Assembly (NCBI GenBank): GCA_013619145.1
Contig: JABXKR010000309.1
Span: 2,744-66,743 of the forward strand
Reading direction: 5' to 3'
Source of the DNA: Psychromonas sp.
Lineage (GTDB): Bacteria > Pseudomonadota > Gammaproteobacteria > Enterobacterales > Psychromonadaceae
Length of the DNA stretch: 64,000 nt
Program-made: the position numbers and the translations under genes
Notes under the pieces: generated by a model
The model's input: only the letters and a program-made list of their open reading frames with translations
Told to the model about the DNA's origin: nothing
Databases searched by the model: none
Shown: positions 1 through 64,000 of the stretch, piece by piece
Numbering within the stretch: the stretch's first letter is position 1
How the letters are laid out: each line of letters begins with the position of its first letter

Positions 1-989
1 CTAAAAATAAACGCCCAAAACAGCGTTACATTAATGCTCTCTTTTAATTTACTTAAACAGCGATTGCCAATATTTTTCCCCACTAAGGCTTCCACAGCAT
101 AAGCAAGACCATCCATAGAGAAAGAGATCAGCAATAAAAAGTGCATCAACACTGAATTAGCAGAAACCACATCATCACCAAGTTTTACCCCCTGCATGGT
201 CATAAATGCATAAGTAACCTGCAGACATAAGGTGCGGATAAAAATATCGCGGTTTAATGCGATAAAAGAGTTTAGGGAATGAAGGTCAATCAGTTGCTTT
301 AACAACCTTGTAAAGTCGCCTGTTTGATAGAAGGGCTTGATCATCTTAGAGACTGCAAATAAGCCGCAGATTAAAGCGATGTAATCAGCAGATAACGACG
401 CCCACGCCACACCTGCAACTTGCCATTGAAAAACGACTACAAAAAGCACACTTAAGAATATATTTACTAAGTTGGTAATAATCAGCAGAAACATCGGTAC
501 TTTGGCATTTTGCATACCTAATAACCAACCAAGCAAAACCATATTAATTAACGCTGCTGGCGCACTCCAGATACGGATAGCAAAATACTGTTTGCCATAT
601 AAAAGTACCTGTTCACTGCCATCTACAAAATGAAAAACCAGTGATGAGAGCGGGTTTTGCAGCAGTAATAAAACCGCTGCCAATAGTAAAGCTATCAGGA
701 CAGATTGTAATAAAAGGCGCAAAATTTGTTGAAAATCATTAGCACCATAGGCCTGCGCAACAAGCCCTGTGGTCGACATACGTAAAAAAACCAGCCCCCA
801 AAAAAGCAGGGTTACAACCATTGAGCCAACAGCAACACCAGCTAAATAATATGATTCAGGCAGATGACCAATCACAGCAGTATCCACTAAACCCAGTAGT
901 GGCACACTGATATTTGAAAGCATCATAGGAAGTGCTATTGCGAAGATTTTCTGGTGCGTTGAAAAGTTCAAACAGATAGTTTTTATCAT
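1..989 (-). CDS. dinF: MATE family efflux transporter DinF (3' end outside window)
   Basis: Manual translation from ATG at 989: MIKTICLNFSTHQKIFAIALPMMLSNISVPLLGLVDTAVIGHL, the DinF N-terminal signature; lies downstream of lexA as in E. coli. Confidence 0.9.
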   Translation of the reverse strand, partial: MIKTICLNFSTHQKIFAIALPMMLSNISVPLLGLVDTAVIGHLPESYYLAGVAVGSMVVTLLFWGLVFLRMSTTGLVAQAYGANDFQQILRLLLQSVLIALLLAAVLLLLQNPLSSLVFHFVDGSEQVLLYGKQYFAIRIWSAPAALINMVLLGWLLGMQNAKVPMFLLIITNLVNIFLSVLFVVVFQWQVAGVAWASLSADYIALICGLFAVSKMIKPFYQTGDFTRLLKQLIDLHSLNSFIALNRDIFIRTLCLQVTYAFMTMQGVKLGDDVVSANSVLMHFLLLISFSMDGLAYAVEALVGKNIGNRCLSKLKESINVTLFWAFIF

Positions 990-994
990 TAATA

Positions 995-1366
995 TTAATT
1001 CTGAATGGGCAGCAGTTTTTCTATTTTAAATAATAATTCTGCTATTTCAAAAGGAATTGTCATGCAAGCATCAACCTGAATTGCACGTGCGGCAATTTCC
1101 TGCTCACCTAACGGTTGATCAACTAAAACAATAACGGGGGTAAATCGACTTTGAGAATGATTCTTTAACAGCTCGCTCAGAGTTAAGCCATCAATTAAGG
1201 GTAAATTTAAACTGGTGATAACAAGATCCACCTCGTTTTCAACAATAAAATCTAAAGCTGATTGACCATTAGCAACTGATTCAACCTGATACTTTTTTTG
1301 TAATAACGCAAATTCAATGGAATCTCGTAAGGAGGTTGATCCTGTGGCTAATAATATAACTTTCAT
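995..1366 (-). CDS. Single-domain CheY-like receiver protein, atypical
   Basis: Receiver fold pattern (VDLVITSLNLPLIDGL, TPVIVL); the phosphoacceptor Asp appears replaced by Ser (ITS) and the KP motif by IP. Confidence 0.75.
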   Translation of the reverse strand: MKVILLATGSTSLRDSIEFALLQKKYQVESVANGQSALDFIVENEVDLVITSLNLPLIDGLTLSELLKNHSQSRFTPVIVLVDQPLGEQEIAARAIQVDACMTIPFEIAELLFKIEKLLPIQN

Positions 1367-1423
1367 AATCCCCCAAGCTTAATCAATATTGACGATAGTA
1401 TAATCATTAAATACAAGGCTCAT

Positions 1424-2059
1424 TTATTGCCAGTTTTGATAGATGTGATGAATATCTTCGACCATTAAATCCATATCCACATGGGCAATACCGTTTTCAT
1501 TCACTACAGCCTGAAATGTAGCATGGTGTTCACCTTGGGGATTAATAAGCACAAGTGAAGCACTATGATCGATTAAGTAATATTGATCTAACTCCTGATC
1601 AACAATGCTGTATACCAGGCCTAAATCCTGGGCAAAAGGAAATAGTTGCTGATGTGTACTGGTTACCCCTTTAAAGTCAGGGTTAAAGTAGTTTACATAT
1701 TCAGCTAAATGGTCAGCTTTATCACGGTTAGGATCAACTGAAACAAAAACGATCTGAATATTATTATATGGCGGCCTGGTTAACTCAGGGTAGATACGGT
1801 CAATATCTGCTAATGTTGTCGGACAAATATCAGGACAGTAAGTGTAACCGATAAAAAATAGTGTCCACTTATTTAATAAATCTTGGTTATCAAATTTATC
1901 ATCCGTTAACATTGCAAACGAAAAGGGGGGTAAAAGCTTGCCCTTTTCCTGGAGTAATAAAGAGGGGTTACTGGAAAAAGAGCCCGTAAATTGTGTCTGT
2001 CCCAACACAAAAAACAACACAAAAAGAACACTAAAAACAACCAATAACCCTTTTTTCAT
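1424..2059 (-). CDS. SCO1/SenC family copper chaperone
   Basis: GYTYCPDICP motif, VSVDPNRD, DHSASLVLINP; N-terminal membrane anchor. Confidence 0.92.
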   Translation of the reverse strand: MKKGLLVVFSVLFVLFFVLGQTQFTGSFSSNPSLLLQEKGKLLPPFSFAMLTDDKFDNQDLLNKWTLFFIGYTYCPDICPTTLADIDRIYPELTRPPYNNIQIVFVSVDPNRDKADHLAEYVNYFNPDFKGVTSTHQQLFPFAQDLGLVYSIVDQELDQYYLIDHSASLVLINPQGEHHATFQAVVNENGIAHVDMDLMVEDIHHIYQNWQ

Positions 2060-2062
2060 TTT

Positions 2063-2433
2063 TTACATCCAATCTGCAGTACGAATCACGCCAACAGCAA
2101 TACCTTCAATATTGAATAAATGGCTGATATTCCAAACTTTCTTACATCCAATCTGCAGTACGAATCGCCCCAAGAGTTATACCTTCAATATCAAATAAAT
2201 GGCTGATATTCCAAACTTTCTTTACATCCAATCCGCGGTACGAATCACACCAACAGCAATACCTTCAATATTGAATAAATGGCTGATATTCCAAACTTTC
2301 TTACATCCAATCCGCTGTACGAATCACGCCAACAGCAATACCTTCAATATTGAATAAATAGCTGATATTCCAAACTTTCTTACATCCAATCCGCTGTACG
2401 AATCACGCCAACAGCAATACCTTCAATATTGAA
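2063..2433 (-). repeat. Tandem array of the lexA 3' end, 79-80 bp period, four extra copies
   Basis: ttacatccaat starts at 2063, 2142, 2222, 2301 and 2380 (native gene end); unit = last 54 nt of lexA plus a 25-nt linker. Confidence 0.97.
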
Positions 2434-3009
2434 CGACTGATATTCCAAATCCACTTTAATTGGCTCAAATTGAGAGTTTTCAGCTTTCAAAATCACCTGA
2501 CTGCCTTCACGGTAAAAACGTTTAACGGTTACGTCATCTTCAACACGCGCCACAACCACCTGACCGTTATTGATATCTTGAGTTTTATGCACAGCCAATA
2601 AATCACCATCCATAATACCAATATCTTTCATGCTCTCGCCCTGTACACGCAATAAAAAATCAGCACCAGGGTGAAATAATGAAGGATCGACATTATAGTG
2701 CGCTTCAATATTCTCTTGCGCTAAAATAGGCTCTCCCGCGGCTACCATACCGACTAAAGGTAACCCATCATCAACAGCTTCTTCATATTGTTTATGAGCT
2801 CCTAGAATACGAATACCACGAGATGTGCCCGATAAAATTTCAATCGCACCTTTACGTGCTAGCGCTTTAAGATGTTCTTCAGCGGCATTCGCACTACGAA
2901 AACCTAGAATTTTCGCTAATTCCACACGTGTTGGAGGCATTCCGGTTTTTTCGATGCAGTCTTTAATCACATCCAAGACTTCACTTTGACGTTTGGTTAA
3001 CTCTTTCAT
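2380..3009 (-). CDS. lexA: SOS repressor LexA
   Basis: [22 protein letters not shown] cleavage site, GESM catalytic Ser, TVKR catalytic Lys. Confidence 0.98.
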
Positions 3010-3024
3010 AATTCCCCCACAAAA

Positions 3025-3055
3025 CTGTAAATATACACAGTGTATATCTATACAC
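3025..3055. promoter_or_regulatory. LexA (SOS) boxes upstream of lexA
   Basis: CTGT-AAATATAC-ACAG at 3025-3040 (perfect CTGT-N8-ACAG) and adjacent degenerate GTGT-ATATCTAT-ACAC at 3040-3055. Confidence 0.85.
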
Positions 3056-3143
3056 GGATTTATACTAGCTACGGTAAATAATTTTTATAAAATAAAAGCA
3101 AAATATGTAAGCCGATGCTTTCATTATCCCGAGTTGAGGTTAT

Positions 3144-3599
3144 TTATTGGTAAACAATATCCCGGTACATCAACCAGCCCGACCTTTTGGGATTAGCAGC
3201 CTCATAATGAGTTGATAAGATCATACCACCCTTATGATTCCACTTATAAATACCGCTAAACTGCAGCACTTCACCCACTTTTAAATCAACCACGGGTTTA
3301 GCTATCTCGATATTGTGTTTAATGATCAGTTTTCTGCCTGAATTTAATCGAATTAAGATTTGTTGCGCAGCATAGGGAGTACTCTGATTATCTAATATTT
3401 TTACAATTCGCCCAAGGCTAGTTACCTGCATACCACCGCGTTGCTGTTTGTAAGCAAACTCAATATGCTCAACACCATCCAGCTGTTTTTCCATTTCACT
3501 ATTATGATCATTATAAAGTGCATTTAGCTCATCTTTATCATCTGAAAAACAAGCGCATAGCATAAAACAAAATGGTAACAGCAAGAGTAGCTTTTTCAT
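3144..3599 (-). CDS. DUF3465-like lipoprotein
   Basis: Lipobox-like LCAC; GRIVKIL, LIIKHNI, YKWNHKGG and GWL motifs. Confidence 0.65.
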   Translation of the reverse strand: MKKLLLLLPFCFMLCACFSDDKDELNALYNDHNSEMEKQLDGVEHIEFAYKQQRGGMQVTSLGRIVKILDNQSTPYAAQQILIRLNSGRKLIIKHNIEIAKPVVDLKVGEVLQFSGIYKWNHKGGMILSTHYEAANPKRSGWLMYRDIVYQ

Positions 3600-3603
3600 T
3601 ACG

Positions 3604-4356
3604 TTACAGCTTGCCTGTAAAGTTTACCGGTGTAGCACCCGATTGATCTTGAGTTCCAATCCACGACAATGCCTGTTTGATCGAAGGATCGAGTTTATTG
3701 CCAGCTTTAATTGAGCCTTGTAGCTGATAAACGCCCCCCTCTTTTAACAGAAGATTAAACGTACTGGTAAGTTGTTCAGACTGCTGTTGCAAATCAGCGC
3801 TCACTTGACCATTTTCACAACTCAAATCAATATTTGGCGATGCTAAATCGACATTCCCCATATCACTATTAATCTTGGCATTTTGCCAAACAATATAACC
3901 ATCGAGTTGCTGACAATAAGGTAAACCTTGCGAGGCTTTTTTTATTACCAAAGAGAGATCACCACTGGCCTCAACCGGCAGTGGTAAACTGAGATAAGAA
4001 AGCAGTTCAGGCGCACTTAAATCAACAACAAAATTTTCAACAGAGATACCGGAAAAACCAAGCAGGATAAAACCTTTTCCTGACATAGCTTTACTGCCAT
4101 TGTTAAATTTAAGATCTAATTTTAACTGCAAACTCGTCAATGCAAGCCAGTCAACTTTCCAGTCAACTTGCTGCAAATGGTACTTTTTTTTATAAGTTAA
4201 CTGAAAGGCTTTTCCTTGCCACACTGAGCCGGAAACAGCCGCCACTTCCATCCCTGAATTTTCAGGAATAAAACGCATAACCGTGCTTACTGGTAATGTA
4301 ATCAGCAGTGACAATAGATAGAACAATAGAAATAGTAAAATAAGTTTGATTTTCAT
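3604..4356 (-). CDS. gspN: Type II secretion protein N
   Basis: N-terminal TM, SGSVWQG motif, last gene of the gsp cluster. Confidence 0.88.
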   Translation of the reverse strand: MKIKLILLFLLFYLLSLLITLPVSTVMRFIPENSGMEVAAVSGSVWQGKAFQLTYKKKYHLQQVDWKVDWLALTSLQLKLDLKFNNGSKAMSGKGFILLGFSGISVENFVVDLSAPELLSYLSLPLPVEASGDLSLVIKKASQGLPYCQQLDGYIVWQNAKINSDMGNVDLASPNIDLSCENGQVSADLQQQSEQLTSTFNLLLKEGGVYQLQGSIKAGNKLDPSIKQALSWIGTQDQSGATPVNFTGKL

Positions 4357-4386
4357 AAAGGTAATTTCTTTTTATAGTATGCCAAT

Positions 4387-4649
4387 ATACCCAAACTATT
4401 TGAAAATGCAGATTCAGAGCCTAGCTCGGATGTCAGAACAAGGCACAATATGCAGAGAATGGTTATTCCCTTTTCAAATATTGTAACGCGGTGCTGGCTT
4501 TCGAGCTATGCTCCCGTTGGGCAAGGCGAGAGGCAACCATCTTCAGCGTTATAAAACCTTGATGTGGAATGCTAGATCTTCGGCTTTATGCCTTGAATCT
4601 AGTCACCTCTCGACTTGCTGATTCCTGCATCTTCAAGTAGCTTGGGTAT
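4387..4649. mobile_element. 263-bp ERIC-like MITE
   Basis: Terminal inverted repeats ATACCCAAACTATTTGAAAATGCAG and CTGCATCTTCAAGTAGCTTGGGTAT (3 mismatches in 25), resembling ERIC termini; internal hairpins; non-coding. Confidence 0.82.
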
Positions 4650-4653
4650 TATA

Positions 4654-5136
4654 TTAATAACCAAGTAATAAACGATTAATTTTGATGTGACCCTCTTTAT
4701 CCATTCTTGACAAATCGGTATTGATAACGGACACAGAATGCTGATTATTTAAGCTTGTTAACCAGTCAATAAAGCGGCCAAATTCAACATCAGTGATCCA
4801 CACTTCGAGCTGCTGTTTTTTATTCACAATGCGTGAAAACTTGATGCCATGTTGCCTGGCACTTTTATTAACAACTTGCGTTAAGCTTAATTTTTTACTG
4901 CTTACTTTCTGTTTAGCCACCCCGGCTTGCACCAATACAACCGCTTTATCCTGCACCCAACTCAATGTTTGCTCAGCACGGCTCAACTCCTTTTTGCTCT
5001 GTTGCAACTGGTTTGCTAACGGCTTCCAAGCGCCCCAGTAAACAATGGCCAGCAATAAAAAAGCAGCACTGACTAATGACAGTTGTTGTTCTCTTTCGGA
5101 AATACTTTTCCACCAATCTTTAAACTGTTCAGTCAT
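4654..5136 (-). CDS. gspM: Type II secretion protein M
   Basis: WWKSISEREQ, TM, WKPL; position after gspL. Confidence 0.92.
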   Translation of the reverse strand: MTEQFKDWWKSISEREQQLSLVSAAFLLLAIVYWGAWKPLANQLQQSKKELSRAEQTLSWVQDKAVVLVQAGVAKQKVSSKKLSLTQVVNKSARQHGIKFSRIVNKKQQLEVWITDVEFGRFIDWLTSLNNQHSVSVINTDLSRMDKEGHIKINRLLLGY

Positions 5137-6332
5137 TATCTTTTCCTTATTGTTAGCAAACCGCTAACACGATCTTTACTGCTATTAAGTGCGCCTTGCT
5201 CCACGCTGAAATGCTTAGGTATTGAATCGGTGAATTTTTCAAATGATTGGAAGTTATTACCACTGACTAAAATTCGCATCTCAAGTTTTTTTCTATCAAA
5301 TTTAAGGCTAGTCGCTTCAAGCTCCGGATTATTTACAAAAGCAGGTAGTAACTCATTAAGCATCGATAAAAAACCGGATTCAGCAACACCGCCATCTAAG
5401 CCAAGCAACATGCTTTTAAGTTTTTTCTTAATACGTGCGTATTTTAATTTATCCTGCAAAGGGAATGCTTGTTTATAAACAGCTTCAACTTGCTGTTTAA
5501 CTAACAGGGTTTGTTTTTCTACCTGCATATTTTTCAGATAAAGGTTAAACATCAGGAAAACAAACAAGACGGCGGTTAAAACAGCTGGAATTCGCCACTT
5601 TTCAAGTTGTTTATTACTCTCTTTTTTCGGTTTAAATTCCCCCGTTAGCAGGTTTATTTTATTATTCAGGGTTCCTTTTGCCAGTAACTCCATTGGTAAC
5701 ATGGCATCACTATTAGTCCACTGGCCAACAGTGCTTTCAGGGAACGGGCTGTAACTTTCGATCTGCTGTGATAAATTCTCTTCGAGTTTACTCTCTAATA
5801 TAAAGTCAAGCATTGTTTCCTCACAGCTCCAAGCAAGGTCATGACTCTCTCTGATTATCCACTGCTTTTCGAGCTGCAGCGCCTGCCACTTTCCGTCAAC
5901 ACAAGGCAGGGTTAAACCTTCAGGGATCAACTGTTTGCAGCTTATCTGTGCGGCCTCTAACCAGTTCAGCCAAGTTGATATTTTCTGTTTGTCACAAATC
6001 GCGACATGCAGTAAATCTGTCTGTTTTGCGATAACAGAAAAGTGTAATTTTTCTACATCAGATGCCAGCTCTTCTTCCACCAGATAGGGTAACGCCTGTT
6101 GCATTTGACGATTAAAAACACCGTTAATAGTGATCGCTTTAATGCACACATCCACACCGGGCAGCAAACAGATAACAGCACGTTGCTGTGCTTTTTCGCT
6201 TAATAAATTTAATTGCTGCGCATTATCAACCTGTCCTGAGGCAATAATTTCATTTTCACTATCTGACCATATAAGCCAATGATTTTTCTGCGAAGCTTCA
6301 CTTGCTAAGCGGATTATTAATCGTTCAGTCAC
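5136..6332 (-). CDS. gspL: Type II secretion protein L
   Basis: TERLIIRL, QALPYLVEEELASDVE, INLLTGEF; likely GTG start at 6332 after GGAG. Confidence 0.93.
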   Translation of the reverse strand: MTERLIIRLASEASQKNHWLIWSDSENEIIASGQVDNAQQLNLLSEKAQQRAVICLLPGVDVCIKAITINGVFNRQMQQALPYLVEEELASDVEKLHFSVIAKQTDLLHVAICDKQKISTWLNWLEAAQISCKQLIPEGLTLPCVDGKWQALQLEKQWIIRESHDLAWSCEETMLDFILESKLEENLSQQIESYSPFPESTVGQWTNSDAMLPMELLAKGTLNNKINLLTGEFKPKKESNKQLEKWRIPAVLTAVLFVFLMFNLYLKNMQVEKQTLLVKQQVEAVYKQAFPLQDKLKYARIKKKLKSMLLGLDGGVAESGFLSMLNELLPAFVNNPELEATSLKFDRKKLEMRILVSGNNFQSFEKFTDSIPKHFSVEQGALNSSKDRVSGLLTIRKR

Positions 6333-6398
6333 CAACAATCTCCATCATACCCGTCGTTGTTACGGCGCGTATTATCCATTTATTCTGTAACACTAAGT

Positions 6399-7288
6399 TC
6401 ATTTAAATCCACCAGATTGATAACGGATCACTTTTGCCTTTTTAGCGTCAATTTTAAATAAAAGCTTAACTGTCAGTAAGCGTTCTTCAAATTCAACAAT
6501 ACCGTTTAATTGAAACAACCACTCGTTGGGCGATCATCTAGTAATTTTTGGAAATCAGAGACAGTAAGATCATGCTCTCTCTTAAACAAGGCATATAAAA
6601 TTTCAGGCTGCTCCACACTCACGGTATTAACATTAATAATCAGATCCTGTGAGGGAACTGCACATAAATAGGGCGCTATTTTTTCATATACTTTTTGCCC
6701 CACCCCCTGCACCGCTCGAAGTTCACTGATATCAACCATTAAATTATTTGCGGCTAAATGGGCAACACTTCGCCCTTGATAAAAACTATCTTCTGCACCT
6801 TGAGCGGCATCGCTTTTATCATCTGGATCAACCCAGTCCCGCGTCGATTCGGCAACCATCTCGGCTTTGTAATCATTTAAGCCGATAGCTTCTAATAAAT
6901 ATTGGAATTGGCTTACCGGCACGGCAGGCGTATTACCCTGGTCTTGCAGACCAACAGCATTAACATTAAAACAACTGCGCTGATCTTTAATCTGCCCGGC
7001 CAGATTACCGTTATCAAGCGGGAATACCATATCTGGTGTTGCCCATATTTGATCCAAGCTCACCACCTCACTATCAGCAAAATCCTGATCTAAAATCATT
7101 CTTCCTAAATCTGCCGAGGCCTGCCCGTACCAATATACTTTTTGCGAAAAAGTTAACCCCTCAGTACGCTTTAAACTTAACGTTAAACGTCCGGTCATAG
7201 TCGCTGCAATAGTTACCATGATGGCCAAAATCATTAAAACTGTAATTAAAGCGATACCACCTTGTTTTTTCTTATTAACTACAGCCAT
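6399..7288 (-). pseudogene. gspK: Minor pseudopilin GspK with internal deletion and frameshift
   Basis: QGGIALITVLMIL prepilin start; ORF stops at 6506 after DRPTSG; a GspK-like C-terminus FQLNGIVEFEERLLTVKLLFKIDAKKAKVIRYQSGGFK continues in another frame to TGA at 6399-6401. Confidence 0.8.
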
Positions 7289-7926
7289 TATTGAATAACC
7301 TCACCAGCGGAGATTAAAAAAACACGACGAATTTCAGAATAATGTTTGCTGGTAAAGTTAATTTCGATACCTGTTGGCAGCTTTTTTTCAGGCTCCCATG
7401 TGCTTTGCCAACCATTATTCCAAAAACGGAAACTGAGTTTTTCAATATTATTTAATAATACCTGCACTTCCGGCTCTTGCCCTGCCACTAAATCAGGGTA
7501 AAGAAAATACAAACGTTGTAATTGCCCCTCTTGTAGTCGATAACGTACCCGTAAAATATTAGAACGAGGCAGTAAACCAAGCGGGTTTTGCCAACCTAGA
7601 CGGTTAAATTCAATGCCCTGATCTTCTGAGTCAAACAGTGAACTGCCCGCTGTGATAACCCGTAATTTATCTTGTTCCCCACTCTCATCCCGCGAGGTTC
7701 GCGCCACAATTTGGGTAAAGTCCTGTTCAATAATAAGCATTGCTCGTTGCAGTTGCGTCAATGACTCACTGTGCTCTTTGCTTATCTCACCACTGCGTAA
7801 AACACCTTGTAATACCTGATAAGCGGTCAGGCTTAACATCGCAAAAATTGCGATAGCAATTAACACTTCAAGTAGTGTAAAGCCTTTGCTTAAAGAGCTG
7901 GAGAATGAAAAGTTACTATTTCGCAA
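7288..7926 (-). CDS. gspJ: Minor pseudopilin GspJ
   Basis: KGFTLLEVLIAIAIFA, LQRAMLIIEQDFTQ, GWQNP. Confidence 0.95.
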   Translation of the reverse strand: MRNSNFSFSSSLSKGFTLLEVLIAIAIFAMLSLTAYQVLQGVLRSGEISKEHSESLTQLQRAMLIIEQDFTQIVARTSRDESGEQDKLRVITAGSSLFDSEDQGIEFNRLGWQNPLGLLPRSNILRVRYRLQEGQLQRLYFLYPDLVAGQEPEVQVLLNNIEKLSFRFWNNGWQSTWEPEKKLPTGIEINFTSKHYSEIRRVFLISAGEVIQ

Positions 7927-8299
7927 TGTAGGTCCTAATATAAGCTAGTGCGCTACCCTCTTTCTGAGCACTCACTTCAATATCCAATGCTTTAAAGTTG
8001 CTATCACCTGTTTCCACCGTTTGATAACGTAAATGCCAGCTGTTTCCGGCAAACTCTTCTGTGTCATTTTGCCAGCTTGATGATGGCCACTTCTTTTGCA
8101 ATTTCAATTCCACCAAACGGTTACTTGCAACCCATAGAGCAAAGGTTTTATCTTGCAGATAAGCTTGATTATTTAACGCTTCAGAAGCTGATTTCATCAC
8201 AGCTAAACCGGACGTCGCCAAAATAACCAGCGCAAGCATCACCTCAAGCAATGTCATGCCCTGTTGTTTTACTGCTGTTATTTTCAACCTTGATTTCAT
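7916..8299 (-). CDS. gspI: Minor pseudopilin GspI
   Basis: QGMTLLEVMLALVIL, ALWVASNRL. Confidence 0.95.
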   Translation of the reverse strand: MKSRLKITAVKQQGMTLLEVMLALVILATSGLAVMKSASEALNNQAYLQDKTFALWVASNRLVELKLQKKWPSSSWQNDTEEFAGNSWHLRYQTVETGDSNFKALDIEVSAQKEGSALAYIRTYIAK

Positions 8300-8479
8300 T
8301 GTTTTTCTAACTCAGATAAGCTTGATTATTTAACGCTTCAGAAGCTGATTTCATCACAGCTAAACCAGACGTCGCCAAAATAACCAGCGCAAGCATCACC
8401 TCAAGCAATGTCATGCCCTGTTGTTTTACTGCTGTTGTTTTCAACCTTGATTTCATTGTTTTTCTAACTCAGATAAGCT
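8156..8479. repeat. 157-bp tandem duplication spanning the gspH end and gspI start
   Basis: 8156-8312 matches 8313-8469 with 2 differences; CAGATAAGCT occurs at 8156, 8313 and 8470. Confidence 0.95.
8307..8456 (-). pseudogene. Truncated 49-aa GspI copy (leader and N-terminal helix only)
   Basis: ATG at 8456 overlaps the gspH stop; MKSRLKTTAVKQQGMTLLEVMLALVILATSGLAVMKSASEALNNQAYLS then TAG. Confidence 0.8.
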
Positions 8480-9055
8480 GATAGCACCGTTCATACTTAC
8501 AGAAACAGTGATCGATTGTGCTTCAGAGCTGCTTTCACCGGCAGAAAATTCAAGTGAAAAAGGTGTCACTTCACCACTCGACATCACATATACCTGCGGT
8601 GTTAAACTGAGGATTTTGTCATCCCCTTCAATATCAACAAGGTAATCATCGTCAATAAAGTCATCCTGCTCATCGGTTACTATCTCATCCCAGACTGAGC
8701 CGGATAAAACATATTCAATTTTAAGCGATTCAGGTAGTTCAACTAGCCCTTCAATCTGCTTGCTGACCACAGGTAGCCACTTTTTACTTTTATAATCGTA
8801 AAAAGCAAATTGGTAGCCGTTTTTCTCAAAAACCAAGCCCAGCTCAATACCGGAAATAAGCGCTTCATCTTCGGCAAACTGTAACAGAGTACTAAAGCGT
8901 TGCGCCTGCCAGTCTACGTTTTCTTCCGAGGTTAAGTTATCGGGCAGTGTCATCACTACCCCAACCGATATCATCCCCATTAATAACAAAACCAACATAA
9001 TTTCAAGCAGTGTGAAACCATATTGGTAGTGATTTTTTAGCGGAATTTTAAACAC
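8453..9055 (-). CDS. gspH: Minor pseudopilin GspH
   Basis: YGFTLLEIMLVLLL, PQVYVMSSGEVTPF. Confidence 0.93.
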   Translation of the reverse strand: MFKIPLKNHYQYGFTLLEIMLVLLLMGMISVGVVMTLPDNLTSEENVDWQAQRFSTLLQFAEDEALISGIELGLVFEKNGYQFAFYDYKSKKWLPVVSKQIEGLVELPESLKIEYVLSGSVWDEIVTDEQDDFIDDDYLVDIEGDDKILSLTPQVYVMSSGEVTPFSLEFSAGESSSEAQSITVSVSMNGAISLSELEKQ

Positions 9056-9066
9056 TGACCCAATGC

Positions 9067-9498
9067 CTATTTTTTCGCATCTAGATTCCAGGTACCAATA
9101 TCGTCATCAGTCCCTTCTTCACCATCTGGCCCCACAGATAACACATCAATTTTACCGTGCTCACCCGGGCTGTTTAGAATGTAATCATTACCCCACGGAT
9201 CTTGTGGAAGGCGTTTGATGTAACCATCTTCACGATAATTACGAGGCTCTGGTGAGCCACTTGGCTCTTCAGTTAACGCTTCAAGTCCCTGCTCAGTAGT
9301 TGGGTATACCCCATTATCTAATTTATACATATCTAATGAGTTTTCTAATGCGATCACATCTGATACTACTTTTTGGCGATCCGCTTTATCTTTGTTACCC
9401 ATTAAGTTTGGTACAACCATCGACGCTAAAACGCCCAAGATAACGATTACCACCATAATCTCTAGTAAGGTAAAACCTTTTTGTTGCTTATTTTTCAT
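9067..9498 (-). CDS. gspG: Major pseudopilin GspG
   Basis: KGFTLLEIMVVIVILG, YPTTEQGLEAL, RLPQDPWGN. Confidence 0.98.
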   Translation of the reverse strand: MKNKQQKGFTLLEIMVVIVILGVLASMVVPNLMGNKDKADRQKVVSDVIALENSLDMYKLDNGVYPTTEQGLEALTEEPSGSPEPRNYREDGYIKRLPQDPWGNDYILNSPGEHGKIDVLSVGPDGEEGTDDDIGTWNLDAKK

Positions 9499-9535
9499 GA
9501 TATTCCCCTTTATATTTTGTTATTAGAAGTACCGG

Positions 9536-9780
9536 TTAACCGGGCACCCTGCTATTAAGTTGCAAAAGGCCTGTAAAATCAACCTGATACCATATTATTA
9601 AGTTGCAAAATGCCTGTAAAATCAACCTGAGACCATATTATTAAGTTGTAAAAGGCCTGTAAAATCAATCTGAGACCATATTATTAAGTTATAAAAGGCC
9701 TGTAAAATCAACCTGAGACCATATTATTAAGCTGCAAAAGGCCTGTAAAATCAACCTGATACCATATTGTTAAGTTGTAA
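9536..9780 (-). repeat. Tandem array of the gspF 3' end, 43-bp period, five extra copies
   Basis: Copies start at 9536 (degenerate), 9579, 9622, 9665, 9708 and 9751 (native); unit = last 10 codons plus linker TTTTACAGGCCTT. Confidence 0.96.
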
Positions 9781-10965
9781 AATTGGCTGCAAAATTGCCG
9801 ACACGATAAATAAAACCACCCCCGCCATTGAAATCACTAAAGCAGGTTCAAAAATACCCAAAGCGATAGTAACTTGCGCTGAAAATTGTTTGTCTTGATT
9901 ATCCGCAGACCGTTCCAGCATATTGCCAAGCTCACCACTACGTTCACCACTGGCTATCATATGTAACATCATAGGAGGAAATAGTTTAGTGCTCTTTAAG
10001 GCTCGTCCGAGGCTTGCACCTTCGCGAACCCGCTCTGTGGCTTCCCCTACCTGCTGGCGAATATAAAGGTTACTCAGTACCTGCCCGGCAATGGACATAG
10101 CCTCCAATAGCGGCACGGCACTGCTGTTTAAAATACTTAATGTACGCGCAAAACGGGCTGTATTTAACTCATTAGCAACACGCCCGATCACCGGCAGTTT
10201 AAGTAACTGTTGATCAAACTTTAACTGCTTCTCCTCCTTTTTTAAGATCTGCTTACTAAAGAACAGGAAGGCAACAACAAACAGTACAAAATACAAACCG
10301 TAAGCACTTAAAGCGTCACTGGCAGCAATTAAAAATTGTGTTGAACCGGGCAGATCTGCGCCCATATGTTCAAACTGCCCCACCACCTGAGGCACAACAG
10401 AAGTTAGCAAAATAGCCACAACAGAGATCGCCACTAAGGTTAATACAATTGGATAGATCATCGCCTGCATCATTTTGCTTTTCATTTCTTGACGTTGCTC
10501 TGCATAATCGGCAAGCCTGTCTAATACTTTATCAAGATGCCCCGACTTTTCGCCTGCGGCCACCATAGCACAGAATAGATTATCAAAAATAAGCGGAAAA
10601 CCACGCATACTATCAGCAAGACTATGCCCTTCAATCACGCCACCGCGCACAGAAACAATCATCGCTTTAATTTTTGGTTTGTCACACTGCTCAGCAACCG
10701 CGTGTAAACACTCTTCAATCGGAATAGCAGCTGCGACTAATGTTGATAATTGACGGGTTATTAATGCTAAATCAGCCGTTTTTATTTTACTGCTGAATAA
10801 ACTGGCACCACTTTTAGATGTTTTACTGGCAACCGCTTCCACCTCAACAGGTGTTAAGCCGGAGCTGCGTAATTGTTGGCGTAGCAGACGTGCGGAATCG
10901 GCTTCTAATGTGCCTTTTTGCTGTTTTCCTCGTGCATCGATTGCTTTATAAAAAAACGTAGCCAC
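9751..10965 (-). CDS. gspF: Type II secretion inner membrane protein F
   Basis: TRQLSTLV, MVAAGEKSGHL, QAMIYP, MIASGERSG, FEP. Confidence 0.98.
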   Translation of the reverse strand: MATFFYKAIDARGKQQKGTLEADSARLLRQQLRSSGLTPVEVEAVASKTSKSGASLFSSKIKTADLALITRQLSTLVAAAIPIEECLHAVAEQCDKPKIKAMIVSVRGGVIEGHSLADSMRGFPLIFDNLFCAMVAAGEKSGHLDKVLDRLADYAEQRQEMKSKMMQAMIYPIVLTLVAISVVAILLTSVVPQVVGQFEHMGADLPGSTQFLIAASDALSAYGLYFVLFVVAFLFFSKQILKKEEKQLKFDQQLLKLPVIGRVANELNTARFARTLSILNSSAVPLLEAMSIAGQVLSNLYIRQQVGEATERVREGASLGRALKSTKLFPPMMLHMIASGERSGELGNMLERSADNQDKQFSAQVTIALGIFEPALVISMAGVVLFIVSAILQPILQLNNMVSG

Positions 10966-10966
10966 A

Positions 10967-12487
10967 CTAATCCTCTCTCGTTACGCGCAAGATCTCTTCC
11001 AGTGTAGTTTCTCCAGCGAGCACTTTTGCTAAACCATCATCTCGAATACTTGGCGTATGCTGACGAATCTCTTTTTCAACGGCCTGCTCACCCGCACCTG
11101 TATGGATCAATTCACGTACAATTTCATCCACCACCAGTAACTCATGGATCCCCGTCCGCCCTTTGTAACCCGTTTGGTTACAATGTTCACAGCCTACGGC
11201 ACGATAAATAATCGCTTTAGCATGACTTTCCAAACCTAATATTTGATTTTCTTTTTCAGTGCTGGCATGCGGCGCTTTGCAGCTTGGACACAAACGGCGC
11301 ACTAAGCGCTGCGCCAATACACCTAGTAAACTCGAAGACAATAAGAAAGGTTCAACCCCCATATCACGCAGACGCGTGACCGCACCAACGGCGCTATTGG
11401 TATGCAACGTCGAAAATACTAAGTGACCGGTTAAACTCGCCTGCACAGCGATTTCGGCAGTTTCCAAATCACGAATTTCACCAATCATCACTACATCGGG
11501 ATCCTGACGCAATATTGCCCGTAAACCACGCGCAAAAGTCATATCAACTTTACTGTTTACTTGGGTTTGACCAATACCGTCAATCGCATACTCAATAGGA
11601 TCTTCAACCGTAAGAATATTACAGTCTTTGGAGTTTATCTCTAATAACCCCGCATAGAGCGTGGTACTTTTACCCGAACCTGTCGGGCCGGTAACCAGAA
11701 CAATGCCATGCGGTTTGTGGATAAGATCGCGCAACAAGCCATGGTTTTGCTCAGTCATCCCCAGTGTTGCAAGATCGAGTTTAATAGCGTTTTTATCTAA
11801 CAAACGTAAAACAACACGCTCACCATGGCTAGCCGGCATGGTGGAAACACGCACATCAACCGCACGGCCACCAATACGCAGCGAAATACGACCATCTTGC
11901 GGAATACGTTTTTCGGCGATATCAAGTTTCGCCATTACTTTAATACGTGATACCAATAAAGCAGCCAACTTACGCTGAGGTTTTAAAATCTCACGCAGCA
12001 CGCCATCGACACGGAAACGAATAATCAATGAATTTTCAAAGGTTTCGATATGAATATCAGATGCTTCTTCTTTAATGGCTTCGCCTAACATAGCATTGAT
12101 AAGTTTGATAATCGGCGCATCGTCTTCAGTTTCTAACAGATCTTCATCATCTGGCAACTCCTCTGCAAGGGTAAAGAAATCATCGCTGCCAATATCTTCC
12201 ATCAATTGTTGTGCTTCAGAAGATGAAGACTGATAAGCCAGTGCAACCAGCTCCTCAAAACGTTCATTATCGACCAGCTTTAAGCTAAAAGAGTGGCCAA
12301 TCACGCGGCGCACTTCCAATAACAGCTCAGGAGCGGGCTTCTGCTTATAACAAAGTTCAGTGGACTGGCCGTCAAAGCCGATAACTAATTCATGTTTTTT
12401 AGAAAAAGGAAAAGGCAGTTGACCGCGAGGTGTTACCTCTGCGATCTCCTCTTCATAAACAGGAACTGTTTGTTCAAGCAGGCTCAT
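10967..12487 (-). CDS. gspE: Type II secretion ATPase E
   Basis: [22 protein letters not shown], CxxC metal motifs. Confidence 0.98.
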
Positions 12488-14502
12488 TACAGCGCTTCCT
12501 GTTGCGAATTATCTTTTGTTACTTTCTGTCGCCCTTCCGGAAAAGCAAAATCATCTGGATTAATTTCATGACTTTCGCCCCATGCAGGTAATATCGGAGC
12601 ATCAGTATTCGGCATTAAATTAATGCCGTCTTCTCTTTGCAATTTTTGTATTTCGCGAATCAGACTGTATTTGCGCGTACTCAAATTACTCATCGTCTTA
12701 TCGTCACGGATAATAGTTGCACGGATAAAAACCATTAAATTACGTTTTTCAGTGCTGCTTTTGGTTGATTTAAAGAGATGGCCTAACCATGGAATATCGC
12801 CTAACAACGGCACTTTATCCACACTCTCAGTTACTTTTTCATCAATCAGACCACCAATCACCACAGTATCACCGGATTTTGCTAAAACCGTTGTTTTAAC
12901 TGCACGCGTTGAAAATACAACATCAACAGTATCGGTTGAATCTTTAATTGAAGAGACTTCTTGTTCAATCACCATCTGTACCGCATCGCCTTCATTGATT
13001 TGCGGTGTTACTTTTAGTTTAATGCCGATATCTTTACGCTCAATGGTTTGGAACGGATTAGAATTCGTTGAACTGGCTGTCGAACCAGTTAAAACCGGCA
13101 CTTCATCACCAACAATAAAACTCGCTTCTTGGTTATCAAGGGTGGTAATGCTCGGTGTTGCCAGAATATTTGAACTGGTTGTGCTACTAATTGCTTGTAA
13201 TACCACTCCCCAGTCATTGCCCGCAAAACCGACAATACCGCCAGCAACTTTAGCAATGGCACTAGCCGCACCTGTTAAGTCATCACCGTCATCAGAATTT
13301 TTGACTTCATAAGCAGCGCCAACTATTTCACCAGTGGTCACACCATTACCATGGAACTGTGTACCACCATAAGGAGTCCCCCACTGCGTACTTAAATTAA
13401 TGCCATCGCCTTCTGAAACCTCAACAACAATCGCTTCAATTAATACCTGTGCACGACGAATATCAAGCTGACGAATGATACTGCTCAGCGATGACATTAA
13501 TGCAGGTTGCGCAGAAACAACAATCGCGTTAGTGCCTTCATGCGCTTCAATACTCAACGTTGATTGAGTCGATTTTGAACTACTTTTACCCCCTTTTTCA
13601 ATGCTTTTACTGACCCCTTTTAATACACTGACCACCTCTTTCGCTTTGGCGTATTTCAGGTAAAAAACGCGGGTATTACCATTATTTTTCAGTTCATCAT
13701 CCAGTGATTTAACTAACTTAACAATACGCGCGCGGGTTTTTGGCTCACCACTGATAATTAATGAGTTAGTACGTTCATCGGCAACTAAACGCGGTTTTAA
13801 AATGCTTGGTGTGGTGTTTTTTGAACCTGCAGCGGGTTTTTGAATGGCATTCAGAATTTTAACCATCTCTATTGCACTGGCATATTTAAGCTTAACAATA
13901 TCAACTTCCTGGTCGCCGGCTTTATCAACACGGTGGATAATTTGTACCAGACGATTTACAACAGAAGCTCGACCTGTGATCATAATTACGTTGGAGGGAT
14001 CATAATGAACAACATTACCGCCACCCGCATTATCATTTAGCTGACGTAGTAAAGGGGCTAATTCTCGTACGGAAACATTAGTAACGGGCACAACACGTGT
14101 AACCATCTCATCGCCAGAGAACTGTAAACCATCATCAACCACGGGTATCGATGACACTTTGGCATCTTTGGCTTTGATAACTTTGATAATACCACTGTCC
14201 ATTTCGACAATTGCAAAACCGTAAACTTCTAATACATTCAAGAAAAACTGGTAATACTGCTTTTCATTTAAGAGATCATAACTGCGGACGTTAATATTCC
14301 CCCGCACGGCAGGATCCAGGATAACTGTTTTATTTAAGTTTTTACCAACAATATTGATAAATTCATTAATATCCGCATTTTTGAAACTCGCAGAGTATTC
14401 CGTTGCAAATACAGGCCCAGTACTTGCGCCATTAAGCACTAAAGCAAACAAACTTAGGCTTAATAATTTGCCCAGCTTGTTTTTCATCCCTAAAAATATC
14501 AT
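12487..14502 (-). CDS. gspD: Type II secretion secretin D
   Basis: [40 protein letters not shown]. Confidence 0.98.
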
Positions 14503-14596
14503 CTTAACTAAAACTCCAAATCTATGCTTTTTATTATGGATTGACTATTTGTTATAATTTTTCTGAAATAGTTCAACCTAATTCTTTTTCGGCTAA

Positions 14597-15460
14597 TTAC
14601 GGAATACTGAAATACAGTTCGTGTAACTGTCCGTCTCGTTCAACCGTTAAACTCATATCGGTCATCGTGGGAAATTCTTTCATTAACGTAAACGCCTGCT
14701 GCGTATCCGTTAAATCAATACCATTTAACTCAATGGCAAGATCACCATTTTTCAATCCGGCCTGATCAAATAAGCTGCGCTCTTTACCCGGTTTGATGCG
14801 GTAACCTTTCACCTCCCCGTCCTCACGAACAGGTGAAATACGAATATAATCGGTTAACTTACCAGGATTTTTCAACAGCTCTTTTCGATCTAAATTAACC
14901 GTTTTCACCTGATTCTTCTTAACTTTTTTACTGCTAGAAACTCGAGCTTTAGACTCATGGGTGTCCCGCTGCCTATCCACTGTTTCAACACCATCTAGCA
15001 TCAAAGTTTGAAGCTCACCATTTACATCGAGAATAATACGATCTTCATATATTTCTGAAACACTCGCATTAGTCCCCTCAATCTTTGATTCAATAAAGTA
15101 ACTGTCCTGTTTACTTTTATAAGAGATAATCGCACTGGAAAATAACGGATCAGTAGCGGCTACAACCCCAACCAAAGTTAAATTCAATTTTGTTTTTGGC
15201 ACTTCATTTACAGTCGCGGCTTTTTTCACTACTTTTTTAGGTTTTATCTGTTCACCAAAAAGGTGTTGCTGCTGTAATTTTTGGGTATCGATTTTATTAT
15301 CGTGCTGTAGCGTTTTTACTTTTGGGACAACCCATTTATATTTCGATTCTTGCTCTGGTAACAAAGCCCAAGTAAGTAAAGCAAGCTGGTACGCTAATAA
15401 CCCACTCACCACAACCAACACTACCCCGGAAATTTTTTGTAAAAAAATTGATAATGGCAC
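14597..15460 (-). CDS. gspC: Type II secretion protein C (PDZ type)
   Basis: TKLNLTLVGVV, GYRIKPG, GLKNGDLAIELNGIDL. Confidence 0.95.
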   Translation of the reverse strand: MPLSIFLQKISGVVLVVVSGLLAYQLALLTWALLPEQESKYKWVVPKVKTLQHDNKIDTQKLQQQHLFGEQIKPKKVVKKAATVNEVPKTKLNLTLVGVVAATDPLFSSAIISYKSKQDSYFIESKIEGTNASVSEIYEDRIILDVNGELQTLMLDGVETVDRQRDTHESKARVSSSKKVKKNQVKTVNLDRKELLKNPGKLTDYIRISPVREDGEVKGYRIKPGKERSLFDQAGLKNGDLAIELNGIDLTDTQQAFTLMKEFPTMTDMSLTVERDGQLHELYFSIP

Positions 15461-15686
15461 AAATACACCCTGCTTAATTTCTAATTCTGAGCATCTAACA
15501 CACTGTAAAAAATAGTGGCAAGTAATCCGTCATGCTACATCAGCCCCACATTCTCAACAAGCATATAGCTTCAATAATGCGGGATATACCCAAACTAATT
15601 ATAAATTTGTGGGTATTTTCATAAATGAGTCAGAAAAAAAACAATAGCAATTTGTTATACTGGTAATTCACAATTAGAGAAGAGTA

Positions 15687-15949
15687 ATACCAATTTGACT
15701 AAATTCTTTCTCACTCAGCTGGAGTTCAAAGCGTGTTAGACAAGGCTGATGATTGAGAGAATAGTTATTCTATTGTGATATCATCTAACGCAGTATAAAA
15801 CGCTTTGAAACCAGCCCTTCGGGAGACGCTGTACTATTCCATTTCGTTGTTGCATAAATTTAAAAGGGAATAACCATTCCAAACCGATGCGCCTAGAACT
15901 GAAACAGCACAGCGACTCTGAGTGGGAACTTAATTAATCAATTTGGTAT
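15687..15949. mobile_element. 263-bp MITE ending 5 bp upstream of hslR
   Basis: Imperfect TIRs ATACCAATTTGACTAAATTCTTTCTCACTCAG and CTGAGTGGGAACTTAATTAATCAATTTGGTAT; internal AAAAGGGAATAACCATTC is the reverse complement of a motif in the 4387 element. Confidence 0.78.
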
Positions 15950-15954
15950 ACAAA

Positions 15955-16359
15955 ATGACTGATAAAAAAATTCGCTTAGATAAATGGTTATGGGCAGCAC
16001 GTTTTTACAAAACACGTAGTATTGCACGCGATATGATCCAAGGTGGAAAAGTTCACTATAACGGGCAACGCGGCAAAGCGAGTAAAATTGTCGAAATTGG
16101 CGCTCTATTGTCAATTCGCCAAGGCGATGTAATCAAACAAGTTTGTGTTGAAATTTTATCTGACCAGCGCCGTGGCGCGCCGATTGCGGAAACTTTATAT
16201 AAAGAAACAGAAGAGAGTATAAAAAAACGTGAGCAGTACCAAACCTTGCGTAAACTGAGTTTACAGAATGCACCGCATCCAGATCGTAAACCAAATAAAA
16301 AACAGCGGCGAGAACTGATACAAGCGAAATCACAACGTAATACAGCCAATTACGACTAA
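15955..16359 (+). CDS. hslR: Ribosome-associated heat shock protein Hsp15
   Basis: RLDKWLWAARFYKTRS S4 motif; ATG at 15955. Confidence 0.97.
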   Translation: MTDKKIRLDKWLWAARFYKTRSIARDMIQGGKVHYNGQRGKASKIVEIGALLSIRQGDVIKQVCVEILSDQRRGAPIAETLYKETEESIKKREQYQTLRKLSLQNAPHPDRKPNKKQRRELIQAKSQRNTANYD

Positions 16360-16376
16360 ACAGATACAAATAGAGA

Positions 16377-17246
16377 GTGAAAAATATGAGTGACCAACTA
16401 CAACGTTTTATTTTTGATGATTACCAAATCCGCGGCGAAATTGCGCAAGCACATAACAGCTTCAATGAAATAATCAAAAAACATAATTACAGTCCAGAAG
16501 TGGAAAATATTGTCGGTGAGCTATTAATCGCGACCTGCTTATTAACGGCAACCTTAAAATTTGAAGGTAAAATTGCCGTACAACTGCAAGGTGACGGGCC
16601 ATTAAACTTAGCGGTAATTAATGCCAATCAAGATCTGCAATTACGCGGTACAGCACGCGCTGAAGGCGATACAACCGGGTTATCATTTAAACAACTTACT
16701 GGTAAAGGTCATCTGATGATTACTGTTACGCCGGATGACGGTGAACGTTACCAGGGCATTGTTGAATTACGAAAAGAGTCGCTAAGTGAATGTTTAGAAG
16801 ATTACTTTGAACAATCAGAACAATTAGCAACGCGCATTATTTTGCATGCCAGTAATACAGACAAAGCACAAGCTGCCGGTTTGTTACTGCAAACATTACC
16901 TGCTGTAGCTGAAAGCCATGAAGAGGAATTTCAGCATGTCAGTGCGTTAGCATCAACCGTCAAGGAAGATGAGTTATACACACTGGCAAACGACGAATTA
17001 CTGTACCGTTTGTACCATCAGGAAACCGTACGTTTATTTGAAGCAGCAGCCATCTCTTTTAAATGCAGTTGTTCAAAAGAGCGCTGCTTATCTTCACTCG
17101 CATCAATTGCACCTGAAGAGATTTTAGATCTGTTAAATGAGAACGGTGCTATCGATATGCATTGTGAATATTGCGCAAGTGATTATCACTTTGAAGTTGA
17201 TGACTTACAAATACTGTTAAATGATGAGCACAACACACAACACTAA
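16377..17246 (+). CDS. hslO: Hsp33 redox chaperone
   Basis: DQLQRFIF, QGDGPL, CSCS and CEYC zinc motifs. Confidence 0.97.
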   Translation: MKNMSDQLQRFIFDDYQIRGEIAQAHNSFNEIIKKHNYSPEVENIVGELLIATCLLTATLKFEGKIAVQLQGDGPLNLAVINANQDLQLRGTARAEGDTTGLSFKQLTGKGHLMITVTPDDGERYQGIVELRKESLSECLEDYFEQSEQLATRIILHASNTDKAQAAGLLLQTLPAVAESHEEEFQHVSALASTVKEDELYTLANDELLYRLYHQETVRLFEAAAISFKCSCSKERCLSSLASIAPEEILDLLNENGAIDMHCEYCASDYHFEVDDLQILLNDEHNTQH

Positions 17247-17253
17247 TTAAAAC

Positions 17254-17328
17254 GTAATTACTCAGGTCGTTGCCATTTAAGCTTATTTGATAAAAACACC
17301 TTAAATTAATAAGGTGCTGAGTCGTTAC
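17254..17328. mobile_element. 75-bp miniature inverted-repeat element, internally deleted form of the 33430 element
   Basis: Ends GTAATTACTCAG and CTGAGTCGTTAC; its reverse complement matches both ends of 33430-33683. Confidence 0.8.
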
Positions 17329-17371
17329 ATTAAAACAACAGGACTGATACAAATATCTGTCCTGTTTTGTT

Positions 17372-19495
17372 CTAAGCCGCTCGCTTAGAGACCTCAAAAC
17401 GTTCAACCAGTTTATTCAGCCGTAAAATAGAATTTTTTACCAGCGTAGTCCGGCGGATCAGCTGCTGCGATGATATTTCCATAGATGTCGTTGTACTCTG
17501 AGCATCTTTCGCTGTTTCACCATGTTGTTCGCTGTTGCTGGCAATCTGATTCATAGTATTAAACATATTTTCAACTGCCGTTTTTAACTTCAGACTTCTT
17601 TCTCCTGAATCCAGCACCAGGCTGTTCTGGTCAACATTTTTAACCCCCTGCTCCATATAACTGACCGCCATTTCTGATTCACTGCTTAATTTATCCATTA
17701 TATTGCCGATATGGCTGGCAGCCTGCGATGTTCTTGTGGCCAGATTTCTGACTTCATCAGCAACAACTGAGAAACCACGCCCATGCTCACCCGCTCGGGC
17801 AGCTTCAATAGCCGCATTTAAAGCAAGCAGGTTGGTTTGCTCGGTAATATCAGTGATCAGACCGACTATCGCACCAATCTCTTTCATCTGACTGTTTACG
17901 TCATTAACACTTTTAGCCGATGCCAAGACTATATCTTTGATTTGAGTGGTATTACTGACCGCCTGCGTATACTCCTGCTGTGATTTAGCCACAACATCGA
18001 GCATCAGTTCCTGCATGATTTGCGCCGAAATGGTGGCATTTGCTATCTCATCCTGCTGGCTGCCGGATAATACCAGCATCGAGCCGATAGAATTACTGGT
18101 CGCCCTGCTGGAGCTATCGACGCTAAGACAGCGACGCAGCATAGATTCACTGACCTGCTTCACTTCATTAGAAGCATGGATCATCTCACCAAGCATATTA
18201 TCCAGATTATCGATAAAGCTGTTAATCCAGCGCCCCATATCTCCTGATTCATCAGCACTGAACTGTGAAGTATCAAAGCGCTGATTAAGGTTGGCATCCC
18301 CTTCCGCTAACATCTGAATAACTTCAATCATATGTTTTAGCCGTCTGGTAACTGGTTTTACAGCAAAAGAACTGAACCAGACAAGCCCCAGTAAAGAAGC
18401 ACAAGCCAAAAGTAAATTGCTTTGCAAAGGTGATAAAGCAAACCAGCCGGTTGCAATAAAATTGCTTATAAATGGCAGGCTCATCGCAAAACTTAGTTTT
18501 TTACCCAGTGTATAGGTAAGCGAACGGTGACGATAAACCTCCTCTAAATCCGCTTCACACATCATTCCCCAGACATCCGGTGAACCATGCAGCTGGAAAG
18601 TAACCCCCTTACCGATAACGGGAATATGGCGATAATCAGAATAACCGGGATAAGCAACATAAAGGTTTTCACCGTTACGGATAGTCTCTCTGACGCCGGG
18701 ATGCAGTTGCTGAGTGGCTGGATCTGTAAAACGGATTTCAAATTCAGTATGCGCCTTTACCTTTACCATCCCCCAGTTGGTATTAACCCCTGATTTAAGA
18801 TTTTCGCCATGAGAGAAAGTATTGTCCTCAAAACGTGAACGAGAAAGCGCAGTTCCTGCTGAAATCGCAGGATTGAGCTTAGATTCAACCATAAAAATAT
18901 AGTTATCCCCGGACTCACTATAAACATGACCCGCTTCGCGCTGGATAAGATCGCCCATCACATCATTGGGTACCCGCCCGCAAAGGCAGCCAATGGTTTT
19001 ATTATCAACGACAAGCGGCTGATAATACATAAGGGTAACAGCATCATGGAAAGAGGAACTTGAGGGGCCGATCGATTCTGTTTGCGGATCGATATACGGG
19101 CCATGCAGAAACTGCGCTTGCAGTCCTTTTTTAAGGATATTTGTATCTATCATTCGCTTAGCGCAGGAGTTAGAGCTAGAAGATGAAACGCTGCCATCAG
19201 CCATCAATATAAACAGCTCAGAAAAATCATTATTTCTGGCTAATAGACTCTGCAGAGCGCTCTGCCATTCACTCTCTGGTTTGGAAGCGATATACAAGGA
19301 AGCATCATGGAGAAAGCTCCACTGTGTATTTACCCAGGATTTTAAAATGCGCACCCGCGTATTAGCAATGCTGGTAAAGGTTTGTTCCAGTACCTTTTTC
19401 CGCCCTCGGTTTAACCAGCATGCCTTACCCATTGCCAGCCTACCGGTCGCGCCAAACAGGGGTAACCAATGACGTTCTTCTGCAGTCAGATCCAT
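17372..19495 (-). CDS. Methyl-accepting chemotaxis protein with large N-terminal domain
   Basis: [34 protein letters not shown] signalling motif; TM hairpin and HAMP-like segment. Confidence 0.93.
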
Positions 19496-19536
19496 CCTTA
19501 ACTCCTTATTAAATTATAAAAATTTAATCTAACTAG

Positions 19537-19552
19537 AGCAAAATCAATACCA
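19537..19552 (-). promoter_or_regulatory. Sigma54 promoter for the MCP gene
   Basis: Minus strand TGGTATTGATTTTGCT, GG-N10-GC. Confidence 0.7.
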
Positions 19553-19728
19553 AACTCAATAGAAGTGAATATAGATGTAATCCGATCAGTTAAAAAAAAG
19601 CTTCCGGGTAAAACGAAAAACAGTCTACCCCTATGCTGAGCGGGTATTTTAGGTATGCAAATAATTATTTATAAACTTGCTGACTCCAGCATTTGCTATA
19701 GACGGCAATCACTGCAAGTGCATTGCTA

Positions 19729-19775
19729 CGCACTTAAATGGAGCAATAATTGGAGAAGCGCCCCATTAATGAGCA
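19729..19775. promoter_or_regulatory. Two NtrC-like binding sites
   Basis: CGCACTTAAATGGAGCA (19729-19745) and CGCCCCATTAATGAGCA (19759-19775) versus consensus TGCACC-N5-GGTGCA. Confidence 0.55.
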
Positions 19776-19992
19776 GCAGAATAACGCGGCAATTCACAAG
19801 CACAGAGAGCGGATAAAAAAAGCTTAAGATCAAAAACATTTAATAAAAAGCACTGATTGATAAAACATTTTATGATTTTATTCCATTATTTGAACTAGAT
19901 CTCCCACACTTTTTTTTTAATCCCCTACTCTAGATACTGACATTTTATTTAATAATTAAAATGAAATTTCAACCACTTAAGAGGACTGATAT

Positions 19993-21624
19993 ATGACACT
20001 AGCGAAAATACTATCTACTGATGAGTTAAGCAAATATGGCATTACCGGCGTTTCTGAAGTTATCTACAACCCAAGTTACGAAACATTATTTAATGAAGAG
20101 ATGTCTCCTGACTTAACAGGTTTTGAAAAAGGGGTTATCACCGAAAACGGGACTGTCGCTGTTGATACCGGCATATTCACCGGCCGTTCACCCAAAGATA
20201 AATACATAGTTAAAGACGATACCACACGCGATACCGTCTGGTGGGCCGACCAAGGTAAAAACGATAATAAATCGATCGACCAGCCGACTTGGAATCATTT
20301 AAAAGATCTCGTTACTAAAGAGCTTTCCAATAAACGCCTATTCGTAATTGATGCATTTTGCGGCACCAATGAAAATTCTCGCTTAAAAGTACGCTTTATT
20401 ATGGAAGTAGCCTGGCAGGCACACTTTGTAACGAATATGTTTATCCGTCCCACAGATCAAGAGCTAGTTGATTTTGAACCTGATTTTATAGTAATGAACG
20501 GCTCTAAAACTACCAATCCTGACTGGCAGGCACAAGGTTTAAATTCTGAAAATTTTGTGGCATTTAATCTCACTGAAAAAGTGCAAGTGATCGGCGGTAC
20601 CTGGTACGGCGGCGAAATGAAAAAAGGCCTGTTCTCAGTGATGAACTACCTGTTACCACTTAACGGCATGGCGTCAATGCACTGCTCGGCAAACATGGGT
20701 AAAGGTGGTGACACCGCTATTTTCTTCGGTCTGTCCGGCACAGGTAAAACCACCCTTTCAACCGATTCCAAACGTGCTTTAATTGGAGATGATGAACATG
20801 GCTGGGATGACGATGGTGTCTTTAACTTTGAAGGAGGCTGTTACGCAAAAACTATTCGTCTAAGCGCTGAAGCTGAGCCTGATATTTTCCGCGCCATTAA
20901 GCATGATGCTCTGCTGGAAAATGTGGTGATAGATGCAGATGGTATTGTTGATTACCATGATGCCAGCAAAACCGAAAATGCGCGTGTTTCCTATCCAATC
21001 CACCATATTACCAATATTGTTGAACCGATTTCTAGAGGGGGTCATGCGCAAAAAGTGATCTTCTTAACCGCGGATGCATTTGGTGTTTTACCACCTGTAT
21101 CTAAACTTACTAAAGCACAAACACAATATCACTTCCTGTCCGGCTTTACCGCTAAACTTGCCGGTACTGAGCGCGGTATAACCGAACCGACACCGACTTT
21201 CTCGGCATGTTTTGGTGCGGCGTTCTTAACCCTGCATCCAACACAATATGCAGAGCAGTTAGTAAAACGTATGGAAGCATGCGGTGCAGAAGCTTACTTG
21301 GTAAATACCGGTTGGAACGGCTCTGGCAAACGTATCTCAATTCAGGATACGCGCGGTATTATTGATGCAATTTTAGATGGATCGATTGAAAAAGCTGAAA
21401 CCAAGCAGATTCCGTTCTTTAACTTAGAAGTGCCGCTGGCATTACCTGGTGTGCATAGCTCCATTCTGGATCCGCGTGATACTTACGAAAATGGAGCAGA
21501 GTGGGATAAAAAAGCGCAAGAGTTAGCGAGCCTGTTTATCAATAACTTTGAACGTTATACCGATAAAGCTGAAGGTCAGGCGTTAGTTGAAGCAGGACCG
21601 CAATTAGTTGAAGAGCCAGCTTAA
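19993..21624 (+). CDS. pckA: Phosphoenolpyruvate carboxykinase (ATP)
   Basis: [38 protein letters not shown]. Confidence 0.99.
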
Positions 21625-21654
21625 CGAAACAGATTAACTAACAAGTCAAAACAG

Positions 21655-21688
21655 AGCCGCAGAAGTGAACACCTCTGCGGCTTTTTTT
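21655..21688 (+). terminator. Rho-independent terminator after pckA
   Basis: AGCCGCAGA / TCTGCGGCT stem followed by a T run. Confidence 0.85.
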
Positions 21689-21786
21689 GTTTTGCATGAT
21701 CAGTAAAAGCACGCCAGTAAGCACAAACAAAAGTAAACAGAGTGTTTCTTGATTACGTCAGAGAGCAGTTTAAATAGCGTTAATAA

Positions 21787-22869
21787 TTACAATTGTTGCA
21801 GCAGATGCTTAACTAACTGCAAAGAGCCATCTTCGCAGACCTGTTGTTGCGGATAATCTAAAGCATTTAACTTTTCAATCACAGCCGTTAAATATTGCCC
21901 CTGCAGCTGCTCGATATGTAGTTCTGTAAAAGGCACCCGCGCTGCTAAAAACTCATTTAGGAAAGGTGTTTCCGGCCAGTCAGGGCGCGCTAAGCTGATT
22001 ACTCTTACTTTTTTATGTTCAGCAATCGCCGCTATTTCACAATAAGTGCCGTAACCGGGTTTGGTTAAAATCAGATCGCAGCTAGCGAGCAGCTGTAAAA
22101 ATGGAATATTGAGATCCCTTATCTGGGTCATATCGTTACGCAACCGGTTTTCAGGTTGATCCACCAGCCAGTGCCAGCCGGGAATAACGGGCCAGTTTTT
22201 AAGATCTAAAGAGATAGGGAAACCACCTAATGCCACTAACGCCACCTTGCTTGTACCCTCCGGCAGAGATTCCAGCAGTTTCTGCGGCACTCCTTTAGGG
22301 CGACTGTTAATACTTGCGATCTTAATTTCATTAACACCAGCAAGCGGCACGGAAGGCAGCGGCTTATAGATGTAATCAACTTTTTTATAAACGGCAAGCA
22401 TCTGCTTATAAACCGCTTGGGTTTTTGTCTGCTGCGCATCTAAGCAGTAACGTTCATAAATCTGCGCCCAGTTAAACGGTGCAACGGAAGCACTGGGGAT
22501 ATTTAACTGGATCGCTGCATCCAGAGTGATTGGAGATATATTACTAATCACGCAATCCGGTTTAAGCTGCTTTAAAATCTCTATTTCCTGATTGACGACC
22601 TGCTGCCAGTTATCAAAGAGCTGCTGATATTTAAGCCTGCTGTTTTGAATATCAACCTCGATTGGTGAATGCATCAACATACCAAAATCATGACCCGATT
22701 CTATATGGGTAAATGGTCCGGAAAGACGAGAATCCAGATAACTTTTCGGCAATAAACTGAGTACAGTAATTTTTATTTCAGGGAAATCCTGCATCAGCCG
22801 TTCAATAACAGATGTTGAGATCGCACCATGTCCAAATCCATGTGCGCTAATAGAAAAACAAAAATGCAT
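21787..22869 (-). CDS. GT-B fold glycosyltransferase-like protein
   Basis: ISAHGFGH N-terminal motif, DLILTKPGYGT, RPDWPE. Confidence 0.7.
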   Translation of the reverse strand: MHFCFSISAHGFGHGAISTSVIERLMQDFPEIKITVLSLLPKSYLDSRLSGPFTHIESGHDFGMLMHSPIEVDIQNSRLKYQQLFDNWQQVVNQEIEILKQLKPDCVISNISPITLDAAIQLNIPSASVAPFNWAQIYERYCLDAQQTKTQAVYKQMLAVYKKVDYIYKPLPSVPLAGVNEIKIASINSRPKGVPQKLLESLPEGTSKVALVALGGFPISLDLKNWPVIPGWHWLVDQPENRLRNDMTQIRDLNIPFLQLLASCDLILTKPGYGTYCEIAAIAEHKKVRVISLARPDWPETPFLNEFLAARVPFTELHIEQLQGQYLTAVIEKLNALDYPQQQVCEDGSLQLVKHLLQQL

Positions 22870-23019
22870 ATTTTCAGGCTCTTAAATAAAACAGAGATTA
22901 AGTTATAACAAATAGGGATAGGTAAGAGAAGATCCGATAATTTTCATCTTTGATTGCGCTATCGCTGAAAAATGTTTATAACATGGTAAACAATTATTAT
23001 TCTCAATTGGAGTTGTATT

Positions 23020-24009
23020 ATGAAAGTTGCAATGTTCAGTACGCGCAGTTATGACATCAACCATTTCAATCCACTTATTAACGAGCAAGATATTCAAATA
23101 AAATATTTTGATACTCAACTTAATATCCATACCTGCCAGCTTGCACAAGGTTATGATGCGGTTTGTGCGTTTGTAAACGATGATTTATCAGCACCGGTAT
23201 TAACTGAGCTTGCTGAACTCGGCATTAAAGTTATCGTTATGCGTTGTGCTGGTTTTAACAATGTAGATATCGAAGTCAGCAAACAATTAGATTTAACTGT
23301 AATGCGTGTCCCTGCTTATTCTCCAGAAGCCGTTGCAGAGCATGCGATTGCATTAATGATGACCCTTAACCGCCGTATTCATAAAGCTTATCAGCGCACG
23401 CGTGATGCTAATTTCTCATTGCAGGGATTAGTCGGCTTTAATATGTTCGGTAAAACCGTGGGTATTATCGGTACTGGTAAAATCGGTATTGCGACAATGC
23501 GTATTTTAAAAGGTTTTGGCTGTAAATTATTAGCATTCGACCCTTACCCTTCACAGCAAGCTATCGATCTGGGTGCAGAGTATGTTTCAGCAGAGCAGTT
23601 ATTTGCACAGAGTGATATTATCAGCCTGCATTGTCCGCTAACCAAAGAGAACCATCATCTGCTTAATAGCGAGTCATTTTCAAAAATGAAAGATGGCGTG
23701 ATGATTATTAATACCAGTCGCGGTGCACTGCTTAATGCCACTGATGCGATTGTTTCCTTAAAAGCAGGTAAGATCGGCGCATTAGGTTTAGATGTGTATG
23801 AAGAGGAAGACTCTCTATTTTTCGGCGATCATTCAGATGAGATTATCGGCGATGATGTATTCCGCCGTTTGTCTGCCTGCCATAATGTAATCTTTACTGG
23901 TCATCAGGCATTTTTAACCAAAGAAGCATTAACCAGCATTGCCCAAACCACACTGGATAACCTACAAAGTTTTGCTTGTGGCTGCCCTAATGGCAACGAA
24001 GTAAATTAA
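23020..24009 (+). CDS. ldhA: D-lactate dehydrogenase (2-hydroxyacid dehydrogenase)
   Basis: RCAGFNNVD, VPAYSPEAVAEH, GTGKIG, NTSRG, GHQAFLT. Confidence 0.96.
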   Translation: MKVAMFSTRSYDINHFNPLINEQDIQIKYFDTQLNIHTCQLAQGYDAVCAFVNDDLSAPVLTELAELGIKVIVMRCAGFNNVDIEVSKQLDLTVMRVPAYSPEAVAEHAIALMMTLNRRIHKAYQRTRDANFSLQGLVGFNMFGKTVGIIGTGKIGIATMRILKGFGCKLLAFDPYPSQQAIDLGAEYVSAEQLFAQSDIISLHCPLTKENHHLLNSESFSKMKDGVMIINTSRGALLNATDAIVSLKAGKIGALGLDVYEEEDSLFFGDHSDEIIGDDVFRRLSACHNVIFTGHQAFLTKEALTSIAQTTLDNLQSFACGCPNGNEVN

Positions 24010-24012
24010 AAC

Positions 24013-24120
24013 CTACAGCTTGGAAATGCAGGAATCTGCATTTCCAAATAGCATGGCTAAATCCCGCATAATTAACAAATATACCCATGTTACTTCAAGA
24101 TGCAAAATCAGCAATCCTAG
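24013..24120. repeat. Collapsed and partial ERIC-like MITE remnants
   Basis: Hairpin TTGGAAATGCAG-GAAT-CTGCATTTCCAA, then TATACCCATGTTACTTCAAGATGCAAAATCAGC at 24080 resembling a terminus of the 4387 element. Confidence 0.6.
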
Positions 24121-24223
24121 CCGCAAGAAGATATCCCAAAATAGAAGAAGCTGTCTATATTGCAATAATAGACAACATGGTCTACTTTTATCTGAATATA
24201 TGAACGGTCCGAGGGGCATTAAT

Positions 24224-24799
24224 ATGAATGATAAAAAACGTAGCATTGTTGAATCAGCACTTAACCTATTTTATAAAAAGGGCATACATGCGGTTGGCAT
24301 TAATGAGATTATTACGGTTGCCGGCGTTGCTAAAAAAACGCTATATAACCATTTTAAAAGCAAAGATGAGCTGATTCTAGCAACCCTCAAATATCGAGAT
24401 CAGTTGTTTATGGATTGGCTAACTCAGCAGCTAAACAAAGCGGAACTGGGTAAAGACGCTCTATTAGCACTCTTTGAAGCACTGGATGACTGGTTTAATG
24501 GCCGCGTGCAAGGTCTTGGTGAATTTAAGGGATGTTACTTTATCAATACCAGTGCTGAATATGGTCATTTTAATAGACAGATCTATTCGGCATGTAAGGA
24601 GCATAAAGACAAAATTAAAGCGCTGGTGCAGGTTCATGTCGATTCATTTGAAGAAAACGCACAAAAAAATGCATTATTAGTAGATACAATTTGCCTGTTA
24701 AAAGAGGGCGCAATCACCACTGCGCTTGTGCAAAGAAACTTAGCAAGTGCGCAAAATGCAAACGCAATTGTGGAAAACATATTACGCTTTAAACGCTGA
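24224..24799 (+). CDS. TetR/AcrR family regulator
   Basis: LFYKKGIHAVGINEI, GVAKKTLYNHFKSKDEL, GCYFIN; ATG at 24224 after GAGG. Confidence 0.93.
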   Translation: MNDKKRSIVESALNLFYKKGIHAVGINEIITVAGVAKKTLYNHFKSKDELILATLKYRDQLFMDWLTQQLNKAELGKDALLALFEALDDWFNGRVQGLGEFKGCYFINTSAEYGHFNRQIYSACKEHKDKIKALVQVHVDSFEENAQKNALLVDTICLLKEGAITTALVQRNLASAQNANAIVENILRFKR

Positions 24800-24887
24800 A
24801 AGTGACCTTTGATTGCTAAAGCAAAATAGCGGCTAGCTATTTTTATTACAGTTAACAATAATAGGTTACCATGCGGCACAGGTAGCA

Positions 24888-25309
24888 ATGTTTAAATAAA
24901 TCACCATGGCTATCTGCATAATTTCCCTGTAATTCTGCATAGCTTAGAACCAAGCAGGTATTTAGCTTTGATCGACAATAAAGATTTTACTAGCCAGCTC
25001 GCGCAGGATTTAGGCAGCACTCATTTCATTATCGGCAATAAGCGCTGGCATATTAAAGAGCTGCTCAGCGTACAGAGCATACTGTTGTGCAATGCTCCCT
25101 CATTAAAAGATGGTATTTTATGGTGGAGTAAGTCCGTATCTTTATTTGATCGAATGCTTTACGTTGAAAGCAAAAGCTGCAGTGGCTTTTTATCTCTAAC
25201 GTTTCATACTCACGGCAATCTATCTCTGCCTAGTTTTACTTATTCTATCGCACAAAATTTACTTGCACTGCTTGGCCGCTTTACTGAGTTTCATCATAGC
25301 TGGCTTTAA
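24888..25309 (+). pseudogene. Possible hypothetical gene with a 5' frameshift
   Basis: Frame open 24896-25309; upstream ATG TTT AAA at 24888 is one base out of frame; stop overlaps that of a convergent small ORF. Confidence 0.3.
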
Positions 25310-25464
25310 TCCTGCTGTTGTAGTCTCTTTTGCATCGCTAAAGCGCGGCGAATCAGCTTATGTTCTGTCTCACAGCCCCGGAATCGTAATTCCATCATCA
25401 TCGCATCTAACAGCTCCGAAATCTCACTTGATGGCACAGTACTCTGCTCAGTTGAATCACTCAT
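25306..25464 (-). CDS. 52-aa small hypothetical protein (not in ORF track)
   Basis: AAGGAG then ATG, just after the upstream gene's stop; MSDSTEQSTVPSSEISELLDAMMMELRFRGCETEHKLIRRALAMQKRLQQQD. Confidence 0.6.
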   Translation of the reverse strand: MSDSTEQSTVPSSEISELLDAMMMELRFRGCETEHKLIRRALAMQKRLQQQD

Positions 25465-25474
25465 TGCCGCTCCT

Positions 25475-25903
25475 TTATTCTGCGCTGTTATGCGCTTTTT
25501 TCTCGATAATCAGTTTATATTCACCATAAGTTAACGCAGAAATATCAATCGTTACAAACACCTGCTCGGCGATAACGTCTACCTGCGTCAATGTGGAATT
25601 TTTATGCCGAACCTTAAACTTTGCAAAGCCATCACCATAAATATTAGCGCTGCTATCACCCTCTATGGAAATAAAAGTGATCTGATAAACCTGTCCCGCA
25701 AAACCTAACAGCTTATAGATGGAGGTATGCTCACCACCAACGATTCCCGCAAATACAAAAGGTGAGTCATTATTATGAAAGCTGATATAGCTGGTATCAC
25801 GGCTGGTCTGCATCTCTTGATGCAGTAACTCAGCGCTCTGTACAGAGCTAAAAAATAGCGCAGAAAACAATAGTGAAAAAAGATAAGATAATTTCATTTT
25901 CAA
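25475..25903 (-). CDS. Exported hypothetical protein
   Basis: Signal peptide ending VQSA; beta-rich mature region. Confidence 0.65.
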   Translation of the reverse strand: MKMKLSYLFSLLFSALFFSSVQSAELLHQEMQTSRDTSYISFHNNDSPFVFAGIVGGEHTSIYKLLGFAGQVYQITFISIEGDSSANIYGDGFAKFKVRHKNSTLTQVDVIAEQVFVTIDISALTYGEYKLIIEKKAHNSAE

Positions 25904-25925
25904 CCTGATATCAATTAGTTATTGA

Positions 25926-26606
25926 CTAATTGTATTGTGAAAAAACAACTGCTTTATTTTGCCATAACTTACAAACTTGATTCAGAAACGAGTTAATACG
26001 GTACGGGTGATATTTAACTGGCATTTTATTCTCCAGCGCAGGAATCGGTTTTTGATCTTTACGCAGACGGCTAAGGATCAGGTTTAACAAGCCTGTAAGA
26101 TAAGTTTTAAACGCATCACTTTCATAAAGTTCCGGCCAATGAATAACTTGGTCAGTGCGGTATAACTCAATCATCGGCCCCATTTTGTAAGTGTGCTTCT
26201 CAATTTCAGCATCGCCCATGCAGTACTCTTTTACTAATTGCAGAAACAGATCTAAACACTCACCACGGGGTACAATAGTGAAAAACTCTTTTTGCAGCTT
26301 TTCATCTTTAATATCATCTTTCGCATTGATAGTGCGGTATAAAATTTCAAACATATGTACGATAGTGCGATCTAAAATACGCTGTTTGGGGAAACGCTGA
26401 TATTGAATATCCTGCCCGATAATCTCATACAAAGCAGGCAAATCAATATTATTTACCACTTGACGGGAAAGTTTATCCACAACCGCTACCGGAATCCGGT
26501 TTTCTAATAACGTATTGTTTACTGATTCTGCAATCAGCGCTTGTAATTTTTGCTGTACTTTAGCCGAGCTGTTATACAGAGGTTTAGGTTGATCACTATC
26601 GAACAT
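25926..26606 (-). CDS. Hypothetical protein
   Basis: 226-aa ORF with AAGGGA RBS; no recognised motif. Confidence 0.7.
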   Translation of the reverse strand: MFDSDQPKPLYNSSAKVQQKLQALIAESVNNTLLENRIPVAVVDKLSRQVVNNIDLPALYEIIGQDIQYQRFPKQRILDRTIVHMFEILYRTINAKDDIKDEKLQKEFFTIVPRGECLDLFLQLVKEYCMGDAEIEKHTYKMGPMIELYRTDQVIHWPELYESDAFKTYLTGLLNLILSRLRKDQKPIPALENKMPVKYHPYRINSFLNQVCKLWQNKAVVFSQYN

Positions 26607-26843
26607 CTTGTCCCTTTGAAAAATAATCCATTTGCCAGGCGCAATTCTAACTTACTTCATTTCATTAAAGGTTTTTTTCTCGGTTTGTCAGCTTAATTCA
26701 GACAAACTTCCCGATAATAAACCCTATAAGCAATTTTTAAAAAAATCTTTGTTCAAAAACAATCATAAATACTGCCTAGAACATTGTTATTTTATGCCGT
26801 TAGTCTAGAATCTGCGCAAAAATTCACTAGGAGAGGTTATTAT

Positions 26844-27407
26844 ATGTCTGACAAAGTATTTATCAGCGCTCAACAGCTGCTTGAAGACTCGTTCCGTCTT
26901 GCGGCTCAAGTATATGAAAGCGGTTTTCGTCCACAATTCATTGTCGGCATCTGGCGCGGGGGCGCACCGATTGGTATCGCTGTGCAAGAGTACTTTGATT
27001 ACAAAAAAGTAGAAACAGACCATATTGCGGTACGTACCTCTTCTTATTACGGTATTGGTCAACAAAGCAAAACAATTCAAGTACATGGCCTGCATTATAT
27101 TATCGAAAATGCCAATGCGGATGATGGTCTGTTAATTGTTGATGATGTATTCGATTCAGGTCGCAGTGTTGTTGCATTAAAAGAGAAACTGACAGAGCAG
27201 ATGCGTTTGAATATGCCGACAGATGTGCGCATTGCCACGCCTTACTACAAGCCGAAAAACAAAGCGGTATCAATCGTACCGGATTACTTTATTCATGAGT
27301 CTGAAGAGTGGTTAGTATTCCCGCATGAAGTTTCTGGTTTATCAATTGAAGAGATTACTGAAGGTAAAGAAGACTTTAAAAACATTAAAGATCTTTTCCG
27401 CGATTAA
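26844..27407 (+). CDS. Type I (purine-like) phosphoribosyltransferase
   Basis: VGIWRGG, LLIVDDVFDSG PRPP motif, WLVFPHE; ATG at 26844 after GAGG. Confidence 0.9.
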   Translation: MSDKVFISAQQLLEDSFRLAAQVYESGFRPQFIVGIWRGGAPIGIAVQEYFDYKKVETDHIAVRTSSYYGIGQQSKTIQVHGLHYIIENANADDGLLIVDDVFDSGRSVVALKEKLTEQMRLNMPTDVRIATPYYKPKNKAVSIVPDYFIHESEEWLVFPHEVSGLSIEEITEGKEDFKNIKDLFRD

Positions 27408-27427
27408 TCTTTGCTTATAAGCGCATT

Positions 27428-27456
27428 AAAAAGGAGACTAAATAGTCTCCTTTTTT
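27428..27456. terminator. Bidirectional terminator
   Basis: AAAAAGGAGACTA-AA-TAGTCTCCTTTTTT between convergent genes. Confidence 0.85.
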
Positions 27457-27467
27457 GTTTCTGCTGT

Positions 27468-28064
27468 TTACTTCTCAATTATAAACTTCGTGGTTTTCTG
27501 TAAAACATCCGGATATAACTCGAAAAACTGCTGCGATAACAGATCATAATGGTCCAGCAAAGTCTGTCCGGTATTTGCCAGCGGTGCCATTTTAGGGCTG
27601 CGTGATGCCATACGCTGCAGGCCAAAATTAATATTCTCTATCTTGGCATAACACTCAAGCCACCTGCCCTGCCAGACCAATTGCGACACCGTTGTAAAAC
27701 GCGGCGGCAGTGCATTTACCTCTAACTTGCTTTCCGCCTCAATCTGCAGCTCAGCTTGCTGGCAAAAATGCGCTAACGAGCTATGATGAAACTCGCTCCA
27801 GTGCTTCGCCAGACAGTGATCCCAAAACATATCCAGGGTTATCGGCGCAAAACGGCGTAACTGCGCAGGAAACAGCGGTTTAAGCGATTTAACAATCTGA
27901 TGCTGGTCGGTATAACTATCCACAAAACGATGTATACGGATCCCCTGCACAATCTCAGCATTAAACTGCCCGTCCGGATTACCTTTCACAAAATCACCCA
28001 AAAAGTTACCCACAAAACTGGTATTAGTAAACGAAGCGATATGTAAGTGTGCAAGAAAGTTCAT
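27468..28064 (-). CDS. acpH: Acyl carrier protein phosphodiesterase
   Basis: MNFLAHLH, GNFLGDFVKG, HRFVDSYTD, DMFWDH. Confidence 0.92.
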   Translation of the reverse strand: MNFLAHLHIASFTNTSFVGNFLGDFVKGNPDGQFNAEIVQGIRIHRFVDSYTDQHQIVKSLKPLFPAQLRRFAPITLDMFWDHCLAKHWSEFHHSSLAHFCQQAELQIEAESKLEVNALPPRFTTVSQLVWQGRWLECYAKIENINFGLQRMASRSPKMAPLANTGQTLLDHYDLLSQQFFELYPDVLQKTTKFIIEK

Positions 28065-28539
28065 GGCCTGACCCGGTTAGTGTGCTGCAGCTAGGGTAAT
28101 TTTTATTACAGAAAAAAGAAAGAAAAAGCGTGTAGACGATAAGAAAGCGAAACGCAGTTGCGCAGTCCGAATAGCTCAAAAGATGTGACCGTCCTGCTTT
28201 GCTGATCGTTCGAATCAGAAAAACGTCAACAGAAAGAAAGGCTCTAGCCAAATGAGTTTGTGGTTCTAGCGCTTTGAATTAATTGCAAAAATAAAATGAG
28301 TGCCCAGCCTTGATTGCTGTTTTAACCAAGCAGATAGGTATCACAGTGCCGGTTATTTTAGTGATTTTGGAATTTAACTTGTAAATTAAATGGTTAGTTA
28401 CAATTTTAAAAATGGGATAGGTGCTGCCATAACACCTATCTCAACTCACGTTTTCATTCAGTTATCATGCAAGATATTAATATTATGATAAATTAAAAAT
28501 ATTGTGGTGATTATTTTAAGAGAGATAGCTGTCACGGCT

Positions 28540-28574
28540 TTTAGTGCGTAGTTATACCTATCAAGCTGTTATGC
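28540..28574 (+). mobile_element. Integron attI-like site
   Basis: TTTAGTGCGTAGTTATACCTATCAAGCTGTTATGC ends in a GTTRRRY core (28568-28574) and resembles Vibrio-type chromosomal attI as I recall it; no attC stem upstream. Confidence 0.6.
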
Positions 28575-28604
28575 GTTTGAATCCGAATCAAAAAGGAAAA
28601 CTGA

Positions 28605-29540
28605 GTGATGTCAAAGGTACATTCGTTTCGTTGGGCTGATAGTCCTATATTTCGACAACACCCGGTATTTGCTTATGAATATGGCGGTCTGATTTATATG
28701 TGGCGATATGATCTAGATCGTGAAGCCATGCTAAATCAATGTGCAGGGAGCCCCTGTGACGGTAAGTCCGTTGAAGATCATGCAAATGCTTACATCAATA
28801 GAATTCAACCACGGCCTAATGACTTATACCGTAAGACCATAGAAACTATCCCCGGTAAGTTTCACCCCAGAATCTACAGGCCAGGGGCTATCGAAGATAA
28901 TTTCAAAGATAATGGCTGCCCAGTATCTGACTCTAAAGCAATTGGGCAGAGCTTGGTTTCAACAAGTATTCTTCTCGGCAAGCTTAAAAGCATCTTAGAA
29001 ACTATCGAACTAGCGAACGAAAATTTAGAAGTATTTGGTCATGAAATACGTAATCTACTATTGCTGTCATGTATGGAGGTTGAGTCCACGCTATCGGCAA
29101 TTTTGAGAGAGAACAAATACCCTCAGCGGAGATGGACAACAAATGATTACGTTAAACTTCGAGACCCGCTTCACCTCGAAAAATATGAAGTGAAATTCAA
29201 ACTTTATCCAAGTTTTAACGCCGTGCTGCCGTTCAAGGGCTGGGATGCTGAAAAACCCACACAATCGTTGAGTTGGTACGATGCTTATAATAATACAAAA
29301 CATGATAGAGAGTTAAACATAAACAAAGCAACACTTCGTCATGCTGTTTTAAGCGTTAGTGCTGTAGCTTCTCTCCTGCACGCACAGTTTGGACCAAATC
29401 ATGATTTCTGGAAACAAGGCGAGTTATCGAATATTACAGTCGGTATGTGTCACGAGTTCGATGTAGATGAGTTTTACATACCTCATTCAACTGATAAAAA
29501 CTTGCAATGTAAGTGGGAGAGCCAACCACTTGCCATTTGA
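28605..29540 (+). CDS. Integron cassette protein with HEPN-like C-terminal region
   Basis: RNLLLLSCMEVES and WYDAYNNTKHDR motifs; bounded by GTTATGC and GCATAAC. Confidence 0.65.
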   Translation: MMSKVHSFRWADSPIFRQHPVFAYEYGGLIYMWRYDLDREAMLNQCAGSPCDGKSVEDHANAYINRIQPRPNDLYRKTIETIPGKFHPRIYRPGAIEDNFKDNGCPVSDSKAIGQSLVSTSILLGKLKSILETIELANENLEVFGHEIRNLLLLSCMEVESTLSAILRENKYPQRRWTTNDYVKLRDPLHLEKYEVKFKLYPSFNAVLPFKGWDAEKPTQSLSWYDAYNNTKHDRELNINKATLRHAVLSVSAVASLLHAQFGPNHDFWKQGELSNITVGMCHEFDVDEFYIPHSTDKNLQCKWESQPLAI

Positions 29541-29543
29541 ATT

Positions 29544-29643
29544 GCATAACAAGTGGCTACAGCGGATTTGGCAAACCTGTCATTTTTTGTCCGGGTACAA
29601 AAATCGCCAGCTTCGCCAAACGCGGTGAGCTTTGCCGTTGTGC
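29544..29643 (+). mobile_element. attC recombination site, 100 bp
   Basis: GCATAAC 3 bp after the stop, imperfect stem TTTGGC..TTTTTGT / ACAAAAA..GCCAAA, closing GTTGTGC core. Confidence 0.85.
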
Positions 29644-29695
29644 ATACTTCTGACTAAATTCAAATATGATTATTTATCACAGGAATCAATCGAAT

Positions 29696-30580
29696 ATGAA
29701 ATCTGAAATTATTGCCAAACAGGAGATTCTCGCCTTTCTGGAAAATATCGACACGGATCTCAGTAATTTCATCGAAAACCGTATCCAGAAAGGTGTCATG
29801 AGCGACAAGAAATGGAGCTGCTTATCTAAGGAACTGGAGCACAGGAGATGCTGGGAGGTCCTTCCCTGTACGAAAATGAATTGCCCGGCCCGTGACTTGG
29901 AGACTTATCAGTGCTGGCTTATGGCGGGAACCCTTTGCGGAGGCAAGGCACAAGGTGCTTTTGCTGAGAAATTCGGTTCTTGCCTTAAGTGCAAAGTTTA
30001 TAAAGACTACCATGTAACTCCGGTTCGCTCGCTTTTCGAGAACATTAATATTCTGATTTCCCATATGAGCGACGAATCGTACGAATTTCACCGCAAAGCC
30101 ACAACCGACTCTCTGACAGGGCTATTAAATCGCGCCAGTTTTGATGAAATTACTGAAAAAGAAATTAAGCGGAGCAAGCGACTGAATATCCCTTTGACAC
30201 TTGTCATGTTCGATTTAGATCATTTTAAGGTGATTAATGACAAATCCGGACATCTTGCTGGCGATTATTATCTGATGGAATTTGCTTCAATCTTGCGCCA
30301 TGTAAGCCGGGAAACAGACTTTGTATTCCGAACCGGAGGTGATGAGTTCATCGTGATGCTGGTGAATGCTGAAGAAAAGAGCATCTCCGACTACATCAAC
30401 CGAGTTCAGGAGTCGCTCGTTCGCTGGAATAAGAGCGACAATCGCCCCTATCCCCACCGATTGGCAGCCAGTGCCGGCGGCTCCCGTCTGAACGATTTAA
30501 GCTTCGACATTCAGAAATGTGTGGAGAAGGCCGATCAGCGTATGTATCAAAACAAGCAAGACAGGAAGGCCGGACGATAA
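29696..30580 (+). CDS. Diguanylate cyclase with Cys-rich two-CW N-terminal domain
   Basis: TDSLTGLLNR, DLDHFKVIND, RETD I-site, GGDEF; CWE..C..CPA..CW..GTLCGG..CLKC. Confidence 0.9.
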   Translation: MKSEIIAKQEILAFLENIDTDLSNFIENRIQKGVMSDKKWSCLSKELEHRRCWEVLPCTKMNCPARDLETYQCWLMAGTLCGGKAQGAFAEKFGSCLKCKVYKDYHVTPVRSLFENINILISHMSDESYEFHRKATTDSLTGLLNRASFDEITEKEIKRSKRLNIPLTLVMFDLDHFKVINDKSGHLAGDYYLMEFASILRHVSRETDFVFRTGGDEFIVMLVNAEEKSISDYINRVQESLVRWNKSDNRPYPHRLAASAGGSRLNDLSFDIQKCVEKADQRMYQNKQDRKAGR

Positions 30581-30645
30581 TAATTTTTGGAAAAAGCTGA
30601 CATCCACAACTTAACCTTACTACCAACTTAACAGGAGTACTAACT

Positions 30646-30783
30646 ATGTATACTACAGGTGAAAAACCCGGAAAAGGGATATACGTGTGTGAAAAATGTG
30701 GTCAAAAAGTCATACTTGATGACAACAACGATACTTTGCCTCCATGCCCAAAGTGCGGGCATACCGTGTACCGTAAGCAATAA
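30646..30783 (+). CDS. 45-aa zinc-ribbon protein (not in ORF track)
   Basis: AGGAG RBS; MYTTGEKPGKGIYVCEKCGQKVILDDNNDTLPPCPKCGHTVYRKQ with two CxxC. Confidence 0.85.
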   Translation: MYTTGEKPGKGIYVCEKCGQKVILDDNNDTLPPCPKCGHTVYRKQ

Positions 30784-30873
30784 AGAAAAAACCGGGAGCA
30801 AACCTTTCCTTTTTAAAGCAAGAGCCGTGATTTGCTCCATTTATGCTATCTCTATTTCACACAGGATTTAACA

Positions 30874-31362
30874 ATGCCTATTAAGCCGATATCAGAAAAT
30901 TCATGGCCTGAAATATCCAAGATAGAAGAGGAGGCATATACTGAAATCCCACCTGAATCTGCGCCTGTTCTTAAAAGTAAATGGCTTGCTTCGCCCGCAA
31001 CCTGCTCAGTTTATACAGATAACAAAAATGAAATATTAGGCTATCTCCTGTCCCATCCGTGGGAAAATGAAACACCGCCAAAGCTTTACCAAAAAACCGC
31101 TATCAACAATAAAAGCTGTAATCTGTTTTTACATGATCTTGCTGTGTCACGCAGTGCCAGAGGAAAAGGGATCGCTCACTATCTGGTAGAACATCTAATA
31201 AAAGAAGCAAAGAGATTAAACTTCAAAAAAATAGTCTTAGTCGCCGTGCAGGGCTCGGGAGATTTCTGGGCTAAATATGGTTTTAAAGAGATACAGGGCA
31301 GAGAAATTTGTCATAGCTATGGAGATAGCGCAAAGTTAATGAAAATTGAACTGCAGAGATAA
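30874..31362 (+). CDS. GNAT family N-acetyltransferase
   Basis: LFLHDLAVSRSARGKGIA, LVAVQGSGDFWAKYGF; ATG at 30874. Confidence 0.9.
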   Translation: MPIKPISENSWPEISKIEEEAYTEIPPESAPVLKSKWLASPATCSVYTDNKNEILGYLLSHPWENETPPKLYQKTAINNKSCNLFLHDLAVSRSARGKGIAHYLVEHLIKEAKRLNFKKIVLVAVQGSGDFWAKYGFKEIQGREICHSYGDSAKLMKIELQR

Positions 31363-31569
31363 CAGAGCCCTTCCTGTGCGCAAAACAAACAGCAAATATC
31401 CAACCTAGCTCAATAAAAGTAACCACTGTTCAATTTACAGATTGTGCTTTTGATGGGGTTATATAGAGTAGGGAAAATCTTTTTTATATTTTCGAAAAGA
31501 TAAAAGAGAATAGACTTATTTTGCTGTTTTAAGCGTTATAAATAGATAATGAAATTTTAGGAATGATTC

Positions 31570-31806
31570 ATGAAAAAGAAAGATAATATGCCAATGTGGG
31601 CACACTGGGCTCTGTTGGGAATAAATTCACGAAAAGTGGCGATGATATTTTTTGTTGCTTCATTGGTTTTGTCATTGATTGCTATCGCCGTGGGCATAAT
31701 AATCGAAGATTATTCCCTCGCTACACTTTTATTCGTGCCTTTATGGTACTGGATATCCATTAAATGGGTCGATGCCTATTCATCATGGCCAGTAGCTGAA
31801 AGTTGA
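31570..31806 (+). CDS. Small membrane protein, probable cassette gene
   Basis: Two hydrophobic segments; GTTATAA at 31535 and TGATAAC at 31804. Confidence 0.7.
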   Translation: MKKKDNMPMWAHWALLGINSRKVAMIFFVASLVLSLIAIAVGIIIEDYSLATLLFVPLWYWISIKWVDAYSSWPVAES

Positions 31807-31881
31807 TAACAACAGCCGGAACAAGTCTTGTTTTTTGCCTTTTAAAGCAAAATCAAGACTTGCCCTTTTATTGCTTTATAA
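31804..31881 (+). mobile_element. Degenerate attC-like site
   Basis: TGATAAC at the stop, hairpin CAAGTCTTG..TTTTGC / GCAAAA..CAAGACTTG, closing TTTATAA instead of GTTRRRY. Confidence 0.4.
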
Positions 31882-31912
31882 ACATTAACAGATAAAGCAA
31901 CAGGATGCTTTT

Positions 31913-32536
31913 GTGATCAAACTAGAAGAGAAATTTGTCCGTTTTATTGAAGCGGAAATGCAGTCCGATCCTGCTCATGATTTAAATCATATTTTAAGGG
32001 TTACTAAAACCGCTAAATCATTATGCCTCGCTGAAAATGCGCTTCCCGAAATTGTTATCCCTGCAGCCTGGCTCCATGACTGTTACTGCGTCGCTAAAAA
32101 CCATCCCGATAGAGATGCCAGCTCAAAAATGGCAGCAGATAAAGCAATCCGTTTTTTAGCTGCAATTAACTATCCCAGTAAATATTTTGATGCCATTCAT
32201 CATGCGATTGTTGCGCACAGCTTTAGTGCCAATATTACGCCCAAGACAATAGAAGCTAAAATCGTTCAGGATGCGGACAGATTAGACGCGCTTGGAGCAA
32301 TAGGCATTGCGCGCTGTATTCAGGTCAGCAGCAGTTTAAATCGTGAACTTTACTCGGCATCAGATGCTTTTTGTTCATCACGCGTTCCGGATGATCAAAC
32401 TTATACTGTTGATCATTTTTACAAAAAATTACTGTTAATTGGTGATTCTATGAATACGGAGTCGGCAACAGCAGAGGCCCAAAAAAGGACAGATTTTATG
32501 CGCTCTTTTCTCAAGCAATTAGGCCATGAAATTTAA
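31913..32536 (+). CDS. HD-domain phosphohydrolase (YedJ-like)
   Basis: AHDLNHILRV, AWLHD, VQDADRLDALGAIGIAR, DHFYKKLL. Confidence 0.9.
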   Translation: MIKLEEKFVRFIEAEMQSDPAHDLNHILRVTKTAKSLCLAENALPEIVIPAAWLHDCYCVAKNHPDRDASSKMAADKAIRFLAAINYPSKYFDAIHHAIVAHSFSANITPKTIEAKIVQDADRLDALGAIGIARCIQVSSSLNRELYSASDAFCSSRVPDDQTYTVDHFYKKLLLIGDSMNTESATAEAQKRTDFMRSFLKQLGHEI

Positions 32537-32557
32537 CAGAGCGCCCAGCCTGTATTA

Positions 32558-33304
32558 TTAAATCTTAATTTTAGAAAATTCAAAGAGCTGTTCAGCTAGC
32601 GCATAAACTTCGATATGATCTTTTTTAAACTCGCAGATGGTCAAATGCGGACTGGGTCTTCTTGCACTTGGCAGATGGCCGCAACCAGTATCAATAAATA
32701 ACTGTCTGCCTTTTAGTAACGGTTTGCTTAAAGGTGTGTGCCCGGAAACAATAAAATCAATACCTGCAATCGGGTGTTGATTGCCATTGCTTACACAGTC
32801 TCTACTCCAAAGTAACTCATAAAGAATATCGCTGTTGATATCAGATTCATTGATCGGCCACTGATTAAGTGGATATTGAGCATGAACAACACCAATTTTC
32901 CCAGCTAAAGTATCAACCGTTAAAGTAAGGGAATACTCTTTCTCAACAATTTTTTTAGCCAGCTGCTTTTCCTGAAGATGTAAATCTTCCCACCAGGAAC
33001 CGCCATTTTGATACCAGGAAATTTTTTTATAGATATTGCCGTTTTCAGACTCCCTTAAAAACTGCTCATGATTACCAATAACAGGAATAAGCCAATTTTC
33101 TTTTGCCAGAAGAAGACAATTAAAAGAGCCTTCACCCCGGTCAATAAGGTCCCCAACAGAGAATAATCGATCGGCATTAAAATCAAAGTTGATCTGCTTC
33201 AGAGCCTGCATCAGCAGTGCATACTTTCCGTGTATATCACCGATAAAAAAATCGCGCCCATTGCTGTTTTGCGCATAATAACGATGAGCAGATAATGTAA
33301 TCAA
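32558..33304 (-). CDS. Metallophosphoesterase (PphA-like Ser/Thr phosphatase)
   Basis: GDIHG, VGDLIDRG, GNHE, SGHTP, IDTG. Confidence 0.9.
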   Translation of the reverse strand: MITLSAHRYYAQNSNGRDFFIGDIHGKYALLMQALKQINFDFNADRLFSVGDLIDRGEGSFNCLLLAKENWLIPVIGNHEQFLRESENGNIYKKISWYQNGGSWWEDLHLQEKQLAKKIVEKEYSLTLTVDTLAGKIGVVHAQYPLNQWPINESDINSDILYELLWSRDCVSNGNQHPIAGIDFIVSGHTPLSKPLLKGRQLFIDTGCGHLPSARRPSPHLTICEFKKDHIEVYALAEQLFEFSKIKI

Positions 33305-33429
33305 AATTGGCCTCTCATAATTTACCCTTTCATTTTTCAGCCATCACTGATGACTTTAGCAATACTCTTTACTTATAGACAGCAAACCAGCACGTTTGCC
33401 TTAAACCGTTATCCACGCCGCTATTTTTC

Positions 33430-33683
33430 GTAACTACTCAGCACCTCAATAATTTAAGGTGTTTTTATCAAATAAGACAGTAAATGCTCAGGGCTAAGCC
33501 ATTTATGCTGAGCTCAAGGCGAAAAAGCGCAGTTTAGTCGTTTAAATGAGCATTTTCCAACGCGGACAAATATGTATGGAACATATTTGAATGGCTTTAG
33601 CCAGTTGCGTAGCAATGAAGTACACGGATGTACTTCATAAATAAGCTTAAATGGCATTAAATGGCAACGACCTGAGTAGTTAT
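33430..33683. mobile_element. 254-bp MITE with GTAACTACTCAG termini
   Basis: TIRs GTAACTACTCAG and CTGAGTAGTTAT; internal hairpins; short derivative at 17254. Confidence 0.78.
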
Positions 33684-33778
33684 CATGATTTTATTCAACT
33701 GTTACGCCCTTTTTACGCCATTAACGTCTATAAGAATAATAGGTTATTAAAAAAATTATCCTTGCAGGGAAATTTAGG

Positions 33779-35602
33779 ATGGCAGAAAACAGTTCATTTA
33801 ATACGGACACCATAAGTAAAGAGCGAAGCCAATGGAAGACGCTTAAAACATTGGGCGGTTATATTTGGCCTAAAAATAGAGCCGATCTGAAAACACGAGT
33901 TCTGCTGGCGCTGGCAAGTTTAGCACTGGCTAAAGTGGTTAATGTCTATGTTCCATTTTTATATAAAATGGCCGTGGATGCGTTAACGTTATCTCCTGAA
34001 TCATTAGATAATGCGCTTGTGGTCTTGCCTCTGGGAATTATTGTCGCCTATGGATTTGCGCGAATTCTTCATCAGTTTTTTGGAGAAGTTCGCGACTTTA
34101 TTTTTGTTAAAGTTTCTCAACATGCCCAGCATATGATTGCGTTAAATACCTTTAAACATCTTCACGCATTATCTTTAAGCTTTCATTTAGACAGGCAAAC
34201 TGGCGGACTCTCACGGGTGATAGAGCGCGGAACGCATGGGCTGCAGTTTCTGCTCACCTTTATACTTTTTAATATTATTCCTACCCTGCTTGAAATTGTG
34301 ATGGTTACCGTAGTGCTTTTTTATACCTTTGATATTCGCTTTGCCGCCGTCACCTTTATTACCATTGTCGGCTATATTGCCTATACGCTGTGGATCACAG
34401 AGTGGAGAATGAAATACAGACGGCAAATGAATGACACAGATTCAGATGCGAACAGCAAAGCCATTGACAGCCTTTTAAATTATGAAACGGTTAAATATTT
34501 CGGCAATGAAACGCATGAATATAAACGCTTTGATCAGGCCTTAGCAAGTTATGAAATTGCAGCGATAAAAAGCCAGAACAGTCTGTCGGTGCTGAATGTA
34601 GGGCAAGGGCTGATCATCGGCTTGGGCTTGATTATTATTATGGCAATGGCCGGCAATGGCGTGGTAACAGGAGAGCTTACTATCGGTGATTTTGTTCTGG
34701 TTAATACCTTTATGATTCAACTTTATCTGCCGCTCAATTTTTTGGGATTTGTCTATAGGGAAATTAAGCGCAGTCTGATTGATATGGATAAGATGTTTGA
34801 GTTGTTAGAGATCAATGCTGAAATTCAAGATCTGCCTGACGCAAAGTGCTTATCGGTGCAGCATGGACAGGTTGAATTTGAAAATGTCAGTTTTTCATAC
34901 AATATACAGCGCAGTATTTTACAGCATATCAGCTTTAAAATAGAGCCGGGAAAAACAACAGCCATTGTCGGGCCGAGCGGTTCAGGGAAATCGACCATTT
35001 CTAAACTGCTGTTTCGTTTTTATGATGTAAGCGCCGGAAAAATCAAAATAGACGGACAAAATATCCGCCAAGTAAGCCAGCAATCATTACGCGCCGCAAT
35101 CGGTGTCGTTCCTCAGGATACGGTTCTGTTTAATGACAGTATTATTTACAACATCCAATATGGCCGTCCGGACGCTGCAGCAGAAGAGATCCACCAGGCG
35201 GCAAAACTCGCCAAGATCCATGATTTTATCCTGAAACTACCCTGCGGTTATAAGACAACGGTAGGAGAGCGCGGGCTAAAACTATCCGGTGGTGAAAAAC
35301 AAAGAGTCGCCATTGCCAGAACCATTCTTAAAGATCCTGAAATTCTGCTTTTTGATGAAGCAACTTCAGCTTTGGATTCCCATACGGAAAAAGAGATTCA
35401 AAGCTCATTAACAGCAATCTCCGAAAATAAAACCACGCTTATTATTGCCCACCGTTTATCTACAATTGTTGATGCCGATGAAATTCTGGTGCTCAAAGAG
35501 GGCAGAATTATTGAAAGAGGAACCCATAATCAACTTATTAAGCAAAACAGTGAATATGCATCGATGTGGGCGCTGCAGCAGAAAAACCAAGATACGCCCT
35601 GA
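33779..35602 (+). CDS. ATM1/ABCB7-like ABC transporter (fused permease and ATPase)
   Basis: FHLDRQTGGLSR, DSLLNYETVKYF, GPSGSGKST, LSGGEKQR. Confidence 0.93.
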   Translation: MAENSSFNTDTISKERSQWKTLKTLGGYIWPKNRADLKTRVLLALASLALAKVVNVYVPFLYKMAVDALTLSPESLDNALVVLPLGIIVAYGFARILHQFFGEVRDFIFVKVSQHAQHMIALNTFKHLHALSLSFHLDRQTGGLSRVIERGTHGLQFLLTFILFNIIPTLLEIVMVTVVLFYTFDIRFAAVTFITIVGYIAYTLWITEWRMKYRRQMNDTDSDANSKAIDSLLNYETVKYFGNETHEYKRFDQALASYEIAAIKSQNSLSVLNVGQGLIIGLGLIIIMAMAGNGVVTGELTIGDFVLVNTFMIQLYLPLNFLGFVYREIKRSLIDMDKMFELLEINAEIQDLPDAKCLSVQHGQVEFENVSFSYNIQRSILQHISFKIEPGKTTAIVGPSGSGKSTISKLLFRFYDVSAGKIKIDGQNIRQVSQQSLRAAIGVVPQDTVLFNDSIIYNIQYGRPDAAAEEIHQAAKLAKIHDFILKLPCGYKTTVGERGLKLSGGEKQRVAIARTILKDPEILLFDEATSALDSHTEKEIQSSLTAISENKTTLIIAHRLSTIVDADEILVLKEGRIIERGTHNQLIKQNSEYASMWALQQKNQDTP

Positions 35603-35804
35603 ATCAACCAGGGCTGCTCCTCTCTCTTGATAGGTAAAATATTGGAATAGCGCGCGATACTTGCCGTTATCAGTAAAAACAGCAGCTTAAAAAATGATTG
35701 CAATCGTTGCAGCAAGAAAGCTTAATAGAGCTTTTAAAACACTTGTTTAATCCATTGGATTAGAAAAAACAGCAGAGCAGCATGCTGGCACGCGAGGCGA
35801 TTAC

Positions 35805-36758
35805 ATGAGTCATAACTTAAAAGTGGTCACAGTGACCTTAAATCCGGCCTTAGATCTGACCGGCTCACTGAACGAATTAGTAAAAGGCACGGTCAATTTA
35901 CTCGACTCAGGCAGTCTGCACCCTGCCGGTAAAGGTATTAATGTTGCCAAGGTACTTTCTGAACTTGGCGCACAAGTGACAGTCACAGGTTTGCTTGGCA
36001 TTGATAATCAACAAGCTTTTGTGCAGTTATTTGATTCATTAAATGTTAGCGACCGATTTGTTCGTGTCGAAGGTGCAACACGAATCAATGTCAAAATAGT
36101 CGAAAAATCAGGACAGGTCAGCGATCTTAACTTCCCCGGTGTCACTGTTACTGAGCAACAATTGCAGCAATTTGAAATGACCTTAGCAGAACTTGCACAG
36201 TCGCATGAAATTTTCGTGATTGCCGGTAGTCTGCCGCAGGGGCTGGATCCGGCACGTTGTGCCAAGTGGATAGAAAAACTGCAAAAAGCCGGTAAAAAAG
36301 TATTTTTTGACAGCAGTAATGGGGCCTTAATTGCCGGTGTTGCAGCAAATCCTTACCTGATTAAACCTAATGATCAAGAACTCAGTGTATTAACTGATCA
36401 AAAGCTTACTAACAGTAACGAAATCAAAAAGGCTGCACAGAAATTACAGCAGCAAGGTTGTGAAAATGTGGTGATATCGCTGGGTGAAGAAGGCGCTCTT
36501 TGGTTTGATCAAGCGGGCTGGATACAATCGCAACCACCAAAAATGAGCGTAGTGAGTACCGTTGGCGCTGGTGACAGCTTAGTGGCAGGGCTGTGCTGGG
36601 GTGAGCTAAAGCAATGGCATAAAAGCCAAACATTAGCTTTTGCGACCGCATTATCCGCGCTGGCAGTCAGCCAAATTGGCGTCGGTGTTGCAGAGATAGA
36701 GCAGGTGTTAACAGTGCAGAAACAGGTGCAAATCAACGCGCAGGATAACGACAGCTAA
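35805..36758 (+). CDS. fruK: 1-phosphofructokinase
   Basis: TVTLNPALD, HPAGKGINVA, IKPN, STVGAGDS. Confidence 0.9.
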   Translation: MSHNLKVVTVTLNPALDLTGSLNELVKGTVNLLDSGSLHPAGKGINVAKVLSELGAQVTVTGLLGIDNQQAFVQLFDSLNVSDRFVRVEGATRINVKIVEKSGQVSDLNFPGVTVTEQQLQQFEMTLAELAQSHEIFVIAGSLPQGLDPARCAKWIEKLQKAGKKVFFDSSNGALIAGVAANPYLIKPNDQELSVLTDQKLTNSNEIKKAAQKLQQQGCENVVISLGEEGALWFDQAGWIQSQPPKMSVVSTVGAGDSLVAGLCWGELKQWHKSQTLAFATALSALAVSQIGVGVAEIEQVLTVQKQVQINAQDNDS

Positions 36759-36772
36759 TCGGCAGCGCATAA

Positions 36773-38557
36773 TTAAAAATCGCCCAAAAGCACGAACAGC
36801 TCAAGCAGCGCAACGGCAAAAAACAACAATGCCAGTGACTGCCAGAATCGAACGGGATTGCGTTCAATTAATGAAAACTGCTCTCTCTCTTTAAGCAGAG
36901 TTTTATTCGGGGTAAAAAGATCCGTTATAAATTCACTCATTGCGCCATAACGTTTTTGCGCAACAGGATCGCTCGCTTTTCTTAATGCCGCATCAAGCCA
37001 GTCAGGAATATCTGCGCGAAACTGTTTTATTGGACGATATTTCCACTGGTTAAGCCTTGCCCGGCTCAATGAACTGTTATTTGATTGATAAGGTAGCTCA
37101 CCGCAAAGCAGCTCGTAGCTTATCAGCGCAATAGAAAACAGATCCGATAAAAAGCTCGTTTGCCCGCCATTTAAATACTCTGGTGCAATATAATCCACAG
37201 CACCTAAAGGTTCCTCGGCGCTTGGTGCGGGTGATATTTCATCTAATCCGTCAATTTTTACCGTGCCAAAATCAATAATGGTGATCTCTTTATTTTCTGA
37301 AAGCATAATATTTTCCGGTTTCAGATCGCGGTGCACCATGCCTGAGCGCTGCAGGACACGCACCGCACTGACTATATTTTTAATAATCTCCCGGGCATCT
37401 TCTAATGATGGTTTGGGATTATCATAGATCCACTGGCGCAGCGTGATCCCTTCAATATACTCGCAAATATGATACAAAAAAGGTGAGCTTTCTGACTTGG
37501 GGAAAATAGTCATAATATTCGGATGTTTTAATTTCTGACCTACCCATTGCTCTTTTGCAAAGCCATCAAGGTAAACAAGATCATTTACAAAGTTCAGAGA
37601 AGGTATTTTTAATATACGCTGTTTCTGACTGCTTTTTTCTCTGGCCAGATAAACATGGCTGCGCGTGCCCTGATGCACCACTCGCTCTATTTTAAAATTA
37701 TCAATTTCATTATCTGTCCGCATCGCTGGCGGAATAATTAAACTGGTTAGCCTTTTAAACAGTTCATTAATATCTGAGATCGGCAGGTTTTGAACCTTAA
37801 GCAATAAACAGCTTAAATTATCACTGCTGCCTTTATTAAGCGCATCTTTACTGATGGTTTCTGCCAATTGCTCAAACTCAGTTGCTGTTGAGTTCTCTTG
37901 TTTAATGCTGTCAAGGTGAGCTGTTAATACCTGCCTGGACAGGTAATCATGAATACCGTCGCTGGAGAGCAGGAAAATATCCCCCACTCGCACTGCCGTG
38001 CTTTGAAAATCTATCTCCAAATGAGAGTCCATTCCCAACGCGCGGGTCAGAAAACTGTTTTTGCCATATGCACAGCGCGCATGATCTTTGGTAAGCTGTT
38101 TCAGGCAGCCATCGCGATAACGATAAATACGTGTATCGCCAACATGAAAAATATGCGCAGTGGTTGATTTAAAAACCATGGCGCTAAAGGTGGTAATTAA
38201 GCCGTTATGGCGCAGCTCATCTTTACTGCTATGCTGATAAAGCCAGGAGTTGAGCGAGTTTAAAACTTTACTCGCAGAGAGTTTGACACTCCAACTTTCA
38301 CAAGTGCCGTAATAGTCATGGATAAACTGGGTGACACTGGTATGACTGGCTTGTTGACCATTACTGCTGCAACTTACTCCGTCAGCTATACTGGCGACAA
38401 TCCCTTTATACTTTTTTTCTGAATGTGATGTCGGCACTTTTACTGCAAAAGCGTCCTGGTTTGCCTCCCGCCTGCCAGCATCAGAATATCCCCCGATGCA
38501 CAGTTCAAGCTGAGAATTTTGTTTGTTATTAACACTCATCACATTCAGATCTTTCAT
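36773..38557 (-). CDS. Bifunctional PP2C phosphatase / Ser-Thr kinase
   Basis: NQDA, ADGVS, HVGDTR, SSDG, DNLS; HRDLKPEN, DFG, YIAPE; C-terminal TM. Confidence 0.92.
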   Translation of the reverse strand: MKDLNVMSVNNKQNSQLELCIGGYSDAGRREANQDAFAVKVPTSHSEKKYKGIVASIADGVSCSSNGQQASHTSVTQFIHDYYGTCESWSVKLSASKVLNSLNSWLYQHSSKDELRHNGLITTFSAMVFKSTTAHIFHVGDTRIYRYRDGCLKQLTKDHARCAYGKNSFLTRALGMDSHLEIDFQSTAVRVGDIFLLSSDGIHDYLSRQVLTAHLDSIKQENSTATEFEQLAETISKDALNKGSSDNLSCLLLKVQNLPISDINELFKRLTSLIIPPAMRTDNEIDNFKIERVVHQGTRSHVYLAREKSSQKQRILKIPSLNFVNDLVYLDGFAKEQWVGQKLKHPNIMTIFPKSESSPFLYHICEYIEGITLRQWIYDNPKPSLEDAREIIKNIVSAVRVLQRSGMVHRDLKPENIMLSENKEITIIDFGTVKIDGLDEISPAPSAEEPLGAVDYIAPEYLNGGQTSFLSDLFSIALISYELLCGELPYQSNNSSLSRARLNQWKYRPIKQFRADIPDWLDAALRKASDPVAQKRYGAMSEFITDLFTPNKTLLKEREQFSLIERNPVRFWQSLALLFFAVALLELFVLLGDF

Positions 38558-38565
38558 ATCAACTC

Positions 38566-40038
38566 TTAGTGGCTACCCACATCAATCATTGTCACGCTGC
38601 CGTCCTGATTGAGTTCAGCTATCTGCCCTTGAGGTTCAACCATAAAGACTAGTGTAACCAGGCCGACAAATGCCGTGACTGCGATCACATAGAAAAAGGT
38701 TTGATAATCAACAAAGGATAAAACAGTTAAATAAACAACCGCACCGACATTTCCGTATGCACCGGTCATACCCGCTATCTGCCCTGTCATGCGGCGTTTA
38801 ATTAAAGGCACGGTAGCAAATACGGCACCTTCACCCGCCTGCACAAAGAAAGAACATAACATAGCCGCAGCAACAGCAACCCACAGTGTCCACTCGCCCG
38901 TTATTTGCGCCATCAGCAGGTAACCAAGCGCAAGACCGGCAGTAAGGATAATAAGCGTAGATTTACGGCCAAACTTATCTGAAATCCAGCCGCCACCGGG
39001 ACGGGAAACTAAGTTCATAAATGCGTAGGCAGATGCAACCATACCGGCAACCACAGGTGTTAGTTCAAAGGTATCCAAGAAAAATAACGGCAACATGGAA
39101 ACAACCGCTAATTCCGAACCAAAGGTGGCAAAATAGAGGATATTTAAGACCGCAACTTGCTTGAATTTATATTGATGTATTTCAGGTACAGGTGTGCTAA
39201 AAATTGATTTATTTACTTTCCAAACCTGTGACCACTCATATAAATACAGCGTAAATAGGCCGCCATAAATGGAATAAGTGATATTGGCTGAAATCATATC
39301 GATATTTGCCGGTGATAATTTCCATGCAAGCAGAGCAAGTGCGGCATACATTGGCACTTTCATTACTAACAGCAGAAAGAAATCGCCTTTAGAGGTTACT
39401 TCCATTGCCGTTAAATTTTCCGGTTTAAAATAGGTGGAACCTTTTGGTGTATCGCGAATATTTGCATAAAAGATAAATGCGAATATCAGGCTGATTAATC
39501 CTGTCACAGCCATCGCATAACGCCAGCCATCTTCACCACCAAACATCAATGCAACAGTAGGCAGGGTAAAGGCTACAGCTGCACTGCCGAAATTCCCCCA
39601 ACCGCCATAGATGCCTTCAGCCGTACCTAACTCATTATGCGGAAACCATTCTGAAACCAGACGGATACCGATAACAAAGCCAGCACCAATAAAGCCCAGA
39701 GCAAAACGTGCAATAGCAGCTTGTATAAAGGTCTCTGACATGGCAAAGGCAAAACAGGGAATGGCACAGATAGCCAGTAGCGCGGAGTAAACAACTCTTG
39801 GTCCGTATTTATCTGTTAACGAACCAATAATAACCCGTGCTGGTATGGTGATCGCCACATTAAGTATTAGCAGTGTTTTAATTTCTTCAGTGGTTAAGCC
39901 TAAGCTCTCTTTTACTGCATGCAGTAATGGGGCAAAGTTAAACCATACGGCAAAAGTGATAAAAAATGCCATCCAGCTTAAATGCAGCGTTTTCATCTTG
40001 CCCTGAAAAGATAAAATATTAAATGAACTTTTACTCAT
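38566..40038 (-). CDS. narK: NarK/NasA family nitrate MFS transporter
   Basis: HLSWMAFFITF, GIYGGWGNFG, TFGSELA; start MSKSS at 40038. Confidence 0.9.
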   Translation of the reverse strand: MSKSSFNILSFQGKMKTLHLSWMAFFITFAVWFNFAPLLHAVKESLGLTTEEIKTLLILNVAITIPARVIIGSLTDKYGPRVVYSALLAICAIPCFAFAMSETFIQAAIARFALGFIGAGFVIGIRLVSEWFPHNELGTAEGIYGGWGNFGSAAVAFTLPTVALMFGGEDGWRYAMAVTGLISLIFAFIFYANIRDTPKGSTYFKPENLTAMEVTSKGDFFLLLVMKVPMYAALALLAWKLSPANIDMISANITYSIYGGLFTLYLYEWSQVWKVNKSIFSTPVPEIHQYKFKQVAVLNILYFATFGSELAVVSMLPLFFLDTFELTPVVAGMVASAYAFMNLVSRPGGGWISDKFGRKSTLIILTAGLALGYLLMAQITGEWTLWVAVAAAMLCSFFVQAGEGAVFATVPLIKRRMTGQIAGMTGAYGNVGAVVYLTVLSFVDYQTFFYVIAVTAFVGLVTLVFMVEPQGQIAELNQDGSVTMIDVGSH

Positions 40039-40107
40039 ATTGAGATCCTTTAAAAATATAAAAACAGCCCTCACAAAAAGGGCTCTTTATTTGTTTTAAA
40101 CTGGTGA

Positions 40108-40455
40108 TTAACAGGCTTCTTTAAGTTGAATCAGCTCATCATCCACCCGAACTGCATAGGTTTTCAATGAATGCTCCGGCGACTCTAAACACTCGCCGGT
40201 GATTAAATCAAAGTGCTGTTTATACAGAGGTGAAGATACATAAGTTTTCCCCTGTATTGACCCCATAATGCCGCGCGAAATAACGTTTGCCTGACCAATC
40301 GGATCAAAATTTGCAACGGCATATAAGCTCTTATTACGTTGACAGAAAAAGATAGCCACTTGCTCCTTATTAAACTGCACGCAAGTTCCCGCATTTGGGG
40401 TGAGATCTTGTTGTTCACAGATAGTTATCCATTCTTGGCTTAATTCAGCTTTCAT
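40108..40455 (-). CDS. nirD: Nitrite reductase small subunit
   Basis: NFDPIGQANVISRG, SPLYKQHFDLITGECL. Confidence 0.95.
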   Translation of the reverse strand: MKAELSQEWITICEQQDLTPNAGTCVQFNKEQVAIFFCQRNKSLYAVANFDPIGQANVISRGIMGSIQGKTYVSSPLYKQHFDLITGECLESPEHSLKTYAVRVDDELIQLKEAC

Positions 40456-40467
40456 TTTATTCTCCCT

Positions 40468-43008
40468 CTATTCTGTTAATTCAATAATTTTAATGGGCTG
40501 CGCTGACGCTTTGCTGCTTGGAAAACGCTGCTCTCGCTGAGTTGTAAATGACAGGCTGTTATCAAGCTCTTCACTGTTTGCAAAATGTTTAAAACGTTTC
40601 ATTTTTTCAGGGCTTTCAATGGTGGTTTTCCACTCACACTGATAATTTTTAATATTTTCCGCCATTTCTGATTCAAGCTCTTCTGCGATATTCAGCTTGT
40701 CTTCAATAATCACCTCTCTTAAATAATCCAAACCACCTTCAAGGTTTTCCAGCCATACAGAGGTGCGTTGCAGACGGTCGGCAGTGCGGATATAAAACAT
40801 CAGGAAACGATCCGTGTATTTTTGTAACATCTCATCAGTGAGATCTGTAGCAAACAGATCACCATGGCGAGGGCGCATACCGCCGTTACCACAGACATAC
40901 ATATTCCAGCCTTTATCTGTGGCAATCAGACCCACATCTTTAGTTTGCGCTTCAGCACATTCACGGGTACAGCCGGAGACACCAAATTTGATTTTATGAG
41001 GAGAGCGCAGACCTTTGTAACGGTTTTCTATTTCAATAGCGAAACCGACACTGTCTTTCACACCATAACGACACCAGGTGCTGCCGACACAAGATTTCAC
41101 GGTACGCAGAGACTTACCGTAAGCGTGGCCTGTTTCAAAACCCGCATCGATCAGTTTTTTCCAGATAATAGGCAGTTCATGCAGTTGTGCACCAAATAGA
41201 TCAACACGCTGGCCACCGGTTAATTTAGTATAAAGATCAAACTCTTTGGCAACGGAGCCTAATACGATAAGTTTATCCGGGGTGATCTCGCCACCAGCAA
41301 CACGCGGCACAACCGAGTAAGTACCATCTTTCTGCATATTGCCCAGATAGATATCATTGGTATCCTGCAGCTCGATATGCGCATCTTCAAGCACGTAATC
41401 ATTCCAGTAAGAGGCTAAAATTGAACCGACTGCAGGTTTACAAATTTCACAGCCTAAACCTTCACCGCACCTATTAAGCATCTCATCAAAGGTTTTGATC
41501 TTTTTAACACGGATAATGTCTACTAACTCATGGCGCGAATAGGCAAAATGCTCACAAATATCATTTTTAACTTCAAAACCTAAGTTTGCTAATTCACTAT
41601 CAAGAACTTGTTTTGCAAGTGATGAACAGCCGCCACAACCTGTTGATACGTTTGTTGAACCTTTAAGTTCAGACATGCTTGTGCAGCCCGCGGCAACGGC
41701 TTCTTTAATATCGCCTTTACTAACATCAAAACAGGAACAGATAGATGCGCTGTCCGGCAGGGCTTCAACCCCCAAACCGCTTGCTTGCTCATCCCCTGCA
41801 GTTGGTAAAATAAGCGCAGAGGGATTTTCAGGCAGATCCATATCATTAAGCATTAACTGCAGTAATGAACCGTAGGCTTCAACATCACCAACCAATACCG
41901 CGCCAACCACTTTTTTACCGTCAGCTGATACGATTAAACGTTTATAAACCTGCTCAATTTCATCATGGTATGTATAAGACTGTGCACCCGCTGTTCTTCC
42001 ATGTACTTCACCGATACTGGCTACATCAACCCCAAGCAGTTTCAGCTTGGTACTCATATCCGCGCCGGTAAAAACGTGTTTAGCTTCTCCCTTAATATGA
42101 GAGGCTGCCACTTTGGCCATTTGATAACCCGGTGCGACTAAACCAAAGATAAAGTTTTCCCATAACGCACATTCACCGATCGCATAAACATCTGCAACGC
42201 TGGTCTGGCAGTGGTTATTAATCACAATGCCGCCACGCTCACCAATGGTAAGTCCTGATGAACGTGCTAGCTCATCTTGCGGACGAATACCTGCAGAAAA
42301 AATGATAGTGTCTGTTTCTAAAAAGCTACCATCGGCAAAATTCATACGGTAACGACAGAACTCACCCGCAACAATTTCACTGGTCGCTTTCTCGGTATGT
42401 ACTTTTACACCCAGATCTTCAATCTTGCGACGTAATAAAGCACCACCGCCATCATCTAACTGCACCGCCATTAAACGAGGCGCAAACTCAACAATATGCG
42501 TTTCTAAGCCTAAATTAACTAACGCATTACCCGCTTCAAGACCGAGCAGTCCGCCACCGATAACAACGCCAACCTTGCTGGTTTTTCCTGATTCTGTGAT
42601 ACCTTCAAGATCATCAATCGTACGGTATACATGGCAATGCTCCTGATCGTTGCCAGGAATAGGCGGCACAAAAGGAAATGAACCTGTAGCAAGTACCAGT
42701 TTATCGTAATCTTCAATACGCCCGCTTTGCGTAACAACCTGTTTATTAGCAAAATCTAAGTCAACCACTTTATCGTTAAGTACAAATTTAATGCCATTTT
42801 CCTGGTAGTAAGTTGCATCCGTCAGTGCCAGATCATCTGCACTTTTACCGGAAAAGAAATAACTTAATTGCACACGATCATAAGCAAGACGGGACTCTTC
42901 TGAAAAAGTGATCACCTCATAATCAACGCTGTCATCACTGATAATGGTATCAATAAATTTGTGGCCTACCATGCCGTTGCCAACTACAATAATTCGTTGT
43001 TTGCTCAT
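40468..43008 (-). CDS. nirB: NADH-dependent nitrite reductase large subunit
   Basis: VVGNGMVG, GGGLLGLE, NMQKDGTYSVVPR, KSCVGSTWCR, SGCTRECAE. Confidence 0.98.
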   Translation of the reverse strand: MSKQRIIVVGNGMVGHKFIDTIISDDSVDYEVITFSEESRLAYDRVQLSYFFSGKSADDLALTDATYYQENGIKFVLNDKVVDLDFANKQVVTQSGRIEDYDKLVLATGSFPFVPPIPGNDQEHCHVYRTIDDLEGITESGKTSKVGVVIGGGLLGLEAGNALVNLGLETHIVEFAPRLMAVQLDDGGGALLRRKIEDLGVKVHTEKATSEIVAGEFCRYRMNFADGSFLETDTIIFSAGIRPQDELARSSGLTIGERGGIVINNHCQTSVADVYAIGECALWENFIFGLVAPGYQMAKVAASHIKGEAKHVFTGADMSTKLKLLGVDVASIGEVHGRTAGAQSYTYHDEIEQVYKRLIVSADGKKVVGAVLVGDVEAYGSLLQLMLNDMDLPENPSALILPTAGDEQASGLGVEALPDSASICSCFDVSKGDIKEAVAAGCTSMSELKGSTNVSTGCGGCSSLAKQVLDSELANLGFEVKNDICEHFAYSRHELVDIIRVKKIKTFDEMLNRCGEGLGCEICKPAVGSILASYWNDYVLEDAHIELQDTNDIYLGNMQKDGTYSVVPRVAGGEITPDKLIVLGSVAKEFDLYTKLTGGQRVDLFGAQLHELPIIWKKLIDAGFETGHAYGKSLRTVKSCVGSTWCRYGVKDSVGFAIEIENRYKGLRSPHKIKFGVSGCTRECAEAQTKDVGLIATDKGWNMYVCGNGGMRPRHGDLFATDLTDEMLQKYTDRFLMFYIRTADRLQRTSVWLENLEGGLDYLREVIIEDKLNIAEELESEMAENIKNYQCEWKTTIESPEKMKRFKHFANSEELDNSLSFTTQREQRFPSSKASAQPIKIIELTE

Positions 43009-43044
43009 AATAGTTATTTCCTTTGTTTTAAAATTTGTTCAGTT

Positions 43045-43917
43045 TTAAGCTGATAATTGATTAATAACACTGTCTATACAGTTCTGTTGCTGAACCCACT
43101 GCAGCTGCTCGGCAAGCGCTACCACTTTTCCGACCATGATTAACGACGGGGATTTGATTTGATGTTTTGCTACCAGGGAAGCGAGTTGGTTGATATCTCC
43201 TGTTATCACGCGTTGTTGTGGGCAACAGCCATTTTCAATAACGGCTACCGGAGTAGTTTTAGCAAGGCCAGCTTGTATTAGCTGTGTTTCAATCATCAGT
43301 ACTTTGCTTAATCCCATATAAAATACCAGGGTATGATCCAGCTTTGCTAAGGCTTGCCATTGAATATCCAGCTCTTTTTCTGCATGGGCGGTAACAAAAG
43401 TACAACCTTGTGCAAGGCCCCGATGGGTAAGCGGAATACCGGCATAACTGCTGCAACCAGCAGCGGCGGTAATCCCCGGCACAATCTGCACTTCAATGCC
43501 CTGCTTCTTCAGCAACAGCATCTCTTCACCACCACGGCCAAATACAAAGGCATCTCCCCCCTTTAGTCGGCAGACAGTTAAACCTTGTCGCGATTTTTCT
43601 ATTAAAAGCTGGTTAATATCAGATTGGCTATAACTGTGATCGCCTTTGATTTTACCGACATACAAGGTTTCAGCATCTCTTGGAAAAAGCTGGCGAATCT
43701 CCTGACTGACTAAGTTGTCATAAATAATAACGTCCGACTGCTCTATCACTCGAAGCGCTTTAAGGGTAAGAAGATCAGGATCTCCGGGACCGGCTCCCAC
43801 CAATGAAACCATTCCCAACTGACAATGATTTTTGCTGTTGATAGAAATTGTTTTTTTGGGACGGATATCGCTTGATGTGAAAGTCACAACAGCACTTTTA
43901 CTCTTTTCAAAAACCAT
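43045..43917 (-). CDS. cobA: Uroporphyrinogen-III C-methyltransferase
   Basis: LVGAGPGDPDLLT, RLKGGDAFVFGRGGEE, VPGITAA. Confidence 0.93.
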   Translation of the reverse strand: MVFEKSKSAVVTFTSSDIRPKKTISINSKNHCQLGMVSLVGAGPGDPDLLTLKALRVIEQSDVIIYDNLVSQEIRQLFPRDAETLYVGKIKGDHSYSQSDINQLLIEKSRQGLTVCRLKGGDAFVFGRGGEEMLLLKKQGIEVQIVPGITAAAGCSSYAGIPLTHRGLAQGCTFVTAHAEKELDIQWQALAKLDHTLVFYMGLSKVLMIETQLIQAGLAKTTPVAVIENGCCPQQRVITGDINQLASLVAKHQIKSPSLIMVGKVVALAEQLQWVQQQNCIDSVINQLSA

Positions 43918-43986
43918 AAGCTAACCCTTGATAAGATTGTTACAGCCCCGTTTAAATATTGTTAACAAAGCCTTTAGCAACGTTAT

Positions 43987-44002
43987 TGCAAAGGCAGTGC
44001 CA
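43987..44002 (-). promoter_or_regulatory. Sigma54 promoter of the cobA-nirBD-narK operon
   Basis: Minus strand TGGCAC-TGCCT-TTGCA, consensus match. Confidence 0.85.
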
Positions 44003-44122
44003 ATAGCATATATTTATCTACAACAAAAACAATAAATAGTTAATATTCAATAAGTTATACCGAACAACATCTGAACAGACAAAAAATAAACGAGTGCTTC
44101 AGAGCCTTATTTGTTTAATAAA

Positions 44123-44161
44123 TGTGATCTTTTAGTGCGTATTGCACCAAAATAAAGCGCA
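44123..44161. promoter_or_regulatory. NtrC-like sites between divergent sigma54 promoters
   Basis: TGCACCAAAATAAAGCG at 44143 and a TTAGTGCG half site just upstream. Confidence 0.5.
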
Positions 44162-44298
44162 ATAACTCACTTTGTTCTCCTTTATGATTTAACAGAACCA
44201 TTGCAGGCATTTTCCTTAGCACTTAAAACATTACTTACCAGTTGATTTAAAAGGAAAAAACAAAAGCAACAAGATTAATATTTACAATTAACCGAACT

Positions 44299-44314
44299 TG
44301 GTGCGCTCTTTGCT
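44299..44314 (+). promoter_or_regulatory. Sigma54 promoter of nasA
   Basis: TGGTGCGCTCTTTGCT, GG-N10-GC, 45 bp before the ATG. Confidence 0.65.
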
Positions 44315-44358
44315 CTATATAAAAGAAGAGAGAAAAATTACAGCTATAGAGAGGGCAC

Positions 44359-47052
44359 ATGACAATAGAAAAAAGCTTATGGACAAAAACAACCTGTGCA
44401 TATTGTGGTGTGGGTTGCGGTGTTGAAGCCAAGGTAAACAGTAAAGGCTTGCTTGATATTCGCGGTGATAAACAGCACCCCTCAAATTATGGACGCTTGT
44501 GCTCGAAAGGTTTAGCGCTCGGTGAAACAGTAAGCCACGAGGGCCGGTTATTACACCCGAGTATTGATGGTGTTAATACAGATTGGAACAATGCATTAAG
44601 CCATGTCGCCACGCAGTTTTCAAAAATTATAGCCGAACATGGGCCTGATTCGGTTGCATTTTATGCTTCCGGACAACTGCTCACTGAAGATTATTATGTC
44701 GCCAATAAACTGATGAAAGGTTTTATCGGTAGCGGCAATATCGATACCAATTCTAGGCTGTGTATGTCATCAACCGTCGCAGGACATAAACGCGCCTTTG
44801 GCAGTGATACCGTACCAGTCTGTTATCAAGATATTGAAAAAACGGATATGGTGGTAATTACCGGATCTAATCTAGCCTGGTGTCACCCGGTGTTATTTCA
44901 ACGTTTAAAAGCGGCAAAAGAGCAGCGTCCGGAGCTGTTTATTGTAGTTATCGACCCGCGTAAAACTGATACCTGTGCTATTGCAGATCTGCATCTGCCG
45001 ATCCAGCCCGGCTCTGATGTGGCGCTATTTAATGGCTTATTAGCTTATCTTGCCGAGCATAAAAAAATAGATAACGATTATATAAACAGATATAGCCAGG
45101 GTTTTGCAGCGGCGCTGGCAAGTGCAATTAAAGAGTGCGCCGACCGGAATGAGCTGCTTAATAGACTGGCAGTTAATGAGCAGGATCTTAACTCCTTCTA
45201 CCATAAATTTTCCAATACAGAAAAAGTAGTGACCATTTACTCTCAAGGGGTCAACCAATCTTCGCAAGGCACGGATAAAGTTAACAGTATTTTAAACTGC
45301 CATCTTGCGACCGGTCGTATAGGTAAAGAGGGAACGGGACCATTTTCAGTTACAGGTCAACCTAATGCGATGGGAGGCCGGGAGGTCGGTGGCCTTGCCA
45401 ATACGCTGGCGGCGCATATGGAGTTTGGCAATCAAGGCGATCATAATTTAATCAGTGATTTTTGGAAGACAGATAATTTGGCCAGCTCACCCGGCCTGAA
45501 AGCAATCGATCTGTTTGATGCTATCCACGATGGAAAAATTAAAGCAGTATGGATAATGGCTACCAACCCTGTGGTGAGTTTGCCAAACAGCAGAAAAACA
45601 GTAGAAGCATTAAAAAAATGTCCATTAGTGGTGGTTTCTGACTGCATCAAAGATACAGCGACAACGCGACTTGCCAATGTGTTATTGCCCGCGCAAGGAT
45701 GGAGTGAAAAATCAGGTACAGTGACCAATTCAGAACGGCGCATCTCACGACAACGTCGACTTTTAGCCAGCCCAGGAGAAGCAAAAGCTGATTGGTGGAT
45801 TATCAGTGAAGTAGGCAAACGGATGGGGTTTGCCAGTGCCTTTAATTATCTTCATGAAGGTGAGGTGTTTGTTGAATATGCAAAAATGACCACGCTGGGT
45901 AATAAAAACGGGTTAACTCGCGATCTTAATTTAATCGGTTTAACGCTATTAGATGCGCAAGGATACAGCCAACTGACACCGCAACAATGGCCGGTAAAAA
46001 TGGTGCAGAATTCCACTGTTCAGCAGAGAATGTTTACCGATAATCTTTTTTTTACTGCCAATAAAAAAGCGCAGTTTATTGCGGTTACGCATAAGAAACC
46101 GCTGAATTCCTGCGATCAGAGCTATCCATTGCAGCTTAACAGCGGACGCATTCGCGATCACTGGCATACTATGACCCGAACAGGACTTTCCAGCCGCCTG
46201 GGCGCTCATATAACGGAGCCCTTTGTTTCGATCCACCCTAAAGACGCCCAGAAAACACAGTTAATTAACGGTGATCTGGTTGAAGTTAGCAGTGCAAGCG
46301 GCTCTGTATTAGTACGCGCATCGGTCTGCAAGTCGGTTAGTCAGGGACAACTGTTTATCCCTATTCACTGGAATCAAACAACCGCAAGTAAAGCCAATGT
46401 CTGCGCTTTAATTAAAGCCAATACCGATCTTAATTCCGGGCAGCCTGAATTTAAATCTACACCAGTAAAAGTAACGAAATGGAGTTATAACAGCGAAGCA
46501 CTATTTTTATGCAGGCAGCCTGTTGAGCTTGCTGAATTTGCTTACTGGGTGAAACAAAAAGTTGCCGACGGTTACCTGTATCACATCGCAGATATTATGT
46601 CTCCGCCGGAGTTAAGGGGTAAATTAGCAAACTTAATCGCAAACCATAACGGTAAAAACCTCAATTATTCCACCAGCAGTAACAGCGAGAAACCACTGTA
46701 TCGCTATGCCAATATCCAGGAACAAAAAGTAGTCTGTGCATATATCCTTGCTGATAATCTGCAAAATCAAGCATTGGATTGGATGCAGAGTTTATTAAGT
46801 GTCACGCTCGATCTGACCATTGAACGTTCGATTATATCGGGATTGATAGAGGGGCAATTAGCACAAGGGAAAATATTATGTGCCTGTAAGCAAGTGGGTG
46901 ATAATATTATCAAAGAGGCGATACAAGAGCAGAAATTAGAGTCTGTTGAAGCCATTGGAAAATGCACTGGCGCAGGAACAGGTTGCGGAAGTTGCCTGCC
47001 TGATATTGAAGATCTGCTAAGCGATCATTCTCTTAGTTATAGCGCAGTATAA
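44359..47052 (+). CDS. nasA: Assimilatory nitrate reductase catalytic subunit
   Basis: TTCAYCGVGCG, DTNSRLCMSS, GQPNAMGGREVG, C-terminal CAC..CGSC BFD-like cluster. Confidence 0.95.
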   Translation: MTIEKSLWTKTTCAYCGVGCGVEAKVNSKGLLDIRGDKQHPSNYGRLCSKGLALGETVSHEGRLLHPSIDGVNTDWNNALSHVATQFSKIIAEHGPDSVAFYASGQLLTEDYYVANKLMKGFIGSGNIDTNSRLCMSSTVAGHKRAFGSDTVPVCYQDIEKTDMVVITGSNLAWCHPVLFQRLKAAKEQRPELFIVVIDPRKTDTCAIADLHLPIQPGSDVALFNGLLAYLAEHKKIDNDYINRYSQGFAAALASAIKECADRNELLNRLAVNEQDLNSFYHKFSNTEKVVTIYSQGVNQSSQGTDKVNSILNCHLATGRIGKEGTGPFSVTGQPNAMGGREVGGLANTLAAHMEFGNQGDHNLISDFWKTDNLASSPGLKAIDLFDAIHDGKIKAVWIMATNPVVSLPNSRKTVEALKKCPLVVVSDCIKDTATTRLANVLLPAQGWSEKSGTVTNSERRISRQRRLLASPGEAKADWWIISEVGKRMGFASAFNYLHEGEVFVEYAKMTTLGNKNGLTRDLNLIGLTLLDAQGYSQLTPQQWPVKMVQNSTVQQRMFTDNLFFTANKKAQFIAVTHKKPLNSCDQSYPLQLNSGRIRDHWHTMTRTGLSSRLGAHITEPFVSIHPKDAQKTQLINGDLVEVSSASGSVLVRASVCKSVSQGQLFIPIHWNQTTASKANVCALIKANTDLNSGQPEFKSTPVKVTKWSYNSEALFLCRQPVELAEFAYWVKQKVADGYLYHIADIMSPPELRGKLANLIANHNGKNLNYSTSSNSEKPLYRYANIQEQKVVCAYILADNLQNQALDWMQSLLSVTLDLTIERSIISGLIEGQLAQGKILCACKQVGDNIIKEAIQEQKLESVEAIGKCTGAGTGCGSCLPDIEDLLSDHSLSYSAV

Positions 47053-47361
47053 AGCTGTTTATATAGTACGGCTCTATGATGCGCATCTGTAATCACATTG
47101 CAGCTGTTTAATAACAGATTAGTTATGAGTTAGATGATTACGATATTTCCTTTTTAAGGATAGTTACCGAGATAATAGCGCTATCGATTAGCAGCAGGGA
47201 ATCAAGATGCCTATTAATAAACTAATAATTACTGCAGTTTTACTTTGCATACTGCTGTCACTATTTACCAGCGGATTACTCTCGGCAACCCTGGATTTAT
47301 GCGCCTTTACTTTATTAATTATTTATCTGTTCAGGCACCAGCAAAGTAAACAGGAATAAGG

Positions 47362-48309
47362 TTACATTATTAGCTGGATATAAAACAGCGAGCAACTGGC
47401 AATGATCACCCAGAGCAAAATACCCAATACAAGGGGTTTAACACCCGCCTCTTTTATTTTTTGAAAAGTGATGCCTGAGCCAATCAGGAATAAACAAAGT
47501 ACCAGCGTCTGTTTCGATGCTGTAAAAATGCCCTGATAGAGAGAGGTGAAATCAGGCAGAAAATGGGCTGTCAAAATAGCCAAACAATAAAAAAGTATAA
47601 ACAAAGGGATAGTGATTTTTTTACTGTCACCTTTAAATAATAACGCACTGATAAACGCAACCGGAATAATCCACAACGCGCGCGCAAGCTTAAGGGTGGT
47701 TGCTGTTAATAGCGCCTCATCTCCATAAGCTGCTGCAGCCCCGACCACTGATGATGTATCGTGAATGGCGATAGCACTCCACACCCCAAAAGCATGCTGG
47801 CTCATATTAAGCAGATGCCCGATCAGTGGAAAAACAAACAGCGCCACTGAATTAAGAATAAAAACAACCGCTAACGCAAGCGATGTTTGATTGCCTTTGG
47901 CGTTAATGGCTGGCGCTACAGCTGCAATTGCACTGCCACCGCAAATTGCGGTACCGGATGCGATTAAATGCCCGGTTTTCCGGTCAATGCGTAATACTTT
48001 AGTCAGCATCCAGCCAACAATTAAGGTACCGAAAATAGAGATTAAAATCAGCCCTATTCCCTCTTTACTCGCGCTAATAGCTTGCTCTAAGTTAATGCCA
48101 AACCCTAAACCGATAATCGAATAAGAAAGCATTTTTTTTGTTAACTGATTAATATCGATATGCTGTGGAACAAGTCCGAGTGTGACAAGCGTAAAGCCAA
48201 GCACTAATGCGATCGGGGAAGAGATGAGCGGCGTTAAACACAGGACTGCCACTGCAATAAAGATCAAATCACGTTTTTGCCATTTAGAATTTGCTAATAA
48301 GTCATGCAT
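47362..48309 (-). CDS. YeiH family putative sulfate exporter
   Basis: [31 protein letters not shown]. Confidence 0.9.
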
Positions 48310-48453
48310 AGTACACCTCGCTTGTAACGAGTTTGTATTGTAACGCAGCTAGTAGTATTCAGTATATTCGAATACCGTTAACAACTCGTTAAGCAATACT
48401 TAACGAGCAACATAAATAAACCGCCGCAAAATAAATGCATAGTATGACTTAAG

Positions 48454-49002
48454 TTAATCACGCCACTTAATCGAGCACCCCATGCTCGGGGATTGTTTTT
48501 CTGGGCCTTTTCCTGTTTGTGCTATTTGACGCATTGCATTAACTAATTCAGGCGCGCGCTTGCTAGCATCCCCCATATTGGCATCATCTAGTCGGCCGCG
48601 GTATTGCAGCTCACCATGCCGGTTAAAACCAAAAAAGTCTGGGGTGCAGATGGCATTATATTGTTTACCAATGCTTTGTGTTTCATCGACTAAGTAGGGA
48701 AATGTAAAACCATATTGCTGAGCAAACTTTTTCATGTTTTCCGGATTATCAGCTTCCACCACCTGATAATCATTGGACATAATGGCTAATACGTTAATAC
48801 CTTCAGCCATTAGTTGTTTGCTATCTTCAGCCAGGCGTTGTGCAATACGCTGCACATAAGGGCAGTGATTGCAGATAAACATAATAAGCAGGCCTTTATC
48901 ACCTAAATATTCAGACATCACAAAGTCTTCACCATCGGCATTTTTTAATGTGAAATCAGGGGCTTTCCAGCCAAAATCACAAATAGGAGTATCCAGTAGC
49001 AT
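48454..49002 (-). CDS. Thioredoxin / AhpC-TSA family protein
   Basis: MFICNHCPYV, ICTPDFF, YRGRLDD, SMGCSIKW. Confidence 0.9.
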   Translation of the reverse strand: MLLDTPICDFGWKAPDFTLKNADGEDFVMSEYLGDKGLLIMFICNHCPYVQRIAQRLAEDSKQLMAEGINVLAIMSNDYQVVEADNPENMKKFAQQYGFTFPYLVDETQSIGKQYNAICTPDFFGFNRHGELQYRGRLDDANMGDASKRAPELVNAMRQIAQTGKGPEKQSPSMGCSIKWRD

Positions 49003-49084
49003 GTTAAATTTCTCCACAATAAATAAACGCCGAATTATTCAATTCAGCGCTTGGGTGATTATTGATAAGCTAAGTTGCTATCCA

Positions 49085-49741
49085 TTATAACACTTGCAGT
49101 ACGGCTTCTTGGTTTAAGCGTGATTTAGGTAAGTTGAGGTTATAATCCTCTTCATTGTGGTGATAACCAATAGCTAACGCCACATCACAAACATAACCAC
49201 CTAACTCTTGAGCAAACATTTCGCTGATCATTTCACTGTCTATACCTTCCATTGTGGTGGAGTCAATACCAAGGCGTGCCAGAGTATGTAGTGTGTTACC
49301 GAGTGCCAAATAGGTTTGCGCTTTAGTCCAAGTCGCATTATTGCCAATTTCGTCGGTATTTAAATCTACAAATGCAAATGCACCGAAGGCTTGCTCTCGT
49401 TGTTGTTCAGTGCTGCGTTTTGCGGCAATATCCTGGTCAATTACTCTGCCATAATCTTCACGCTTATATTGCGGGTTATGGGCAAATAAAATGATATGCG
49501 AAGCAGCTTTAATATGTGGCTGATTAAATTGAAACTTGTTGGCAAAAGTATCATGCAGTCGCTGTTTAGCTTGGTCACTTTCAATGATAATAAACTTCCA
49601 TGGCTGCGAGTTAATTGAAGAAGCAGATAAACGCATGGCTTGATAAATTACTTCGAGATCCTGTGCTGATACACGTTTGCATGGATCATATCTTTTTGCG
49701 GTATAACGTTTTTCTAAATCAGCAATAATAGGGTGTGTCAT
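49085..49741 (-). CDS. Nitroreductase family protein (NfsB-like)
   Basis: RYTAKRYD, SASSINSQPWKF, DSTTMEG, PKSRL. Confidence 0.92.
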   Translation of the reverse strand: MTHPIIADLEKRYTAKRYDPCKRVSAQDLEVIYQAMRLSASSINSQPWKFIIIESDQAKQRLHDTFANKFQFNQPHIKAASHIILFAHNPQYKREDYGRVIDQDIAAKRSTEQQREQAFGAFAFVDLNTDEIGNNATWTKAQTYLALGNTLHTLARLGIDSTTMEGIDSEMISEMFAQELGGYVCDVALAIGYHHNEEDYNLNLPKSRLNQEAVLQVL

Positions 49742-49800
49742 GTTTGTTCTCCAATTAATCAAAGGCAGCCACGCAAGTAGCAGCTAATTAGCACTTTAAG

Positions 49801-50091
49801 TTAAGCGATTTTAGTCATTTCACTTAAGGTAAACTCTGCAACAGCCCCTTCAGTCGCTGCCATGTAATCTGCCAGGTGTTGGTTCGCCATATGTGCTTGC
49901 CATAACTCACGTGATATCCAGCTTTCATAAAAAGTAAAGTGTCCAGGGTTTTCATTATCTTGGTGTAAGTCGTATTGCAGGCAACCCTGCTCAGCGCGAG
50001 TAATATCAATCAGTTTTAATAACTCCGCTTTTACTAGCTCAATTTTGTCATTGTTAGCAGTAATATTGGCAACGATAGTTAATGTAGTCAT
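49801..50091 (-). CDS. Putative quinol / ABM-family monooxygenase
   Basis: TRAEQGCLQYDLHQD, FYESW, AHM. Confidence 0.9.
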   Translation of the reverse strand: MTTLTIVANITANNDKIELVKAELLKLIDITRAEQGCLQYDLHQDNENPGHFTFYESWISRELWQAHMANQHLADYMAATEGAVAEFTLSEMTKIA

Positions 50092-50171
50092 GAAAATATC
50101 CTTTAAATGTGTGTTTATGTTGATGCAAAGAATAATAGCGCTTGTTTTTATTTTCATAAACAGGGTAATAT

Positions 50172-50186
50172 TTGAAACATTATCAA
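50172..50186. promoter_or_regulatory. LysR-type operator
   Basis: TTGA-AACATTA-TCAA palindrome between the LysR gene and its divergent operon. Confidence 0.5.
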
Positions 50187-50202
50187 AAAATATTTGAATA
50201 TA

Positions 50203-51132
50203 ATGTTATTAGAAGACTTACAAGTTATATTAAAAGTAGCGGAGTTTCGCAGTATTACTGCCGCGGCCGAGAATTTAGATATGCGCACAGCTACCGCCAG
50301 TGTGGCGGTTAAACGGGTGGAGAAGGCTTTAGGTATTGAGCTGTTTATTCGTACGACGCGACAGCTGCGTCTTTCTAGCGCGGGCGAACGATATATTCCG
50401 CAATGTCAGCAGGCCCTGCTGATGTTAAATAATGCCAAGCGCGATATGCAAGATGAGCTGGATATTGTTGATGGTGAATTACGCATTGCCGTGTCATCGG
50501 ATCTCGGGCGCAATATGGTGTTACCTTGGTTGGATGAATTTATGGAAAAGTATCCCAAGGTCAGTTTAAGGGTGAGTATTAGTGACACTAATATCGATTT
50601 TTACCGTGATGCGGTGGACATTGCATTACGTTATGGCTCACCAACGGATGCAAGCCTTTATGGTTTTAAGGTTTGTGATGTACCTGGTGTATTGTGCGCC
50701 AGTCCCTCTTATCTGGAAAAACATGGTACTCCAAAACACCCCAATGAGTTAGTTACACATAATGGGCTTTTCTATCAGATGTACGAGGTTGTTTATGATC
50801 ACTGGCAATTCTCGAAAAATAACGCAGATTTTAAAATCAAAATGAGCAGCAACCGCATTGCTAATGATGCTGATTTAGTCAGGCGCTGGTGTGTGGCGGG
50901 CCATGGTTTAGCGGCTAAGTCTTGTTTAGATATGTCGTCAGATCTGTTATCAGGAAAACTAGTGAATGTGCTGCCAGACTTTAAACCGCGTCCCACGGAG
51001 TTATGGTTGGTTTGTCCAAGTAAGCAATCAATTACCCCTGCGGTACGTTTGCTGCGAGATATGTTTAGAGAAAAGTGTAAGCAGATTTTAGAGCAGCTTG
51101 TGAATAAGGGTATTTTAGATAAAAACACATAG
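50203..51132 (+). CDS. LysR family regulator
   Basis: SITAAAENL, LFIRTTRQLRLS, VDIALRYG. Confidence 0.95.
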   Translation: MLLEDLQVILKVAEFRSITAAAENLDMRTATASVAVKRVEKALGIELFIRTTRQLRLSSAGERYIPQCQQALLMLNNAKRDMQDELDIVDGELRIAVSSDLGRNMVLPWLDEFMEKYPKVSLRVSISDTNIDFYRDAVDIALRYGSPTDASLYGFKVCDVPGVLCASPSYLEKHGTPKHPNELVTHNGLFYQMYEVVYDHWQFSKNNADFKIKMSSNRIANDADLVRRWCVAGHGLAAKSCLDMSSDLLSGKLVNVLPDFKPRPTELWLVCPSKQSITPAVRLLRDMFREKCKQILEQLVNKGILDKNT

Positions 51133-51410
51133 CACTTTGACTAAAATTGCATATTACCATCCATGCCGATCACCTAATAACATTCATGCCGAGCACTTTT
51201 GGCTTAAATAATATTGAGTGAACGACTGAAATGTTATGAAAACAACAACTTTGAACATCCAAACTATTCAGCAAACTTAACAAAAAGAAAGGATTCCCTT
51301 CCATTTTTATTGTGATGAATAAATGCCTTAGCAAGGAAAATCATGGGGCGAATTGAACGGTAGTTCAGGCTTATGAGCGGGCTAAGCTCCGCGTGCCCTT
51401 CTTTTTCCTA

Positions 51411-51444
51411 ATCTCAGTCAGTACATGGATGTACTGTCTGAGAT
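51411..51444. repeat. Palindrome with GTACATGGATGTAC core
   Basis: ATCTCAGTCAGTACATGGATGTACTGTCTGAGAT; same core as 33615-33638. Confidence 0.55.
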
Positions 51445-51477
51445 GGTGCGTTAAAAAGCGGTTGATCAGCGCGAGAA

Positions 51478-51506
51478 TAAAAAAAGGCAAACGTAATTGT
51501 TTGCCT
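51478..51506 (-). terminator. glmS terminator
   Basis: AGGCAAAC / GTTTGCCT stem with a T run on the minus strand. Confidence 0.8.
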
Positions 51507-51538
51507 ATATTAGCTATGGCCTAAACCTACAACAAAAG

Positions 51539-53371
51539 TTATTCCACAGTGACACTTTTTGCTAAGTTTCGTGGTTGATCTACATCGGTACCTTTTATCA
51601 AAGCCACATAGTAGCTAAGCAGTTGTAGTGGGATGGTGTAAATAATCGGAGCCAGTAAAGGATCGCATGTTGGCACTTCCAATACTTTCATGGTTTTATC
51701 GCTGTGGAAATTGGCATTTTTATCTGCAAACACATACATCAGCCCACCACGGGCACGCACCTCCTCAACATTGGATTTTAGCTTTTCAACCAATTCGTTA
51801 TCAGGGGCTACCACTATCACAGGCATATCGGCATCGACCAACGCCAGCGGGCCGTGTTTTAGTTCACCAGCAGCATAAGCTTCGGCATGGATATAAGAGA
51901 TCTCTTTAAGTTTAAGTGCTCCCTCCATGGCTATCGGGTATTGATCGCCACGTCCTAAAAACAGGCTGTGGTGTTTGTCGGCAAAATCTTCAGCGAGATC
52001 TTGAATAGCTTTATCCATACCTAACGCTTGCTCTATCTTGGCTGGTAAGCTTTGTAGCGCTGCAACAATTTCAGCTTCCCCTTGCGCGTTTAACGCATTA
52101 TGACGACCAATAGCCGCAACTAACATCATTAAACCGGCAAGCTGTACAGTAAAGGCTTTGGTTGATGCAACGCCAATTTCAGCCCCCGCTTTCATCATAT
52201 AGGCCATATCGGATTCACGCACCAGTGAAGAACCGGGCACATTACAGATGGTAAGACTGGTCATATAGCCACTCTCTTTAGCGAGACGCAAAGCGGCCAG
52301 GGTATCGGCAGTTTCACCGGACTGAGAGATAGTAACCAGTAAGCTGTTAGGCATCACTATCGATTTACGGTAGCGAAATTCCGAGGCTATCTCAACATTA
52401 CAAGAGACCCCCGCTAGTGATTCAAACCAGTAACGCGCAGTCATCGCAGAGTGATAGCTGGTACCACAAGCGATAATCTGCACATGTTTAACATCTTTTA
52501 GAAGTTGTGCCGCGCCTTCACCAAAGGCATTATCTTCAACTTTACCATGGGCAATGCGACCTTCAATGGTACGCTGCAGTGCTACAGGTTGCTCATATAT
52601 CTCTTTAAGCATGTAATGTTTATATTGGCCTTTATCACCCGCATCATGACTGACTTCGGACTCGCTAACTTCTCGCTCAACGCTATTGCCATCGATATCA
52701 TAGATATTGACAGCTTTGCGGGTAATTTCGGCTACATCACCCTCTTCTAAAAAGGCAAAACGGCGGGTTACCGGCAGTAGCGCCAGCTGATCCGAGGCTA
52801 CAAAATGCTCACCAAGTCCATAGCCTATTACTAGCGGGCTACCTGAGCGGGCAACGATCATACGCTGCGGATCGCGTTTATCAATAACTACCGTACCGTA
52901 CGCCCCTTCCAGCTGTTTAACTGTTTTTTGTACCGCTTTAAGTAACGATATTTCTGTTTTCAGGTGCAGATGTACCAGATGAGTAATGACTTCGGTATCT
53001 GTATCTGAGCTGAATTGGTAACCTTGTGCCTGCAGCTGGGTGCGCAATTCTGCATGGTTTTCGATAATGCCATTATGCACAACGGCAATGGTGTCATTAG
53101 AAATATGCGGATGAGCATTGGCTTCATTGGGTTCACCATGCGTTGCCCATCGGGTATGCGCTATACCAGTTCCACCTGAAACAGGCTGCTCGGCAACGGC
53201 ATTTGCCAGTGATTTCACTTTACCGACTCGGCGAAGACTCTGTAGTTCACCTGATTCGGAGATGACCGCCAGACCTGCTGAATCATAACCACGATATTCC
53301 AGACGCTGTAACCCTTCCAGTAAAATTTCAGCTACATCTCTTTGCGCTACTGCGCCAACGATTCCACACAT
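51539..53371 (-). CDS. glmS: Glutamine--fructose-6-phosphate aminotransferase
   Basis: [35 protein letters not shown]. Confidence 0.99.
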
Positions 53372-53400
53372 ATTATTGCCTATATTATTTAATATAAAGA

Positions 53401-54177
53401 TTAGTTTGAATAAGGTGCCAAGATAACCTGAACACCCTGTTTAGTTATTTTCTCTGCATCCTCTGCAGGTAATTTATCATCGCTTATCAACACCGAAATT
53501 TGCTGCCAGGGCAATTCTAAATTGGGAATTCGTCGCCCGAATTTATCAGAATCAACCATCACAATAACCTCACGCGAAACCTCCGCCATGACTTTACTTA
53601 AACCGGTAAGCTCGTTAAACGTGGTCGAGCCGCGTTCAAGATCAATACCATCAGCCCCGATAAACAGCTGGTCAAAGTCATAAGATCGTAAAACCTGCTC
53701 TGCAACTTGTCCTTGAAAAGACTCTGAATGAGGATCCCAGGTACCGCCGGTCATCAGCAATGTCGGTTCGTTTTCTAATTCATGGATTGCATTGGCGAGC
53801 TGTAGTGAATTGGTCATAACTAATAAACCACGTTTATCATTAAGCTCCTGAATCAGCCCCGATGTGGTACTGCCACTATCAATAATAATGCGATTATGAT
53901 CGCGAATCAGTTTGGCAGCAGCTTGGGCAATATTTTGTTTATTGTGCGAGATGTTTTCAGCAGTCGTTTGTATTAGCTCTTGCGGTACACAAACAGCACC
54001 ACCATAACGGCGTAATAACAGGCCATTTTTTTCTAACGCAGTTAAATCTTTACGGATCGTCACTTCTGAGGTTGCAAAACGACTTGCTAATTGGTCCACG
54101 CTCACTTCACCCTGCTCATTTAATAAACTAAGAATAGTGTGACGACGTTGTTGACTGTTTCGTTTCTGCATTAACAT
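53401..54177 (-). CDS. DeoR/GlpR family regulator upstream of glmS
   Basis: [29 protein letters not shown]; start likely 54177 or 54171. Confidence 0.93.
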
Positions 54178-54219
54178 TTCGCTTTTGTTTCGATTGAAAC
54201 TTATAGTAACAAAGCGAAA
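54177..54219. promoter_or_regulatory. Putative DeoR-family operator
   Basis: TTTCGCTTT / AAAGCGAAA inverted repeat with internal GTTTC-GATT-GAAAC. Confidence 0.4.
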
Positions 54220-54749
54220 TAAAAACACAACCTTTGTTGACATTTTCCGATAAAAACATCTACTTTTCATCATGAAATTAGATATATGCCATTACTGGAG
54301 GTTCGAATAGTCGTATTAGCTATCGTCGAGAAGCTCAGCAATATCATTGCTTTTTACGCGAACGCTGGGAATGATAGCTTTTGATGCAAAAAGATATATT
54401 ACTTGTGCACCAATAGTTGGAATTAAACATTCACTTATTGCATGTAACTGTTTAAAGTTAGACAGGGTAGTGGTTTTCTCTGTTTATATCATTTGGAATA
54501 GTCGATGTTACATTTTAGTCAGTTATTATTATTGCTTTGGAAGTTGTCCACTATCTATACCATCCCAATTATCATACTGTTATATATCACACTGATGAAT
54601 TCATATTCTGGCGATTTTACTTTTCAGCAATTAGACCAAGGAAAAAACATACATAAATGGGGGGTTTTAGCTATTTACCTAAGCTATTTACTACTTTGGA
54701 ATCGCTGCAATAAAACCGTTGTTTCTTACTTAAAAAAATTAGAGTACTA

Positions 54750-56111
54750 ATGTTTTCTCTTACAAATGAAACGCTTTTATTGAGCTCTCTAGTGCCCTTT
54801 TTTGCAATTATTACTCTCTCGCTTTACTGCTATTTTAGTCTGAAAAAATCAAATAATGAGCTCAATTTAAAACTCAAATTAAGCGAACAGGAACTGCATT
54901 TTCAAACAGGGCTTAATCAGGAAAAAAATGAGCAACTGCAGGAAAAACAACTTTTTATCGATTCATTACAACTGCAAACCAGCAAACTGACAATACGGTT
55001 ACGAGAATCGGAAGTGCGCTTGCTGGCCGGTGAACAGCGCCTGCGCGATCAACAGCTTAGTGAAGAGAAGCTAAGTGACCAGTTTGAATTACTGTCACAA
55101 CGTATTTTCAACGATAAATCCGCACAGTTTAAAGCGCTCAATCAAGACAGTCTTAACCAGCTTCTAAATCCATTAAAAATGCAGTTAGAAGGATTTAAAC
55201 GACAGGTAAGCGATTGTTATCTTAATGAAAGCAAGGAACGTTACAACTTACAAAATGAAGTGGCTAAACTGGCAAAGCTCAATGAGTTAATGCAACAGGA
55301 GACCAGTAACCTCACCAACGCATTAAAGGGTGACAATAAACAACAAGGCAATTGGGGTGAGGTGGTTTTACAGCGCATTTTAGAATCATCCGGCCTGCGT
55401 GAAGGACATGAATACCAAACACAAATAAGTTTTAAAAATGAAAATGGACAACGCCTGCAACCCGATGTAATTGTTAATTTACCGCAAAACAAAAATATTA
55501 TTATCGATTCAAAAGTGTCATTAGTGGCTTACGAACGTTTTTTTAATGCCGACGATTCGCAAGCTCAAAAAGAAGCGTTACAAGCGCATATCCTCTCTGT
55601 TCGTCAGCATATTAAAGGCTTGGGTAAAAAAGATTATCAGAAGTTAATTGGCACAAACAGCCTTGATTATGTACTGTTATTTGTTGCCGTTGAGCCCGCA
55701 TTTATTACCGCTGTTGAACATGATCCTGAGCTTGTTAAGTTGGCGCTGGATAATAATATCCTGCTTGCCAGCCCGACCAATCTAATGATTGCACTGCGCA
55801 CCATTGAAAACTTATGGCGCTTTGAACAGCAGGAGCACAATGGACGTTTAATTGCCAATCAGGCGGGTAAGTTATACGACAAGCTGCGTCTGTTTAGCCA
55901 GAATATGCTCGATCTGGGCTCACAATTGGGTAAAGCACAAAGCACTTATGACCATGCACTAAAACAGTTAAGCCAGGGACGAGGTAATATTATCCAACAG
56001 GCGGAAAGCTTAAAAGGGATGGGTATACCGATCAAACAGCCGTTACCCGATACCCTGGTTGAGCGCTCAAATCTGCTAGCGGAAACTAGCGACGCCAAAA
56101 ATGACGAGTAA
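54750..56111 (+). CDS. rmuC: DNA recombination protein RmuC
   Basis: KQQGNWGEVVL, QPDVIV, IDSKVSL, ASPTNL. Confidence 0.95.
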   Translation: MFSLTNETLLLSSLVPFFAIITLSLYCYFSLKKSNNELNLKLKLSEQELHFQTGLNQEKNEQLQEKQLFIDSLQLQTSKLTIRLRESEVRLLAGEQRLRDQQLSEEKLSDQFELLSQRIFNDKSAQFKALNQDSLNQLLNPLKMQLEGFKRQVSDCYLNESKERYNLQNEVAKLAKLNELMQQETSNLTNALKGDNKQQGNWGEVVLQRILESSGLREGHEYQTQISFKNENGQRLQPDVIVNLPQNKNIIIDSKVSLVAYERFFNADDSQAQKEALQAHILSVRQHIKGLGKKDYQKLIGTNSLDYVLLFVAVEPAFITAVEHDPELVKLALDNNILLASPTNLMIALRTIENLWRFEQQEHNGRLIANQAGKLYDKLRLFSQNMLDLGSQLGKAQSTYDHALKQLSQGRGNIIQQAESLKGMGIPIKQPLPDTLVERSNLLAETSDAKNDE

Positions 56112-57531
56112 ACATCACAACAACTGTAAGTATTTCCAAGCGCCCCATCAACATACAGATAGATAACACCCATTTTGAAATATCGGGAAAATGTGCAAAA
56201 TTACCCGATGGGCCAATCGAAGGCGCAAGCCCGGGTCCAACGTTAGAAACAGCGGTTATCGCTGCGCTAAGTGCAACCATAGCTGTTGAGCCAAATAAAG
56301 TTAACAGCAGGGTGGCAACAATAATAGTAGCCAGATATGCCAAAACAAAGGCGATCAGAGATCGTAAAATATCATCACTGACGGTGCGGTTATTATATTT
56401 TTGCGGGAAGATGCCATGCGGGTGCATCAGTAACATAAGCTGACGTCTTAACAGGCTCAAGGCAATTTGAAAGCGGAATATTTTAATCCCACCCGCTGTC
56501 GAGCCTGAACAAGCGCCAAAAAAGAACAGGCCGAAGAAGACCATCACACTGAAATCACCCCAAGTGATAAAATCATCCAAACCAAATCCAGTTGTTGTCA
56601 CCACCGAAATAACATTAAACAGGCTTAACCTTACTGCATCAGATAATGAAAACTGCCCGCTTAATGTTAAATAAGCAGTTAAACCGATTGCACAAAACAA
56701 CACTAATTTAATAAACCCTAAGACCTGAGCATCATTAAGCAGGTATAAAATATTACGGTGACTGAATGCGCGAATAAAGAGCAAAAATGGCAAGCCACCG
56801 AGAAACATAAAGATAATGGCATTCCAGTGAGCGCTGTGTGAAAAGTTACCCATCGAGCTATCTGATGTTGAATAACCGCCCGTTGAGATAGTGGTCATAG
56901 CATGGTTTAACGCATCAAAGCCTCCCATTCCTGAAAAGCGATAACCAATAAAACAGCAGGTCGTTAAAATAAGATAAACCAGCAGGATATCAATTGCCAC
57001 ACGACGTGTTTTGGACTCCGCTTTATCAGACCAATCGGAAGATTCAGTTTGGAAGAGACGCATACCACCGACATTTAAAAATGGTAAAATGGCCACGCCC
57101 ATTACGATAAACCCCACCCCTCCTAGCCACTGCAAAATAGAGCGCCATAATAAAATACTCGGGTGCATGCTATCTAAACCATGTAAAACCGTACTACCGG
57201 TAGTAGTAATGCCCGACATGGTTTCAAAAAAGGCATCGCTGTAACTGATATGTTCAATTAACACAAAGGGTAAAGCGGCAAACAAACTGGCTAAGACCCA
57301 AACGCCTGTGGTTAATAAAAACATCTCACGCACACCCAAGCGGGAGCGGTTTTCTTCACCGCCTAAAAGCAGAAAAAAGAAAGAGGCCAAGTGAGTAATT
57401 ACGATCGCCGATAAAAACTCAACACCGCCTAAGCTATCATTATAAAATGCCAAGGCCATCGGAAAATACATAAATACTGCCATTTTTGACAGCACCAAAC
57501 CTGTAATAAAAAAGAGCGGGCGATATACCAT
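56086..57531 (-). CDS. trkH: Trk potassium uptake membrane protein
   Basis: FFETMSGITTTGS, STGGYS, GACSGSTAGGIK, GRLEI. Confidence 0.96.
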   Translation of the reverse strand: MVYRPLFFITGLVLSKMAVFMYFPMALAFYNDSLGGVEFLSAIVITHLASFFFLLLGGEENRSRLGVREMFLLTTGVWVLASLFAALPFVLIEHISYSDAFFETMSGITTTGSTVLHGLDSMHPSILLWRSILQWLGGVGFIVMGVAILPFLNVGGMRLFQTESSDWSDKAESKTRRVAIDILLVYLILTTCCFIGYRFSGMGGFDALNHAMTTISTGGYSTSDSSMGNFSHSAHWNAIIFMFLGGLPFLLFIRAFSHRNILYLLNDAQVLGFIKLVLFCAIGLTAYLTLSGQFSLSDAVRLSLFNVISVVTTTGFGLDDFITWGDFSVMVFFGLFFFGACSGSTAGGIKIFRFQIALSLLRRQLMLLMHPHGIFPQKYNNRTVSDDILRSLIAFVLAYLATIIVATLLLTLFGSTAMVALSAAITAVSNVGPGLAPSIGPSGNFAHFPDISKWVLSICMLMGRLEILTVVVMFTRHFWRR

Positions 57532-57546
57532 AGGAGCAAATCTGCG

Positions 57547-58923
57547 TTATAAAAAGAATGGGCTGGGTTGAAATAGTTTTTCGATATCGCTGATATATTT
57601 TTTATTCACCAGGAATAAAATAACGTGATCGTCTGTTTCAACCACAGTATTATCATGTGCGATTAATACCTGGTTATTGCGAACAATTGCGCCAATGCTG
57701 GTACCGCGTGGCAATTTAAGCTGACACAGCTCTTTACCAACCACTTTAGAGGTCATGCTATCACCTCGCGCGACGATTTCTATCGCTTCAGCAACACCTT
57801 CTCGTAATGAGTAAACATGTTTTAAATCAGCTTTACGCACATGCGTTAATAACGCTGAAATGGTTGCCTGCTGTGGCGAGATAGCAATATCTAAAATATT
57901 GCCCTGCACAAGATCAACATAGGCATTACGCTGGATTAATACCATCGCCTTACGTGCGCCCATCCGTTTTGCTAACATCGCGGACATAATATTTGCTTCG
58001 TCATCATTGGTAACGGTAATAAACAGATCAATTTGATCAATATGCTCTTCTGCAAGCAACTCCTGATCCGATGAATCACCACAAAACACTATGGTATTAG
58101 ATAGGTTTTCAGACAGGTACTCTGCGCGTTTTAAATTCTTTTCGATAAGTTTAACGGAGTTTTCTTTCTCAAGACGTTTCGCTAAACTTTCACCGATATA
58201 GCCACCGCCAACAATCATAATGCGCTTATATGGCTGCTCAAGTTTTTGCATCTCACTCATTATTGCGCGGATATGCTGCCTGGCAGTAATAAAAAACACC
58301 TCATCATCCGCTTCGATAATCGTAGTGCCTTGTGGTCTTATCGCTTTGCCTCTTCTGAAAATAGCAGCAACCCGAGCGTCGATATTTGGCATATGCTCTT
58401 TTAATGTCGAAATCGCATTACCAACCAGTGAACCGCCATAATAAGCTTTAATTGCCACCAGTCCCACTCTACCGCCAGCAAAGTTAGCAACTTGCAATGC
58501 ACCGGGGTGTTCAATTAACTGCATAATATAATCACTGACCAGTTTTTCTGGAGCAATAATATGATCGATCGGAAACGCGTTGCTGTTAAATAGCTCTTTT
58601 TCATGCATAACAACACTTTGCGAACGAATACGGGCTATTTTTTTAGGCACATTAAACAGGGTAAAGGCGATTTGGCAGGCAACCATATTTACTTCATCGG
58701 AGTTAGTGACCGCAATCAGCATATCCGCATCGTCAGCCCCCGCTTCACCTAAGGTTCTGGGACTAGAAGCACTGCCCTGCACAACACGCAGATCAAAACG
58801 GTCCTGCAGCTCTTGTAAGCGCTCACTAGATAAATCAACAACGGTAATATCGTTATTTTCACCAACCAGATTTTCAGCCAGTGATGCGCCTACCTGTCCA
58901 GCACCTAAAATAATAATTTTCAT
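57547..58923 (-). CDS. trkA: Trk potassium uptake NAD-binding subunit
   Basis: [12 protein letters not shown]; second RCK domain IMIVGGG. Confidence 0.98.
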
Positions 58924-59027
58924 GCGACTTCATTATCCATCTGTGATTTTATCGTAAAATTTAAACGCGGTTTATAGCTATTGCATTAAAGAAATAGCTA
59001 TTCAGAGCCTATGCCGAGTGCAATTTA

Positions 59028-60332
59028 TTATAACGACTTTTGCAGCTTCGCATAATAAAAGCCGTCCATTCCTGCTTCATTGGGCAATAACTGACGCCCT
59101 TTCTCTTGACTATTATATTGAGCTGAAAGCGGAATTAATGAGGCATCGCTTCTGTTTTGCAAAAAGCTTTTGATTTGTAAGTCATTTTCATCCGGCAAAA
59201 TAGAGCATGTTGCATAAAGTAAAATTCCACCGGGTTTTAATTTATCCCATAACGCATTTAAGATGCTTTTTTGTAAAGTAACCAGCTCCGCGATATCACT
59301 GTCACGGCGTAACCAGCGAATATCTGGGTGACGGCGAATAACCCCAGTGGCGCTACACGGAGCATCACAAAGAATTCTGTCAAATAACTCGCCACTCCAC
59401 CAGCTATCTGGTTTAGAAGCATCACCATGAATTACCGTTGCAGATAGCTGGAGACGATCTAAATTCTCCTGCACTCGGAGCAGACGCTTTTGATCGGCAT
59501 CAACAGCAACCATCTGTTTGATTTCCGGCTGTAACTCTAAAGTATGTACCGTTTTTCCGCCAGGCGCAGAACATGCGTCTAAAATCAACTCACCAGGTTG
59601 TGCATCTAAATAATGAGCGGCTAATTGAGCAGCGCCATCCTGCACAGAAACCCAACCCTGCTCAAAACCAGGAAGTTTATAAACATCTGTGGCTTTTTCT
59701 AAACGTAAGGCGTTATTATTTTCTGCATCTTGTGCACTGAAGCTGTTTAATTCAGCTTCATTTAATAAAGCCTGATACTCGTCACGACTATGATGAAGGA
59801 CATTAACCCGCAACCACATAGGTGCCTGCTGATTATTTTCATCCATAATTTTAGCTGCAAGATCAGAACCATAAGCTGCCTGCAAGCGTTTAACTAACCA
59901 GCCCGGGTGACAATAAACCAGTGTATCTTGTTTATCGGCTTTTTCGATTAAATCTGCCTGCTCACGTAAAAAACTACGTAAAACGCCATTTACCATCCCT
60001 TTTAGGGCGGGTTTTTTAAGTGCTTTAGCACCATTAACCGTTTCCCCTACAGCCGCATGGCTAGGAATACGGGTGTAAAGAAGCTGATAAAAACCCACTA
60101 AAATCAGGAAGTGCATTGCACGTTGTTTTCCTTTTAATGGCTTTTTCATCAATGAACGGCAGAAAAAATCCAAACGAGGTAATGTACGCAAAACCCCGTA
60201 ACAAAAAACTTGTAATAATGCTTTATCTTTCGCAGAGAGATCCTGCTGAGCGGCTGGGAGTGCCTGTGATAATGATTGCCCCTGCTCAACGACCTGATTT
60301 AATACTTTGGCGGCTAATGCTCTAACATTCAT
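59028..60332 (-). CDS. rsmB: 16S rRNA m5C967 methyltransferase
   Basis: VSVQD, DACSAPGGKT, DAPCSATG, YATCS. Confidence 0.97.
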   Translation of the reverse strand: MNVRALAAKVLNQVVEQGQSLSQALPAAQQDLSAKDKALLQVFCYGVLRTLPRLDFFCRSLMKKPLKGKQRAMHFLILVGFYQLLYTRIPSHAAVGETVNGAKALKKPALKGMVNGVLRSFLREQADLIEKADKQDTLVYCHPGWLVKRLQAAYGSDLAAKIMDENNQQAPMWLRVNVLHHSRDEYQALLNEAELNSFSAQDAENNNALRLEKATDVYKLPGFEQGWVSVQDGAAQLAAHYLDAQPGELILDACSAPGGKTVHTLELQPEIKQMVAVDADQKRLLRVQENLDRLQLSATVIHGDASKPDSWWSGELFDRILCDAPCSATGVIRRHPDIRWLRRDSDIAELVTLQKSILNALWDKLKPGGILLYATCSILPDENDLQIKSFLQNRSDASLIPLSAQYNSQEKGRQLLPNEAGMDGFYYAKLQKSL

Positions 60333-60337
60333 CTAAA

Positions 60338-61291
60338 TTAACCTTGTTGTTGTAAGTTAGTACCCAACGCAAACAGTTCACGGCGAGAGTTTAAAATATC
60401 TTGTACAGACATCGCTTTTTTACCGGCAAGCTGGATAACATCAAGGTTCAATACCCCTTTACCCGTTACAACTTGAATCCCTTTTTTATCGGCACTGATA
60501 ATAGTGCCAACCTCTTCTTCGCTAGTGATAGCAAGTAAACTTGCTTGATGCACTTTTACCGCTTTGCCTGACAGCATAAAATAACTCATCGGCCATGGAT
60601 TAAAGGCGCGAATACAACGTTCGATAAACGCCCCCTCGCTTGACCAATCAATTAATGCTTCAGCTTTGCTGAGCTTTTTGGCGTAATTAGCTAAACCTTC
60701 ATCTTGAACTTCAGCCTTTAATTCACCTTTAACTAATTGCTTAATCGTATCAACTAAGGCCAAAGGTGCCTGTTGTGCGAGTTTTTCATAAAGCGAGGCG
60801 CTGGTTTCATCACTGGCGATAGGGCAGCTCACTTTACTAAGCATGTCACCCGTATCTAAACCTTCATTCATCTGCATTATGGTTACACCAGTGTCGCTAT
60901 CTCCTGCCCAAATAGCGCGTTGAATTGGAGCCGCACCACGCCAGCGGGGTAATAATGAACCGTGCACATTTAAACAGCCCAAACGGGGCGTTTCTAATAC
61001 GACTTTGGGCAAAATCAAGCCATATGCAACAACAATCATAATATCGGCATTTAAAGCGGCAAGCTGCTCAACACTGCCTGCTTCTTTGAAATTCTCAGGC
61101 TGATAAACGGGAATGTTTTGTGCTACAGCAACCTCTTTAACGGCACTTGCTGTTAATTTTTTTCCTCGTCCGGCAGGGCGATCCGGCTGCGTATAAACAG
61201 CAACCACATTAAATTCAGATTCAAGCAGAACAGAGAGGTGTTTGGCTGCAAAATCAGGTGTGCCGGCAAAAACGATATTTAATTTATCCAC
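60338..61291 (-). CDS. fmt: Methionyl-tRNA formyltransferase
   Basis: [25 protein letters not shown]. Confidence 0.98.
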
Positions 61292-61324
61292 AAGTAGCCT
61301 TAGTTATAGATGGAGGTTTAAAAA

Positions 61325-61837
61325 TTATGCAAATTTTTCATTGTGACGTTGTAGTTTTTCAAGTCTAGTTTTGATCCGTTTTTGCTTAAATGGCGAGAGG
61401 TAATCAATAAACAACTTGCCTTTAAGATGATCAAGTTCATGCTGAATACAAACCGCAAGCAAAGCATCGGTTTCTATTACATGTGTATTACCTTCAAGAT
61501 CTAAGTACTGCAGTGTCACAAATTCTGCACGTTTAACATCTGCATTGGTATCAGGAACAGAAAGACAACCTTCTTCAGACACCTCTTCTCCAGATTGTTC
61601 TATAATCAGTGGATTAATAAGTACCATTGGCTGATCTCGACTTTCAGAAGTATCAATAACAGCAATGCGTTGATGAATATTAACTTGAGTTGCAGCAAGA
61701 CCTACACCGTTTTCCTGGTACATAGTTTCAAGCATGTTTGCAGCTACCTCTTTGATCTCTGGTGTGATCTCAACAACAGCTTTAGCAACCGTTCTTAGTC
61801 GTTGGTCTGGAAAATGTAATACTTCGAGTAAAGCCAT
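61325..61837 (-). CDS. def: Peptide deformylase
   Basis: [19 protein letters not shown]. Confidence 0.98.
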
Positions 61838-61933
61838 GATATTATCTTGCTCTATAGTTAATGTTAAAGAACACTATTTTAGTCATTTCCTTATGCAAAA
61901 AAAAGTTTTATTACTCACGAGACAGGGATTGTT

Positions 61934-63016
61934 ATGAAATTAAAGCTAATTACCTCTTTCTTACTAGGTGTTGTCCTTTCTATCGCAGCTTTTGCCGATG
62001 TGCTAACCCTAAAAGAAGATCATCCTGAAACTTATACTGTTGTGAAAGGCGATACCCTATGGGATATTTCTGCTCACTTCTTAAATACACCATGGTTATG
62101 GCCACGTTTATGGCAAGCAAACAGCCAAATTGAAAACCCCCACCTTATTTATCCTGGTGATGTTTTAACCCTTATCTGGATTGACGGTGAACCGAAAATA
62201 ACGCGTAAGCAATTGAAAAAATTATCGCCGACTCCGCGTTTAGCAGAAAAAAGAGAGCCAATCCCGACGATTCCGCTAGCGGCCATCTCTGCATTTTTAT
62301 CCAAAGACCATGTAATTAATCCCGAGTTATTAGCGCAGGCCCCGCGCTTATTAGGCGATGCTATCGCTACGCCTCGTTTTTTTGAGGGTGACGTATTCTA
62401 TGGTCAGGGCAAATATGATAAAAATAAACTGTATGGTGTTTACCGTTTAGGTGATAAATACTTCGATCCTGAGACAGATGAATTTTTAGGTACTGAGCTC
62501 ACCTTTATCGGGCATTCTGAAGTATCTAAAAACCCCAATGTAAGCGGCACTGACAAAGTTACACCGCATGACTTCTTAAAAAGCTCCAGAGAAGCCCGTC
62601 AGGGAGATCTTATTTTACCAATTCCTGAACACGAAAGTTTCCCTGCATTCTTTCTACCACAGCCCGTTCCTGCATCGACGAGCGGACAAATCCTTGCGGC
62701 ACTTAATAATGCCGTTGCCATTGGTAAGTGGGATATTGTTGTAATCAATAAGGGTAAACGGGAAAAGATCCAAATTGGTTCTATGTTCTCTATTTTACAA
62801 TCCGGCCCAGGTGTTCTAATAAGCGATGATAAAATCGCCTATCAGGAAGATGCAAATAAATTTGAGCAACTTGGCGATCCCGATTTAATTATCCCGGCAG
62901 AACGTGTTGGCGAACTTATGGTATTTAAAGTGTACGAAAAAGTGAGTATTGCAATAGTTATGCGCAGCACGGATATCATGGGCGCACGCTATAAAATACA
63001 AGGTCTAGAGTTTTAA
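61934..63016 (+). CDS. LysM peptidoglycan-binding protein
   Basis: Signal peptide; YTVVKGDTLWDIS..NPHLIYPGD; def-lysM-dprA context. Confidence 0.92.
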   Translation: MKLKLITSFLLGVVLSIAAFADVLTLKEDHPETYTVVKGDTLWDISAHFLNTPWLWPRLWQANSQIENPHLIYPGDVLTLIWIDGEPKITRKQLKKLSPTPRLAEKREPIPTIPLAAISAFLSKDHVINPELLAQAPRLLGDAIATPRFFEGDVFYGQGKYDKNKLYGVYRLGDKYFDPETDEFLGTELTFIGHSEVSKNPNVSGTDKVTPHDFLKSSREARQGDLILPIPEHESFPAFFLPQPVPASTSGQILAALNNAVAIGKWDIVVINKGKREKIQIGSMFSILQSGPGVLISDDKIAYQEDANKFEQLGDPDLIIPAERVGELMVFKVYEKVSIAIVMRSTDIMGARYKIQGLEF

Positions 63017-63088
63017 TATAAGCAAGTCACTTGAAATGCGTTTTATTGCATTTTCAAGTGACCAAAACCTTTTTAAAGGACAATTAAA

Positions 63089-63877
63089 ATCGAGCTGTTT
63101 AATCAAGCAAGTAATGAATTAAATAATGAAGACCATATCAGACGTTGGGTAGCACTGGACGCTATCCCAACACTGCAAAAACGCACCGTTTTCAAACTAC
63201 TTTCCCGACACTCCATAGAGCAGCTTTTTCAACTATCAACACAGCAACTACAGCTATACAGGCTAACAGAGCAGCAAATTTGCGCATTACAAAATCCAGA
63301 TAACAGCCTAATAGACAGTAGCTTAAACTGGTTAGCAAGTAGCTCAGATAAACATATTATCTGTTTTGACAGTCCCCATTATCCCAACCAATTAAAAGAG
63401 ATAACTACCCCGCCATTACTACTTTATGCGCAGGGTGATATCTCCCTTTTATCACAACCACAAATTGCTTTAGTTGGTAGCCGTAAGTGCACACCTTACG
63501 GGCAAGAAAAGGCCTATCAGTTTGCAGGATTATTAAGTGATGCAGGTTTTACTATTACCAGTGGTTTAGCACTTGGCATTGACGGTTTAGCCCATCAAGG
63601 GGCACTTGATAAACAGGGCAAAACAGTTGCCGTTTTAGGCACTGGCCTGGGGAATATTTACCCCAAACGCCACCATAAACTTGCGCAGCAAATTATCGAG
63701 GAGGGTTTATTAATTTCGGAGTTTTGGCCAGACTCCCCCGCATTAGCAAGTAATTTTCCACGGCGTAACAGAATTATTTCAGGGTTAAGTTTAGGTGTAC
63801 TGGTGATTGAGGCATCGAAACGCAGTGGTTCACTGATCACGGCTCGTTATGCAATTGAACAAAATAGAGATGTTTTC
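63089..63877 (+). pseudogene. dprA: DNA-processing protein DprA, non-canonical start and 3' truncation
   Basis: Frame encodes YPNQLKEITTPPLLL, IALVGSR, ITSGLALGIDG, NFPRRNRIISGLS, SGSLITARYAIEQNRDVF, then unrelated sequence; ATC follows the AAGGA RBS where ATG is expected. Confidence 0.85.
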
Positions 63878-64000
63878 CCATATGAGAACCCACAGGTTGT
63901 TCACAAAGTAGGTGGGTGTGTGTCTACCCCATATGACATAAGGCTTAGAGCGAATTAACTTCATTATTTAATGAACACTTAGTTCACAAACAGGTTCACG
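63877..64000. mobile_element. Probable end of an element inserted in dprA
   Basis: Abrupt loss of DprA similarity; repeats CCCATATGA (63877, 63928), GTTCACAAA (63899, 63982) and GTTCAC (63994). Confidence 0.55.

What the first reader, a model, noticed from the sequence alone, without database searches (positions are those of the whole stretch)
2063..9780. Recurrent gene-tail arrays: two unrelated genes followed by copies of their own 3' ends that carry mostly synonymous variation
Seen: lexA (79-bp period, 4 extra copies) and gspF (43-bp period, 5 extra copies) share one architecture. The last 10-18 codons including the stop alternate with a near-constant linker that is itself a distorted copy of the preceding coding sequence. 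Differences from the live gene are synonymous in 9 of 13 cases (lexA copies) and 10 of 12 cases (four nearest gspF copies), although the copies lie after the stop. These counts include shared changes, so they are not all independent. Neutral decay should not respect codon position. Inference: the copies were once functional ends or came from relatives' alleles, so the arrays act as a record of past alleles. Possible causes are repeated unequal recombination with incoming homologous DNA, an element that integrates at and regenerates gene ends, or silent cassettes for C-terminal swapping. I know of no named system of this type.
Basis: partly seen in the sequence, partly recalled or inferred. Interest (0 to 1): 0.85.

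Follow-up and report, generated by a model that had tools for sequence, protein, structure and literature searches.

The report
Swappable spare gene ends, genome-wide
In this marine Psychromonas about one gene in eighty is followed by head-to-tail copies of its own last codons and stop; two such arrays are shared with other species yet match each species' own gene, so the silent copies likely swap with the working gene end by ordinary recombination, which would keep them protein-ready without dedicated machinery.

Summary
lexA (79 bp, 4 extra copies) and gspF (43 bp, 5) are two of 33 gene-tail duplications among 2591 gene ends of this Psychromonas genome; a third lies in the window (gspH/gspI). 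Unique differences are synonymous in 74 of 136 cases, against 26% for neutral decay and about 41% if the live gene also drifts; without xerD, lexA and gspF the excess over 41% is weak (54/110, p=0.065). A closed relative shows a similar rate (5/494), and run contigs cover the lexA junctions at raised depth, so a co-assembly artefact is unlikely. The dnaB and xerD arrays are shared with other species (same period, homologous linker), yet copies match each species' own live end: concerted evolution. Linkers are local DNA; no shared element, DGR pattern, mini-genes or mutS/dnaQ/sbcB loss. Best reading: tandem duplications across stop codons, cycled through the coding position by unequal recombination, likely with incoming strain DNA. 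Matches to other strains' live alleles were not shown. Stop-overlapping VNTRs are known; this scan noted similar single arrays on other DNA before. New variant of a known kind.

The parts
2380..3009 (-). lexA, live gene; its last 54 nt are the clean part of the repeat
2301..2379 (-). lexA tail copy 1 (79 bp): distorted linker plus tail identical to the live end
2222..2300 (-). lexA tail copy 2: two synonymous changes
2142..2221 (-). lexA tail copy 3 (80 bp): most diverged; carries the Asp codon found in many relatives plus three amino-acid-changing changes not seen in them
2063..2141 (-). lexA tail copy 4, distal: two synonymous states and the downstream junction match relative G002; likely the former gene end
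1424..2059 (-). downstream gene starting 3 nt after the distal stop (SCO/SenC-like by recalled motif; no NCBIfam hit at 1e-20)
9751..10965 (-). gspF, live gene
9579..9750 (-). four 43-bp gspF tail copies (9708-9750, 9665-9707, 9622-9664, 9579-9621)
9536..9578 (-). fifth, decayed gspF copy; aligns with the G002 gspF end and its downstream DNA; likely the former gene end
9067..9498 (-). gspG, downstream gene
8156..8479 (-). 157-bp tandem duplication of gspH end plus gspI start, 98% identical, with a 10-bp microhomology shared by gspH and gspI at the joint; likely a young duplication
8453..9055 (-). gspH, intact
7916..8299 (-). gspI, intact copy; a truncated copy of its start lies upstream in the duplication

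Best explanation
These are tandem duplications that span a gene's stop codon, and their copies likely swap with the live 3' end by unequal homologous recombination or slippage, within the chromosome and probably with incoming DNA of other strains. Shown: units are built from the gene's tail plus local flanking DNA; they sit behind 33 of 2591 genes; dnaB and xerD arrays persist across species while their coding-derived part tracks each species' live gene; differences are enriched for synonymous changes. Inferred: birth at microhomologies; survival because a duplication over a stop leaves the gene intact; expansion puts the live end into a new copy and contraction puts a copy's end into the gene, so damaged copies would be selected against and the never-refreshed 5' part decays into the 'distorted linker'; the distal copy tends to hold the old end.
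For: Tail copies downstream 34/2591 versus 1/2591 upstream, 11/2614 heads, 7/2756 mid-gene (one protein-repeat locus then dropped). 74/136 unique changes synonymous, 81/136 third position. dnaB: G000 and G002 share a 119-120 bp period and homologous linker (0/2000 shuffles); copies differ from their own live end at 1-4 of 51 nt and from the other species' sequences at 9-12. xerD: G000 and G031 share a 149-bp first period and linker (0/2000); G031 copies are 4-8 of 90 nt from their own end, 12-17 from G000's sequences; 33 of 40 copy-versus-live changes over five copies in three species are synonymous (shared changes not collapsed). G011 keeps a decayed gspF copy with G000's junction (0/3000). 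Amino-acid-changing differences arise mostly in copies (35 live=G002 versus 13 copy=G002), synonymous ones on both sides (19 versus 18). Synonymous share 33/55 near the stop, 20/51 far (p=0.051). comEC is present.
Against: A toy single-lineage simulation of exchange alone gave 29-41% synonymous, never 54%; extra synonymous input on the live end of about 2-3 times the mutation rate was needed, and population-level selection was not modelled. Without xerD, lexA and gspF the excess over 41% is not significant (54/110, p=0.065). Some arrays are plainly decayed (1/8, 2/11, 4/11). G000's own xerD copies are only slightly closer to their live end (11-13) than to G031's (16-17). The ancestral-distal-copy pattern is mixed across arrays (a crude test). 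No copy was matched to another strain's live allele. Head duplications show 8/22 synonymous.
Confidence: 0.7

Rival explanations
1. Plain decaying tandem duplications with no later exchange; the synonymous share comes only from the live gene drifting after duplication.
For: This alone gives about 41% synonymous; outside xerD, lexA and gspF the data are compatible (p=0.065); several arrays are decayed.
Against: dnaB and xerD copies track each species' live end although the arrays are shared across species; xerD copies are 33/40 synonymous.
Confidence: 0.12
2. The arrays are kept by selection for a function: repair templates for conserved C-termini, or tunable spacers that set expression of the next operon gene.
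For: Arrays persist across species; the next gene is on the same strand in 24 of 33; second, independent duplications behind gspF (G036) and xerD (G033).
Against: Patchy presence: dnaB array in 2 of 40 genomes with a match, xerD in 3 of 41, lexA in none of 103 other loci beyond one weak hit; no common period, linker or fold.
Confidence: 0.08
3. A mobile element, integrase or reverse transcriptase writes new gene ends and pushes the old ones downstream.
For: G000 holds three RT matches; the layout recalls integration scars.
Against: The RTs are group II intron type and lie on contigs without tail arrays; changes are not adenine-specific (copy A 31, gene A 34 of 136); linkers are local and unshared; no recombinase or RT among the 62 window ORFs scanned apart from the RmuC family; no Rfam hit in 1-12000.
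Confidence: 0.05
4. Assembly artefact from mixed strains in a metagenome.
For: G000 is 336 contigs and the DNA occurs in marine sediment metagenomes; no run contig spans the lexA array; one X1 contig skips the 157-bp unit and one X2 contig skips four gspF units.
Against: Junction-spanning pieces exist in three runs; the shared 38-mer has depth 421 against 84 and 77 in the X2 flanks, 72 against 23 and 37 in X1; closed genome G013 has 5/494 such loci, one with four copies; G002 and G031 hold homologous arrays. Exact copy number and order in G000 may still be wrong.
Confidence: 0.04

Closest known systems
Bacterial VNTRs/minisatellites that overlap stop codons (Yersinia pestis survey, PMC3689786; passages read)
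   Same: Tandem units whose first copy contains a gene's stop; 10 of 88 VNTRs there overlap stops and 6 overlap starts; the authors note that non-identical motifs could alter the gene when copy number changes.
   Different: Units here are longer (first periods 43-315 bp against 1-60), carry 6-39 codons, occur at 33 loci, and show synonymous bias and cross-species concerted evolution, which the passages read do not describe.
rhs C-terminal displacement (PMC2935791; passages read) and HFIR-built T6SS arrays (PMC5361080; passages read)
   Same: Host recombination, no integrase, old 3' ends left silent in strings behind an intact gene; downstream fragments nearly identical to the adjacent live gene.
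   Different: There the tips are non-homologous toxin domains; here the copies re-spell the same C-terminus of housekeeping genes in short units, with no new protein.
Microhomology-mediated tandem duplication (10.1101/2020.03.03.972455; listing and start of abstract only)
   Same: Likely birth step; the gspH/gspI unit has a 10-bp microhomology.
   Different: Described in fission yeast as rapidly reversible mutations; here some arrays last across species.
Integration scars at 3' ends of target genes (tRNA-linked repeats, SCC at rlmH; recalled, no call)
   Same: A gene end is duplicated downstream and the gene stays intact.
   Different: No cargo, no integrase, no shared attachment motif; many unrelated core genes are affected.
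Mycobacterial MIRUs (PMC12548453; one passage read)
   Same: Short repeats at junctions of co-oriented genes.
   Different: MIRUs are one dispersed, apparently mobile family with their own coupled ORF; these units are locus-specific and 4 of 62 copies have a start with a Shine-Dalgarno-like motif.

Membership tests
Minisatellite/VNTR overlapping a stop codon | head-to-tail units, first unit contains the stop | tested here: met
Minisatellite/VNTR overlapping a stop codon | copy number or unit content varies between strains | tested here: inconclusive
   Run contigs show other unit variants and depth ratios that differ between runs, but contigs cannot give copy number per molecule
Concertedly evolving tandem array | array shared by species, copies closer to own than to foreign sequences | tested here: met
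   dnaB and xerD; lexA has no shared array to test; gspF remnant in G011 too decayed
rhs-type C-terminal displacement | silent former 3' ends behind the intact gene | tested here: met
   distal lexA, xerD, rlmE, gspF copies carry states or junctions of relatives
rhs-type C-terminal displacement | non-homologous variable tips giving new proteins | tested here: not met
   copies spell the same or a decayed peptide
Diversity-generating retroelement | adenine-specific template-to-variable differences | tested here: not met
Diversity-generating retroelement | linked DGR reverse transcriptase | tested here: not met
   three RTs, best match group II intron type, on other contigs; genome 86% complete
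Integrative element or cassette array at a gene 3' end | foreign cargo between repeats and a cognate recombinase | tested here: not met
   27 of 33 linkers match flanking DNA, 1 recurs elsewhere, 6 unexplained; window scan
MIRU-like coupled mini-ORFs | own start and ribosome site in each unit | tested here: not met
   4 of 62 copies; translation itself not testable here

The most novel reading that the evidence does not exclude
Bacteria keep banks of spare 3' ends behind core genes that are held protein-ready by second-order selection and refreshed from other strains, so each array is a readable record of past alleles and a selected repair or operon-tuning device, strongest where the tail is functionally critical, as in xerD.
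Probability: 0.15. Interest if true: 0.75.

Novelty: new variant of a known kind. Interest (0 to 1): 0.5.

Why it matters
It shows untranslated DNA that evolves like coding sequence at dozens of core genes, with cross-species evidence of exchange between live ends and copies. Such arrays would let one measure swap rates, recombination import and second-order selection inside a single genome. They also warn that synonymous bias after a stop codon is not proof of translation, and that short-read assemblies may misplace which copy is the gene end.

Tried and rejected
Mutator by loss of repair genes: mutS, dnaQ and sbcB are intact in G000 (the dnaQ lead came from PMC3673631, passages read); mutL, recJ, xseA, recA were not searched. 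DGR, cassette and mini-gene readings rejected. Hairpin linkers: 3 of 33 with fold z below -3. Age order along arrays not found. One search used a fixed 30-nt window that overruns short homologies and misplaced the fifth gspF copy by one base, so its total (21 versus 50) is not used. A pattern for the lexA junction found nothing in JGI metagenome contigs. No RNA holder listed. No earlier notes on this genome. A genome-wide rate outside the genus was not measured. Nine literature searches gave no paper on genome-wide, synonymous-biased gene-tail arrays; the library lacks most subscription journals and no supplements were read.
Full report
Observation. Both arrays are present as described behind lexA and gspF. 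Collapsed by hand to unique changes they are 7/11 (lexA) and 7/12 (gspF with its decayed fifth copy), above the neutral rate but not above 41%. A third duplication in the window (8156-8479) joins the gspH end to the gspI start at a 10-bp microhomology.

Organism and artefact check. The best titled LexA relatives are Psychromonas. G000 is 3.95 Mb in 336 contigs, 86% complete, held in four marine sediment metagenome runs of one study. Only contigs of these runs were available. Pieces crossing lexA junctions exist in X1, X2 and X3; the shared 38-mer has depth 421 in X2 against flanks of 84 and 77, and 72 in X1 against 23 and 37; X2 and X3 also show unit variants not in G000. Against: no contig spans the lexA array, and single contigs skip the 157-bp unit (X1) or four gspF units (X2), which may be graph collapse or real strains. 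Multiple copies look real; number and order are unproven.

Genome-wide pattern. With a crude ORF caller (genes of 450 nt or more), the last 24 nt recur within 700 nt downstream for 34/2591 genes, upstream for 1/2591; heads recur upstream for 11/2614; mid-gene windows for 7/2756. One protein-repeat locus (C82) was dropped, leaving 33 tails and 10 heads (p=0.0006; start calls are uncertain, so heads may be undercounted). Of 19 further tail genes scanned, 17 hit a family; those over the curated cut-off include xerD, dnaB, fliG, rlmE, rnhB, trmA, iscS, cysB, miaA, mutM, ilvC. Samples of relatives gave 5/494 (closed G013, 0.8 Mb), 1/271 (closed G008, 0.4 Mb), 1/537 (G002, 0.8 Mb), 0/174 (G011, 0.24 Mb). 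The trait is found across the genus at uneven rates; G000 exceeds the three low genomes (p=0.002; kin are not independent).

Synonymous bias. 74/136 unique changes are synonymous; 26% is expected for neutral decay and 41% if the live end also drifts (p=3e-12 and 0.0016). Without xerD 63/124 (p=0.023); without xerD, lexA and gspF 54/110 (p=0.065). G013 gives 12/20 and G008 3/7. Polarised on G002, amino-acid-changing differences lie mostly in copies (35 versus 13, 5 neither) and synonymous ones on both sides (19 versus 18, 17 neither), shared changes counted per copy. The share falls from 33/55 near the stop to 20/51 far from it (p=0.051), and first copies are not closer to the gene than last ones (p=0.54). 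A toy single-lineage simulation reached only 29-41% with exchange alone and needed 2-3 times extra synonymous input to approach 54%; it lacks population-level selection, so it shows only that clonal slippage in one lineage is not enough.

Concerted evolution. dnaB has an array in 2 of 40 genus genomes with a match (30 loci inspected). G000 and G002 share period and linker (0/2000 shuffles), yet copies are 1-4 of 51 nt from their own live end and 9-12 from the other species. xerD has tail copies in 3 of 41: G000 and G031 share the first period and linker (0/2000), G033 has an independent 85-bp unit; 33 of 40 changes over the five copies are synonymous; G031 copies cluster with their own end, G000's only weakly. 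The duplicated xerD stretch includes the TQIYTH motif, recalled as holding the catalytic tyrosine. For gspF, G011 keeps a decayed copy with G000's junction (0/3000) and G036 has an independent longer duplication; 30 loci were inspected, one cut off by its contig end. lexA tail copies were seen in none of 103 other loci, some of them duplicates, bar one weak hit. In lexA, xerD, rlmE and gspF the distal copy carries states or the downstream junction of relatives; across all arrays this is mixed.

No dedicated machinery found. 27 of 33 linkers match upstream coding or downstream DNA (p<0.01), 6 match neither, 1 holds a dispersed repeat. Changes are not adenine-specific. RTs are group II intron type. 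4 of 62 copies have a start with a ribosome-site motif; 60 of 62 keep a stop, partly by ascertainment. mutS, dnaQ, sbcB and comEC are intact.

Mechanism. Shown: local origin of units, tail enrichment, synonymous excess, persistence with tracking at dnaB and xerD. Inferred: microhomology birth; survival at stops because the gene stays whole; unequal exchange that moves live ends into copies and copy ends into the gene; selection against damaged copies; import of other strains' synonymous alleles. Confidence 0.7. The archive claim in its strong form (copies equal other strains' live alleles) was not shown.

Known kin. Stop-overlapping VNTRs are described (PMC3689786, passages). It works like rhs C-terminal displacement (PMC2935791, passages; HFIR model in PMC5361080, passages) but is not a member, since no new tip is made. 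Nine searches found no account of a genome-wide, synonymous-biased class; coverage is limited to open papers. This scan's earlier, unchecked notes report similar single arrays in other bacteria; they are not independent support.

Verdict. Real, genome-wide, probably a by-product of ordinary duplication and recombination, with clear cross-species evidence of exchange at two loci. New variant of a known kind; interest 0.5.

Noticed in passing
window 4386-4649: 264-bp interspersed element with terminal inverted repeats in the gap between two genes of the secretion cluster; 56 hits in G000, 25 of 200 nt or more, high depth and loose ends in run contigs. Resembles an ERIC-like MITE (recalled); no Rfam hit.
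   Followed up: partly
window about 6500-6520: gspK stops early (260 aa, profile 307) at a deletion of about 80 bp relative to G002 between short repeats; X1 and X2 contigs end at 6516 with further letters beyond, so this may be an assembly error or a strain variant.
   Followed up: partly
L135:11150-12150 (G002:C6): Complex nested array behind a gene whose C-terminus looks like ribosomal protein L9 (recalled), with units holding tail plus terminator-like hairpins.
   Followed up: no
L088:8373-9615 (G013): Four tail copies alternating between two allele types in a closed genome.
   Followed up: no
G000 whole genome: 88 tandem-repeat loci of period 25 or more: 28 inside ORFs, 24 intergenic, 32 over a stop, 4 over a start only; general tendency to mid-length duplications. 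One is a tRNA-like 142-bp repeat at C326:24678-25035.
   Followed up: partly
G000:C86:29583-30662 (rlmE): The live rlmE end differs in its last codons from G002 and G011, while the distal copy matches them, so the protein's C-terminus changed with the array.
   Followed up: partly
L279, L280, L281: Three group II intron-type reverse transcriptase ORFs, two cut by contig ends.
   Followed up: partly
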